13,466 nt of DNA from Promethearchaeia archaeon. Lineage in GTDB: Archaea; Asgardarchaeota; Lokiarchaeia; Sigyniarchaeales; SOKP01. Below, in pieces: positions 1-13,466 of this stretch. Location of the stretch: positions 1 to 13,466 of the forward strand of contig JAWOFX010000170.1 of assembly GCA_046497275.1 (NCBI GenBank), in the 5' to 3' direction. Under the pieces are notes generated by a model. It was not told where the DNA came from and searched no databases. It saw nothing but the letters and a program-made list of their open reading frames with translations. The stretch's first letter is position 1. Each line of letters begins with the position of its first letter. Both the position numbers and the translations under genes were made by a program.

Positions 1-123
1 ATATATATAAATCTTCGTGAAAATATTTCAAAAAAAAAGATAATTATTTAAATGATTAAGAAAAAGTATATGCTATCGGTAAAGGTTTTAAACTAAATTA
101 TTAGGGAAAAAGTGTTATAGAAT

Positions 124-294
124 TTGCTCATACATGTTTCTAAAGTCTCAAATATCACGAATTTAGAAGAATTTTTAGAAACATTTAGTAAAATAAAATT
201 TAATGATATCGAAAGGGGATCTTTACTTGATTTTGATTTAAATATCGAACAGGATTTCGAAAAAATAAAAATTATTTTAAACAATAAATTCTAA
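124..294 (+). CDS. Small 56-aa protein homologous to the N-terminal extension of the downstream GNAT protein (not in the supplied ORF track)
   Basis: Hand translation from TTG124 to TAA292-294 gives MLIHVSKVSNITNLEEFLETFSKIKFNDIERGSLLDFDLNIEQDFEKIKIILNNKF. It aligns from residue 1 with the protein at 311 (about 18 identities in about 50 positions, two small gaps) and ends 16 nt before it. Confidence 0.6.
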   Translation: MLIHVSKVSNITNLEEFLETFSKIKFNDIERGSLLDFDLNIEQDFEKIKIILNNKF

Positions 295-310
295 ATGGAT
301 TGAATAATAA

Positions 311-1534
311 GTGCTAATTGAAAAATTTTCAAAGAGAGAGATTTTAACGCTTAATGACTTTTTGGAACAGCTAGATTTCAAAAACTTTGATCTTAGAAAT
401 AAGAAAACCAGTGATTTTACTTTATCTCTTGATAGGAAATTTGAAAAAAACCCTCTTAAAATACAAATTGCGTTACCAAAAGATGCTAAAGTAATATCTG
501 ATATTTTTATAAATACATATAAAAATACTTATCCTAACAAAAAATTGGAAAGTACAAGTGAAATTTGCAATATGATTAAAGATCCTAATTTTGAAATAAT
601 TTTATTTAAAGATGAATTTGAAAAAACTATTGGTTGTGTTTTTTTCCATTTAGAATTTGAGAAAAAAAGAGGATATATTTTTGGTTTTGTTGTTAAGAAA
701 AATTATCAGAAAAACTATGATATCCTGAAAGGATTATTAGGTTGTTTTATTTATTTATGGGATAAATATAAAAACAAAATTTTACTTTGGTATGGGGAAG
801 CTAGGACAAATGAAACAGGAGCCCAATATATTGGGTCTTTATGTGGGATTTATCCTATTGCATTCTATCCAAATAAAGATATCTTTCTAGATTGCATCGA
901 ATCAGAAATTTTACAAATAGCATATGAAAAAAATGCCTTAGAAAAATATCGAAGTAAAAAACCCATTAGATTGATTCGTCAAGTATTAAATGTGTATATG
1001 TATTCTAATAGTAGATATAATTTAGATAAACCTATAATTGAGAATCCAGAAGTTAAAATAACCCAAGTAAATAAACTTAAAGACGATTTAATAATAAAAA
1101 CGAGTAGAGATAGATTCGGTATAGGATATGTAGAATTTTCTCTTAAAAACAAAAATTCGTATTTTAGATTTTTACATAATCCCTATGTACAAAATTTCGA
1201 AAAAGTTGAATATCATGTCAATAATATGAAAGAATTATGCGTATTCCTTCAAAAATTGAAAAAACATATTCAAAAATTGAAAATAAGATATTGTGAATGT
1301 TTTGTTTCAGCTTACTCTCCTGTTCATCAGAAATGTTTCCTAAATGCAGGATTTCATCCAAGGGGATATGTCCCAAGTTGGGAATATAACAAAGATTTTA
1401 AAGAATTTGAAGATCGAATAGTTTTCAATTATTCTGATGGAAAAATTAAAAAGGAAATGAAATTAATTCCTGAATCAAAGGAACTTGTCAGATTGTTTAA
1501 TGATTCAGAAATAGAATTAATAGATTTTTTTTAA
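311..1534 (+). CDS. GNAT-fold N-acyltransferase-like protein, probably two GNAT-like halves plus an N-terminal extension of about 46 aa
   Basis: 407-aa ORF with a GTG start right after an in-frame TAA. GNAT-like elements: LKIQIALPKDAKVISDIF, IGCVFFHLE, GYIFGFVVKKNYQK and WYGEART. The second half ends in a GNAT-like CECFVSAYSPVHQKCFLNAGFHPRGYVP. Confidence 0.7.
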   Translation: MLIEKFSKREILTLNDFLEQLDFKNFDLRNKKTSDFTLSLDRKFEKNPLKIQIALPKDAKVISDIFINTYKNTYPNKKLESTSEICNMIKDPNFEIILFKDEFEKTIGCVFFHLEFEKKRGYIFGFVVKKNYQKNYDILKGLLGCFIYLWDKYKNKILLWYGEARTNETGAQYIGSLCGIYPIAFYPNKDIFLDCIESEILQIAYEKNALEKYRSKKPIRLIRQVLNVYMYSNSRYNLDKPIIENPEVKITQVNKLKDDLIIKTSRDRFGIGYVEFSLKNKNSYFRFLHNPYVQNFEKVEYHVNNMKELCVFLQKLKKHIQKLKIRYCECFVSAYSPVHQKCFLNAGFHPRGYVPSWEYNKDFKEFEDRIVFNYSDGKIKKEMKLIPESKELVRLFNDSEIELIDFF

Positions 1535-1596
1535 TTTGTTAATATAATTCCTAGATAATATATTAAATTTATATTTTAATAAATAAGATCAATTTT

Positions 1597-2604
1597 ATGG
1601 ATTTAAGTATAAGAGAATTAAATGATCCACAAGAGATTATTAAATATTTACAAATAGGAATCAGTATCCCGATTTGGCCAGAATTTAATAGATATATATT
1701 GGATGATTTTCACTATTATCATGTGAGATCGTTTCTTCTTAAAATAGACGGAAATCTAATTGGAAATGTTTTAGTATTTGAAAGCAATAACATCTTATAT
1801 TTTGGATATTTCCGGATTATAAATCACAATGAAAGATTTATCGAGTATTTAGTTGATCTCTTAATAGATTATGCTAAAGAGAAAAAATTAAGAAAAATTA
1901 TAGGACCGATAAATATTCCAGTGATTATATATGGTTGGGGATTTATGAAAGAAGGCAGTTCTGAAAGTTTATTTTCTACAAAGCCTGCAAATCCTCCAAT
2001 TTATCAAAAAATATTTATTAAAAAAGGGTTCAATATAAGATTCGAAGAAGTTTCTTGGGAAGGTTTTTTCCTACCTATAGATGTTAATAAAATAAAACAA
2101 TTTGACTTTTCTGAATATGAGTTTTTTTATCCAAAAAATTTAGAAGAATGTTTGGATCTAAAAGATATTTTTTTAAAATTAAATTCTGAAAATTTCCCTG
2201 ATTATGCTAAAATTACTCCTAAAATTTCAGCACGTTTTAGTAATTACGTACAATATGTTTATGAATTTGGACATAAATTTATGATTTTTTTTGTTAGGCA
2301 TAAACCAACAGATGAGATCGTTGGATGCAGTTCTTGTTTACCTAATCCATTTAGAAAAAATAATAAAGGAAATTATGATTCATTAATTGCTTACACAATG
2401 TCTGTTAGCAAAAAACATAGAAATAAGGGAGTAGCACTATTATTATATGGACCTCCAAGTATTCAAGCCTGGAAAAAAAAATTTAGATATATTTCATCAC
2501 CAACAGAAGAAAAAAATAAGAGATTTGGAAATTTCGCTAAAAGTATTAATTTAGAAAAAAAAAGAGTTCATTACACTTTAGAAATCAATCTTTTAAATCC
2601 CTAA
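1597..2604 (+). CDS. Tandem GNAT-fold protein, YghO-like N-acyltransferase family
   Basis: 335-aa ORF. FGYF...LIDYAKEKKLRKIIGPIN...G...NPPIYQKIFIKKGF matches the pattern I recall for YghO-like GNATs. The C-terminal half has a GNAT motif A (MSVSKKHRNKGVALLL). Confidence 0.7.
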   Translation: MDLSIRELNDPQEIIKYLQIGISIPIWPEFNRYILDDFHYYHVRSFLLKIDGNLIGNVLVFESNNILYFGYFRIINHNERFIEYLVDLLIDYAKEKKLRKIIGPINIPVIIYGWGFMKEGSSESLFSTKPANPPIYQKIFIKKGFNIRFEEVSWEGFFLPIDVNKIKQFDFSEYEFFYPKNLEECLDLKDIFLKLNSENFPDYAKITPKISARFSNYVQYVYEFGHKFMIFFVRHKPTDEIVGCSSCLPNPFRKNNKGNYDSLIAYTMSVSKKHRNKGVALLLYGPPSIQAWKKKFRYISSPTEEKNKRFGNFAKSINLEKKRVHYTLEINLLNP

Positions 2605-2665
2605 TTATTTGATTCTTTTTAATGTAAAGCTTAACTAAGAAATAAAAAATGAAAAGTGAAAAAAA

Positions 2666-3520
2666 TTGTTTGAAGATAAAAAATTAGATGTCTGGTCAAA
2701 ATCCTATTGGAATCATATTAAAAGAAATATCGGAATTGTTAGCAATGATGAACAAGAACAGATAAGAAATACCCCTATTGCAATCCTAGGGTTAGGAGGG
2801 TTAGGAGGGCCCTTATCTGAGCAACTAGCTAGGATCGGATGTGAAAAACTTTTAATTTATGATAATGATATTTTTACTTCTTCAAATTTAAATAGACAAA
2901 TATGTACTAAAGAGGATTTAGATAAAAGCAAAATTTCTTTTACTGAAAAATTATTAAAAAAAATTAATCCAGAAGTAAATATTAGAAAATATAATAAATT
3001 AGATGAGCTAAATATTTCTAAAATTTTAGAAAATATATCTATTGTTGCATTAACTTTAGATGATCCTTTAAGATCTATAATAATTGCGCGAGAATGTGAA
3101 AAACAAAATATTCCAATAATTGAATCATTTGGAATCCCTTATTTATGGTCATGGTGGTTTAATCGAAAAAGTATTGATTATGAAACATGTTATGATTTTA
3201 AAACAAAAAAGTTGAAAATTTCAGAAATGAAAAAACATTCGAAAGAACTATTAGATATTAAAAAGACCGTTTTGCCAAAACTTTTACAATTTCCTGGTCT
3301 CAACGATATATACAATAGAAAATTAAAATCAATGGATGGTATGATTTCTGGGCAATTACCTTTTGTAACTTTTGCCCCAATAACAAGATTGACTTCTTCT
3401 TATATGGCATTTGATATTATTTATTCCGGTATTTTAAAAATAAAAAAAAAGATCTTGGCTCCTAATATATTAGGTTATGATTATTATAGAATGAGAGAAA
3501 TTAAATTCCGTGTTAAATAA
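2666..3520 (+). CDS. ThiF/MoeB/E1-like adenylyltransferase lacking zinc-binding CxxC motifs
   Basis: Nucleotide-binding loop ILGLGGLGG, signature DNDIFTSSNLNRQ, downstream Lys (KSK) and TLDD. No CxxC pairs. TTG start. Confidence 0.9.
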   Translation: MFEDKKLDVWSKSYWNHIKRNIGIVSNDEQEQIRNTPIAILGLGGLGGPLSEQLARIGCEKLLIYDNDIFTSSNLNRQICTKEDLDKSKISFTEKLLKKINPEVNIRKYNKLDELNISKILENISIVALTLDDPLRSIIIARECEKQNIPIIESFGIPYLWSWWFNRKSIDYETCYDFKTKKLKISEMKKHSKELLDIKKTVLPKLLQFPGLNDIYNRKLKSMDGMISGQLPFVTFAPITRLTSSYMAFDIIYSGILKIKKKILAPNILGYDYYRMREIKFRVK

Positions 3521-3536
3521 ATCTATAAAAATTTAT

Positions 3537-3575
3537 TTTTAAGTATAATTTGAAATTATTTCAAATTTTAAGTAT
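3537..3575. repeat. Perfect 10-bp inverted repeat AATTTGAAAT-T-ATTTCAAATT (3547-3567) with TTTTAAGTAT direct repeats at 3537-3546 and 3566-3575
   Basis: Read directly from the sequence. It lies between the ThiF stop and the 7-TM gene. Function unknown. Confidence 0.5.
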
Positions 3576-3681
3576 TACATAAAAAATATTTTATCAGTAG
3601 AGAAAGTTTTAATTAGTTTGAAAAAAAATAGTTAGTATAAAAATAAATGAAATTATAATTAGAAATTTGCTTTATCAAAAT

Positions 3682-4392
3682 ATGGAATTAGGTAGGATCA
3701 TCACTATTCTCTTCACACAATTAATAATATCCTTTCTAACTTATTTCCTCGCATATAAGGTTTTAAATAGAAAAAAGAACCATCTGACGATAAATTTAAG
3801 TTTATTTTATATTTTCCTAGGTACTGGGTTTGTTTTGAACGCACTATTCTTAGTATTTTCGAAAACGACTATTATAATGAATTTTTATTTAATTTTGTAC
3901 GTTTTATATTTCCTTGTTATATATCTGATATTTTTTTCTTTTATTTTTGTCTTAATTTTTATTTATGAATTATTACAAATAGATTCTGCTTTTTCTTTAA
4001 AGAGAGATCTAATAGTCATTGTTTTTTATGGTGTTTCAATTTTTTTAATTCTGCTTTTTCCAAATGGAATTACTATAAACGAAACTACTAATTGGAGACC
4101 GGTTTATAGTTGGTTTTTTCTTATTCTAATTTATTTATATTTTACTTCTTTAATATTTATACCAAGCATGTATTTTCTTATTAAATTATATAAAATCTTT
4201 GAAGATTATAATTTAAAGAAAAAAATGAAATATTTTTTAGTTGGTTTAGGAGGAATGATGATTATATTTTATGGTTCAATATTATATAATACATGGAATG
4301 AATCTTTATTTGCTATAATATGGCCAATCATTAATTTCTCTGTAGTTCCATTCGTATTATTAATTTACTTTGGAATTGGGCGAAATTTGTAA
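3682..4392 (+). CDS. Stand-alone polytopic membrane protein with about 7 TM helices (resembles 7-TM sensor domains)
   Basis: Seven hydrophobic stretches counted by eye, with short loops (GITINETTNWRPVYSW; basic EDYNLKKKMK) and no soluble output domain. The ATG at 3682 is preferred over the TTG at 3667. Confidence 0.75.
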   Translation: MELGRIITILFTQLIISFLTYFLAYKVLNRKKNHLTINLSLFYIFLGTGFVLNALFLVFSKTTIIMNFYLILYVLYFLVIYLIFFSFIFVLIFIYELLQIDSAFSLKRDLIVIVFYGVSIFLILLFPNGITINETTNWRPVYSWFFLILIYLYFTSLIFIPSMYFLIKLYKIFEDYNLKKKMKYFLVGLGGMMIIFYGSILYNTWNESLFAIIWPIINFSVVPFVLLIYFGIGRNL

Positions 4393-4564
4393 AAGGATAT
4401 TATCAAGAAGAACCTTTTCCTTTAGTAAATTTTTTTAAAAAGACTTTTTGTTTTATATCACTCTTCAATTAGACTCTCTTTATTAGATCGATGGATTTTT
4501 GGAGGTCTAAATTTAAATATGATTATTTTTATTAAGTTTTTGTATAAGAATATTGTCGAGTGAT

Positions 4565-4954
4565 ATGGACACTCTTAATGAATGGAAATTAAAAGATAAT
4601 CTAGTTAAATTTAGGAATTTATTAGCAAATGCTAAAAGTTTAAGTAATAATTTTTTGGTTAATTCTAAAATAAGAAAGAGTAAATTGTTTTTTAGTTTAA
4701 AGGAAATAAAAGCATATGAAAAAAGAGATTTTCCTCGAAAAATCATATTAACTGTCTCTTTTAATCCTGAATTCTATTCCATAAAATCATTCGAATTAAA
4801 TAACAATCAAAAAAACGGGAAAATCCCAAATCAATTGTATTCTATAAAAATTGAAGGTAATAACAACATTGCTGAGATGATCAAAAATCTAAATGATATA
4901 ATTCGAGGAAAAGATCAAACAGTTTTTAATCCAAATCACGCTTTCTCGATATAA
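4565..4954 (+). CDS. Hypothetical protein of about 129 aa
   Basis: Open frame from TTG4553 or ATG4565 fills the gap between the 7-TM gene and the convergent kinase. No motif recognised. Confidence 0.55.
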   Translation: MDTLNEWKLKDNLVKFRNLLANAKSLSNNFLVNSKIRKSKLFFSLKEIKAYEKRDFPRKIILTVSFNPEFYSIKSFELNNNQKNGKIPNQLYSIKIEGNNNIAEMIKNLNDIIRGKDQTVFNPNHAFSI

Positions 4955-5020
4955 ATTCATAAATCCCATAAATTCAATTTAAAAAACTTCTGATAAAAAA
5001 AGAAATCATCTTGATAAAAA

Positions 5021-7528
5021 TTAATTAATAATAGGAAGTGAAAAATAGAATTTACTCCCTTTATTTCTTCCCTCAGAATTCAACCATATCTCTCCTTTAT
5101 GTAAATCTATGATTCTTTTTGAAATATAAAGCCCTAAACCAGTTCCATCGATATCTACATCCCACCCTTGCCCCCATCTCTCTATTTTACCAAACTTTTT
5201 GAAAAGATATTTCTTTTCCTCCTCTTTAAAACCAATTCCATTATCCTCAATTGAAATTATAATTTTTGAATCATATTTTTCCGATTTTATTTTTATAGTT
5301 CCGCCTGGGGGTGTATATTTTATAGCATTTGATAGTAAATTTGTGAGGACTTTGTGAATTTGTTCTTCATCAAATTTTAATGTTAAATCCTCATGGAGGT
5401 TCGATTCGATTGTATGATTTCTTGATTTTGCAAACCCCTGCATTTCTTCGATACATTTCTTAATTAAAATACTTAAATTTGCTTTTTTAGTTTTGATTCT
5501 TAATTTTTTTTGTTCGAATCTAGAGCTTTCCAACAATTTATTTACAATTGTCTCTAATTTTCTACATCCTGTTTCAATACTTTTTAATATCGAAATCATT
5601 TCTTGAGTTAGATTTTCACTATAAAGGATCTTCATCAATTCAGCGTATCCCTTAATCGAAATTAGTGGTGTTTTTAATTCATGTGCGACCCTCGAAAATA
5701 ATTCTGCTTTTAATTTATCCATTTCATGCAGTCTTATATTTTGCTTTCTTAAATGTTGTGTCGCCTTCCATCGCTTTTGTTCTATTTCGATTGCATCAGC
5801 GATTAAAAATAAAACTAATTGATTTTGAGCAGATTTTTCTAGTTTCCCATTAAAAAAACAGCAAATTATACTATTAGAAGTATCATCTGACGTTATTTTT
5901 TTTCCAAATGCAGTTACATAACGATTATTCTTTATAAACGGGTCTGTTTTTGAATATTTTGAATTATTTCTATCAATATTATAATATTGTAAAAAATCAT
6001 GATTTTTCTTGAAAAAATTATTTAAAAAATAATTGGTTTCAAACTCATCCTTGCTTAGAGAGAATTTGTTGTTTTCAGTTGATAATAATTGAAAAAATTT
6101 CTTTTTACCTCTATTATATTCGCTAACGTAGACCACGGAGGCTGCATTTAACAATTTTTTGCATGTTTTTAATAAAGTCTTAATATTATCTTGAATCTCA
6201 GTACTGAAATTTAAGAAGTTCATATTTAATTCAGTAATGAGATCTTCATATTTCTTGCGTTCTGTGATATCTTCCAACCAAAACCTAAGTGTTATTAATT
6301 CACCTGCTGAGTTATAATGATTTACATATTTCCCGGAGATCCACTTTAATTCCCCCTTATTATCATTAATTTTAAATTCTAATTTCTTATTATCGTTCGA
6401 TTGAACTTTCTCTTTTAAATCTTGAATTGGAACATATTTTTTGATTTCATTTTCGGTCACTTTCTCTTTCTTGTCAAAACCTAGAATTTCTATTAATTTA
6501 GGATTGATATATGAAATATTATTATTGACTAAATTTAGTTCCAAAATACCAACTGATGAAGTCTCTATTAAATTTCGATATTTTTGTTCTGATTCTCTTA
6601 ATTTTTTATCTTTTTCTATCTTTTCCGTTATATCTTGGAACGAAACTAATATCCCAACAATTTTTTCTTCCAAATCTTTTAATGGAACTCTATTAATATC
6701 TATTATTAGAGGGCTATCAGTTGAACCCTCCCAAATTTCTTCTCTATGATATATTGACTCTCCGGTTGTTAATATTTCCTTTTCTTTTCGATTTAATTCA
6801 TTAACTCTTTCAGCGTTAGAAAAAATATTATTATTTGTTTTTCCAATTAATCTTTCTGGAGAATTTATCCCAATTAGCTTGGCATAATTGTTATTACACC
6901 CTAGATAATTAAGATCATTATCCTTCCAGTAAATATATTGAGGAATATTATTAATCACTAATTCTAGCATTTCATAGGATCTATTTAATGCTTCCTCATA
7001 CTTTTTAGGAGTAAATAATCTCCAAAATTTAATTTCTGGAATTGATTTTGTTATAGTGTTTAAATCTTCTTCGCTGTTTTTAATTTGTTCCTCCAATTCT
7101 TTAAAACGAGAGATTTCTTTTAGGATAACTAAAATTTTATCTCTATCATGATTATCTATATATCTTGTTTTTTTAATTTCAAACCAGACTAATAATCCAT
7201 TTTTTGTTTTAATTCGTATATCTTTTTCAAGTTCTTTGAATTCTTTTTTACCATCTAAAATATGATTTACTTGCTCAACATAAGATTGATGGACTATCTC
7301 TAAAAATGAATTATGAATAAGATCACTTTCACTATAATTCAATGATTTTTTCCATTGTATCTCATTTATAAATTCCATCTTGTATGGAAAAGATGAGCTA
7401 AGGATGGCAACCAAATCATTTATATTTTCTAAAATTAAGTGAGGCTTCATCTTACCATTGACAATTTCTTTCGACATGCCACTATATTTATTAACAAAAT
7501 CCATTATTTTTAACGATAGTCTAGTCAA
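5021..7528 (-). CDS. Soluble sensor histidine kinase (3 PAS, GAF-like, HisKA, HATPase_c)
   Basis: H-box VAHELKTPL (His codon 5681-5683), N-box NLLSNAIKYT, G1 EDNGIG, F-box LFKKF and G2 GTGLGL. The PAS/PAC repeats end in KEIS, QDITE and EDITE motifs. No TM segment. The start may be the ATG at 7504 or later. Confidence 0.95.
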   Translation of the reverse strand: MTRLSLKIMDFVNKYSGMSKEIVNGKMKPHLILENINDLVAILSSSFPYKMEFINEIQWKKSLNYSESDLIHNSFLEIVHQSYVEQVNHILDGKKEFKELEKDIRIKTKNGLLVWFEIKKTRYIDNHDRDKILVILKEISRFKELEEQIKNSEEDLNTITKSIPEIKFWRLFTPKKYEEALNRSYEMLELVINNIPQYIYWKDNDLNYLGCNNNYAKLIGINSPERLIGKTNNNIFSNAERVNELNRKEKEILTTGESIYHREEIWEGSTDSPLIIDINRVPLKDLEEKIVGILVSFQDITEKIEKDKKLRESEQKYRNLIETSSVGILELNLVNNNISYINPKLIEILGFDKKEKVTENEIKKYVPIQDLKEKVQSNDNKKLEFKINDNKGELKWISGKYVNHYNSAGELITLRFWLEDITERKKYEDLITELNMNFLNFSTEIQDNIKTLLKTCKKLLNAASVVYVSEYNRGKKKFFQLLSTENNKFSLSKDEFETNYFLNNFFKKNHDFLQYYNIDRNNSKYSKTDPFIKNNRYVTAFGKKITSDDTSNSIICCFFNGKLEKSAQNQLVLFLIADAIEIEQKRWKATQHLRKQNIRLHEMDKLKAELFSRVAHELKTPLISIKGYAELMKILYSENLTQEMISILKSIETGCRKLETIVNKLLESSRFEQKKLRIKTKKANLSILIKKCIEEMQGFAKSRNHTIESNLHEDLTLKFDEEQIHKVLTNLLSNAIKYTPPGGTIKIKSEKYDSKIIISIEDNGIGFKEEEKKYLFKKFGKIERWGQGWDVDIDGTGLGLYISKRIIDLHKGEIWLNSEGRNKGSKFYFSLPIIN

Positions 7529-7754
7529 ATATTATAAATATGATTATTTATATCTTCTGTGGTGAAGAGAGTGTATTTTTTTCCTAGCATACTGGAATAA
7601 CGCGTAAAATTATATTCTAAGGGATTCTTTCTTATTTCGATATTACTTGATCGAATTTACATAAAAAATAGAGATATCCATCTCTCTTACAATCATTGAG
7701 TAGACTATGTTTATAATAAAAAGGAAAGAAATATTAAATAAACTATGTCATTAC

Positions 7755-8648
7755 TTAGATTAAATTCGAAATAATCTGTTGAAGCTCTTTATATCGAGAC
7801 CGAAGAGTTACCTCAGTCACACCCACAATATTGGCGATCTCCTTCTGGGATATCTTTTTATTCTTCAGTTTTGATACCAGATAAATTGCTCCCGCACATA
7901 ATCCTTTCGGATCTTTTCCACAAATCGGAAATTTGCTCATAAAACTTCTTAAAATTTTAATGGAATTCTTCTCAACGTCAATAGATAGCCCTAAATCAGC
8001 ACAATATCGTGGAATTAAAGAAGTTGGGTCAATATTCGGTGATTTGAGATGTAACTCTCGAACCAAGATTTTGTAACATTTTTTTACGATATTATCGCTG
8101 ATTGAAGCTTCATCCAAAATCTCTTGTAAAGTAATCGGTACACGCTCCTCTTTACATTGATAATATGCGCATGCTGCAATCATACCATTGATGGATCTTC
8201 CACGCAATAAATTCTTTTTATAGACCCTTTTGTACAACTTTACCGATGCCTTCTTGACGCGTTCGGGAAAATTTAAGTTGCTTCCAATTCTTTTTAGTTC
8301 GGTAATCGCAATCAACATATTACGTTTTTCCCACGATAAATGAGTATTCCATTTTGCTGCTCGCCGGAGGTCTGGATTTTTAATTTTAGATCGATCAATA
8401 ATCGTTGATAAACCAATATCAGGCATTAAAATGGAAATCGGACACCCCGTTCTCTCTTTCCTATCCTTTTCCCTTTTCGTATATGCCCTGATTCCGCTAT
8501 GACCAAGGTCTAGTGAGCGCTCCCCGACAACCAATCCGCATTGCTTGCAGACTGTATCCCCGCTGTCGTCAATTGTAATTGTATTGCCTCCACATTCCGG
8601 ACATAGATTTGTAAGTTCATAACTTGCAATTCTGTGTGTTTCAACCAT
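7755..8648 (-). CDS. tfb: Transcription initiation factor IIB (TFB) paralog
   Basis: Zn ribbon CPECG...CKQCG, ERTG linker, cyclin repeats with GRSINGMIAA and GKDPKGLCAGAIY, and C-terminal HTH SQKEIANIVGVTEVTLRSRYKEL. Confidence 0.96.
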   Translation of the reverse strand: MVETHRIASYELTNLCPECGGNTITIDDSGDTVCKQCGLVVGERSLDLGHSGIRAYTKREKDRKERTGCPISILMPDIGLSTIIDRSKIKNPDLRRAAKWNTHLSWEKRNMLIAITELKRIGSNLNFPERVKKASVKLYKRVYKKNLLRGRSINGMIAACAYYQCKEERVPITLQEILDEASISDNIVKKCYKILVRELHLKSPNIDPTSLIPRYCADLGLSIDVEKNSIKILRSFMSKFPICGKDPKGLCAGAIYLVSKLKNKKISQKEIANIVGVTEVTLRSRYKELQQIISNLI

Positions 8649-8778
8649 TTTTTAGTAAAACCCCTATGTTATTAGAAAAATCGTTCCTGCTTTTTTTATT
8701 CGACAAAAAAATCTTTTTGTGTATTCAAAATTCTTTTTTTATCAAATTTTGCATTATATACAAAATATGTCACTTCCA

Positions 8779-8794
8779 TATTTAAATGTTTTTG
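8779..8794 (-). promoter_or_regulatory. Candidate BRE/TATA promoter for tfb (5'-CAAAAACA-TTTAAATA-3' on the - strand)
   Basis: A TTTAAATA box preceded by an A-rich BRE-like run, about 130 nt upstream of the tfb ATG. The AT-rich background weakens the call. Confidence 0.4.
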
Positions 8795-8868
8795 TGTAAA
8801 AACGGATTTTTGTTCTTGTATGCAGAACGAACAAAAATACTTTTGAATCTATGATACTCTGACGGGTT

Positions 8869-9003
8869 TTAATTAGTATTTGTAAGAGCGATGGGAACAC
8901 CGTCCCATTCACAGCAAGAAATGGATTTTTTCTCTTTCACCTTGTTAAATATCATTCTAAGGAATTTTCTCCCTATTTTGGAAATTGTTATCTTTTTTAT
9001 CAA
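8869..9003 (-). CDS. Possible small protein (44 aa from TTG9003, 28 aa from ATG8955)
   Basis: Hand translation from ATG8955 gives MIFNKVKEKKSISCCEWDGVPIALTNTN. It spans the one GC-richer patch of the divergent intergenic region. Confidence 0.25.
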   Translation of the reverse strand: MIKKITISKIGRKFLRMIFNKVKEKKSISCCEWDGVPIALTNTN

Positions 9004-9129
9004 AAATTCTTAAAAAAAAAACTTCTCACGATTTTTTACCACTAAAAAAAATATTATTCAAAATGGCTTATTTTACAGAGTTTTCGATCTGCATAAATTT
9101 AAATTAAACCTCTATTATTATGCAACCAC

Positions 9130-9164
9130 TATTACCAAGAGAAATTATGATATTTTTGGTAATA
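9130..9164. promoter_or_regulatory. Inverted repeat TATTACCAA-N17-TTGGTAATA, candidate operator
   Basis: Perfect 9-bp arms at 9130-9138 and 9156-9164, about 45 nt upstream of ATG9209 of the first RHH regulator. Confidence 0.4.
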
Positions 9165-9208
9165 ATTTAGTGCATTATTTCTCAAACGCTCTCTTCCTGA
9201 CAAAAAAA

Positions 9209-10132
9209 ATGAGGTTCTACCATATGAAAAAGCGAATTGATGAAACAGTCGAGGAGTACATTGAACGACTAGAGAGTTCACCTAAGGGTGATAAAACCTA
9301 TGAAATGATCATATATGAACATGAAACTGGCAAGTATGCGATTTGGCGGGGGGTAATCACAGAGGGATTTAAAAGATGGCTTCGAGGGGAGAAAATTTAT
9401 GACCGAGATAAGGAACGAATCTCGCTCTATGTATCGGAAAATACAAAAGATGACTGGCAGAATTTTATAGAACAAAATAATATTTCTACTTTATCAAAAT
9501 TAATAAGGGAGAGCGTAAAGAAATTTGTAGCAGATCATAATAATGCAAATGAGAGATTCTCGAAGATCAATCCTGAAACGCTCTCTAAAATCTCGCATGC
9601 ATTAAAAGAGCCTTTGACCACTATTAAGGGATATGCTCAGCTTATCTTAGATAATTACCAAGAAGAGCTTTCCGAACAAATTATTAGTACCATTAAAAAT
9701 ATTTTTGATCAAAGCATTTCATTAGAAAATAAAATCATCAAATTTTTAGATAATATTCAAATTCCTAACCATCAGTATGATATTCTCTTAATTGAAGATA
9801 ATTTAGCAACAATACGCTTGATCACTTCATATTTAGAAAGTAAAGGTTATATTTGTAAAGGAGTGATTAGTGGTAAGAGAGGATTGGAAGAAATTGAGAA
9901 CACATATCCAAAATTAATACTTTTAGATATAATTTTACCTGATATTAATGGCTATGATATTTGTAAGCAAATTAAATCGAAAAAAAAATATAGAGATGTC
10001 CCAGTTTATTTTCTTACCGCGTTGCCGGGTTCAGAAGTCGAGAAGAATATCAAAGATACTCAAGCAGATGGATATATCTTAAAGCCATTTAATTTGAGTG
10101 ACTTTAACAAATTATTTGTTCATTTGGAGTGA
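9209..10132 (+). CDS. Response regulator A: unknown N-terminal module, RHH-like domain, HisKA-like hairpin, receiver domain
   Basis: RHH-like KERISLYVSE-helix-STLSKLIRESV; H-box-like SHALKEPLTTIKGY; complete receiver (IED, LLD253 in track numbering, LTA, LKPF). No HATPase. Possible starts are GTG9170, ATG9209 and ATG9224. Confidence 0.88.
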   Translation: MRFYHMKKRIDETVEEYIERLESSPKGDKTYEMIIYEHETGKYAIWRGVITEGFKRWLRGEKIYDRDKERISLYVSENTKDDWQNFIEQNNISTLSKLIRESVKKFVADHNNANERFSKINPETLSKISHALKEPLTTIKGYAQLILDNYQEELSEQIISTIKNIFDQSISLENKIIKFLDNIQIPNHQYDILLIEDNLATIRLITSYLESKGYICKGVISGKRGLEEIENTYPKLILLDIILPDINGYDICKQIKSKKKYRDVPVYFLTALPGSEVEKNIKDTQADGYILKPFNLSDFNKLFVHLE

Positions 10133-10344
10133 AGAAGCAATAAATTTGATTGATTCCTTTATCTTTTTTATAGGTTTGAATTTAAGAAACATAATTAAAT
10201 GAAATATCCAATTGAATGTATGAGCGAGAGATTAGATTAGCACAAGTATTATTTTATAATGGTAAAAAAACCAATTCATTTTTTAATATTATAAAAAAAA
10301 AAGATAAATTAACGTACATATATTAAAATTGTGTAAAGAATTTT

Positions 10345-11340
10345 ATGCAAGAGTTAAGAAAGGTGAGTAAAATTACCAAGAAAAAAAACGAAGAAAGCGC
10401 AGAGAACAATTCTAAAAAAAAAAAGTCCCATAAAACTTTTACCCAAGAAGAAATCGATCAAATTATTGAAGACCATAAAAATGGAAAAATCTCAGATGAG
10501 ATTAAAAGACTAATGGATCAATATGAGGATGAAATGGGAAAATATGCTGTTTGGAGAGATCAGATTACTGAGGGATTTAAAACATATTTAGAGGGAGGTA
10601 AGATCTATGATAGAGATAAAGAACGTATTTCTCTATATGTTTCAGAAGAAACTAAACAGATATGGCAAGATTTTATCAAAGAAAAGAATTTTAGCACTAT
10701 TTCAAAACTCATAAGAGAAAGTGTAAATAATTATATTGAAGAAAAAACCAAGGGAATAACAAATAATCCTGATTTGGATACCGAGACTATTTCCAACCTT
10801 TCTCATACCTTAAAAGAACCATTGACCACTATAAAAGGATTTAGTCAACTTCTCTTAGAAGAAAGTAAAGATGAATTAAGTATGGAAGTATTATCGAAAA
10901 TAGAGAAAATATTTGAACAAAGCAAACTTCTTGAGACAAAAATTCGCAATATTCTGGATAACATTACAAGAGAAACTTCCCAATATGATATTTTATTGAT
11001 TGAAGACGATCTTTCGACTATAGACTTATTATCAACTTACTTTGAAAGTAAAGGATACTCCTTTAAAGCAGCCATTAATGGTACGAAAGGAAAAGAGGAA
11101 TTACGTCATTCTAAACCGAAACTCATAATTTTAGACATCATTTTACCTGATATAAGTGGGTATGATATATGTAAGATGATTAAATCTGATAAAATCCTCA
11201 AAGACATACCCGTCTATTTATTAACAGCGATTCCCGGGTCAGAAGTTGAGAAAAAAATTGACGAGATTAAAGCAGATGGATATATTTTAAAGCCATTTGA
11301 TTTTTCTGAGTTTGATCAATTGTTTAAATATCTGGAATAA
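10345..11340 (+). CDS. Response regulator B, tandem paralog of A with the same architecture
   Basis: Aligns without gaps to A over 272 aa at about 60% identity (hand count 162/272). Contains SHTLKEPLTTIKGF and receiver motifs IEDD, ILD264, LTA and LKPF. Confidence 0.9.
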   Translation: MQELRKVSKITKKKNEESAENNSKKKKSHKTFTQEEIDQIIEDHKNGKISDEIKRLMDQYEDEMGKYAVWRDQITEGFKTYLEGGKIYDRDKERISLYVSEETKQIWQDFIKEKNFSTISKLIRESVNNYIEEKTKGITNNPDLDTETISNLSHTLKEPLTTIKGFSQLLLEESKDELSMEVLSKIEKIFEQSKLLETKIRNILDNITRETSQYDILLIEDDLSTIDLLSTYFESKGYSFKAAINGTKGKEELRHSKPKLIILDIILPDISGYDICKMIKSDKILKDIPVYLLTAIPGSEVEKKIDEIKADGYILKPFDFSEFDQLFKYLE

Positions 11341-11379
11341 ATTACAATCAAAATATTCCATTATATTTTTCAAAATGAA

Positions 11380-11483
11380 CGGGCCATGTGGGATTCGAAC
11401 CCACGACCTTTCCCCAGTTAACCTTAGATTGGTTAGCTTTCAGGTTAAGAGCCTGCTGCGCTACCTGCCTGCGCTAATGGCCC
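11380..11483 (-). tRNA. tRNA-Lys(CTT) with a non-canonical intron of about 30 nt (best fit 11410-11439, position 43/44)
   Basis: Acceptor stem GGGCCAT/ATGGCCC with G73, D-stem GCGC/GCGC, anticodon loop CT-CTT-AA (anticodon 11447-11449) and T-arm GTGGG-TTCGAAT-CCCAC. The extra hairpin-forming sequence lies 3' of the anticodon stem. CCA is not encoded. Confidence 0.9.
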
Positions 11484-11649
11484 AATATTTAGTTAATTTA
11501 GCTAAGAGTCTTTTTCTAAAATATACATAACAAAATTCATAATTCAATAAGAATTTTTCCAAAAGAATTTGGTGATTATAAGCCTTAGATACAATATGTG
11601 AAGATCTAATTTCATAAATTTATTCTTGTCTTATTAAGAAAATCAAGAG

Positions 11650-11751
11650 CGCAGGTGGAGGGATTCGAACCCCCGAGCGCTTGCGCACACTGGCTAACTT
11701 GGCTGATTCAGCACTCAAGGCCAGCGCCTTACCAGGCTAGACTACACCTGC
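11650..11751 (-). tRNA. tRNA-Ser(TGA) with a canonical 37/38 intron (11696-11713, 18 nt)
   Basis: Acceptor stem GCAGGTG/CACCTGC with G73, anticodon stem CTGGC/GCCAG, long variable arm, and T-arm GGGGG-TTCGAAT-CCCTC. Strict BHB: central helix CTTG/CAAG, bulges AGT and TTA, inner hairpin GCTG-AAT-CAGC. CCA is not encoded. Confidence 0.96.
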
Positions 11752-11962
11752 TTAAAATAGTAGTAGTTTTGACTTTATTTTTTCTTATCTCGTAGATTAA
11801 AAAAATGCATTCTTCTATATTATTTTTATGATTAGTCCTTCTAAAGCTTAATTTATCTTTTTTTGAACTAATAATATTATATTACACTGATAGAGGAACA
11901 AATAAATATATCAAAGTCTACAATTTATTTAATCTACTTAAGATTAGAAAGAGAGAAAAAGT

Positions 11963-13381
11963 ATGAATAATAATGATATTTATTTTATGCCAGCATGGAA
12001 AATGGCAGAACTAATACAAAATCAAGAGCGTACATCACTAGAAATAACCCAAGCAATAATAGAACGGATCAAAAAGATTAATCCCATAATTAATGCGTAT
12101 TGTATTCCAACTTTTGATTCCGCTTTGAAAAAGGCAAAACAAATTGATACTGCCATACGAAATAATCAAAAGGTTGGGAAACTTGCCGGTGTTCCCATCT
12201 CGATTAAAGATGAAATGCGAATAAAAGGTGTGAGAACTACATATGGTTCAAAAATTTATGAAAATAATATTGCCGAAAAAGATGAGATTACTGTTAAACG
12301 TTTAAAGAGAGAAGATGTTGTTATTTTGGGAAAGACTAATATGCCGGAATTCGGGCATCATGGATATACGAGAAATTTAGTATTTGGTGAAACAGTGAAC
12401 CCATGGAATACTGATAAGGCAACTGGGGGATCCTCAGGAGGGGCAGCAGCGGCAGTTTCTAGTGGATTAGGTCCATTAGCTCTCGGAGCAGATGGAGGAG
12501 GATCTATTCGGGCACCTTGCTCTTTTTGTGGATTATTTGGAATAAAGGCCACGCAAGGAAGAGTACCCGTACATCCGGAAAATACCACTCTTGCCGATAC
12601 TTTGCTTGACCAATATGGTCCGCTTGCGAGGAATGTGAAGGATGCGGCTTTAATGCTTGATATTTTAAAGGGCCCATATGATTTTGATAAATTTAGTTTA
12701 CCCGCAAAAGATATAAGTTATTTTGACAAAGTGGATGAGATACCAAGAAATTTAAAAATCGGATATTCGTTAGATTTAGGTTTCGTGAAGGCAATAGATC
12801 CCGAAGTTGAGAAAAATATGCTTAACTCTGTTCATAAATTTGAAGAATTGGATTATAATGTAGACAAAGTAAAAATTAGACTAAGAAAACCCGAATTTGC
12901 GTTCAATATTATCTATACCACATATTTTGCATATGAATTTACCTCTTTTTTAAAAGAATGGAAAGATAAAATGACCCCTTCATTAGTTCGAATGATAGAA
13001 GCAGGGTCATCTTTCAACGCAATAGATTATATGAAAGCTTTAGATATACGGAGTAATATGTATGAGAGAGTTGCTGAACATTTCAAGGAATATGATATTT
13101 TAGTTACTCCCACCACCGCAATTCCTGCATTTAATAAAGGAGAAGAACCTCCTATGGTTATAAATGGAAAGAGTGTCCCACCAACAACTTTTACAGCGTT
13201 TACGTTTCCGTTTAACCTAACAGGACATCCCGCCGCTTCGATTCCTTGCGGTTGGAGCAGTGAAAATACACCTATTGGAATGCAAATCGTTGGAAATCGC
13301 TTTGAGGATCTTAAAGTTTTGCAGGCTGCAAATGCATTTGAAAAAATTGCCCCGTGGCAAGATAAAACTCCTAATTTATGA
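11963..13381 (+). CDS. Amidase-signature family enzyme (Ser-cisSer-Lys triad), substrate unknown
   Basis: Motifs GVPISIKD, GKTNMPEFG, NPWN...GGSSGGAAAAV, GADGGGSIRAP and FNLTGHPAASIP. Confidence 0.93.
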   Translation: MNNNDIYFMPAWKMAELIQNQERTSLEITQAIIERIKKINPIINAYCIPTFDSALKKAKQIDTAIRNNQKVGKLAGVPISIKDEMRIKGVRTTYGSKIYENNIAEKDEITVKRLKREDVVILGKTNMPEFGHHGYTRNLVFGETVNPWNTDKATGGSSGGAAAAVSSGLGPLALGADGGGSIRAPCSFCGLFGIKATQGRVPVHPENTTLADTLLDQYGPLARNVKDAALMLDILKGPYDFDKFSLPAKDISYFDKVDEIPRNLKIGYSLDLGFVKAIDPEVEKNMLNSVHKFEELDYNVDKVKIRLRKPEFAFNIIYTTYFAYEFTSFLKEWKDKMTPSLVRMIEAGSSFNAIDYMKALDIRSNMYERVAEHFKEYDILVTPTTAIPAFNKGEEPPMVINGKSVPPTTFTAFTFPFNLTGHPAASIPCGWSSENTPIGMQIVGNRFEDLKVLQAANAFEKIAPWQDKTPNL

Positions 13382-13466
13382 TTACAAACTTTAAATTCCA
13401 AATTATTTTTTATCCTTTCTTTATTGATCTGAACTCTTTTTTATCTTTTTATTGAAATATCCACAT

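Follow-up and report, generated by a model that had tools for sequence, protein, structure and literature searches.

The window, that is the whole 13,466-nt stretch of DNA analysed here, carries two neighbouring regulator genes on the forward strand, next to genes for a TFB paralog and a histidine kinase on the reverse strand. Regulator gene 1 (9170..10132, +), the TFB-proximal copy, encodes 320 aa when read from GTG 9170, from which residues of protein 1 are counted throughout; in the ORF list GTG 9170, ATG 9209 and ATG 9224 are all possible starts. Regulator gene 2 (10345..11340, +), the distal copy, encodes 331 aa. Both ORFs carry Pfam HisKA and Response_reg domains, and their products are paralogs (59% identity over 275 aa, gap-free, E 4e-107). 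Divergent from gene 1 lies the TFB paralog (7755..8648, -), with a zinc ribbon and two cyclin repeats by Pfam (TFIIB E 3.3e-38, Zn_Ribbon_TF E 2.2e-10), and beyond it a cytoplasmic PAS-HisKA-HATPase_c kinase of 835 aa (5021..7528, -; Pfam). An earlier note on this DNA had described two adjacent ORFs combining a ribbon-helix-helix (RHH)-like unit, a HisKA-like hairpin and a C-terminal receiver, with a complete kinase and a TFB paralog as neighbours. All of these were recovered by ORF calling, Pfam and fold searches, and the strings that it quoted (ERISLYVSE, STxSKLIRESV, SH[AT]LKEPLTTIKG) are found in the translations. Its three-part architecture stands as regards RHH, HisKA and receiver (REC), but the proteins have four parts, an N-terminal mini-module having been overlooked.

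Both regulators share the order mini-module, RHH, DHp and REC, and both stop directly after the receiver. In gene 1 the mini-module occupies 9305..9388 (+; residues 46-73; motif ETGKYAIWRGVITEGFKRW; profile A4, E 6.8e-22) and is followed by the RHH at 9407..9544 (+; residues 80-125), whose strand ERISLYVS and two helices were placed via the gap-free alignment with gene 2, by the DHp/HisKA hairpin at 9572..9754 (+; residues 135-195; His143 codon 9596-9598) and by the receiver at 9782..10126 (+; residues 205-319; codon 9926-9928 for the putative phospho-acceptor Asp253). The corresponding parts of gene 2 are an N-terminal mini-domain at 10441..10614 (+; residues 33-90; core motif at about 10513-10596), the RHH at 10615..10752 (+; residues 91-136), placed by profile and fold searches and by the dimer model, the hairpin at 10780..10962 (+; residues 146-206; His154 codon 10804-10806; H-box S-H-T-L-K-E-P) and the receiver at 10990..11334 (+; residues 216-330; codon 11134-11136 for the putative phospho-acceptor Asp264).

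The RHH had been called in the earlier note by pattern recognition, and this call is now backed by profile hits in register and by the top rows of fold searches, at modest absolute scores. Pfam RHH_1 aligned over positions 1-39 of 39 with a weak E of 0.056 (13.9 bits, under the 20.5 cut-off), and DUF6290 matched at E 0.015. The best PDB match of the family profile was the CopG-family regulator 7by2 (E 0.0077), again in register, with the ParD-like 5ceg and ORF56 2k9i also among the matches. When Foldseek was run against the PDB, its top rows were RHH proteins, every one at E >1, and no row reached E 0.001 or better. In VIA-align (48,161 chains), RHH proteins made up most of the top 40 rows, covering residues 87-140 of protein 2; ParD2 (Z 5.1, rmsd 3.9, 48 aligned), NikR (Z 4.8, rmsd 1.8, 41 aligned) and the PutA RHH (Z 4.7) were among them, the best RHH Z of 5.1 lying in the range below 8 that is common for chance matches. 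Since the absolute similarity is weak (E 0.0077-0.056, Foldseek E >1, Z at most 5.1), the case for an RHH rests on the consistency of the hit lists. A set of 122 homologs shows no variation at R94, S96 and Y98 on the outward-facing strand or at the helix-2 cap T118/S120, which fits one conserved DNA target. The best reading of the two proteins is that of predicted DNA-binding response regulators.

Complex prediction was carried out with two copies of protein 2 residues 33-210. The homodimer reached an ipSAE of 0.55, compared with 0.00 for the best control; of 30 proteins solved as one-chain pairs, 20 reach this mark, as does 1 of the 23 that were solved as a single chain. At least 82% of contacts agreed between runs, and partner pLDDT was at least 66. 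In the model, the interface is formed by the RHH strand 91-101 against its twin, by the RHH helices and by DHp residues 152-203. The strand-helix-helix fold with its strand paired across the dimer is present in the models, again at modest absolute scores. As RHH and DHp dimers resemble solved complexes, this result indicates likeness and is not proof.

The receiver had been described as having its acidic pocket, phospho-Asp, Thr and Lys intact, and this was borne out: E220/D221, D264, T294 and K316 (protein 2 numbering) are present, and invariant in 122/122 close homologs. Pfam PF00072 scored 72.7 bits for protein 1 (E 3.5e-20; the domain is also seen in a genome scan) and 70.9 bits for protein 2 (E 1.2e-19) against a cut-off of 30.2. 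The family profile matched solved receivers in the PDB search, for example RpaA at E 8.4e-18, and D264 falls in line with the region around the acceptor Asp in RpaA and DivK. The receiver of gene 2 was predicted with pLDDT >90. Asp264 and its counterpart Asp253 are predicted phosphorylation sites.

The HisKA-like hairpin with its retained His (His143 in protein 1, His154 in protein 2) likewise passed the curated cut-off of Pfam PF00512 (29.9 and 36.7 bits, respectively, against 26.9), and the predicted structure of protein 2 places the DHp helices at 146-173 and 180-206. As the earlier note had also stated, the ATPase domain is absent: Pfam found no HATPase_c in either regulator, and about 10 residues join the DHp to the receiver. 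The regulator H-box reads H-A/S/T-L-K-E-P, with A at H+1 in 114, S in 6 and T in 2 of the 122 close homologs, and with E at H+4 and P at H+5 invariant. An acidic residue at H+1 and T or N at H+4 are typical of HisKA kinases and phosphatases. The regulators have neither, whereas the adjacent kinase, whose H-box is canonical (H-E-L-K-T-P), has E and T at these positions; the regulator H-box is atypical. His154 is kept in 122/122 close homologs and in 14/25 distant representatives, and about 10 of these 25 have Y, F, L, V, R, K or E in its place. The equivalent of Asp264 is kept in 24/24 distant representatives that have a receiver. Given this difference in conservation, the Asp looks like the indispensable input of the regulators.

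That the His and its flanks are invariant in 122 close members, although no ATPase domain is present, would be expected if the DHp His and the receiver together formed a phosphotransferase of the Spo0B/ChpT type, a phosphorelay hub with the RHH acting as a dimer cap or localiser. Phosphate would then pass from a kinase to Asp264, to His154 and on to stand-alone receivers, or in reverse. DHp-only phosphotransferases are an established kind (Spo0B, ChpT), an H-box without autokinase or phosphatase residues is as expected of a pure phosphotransfer site, and the genome has three stand-alone receivers, proteins of 121-138 aa, that could be acceptors. We nevertheless regard such a hub as rather unlikely, since the distant representatives without the His that have a receiver still keep its Asp and the RHH strand, and since the invariant DNA-facing residues of the RHH would be needless in a mere dimer cap. 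It is compatible with a phospho-switch, and both functions could coexist; a plain receiver switch would, for its part, leave unexplained the invariance of the His, of E at H+4 and of P at H+5 in the 122 close members.

Our preferred reading, to which we assign a probability of roughly 0.6, is that the product of each gene is a transcription regulator that acts as a homodimer and is controlled through phosphorylation; the two paralogs may also pair with each other. An RHH requires a partner chain for its two-stranded DNA-reading ribbon, and the four-helix bundle of the DHp directly behind it gives a stable dimer. A linker of about 10 residues ties the receiver to the end of DHp helix 2. By analogy with HisKA kinases, whose topology is known, receiver, RHH and His would all lie at the same pole of the bundle. 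Phosphate would reach Asp264 (Asp253 in protein 1) from at least one of the approximately 13 histidine kinases of the genome, among which the adjacent PAS kinase is a candidate, and phosphorylation might alter the packing of the receiver on the DHp/RHH pole and thereby change DNA binding. The main roles of the DHp would be to hold the dimer together and to pass on the signal; its His, which does not vary in the core family, would be neither a kinase nor a canonical phosphatase site but may also swap phosphate with the receiver. Likely targets would be the regulators' own promoter region and the divergent TFB paralog, and an altered set of initiation factors could amplify the two-component signal.

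The genome encodes six receiver domains, namely the three stand-alone ones, one with an unassigned C-terminal part and the two in the regulators. From this inventory, the two regulators are its only receiver proteins with a recognisable DNA-binding output. It also has 12 HisKA hits besides the two regulators and 15 HATPase_c hits, and its kinases are about twice as many as its receiver domains. Such an excess, together with the closeness of the regulator H-box region to that of the adjacent kinase (HxLKxPLxxIKG in both), would suit a decoy whose kinase-less DHp mixes with true kinases or docks their ATPase domains and so damps signalling, DNA binding being incidental. We hold this to be very improbable, as nothing speaks specifically for it and as it leaves unexplained the strong homodimer model and the universally kept RHH and receiver Asp. 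A regulator switched by phosphorylation would provide a defined route, open to testing, that leads from a kinase through the regulator to an initiation factor in a genome with some 13 kinases.

Compared with known systems, the regulators share with the CopG/Arc/MetJ/ParD/NikR proteins an RHH of one strand and two helices, modelled here as a strand-paired dimer, and the alternation of polar or basic residues on the strand (R-x-S-x-Y). Known RHH proteins, in contrast, are either small repressors or have a tail that binds a ligand or a toxin; in NikR the RHH is joined to a metal-sensing domain and in PutA to enzymes, where the regulators have a DHp and a receiver. To our knowledge, no RHH protein has been described with a DHp hairpin and a receiver behind it outside the group considered here. 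Like Spo0B and ChpT, the regulators would form a His-bearing four-helix-bundle dimer without autokinase activity, but these two retain a degenerate ATPase-like domain and lack both a receiver and a DNA-binding part. Hybrid histidine kinases also place a receiver C-terminal to the DHp, and the best NCBIfam receiver match was indeed the C-terminal receiver of the hybrid kinase HrmK, but in these an ATPase domain lies between the two. Regulators of the OmpR/PhoB and NarL types are likewise receiver-controlled DNA-binding dimers with the same receiver residues; they differ in having the receiver at the N-terminus, in using a winged helix or HTH as output and in dimerising through the receiver, whereas the proteins studied here would dimerise through their built-in DHp bundle.

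The earlier note had proposed a new class of regulator, and this claim of novelty did not hold. A census published in 2018 already lists the RHH-HisKA-REC design in Lokiarchaeum sp. GC14_75 (Galperin et al. 2018, J Bacteriol 200:e00681-17, PMC5847659), whose proteins share domain order and lineage with ours. Both of our proteins fit the census class (RHH, HisKA, REC order, Lokiarchaeial, about 300 aa). The architecture has thus been catalogued, whereas an experimental study of such regulators was not found in the literature searched, and the census entry (PMC5847659) is a single sentence that includes neither the mini-module, the TFB synteny, the atypical H-box, the distribution nor an experiment. 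According to the same census, most archaeal regulators have no DNA-binding output (Galperin 2018, PMC5847659), which is why the two-component route to transcription in archaea is poorly known. New in our work are the distribution within one order, the linkage to TFB, a cis element, the atypical H-box and a mini-module common with RNA polymerase A'. A search with protein 2 returned 1836 homologs; the best 120 of the 1836 all have HisKA and REC and measure 275-355 aa, and they include Lokiarchaeota and Promethearchaeota. The regulators occur in a single Lokiarchaeial order only, and within it 130/134 genomes of one family have them, mostly as a tandem pair. A tree of 39 regulators splits proximal from distal copies only weakly (support 77/93), so that one old duplication is a likely origin of the pair.

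A divergent TFB ortholog, 71-92% identical, occupies the same position in 19/24 loci from 7 genera, whereas the sister families f3 and f4 have the regulator but no TFB gene closer to it than 7 kb. Within its genome, the TFB of the window comes fifth among 10 TFB-like genes when these are scored with NF001658, at 248 bits where the cut-off is 384. As two other TFB genes exceed this cut-off, it is a paralog and not the canonical copy, and its identification as the housekeeping TFB, considered in view of its conservation and of housekeeping neighbours elsewhere, was rejected. The kinase at 5021-7528 is a candidate cognate kinase of the regulators. In genus g2 a kinase core 59-73% identical to it lies between the two regulator genes; among the 24 loci compared, a related core is adjacent only here, in g2 and, more loosely, in L007, and adjacency is missing even in the same-genus locus L055. 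Of the self-contained phosphorelay that the earlier note had envisaged, the link to TFB is therefore conserved but that to the kinase is sporadic.

The DNA between TFB and gene 1 contains a conserved cis element at 8780..8800 (+), a palindromic TATA-like ATTTAAAT followed by GTTTTTGTGTAAA, with the general form ATTTAAAT then TTTTGT(T)GTAAA upstream of TFB. This is a candidate promoter or operator of the TFB-regulator intergenic region. With patterns chosen after seeing the data and loci that are mutually related, the composite element lies 114-188 nt from the TFB gene in 14/19 loci and nowhere else in their 533 kb. The 21-mer has only two copies in the 3.85-Mb genome; the other one is oriented in the same way and lies about 83 nt ahead of a gene for an AMP-dependent synthetase. 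On the coding strand of TFB, the conserved word stands directly upstream of the ATTTAAAT box, the position of a BRE. Together with the orientation of the second genomic copy, this might indicate that the element serves the TFB paralog as its promoter, through an extended BRE that is specific to this paralog and read by TFB itself, and is not an operator of the regulators; the gene linkage would then reflect shared regulation and not control of TFB by the regulators. This alternative is a serious one, if somewhat doubtful, given further copies of TTGT(T)GTA with no TATA box nearby. One is the second copy of the 15-nt word AAAT[C/G]TTTTTGTGTA at 8709..8723 (+), which forms direct repeat D4 (93% identity) with the copy 75 nt away at 8784-8798; another is TTGTGTA at 10329..10335 (+), 16 nt upstream of the gene 2 ATG. 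TTGTGTA is found four times in the window, where 1.15 occurrences would be expected, and three of the four lie in DNA flanking the regulator genes; the word family, a pattern chosen post hoc, is about 11-fold enriched around regulators relative to other non-coding DNA. MetJ and omega, both RHH repressors, read DNA as repeated short words. These repeats and the invariant R94, S96 and Y98 lend indirect support to a predicted sequence-specific binding of DNA through the ribbon.

For the 15-nt word, only three exact copies exist in the genome, and with up to two mismatches 99 were counted genome-wide against 114 for the reversed control, that is, no excess. A k-mer enrichment search for operators gave words without consistent position, and the window showed no enrichment of TGTKRTAA or TTGTKDTA. 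The intergenic DNA has no small ORF of note, and its G+C-rich stretch at 8850-8960 showed no significant folding (z -1.44). For tRNA, Rfam gave a match and ARAGORN none.

The part that had been overlooked, the mini-module, has the motif ETGKxAIWxGxxT..[F/Y].xW over about 30 residues in both regulators. In gene 2, the mini-domain containing it is predicted as two helices, a beta-hairpin and a helix (AF2 pLDDT 90-95, residues 33-90). The N-terminal 130 residues gave nothing significant in Pfam or NCBIfam, and for the mini-domain VIA-align returned no fold match, its profile no PDB sequence and the ESM Atlas no hit. Longer proteins with residues 40-145 fused to other parts were sought and not found, a negative of little weight. 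Most likely, the mini-module is a separate part that binds a partner. More speculatively, and with little confidence, it can be seen as an undescribed lineage-specific protein-protein tether that may bring the regulators and RNA polymerase to a shared partner or to each other. If tethering is true, histidine-aspartate signalling and the transcription machinery would be physically coupled in those archaea that are most closely related to eukaryotes; and if real, the mini-module on A' would mark an unrecorded accessory contact of the Asgard RNA polymerase. Cultured relatives of the order make both the regulator path and the mini-module idea testable at the bench. The same mini-module is found at the extreme C-terminus of RNA polymerase A', attached via a lysine/glutamate-rich linker, and on several other proteins of the same order.

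The reading that best fits our data, to which we give a probability of roughly 60%, is that of dimeric ribbon-helix-helix (RHH) regulators with a phosphorylation switch and a link to a TFB paralog. The two regulators are paralogs encoded by same-direction ORFs (gene 1, 9170/9209-10132; gene 2, 10345-11340), and they share 59% identity over 275 residues without a gap. For both proteins, Pfam reports a Response_reg match (E about 1e-20) and a HisKA match that exceeds the cut-off of 26.9 bits, at 29.9 and 36.7 bits; HATPase_c is recognized in neither. The opposite strand carries, upstream of the pair, the PAS-HisKA-HATPase_c kinase (5021-7528) and the TFB gene (7755-8648), both identified by Pfam. 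The domains and neighbours were described accurately in the earlier note. The window is A+T-rich (24-36% G+C) and makes up an entire contig of a 3.85 Mb genome of 98.9% completeness, and the best hits of the regulator place it in Lokiarchaeia/Promethearchaeota.

The proposal that these proteins form a new class does not stand, as the architecture was already catalogued for Lokiarchaeum in the census of Galperin et al. 2018 (PMC5847659). Our literature search found no further paper on the RHH-HisKA-receiver architecture and no experiment; it is known but unstudied. Run against 400 genomes of the phylum, a profile built on the N-terminal half had matches in 137, all in one order (130/134 in the window's own family, 4/4 in a second and 2/14 in a third), with no match in any other family among these 400, and matches at E <= 0.001 numbered only 82 among 1.84 billion cluster representatives. 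The window's genome holds exactly two regulator copies, genes 1 and 2. Beyond this pair, it has 12 HisKA and 15 HATPase_c matches. Its six receiver domains comprise three stand-alone proteins (121-138 aa), one protein with an unassigned 170-residue tail and the two regulators, which are the only ones with a recognizable DNA-binding part.

The RHH unit, recognized by eye in the earlier note, has now been examined with AlphaFold, Foldseek and profile searches. The Pfam RHH_1 model aligns along its whole length, but weakly (E 0.056), with residues 94-133 of protein 2 (whose residue numbers are used throughout). The best PDB sequence match of a 31-member family profile is the CopG-family regulator 7by2, in register (E 0.0077), and ParD-like and ORF56 RHH proteins are also among its matches. 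The AlphaFold monomer builds the two RHH helices and leaves the strand unpaired. RHH proteins (ORF56, ParD2, YiiF, MazE9) fill the top Foldseek rows, every one at E > 1, and they also make up most of the top 40 rows of an independent search of 48,161 chains, covering residues 87-140 (Z of 5.1 for ParD2, 5.0 for TacA1, 4.8 for NikR and 4.7 for the PutA RHH). Absolute scores are modest for such a small domain, and it is the consistency of the hit lists that carries the call. A dimer model of two copies of residues 33-210 reached an ipSAE of 0.55 against 0.00 for the best control. Among proteins of solved structure, 20 of 30 same-chain pairs and 1 of 23 single chains attain this mark. The model is to be read as a likeness rather than a proof, because solved structures include many RHH and DHp dimers. 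Contact agreement between runs was at least 82% and partner pLDDT at least 66. In the modelled interface, the RHH strand (91-101) faces the strand of the second copy, and the RHH helices and DHp residues 152-203 also take part.

Across 122 homologs, R94, S96 and Y98 of the DNA-facing strand, the helix-2 cap T118/S120, H154, and receiver residues E220, D221, D264 and K316 are invariant, and T294 is kept bar one Ser. HisKA kinases and phosphatases use an acid at H+1 and T/N at H+4. Both are missing from the regulator H-box (H-A/S/T-L-K-E-P); the H-box of the neighbouring kinase reads H-E-L-K-T-P. Of the 25 distant representatives of sequence clusters, all 24 with a receiver retain its Asp, and the His is retained in only 14 of the 25. 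Since these 14 mostly carry a canonical H-D/E, the family's ancestor was probably a true kinase or a hybrid kinase. This pattern suggests that the indispensable input is the Asp.

The regulators have a fourth part, overlooked in the earlier note. Residues 33-90 form an N-terminal mini-domain that is modelled confidently (pLDDT 90-95), lies outside the modelled dimer interface and has no match in Pfam, the PDB or a fold search. Elsewhere in the genome, its motif forms the very end of RNA polymerase subunit A' (G000:C83:4257-4367, G000 being the window's genome; locus L045, 1537-1656), where a lysine/glutamate-rich linker of 45-60 residues is followed by ETGKxAIWxGKxT..Y.xW, as in the regulators' N-terminus. 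This tail, a variable charged linker plus the motif, is kept in five genera (g1, g2, g6, g12 and g13; also loci L101-L108), and in a sister family it carries two tandem motif copies. Our literature search found no paper on the A' tail, and a possible link to RNA polymerase through the mini-domain is the most novel lead of this work. The motif is also N-terminal in an ABC ATPase, C-terminal in a GIFT-domain protein (also described as a GIFT/ABC_transp_aux-domain protein), an LRR protein and a membrane protein, and present twice in a 263-aa protein (further sites in G000: C9:792-908, C186:3611-3730, C172:88992-89168, C100:64513-64611 and C151:13384-13467), and most of these copies adjoin a charged, lysine-rich stretch. 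Apart from the window's genome, 27 genomes of the order were sampled and the motif was found in all 27; in 93 other genomes of the phylum it was found in none. Variant architectures occur among metagenomic proteins: in P0171 an Arf-like GTPase is followed by the motif and a receiver, without RHH or DHp; P0177 lacks a receiver and contains two RHH-DHp units; P0174 is extended at its N-terminus by a long stretch that is related to the LRR protein; and P0200 has motif repeats only. These variants may be assembly chimeras.

The link to TFB was examined in 24 loci from eight genera, most of which have the tandem regulator pair. In 19, a divergently transcribed TFB ortholog that shares 71-92% identity with the window TFB stands upstream of the regulator gene(s); the other five comprise two truncated contigs and three loci that belong to a single genus. 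Between the two regulator genes of this genus there is a kinase core with 59-73% identity to the kinase of the window. Apart from this genus and the window itself, the kinase is not adjacent in the compared loci, L055 of the window's own genus included. Two sister families have the regulator with no TFB within 7 kb. In a tree, proximal and distal regulator copies separate in most genera, with a weak deep split (77/93). As the window TFB ranks only fifth by equivalog score among the genome's ten TFB-like genes, we infer that it is a paralog. Only two of the ten (L083-L092) pass the equivalog cut-off. One paralog, at C44:110260-111126, adjoins two histidine kinase genes (C44:107019-107702 and 109443-110093), a second TFB/two-component neighbourhood in this genome.

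A candidate cis element consists of ATTTAAAT and, 2-7 nt further on, TTTTGT(T)GTAA. It is present upstream of the TFB gene, at a distance of 114-188 nt, in 14 of 19 loci, which are mutually related, and the patterns were picked after the data had been seen. It has no other occurrence in the 533 kb of those loci, and related words are about 11-fold enriched relative to other non-coding DNA. In the window it occupies 8780-8800, a 15-nt word of it is repeated at 8709-8723, and TTGTGTA stands 16 nt upstream of gene 2. Its reader may be the regulator or the TFB. The 21-mer ATTTAAATGTTTTTGTGTAAA has only two copies in the genome. The second (G000:C89:152-172; locus L093) precedes a gene for a 605-aa AMP-dependent synthetase by about 83 nt and may be another member of the same regulon. 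Within the intergenic DNA, which is A+T-rich elsewhere, there is also a G+C-rich palindrome, GATGGGAACACCGTCCCATTC (8890-8910), around which RNA folding was not significant (z -1.44).

Downstream of gene 2, Rfam finds two tRNA genes on the reverse strand (11380-11483, 55.9 bits; 11650-11751, 47 bits), whose spans of 104 and 102 nt suggest that each probably contains an intron; ARAGORN reported no tRNA in the window. An ORF overlapping the first (11297-11530) is probably spurious. In the three loci that were read gene by gene, the gene set at 311-4954 was not seen beside the regulators; it includes two genes without a family match (241 and 133 aa), an adjacent pair whose products (407 and 335 aa) have weak GNAT-like matches and a ThiF/E1-like gene at 2666-3520.
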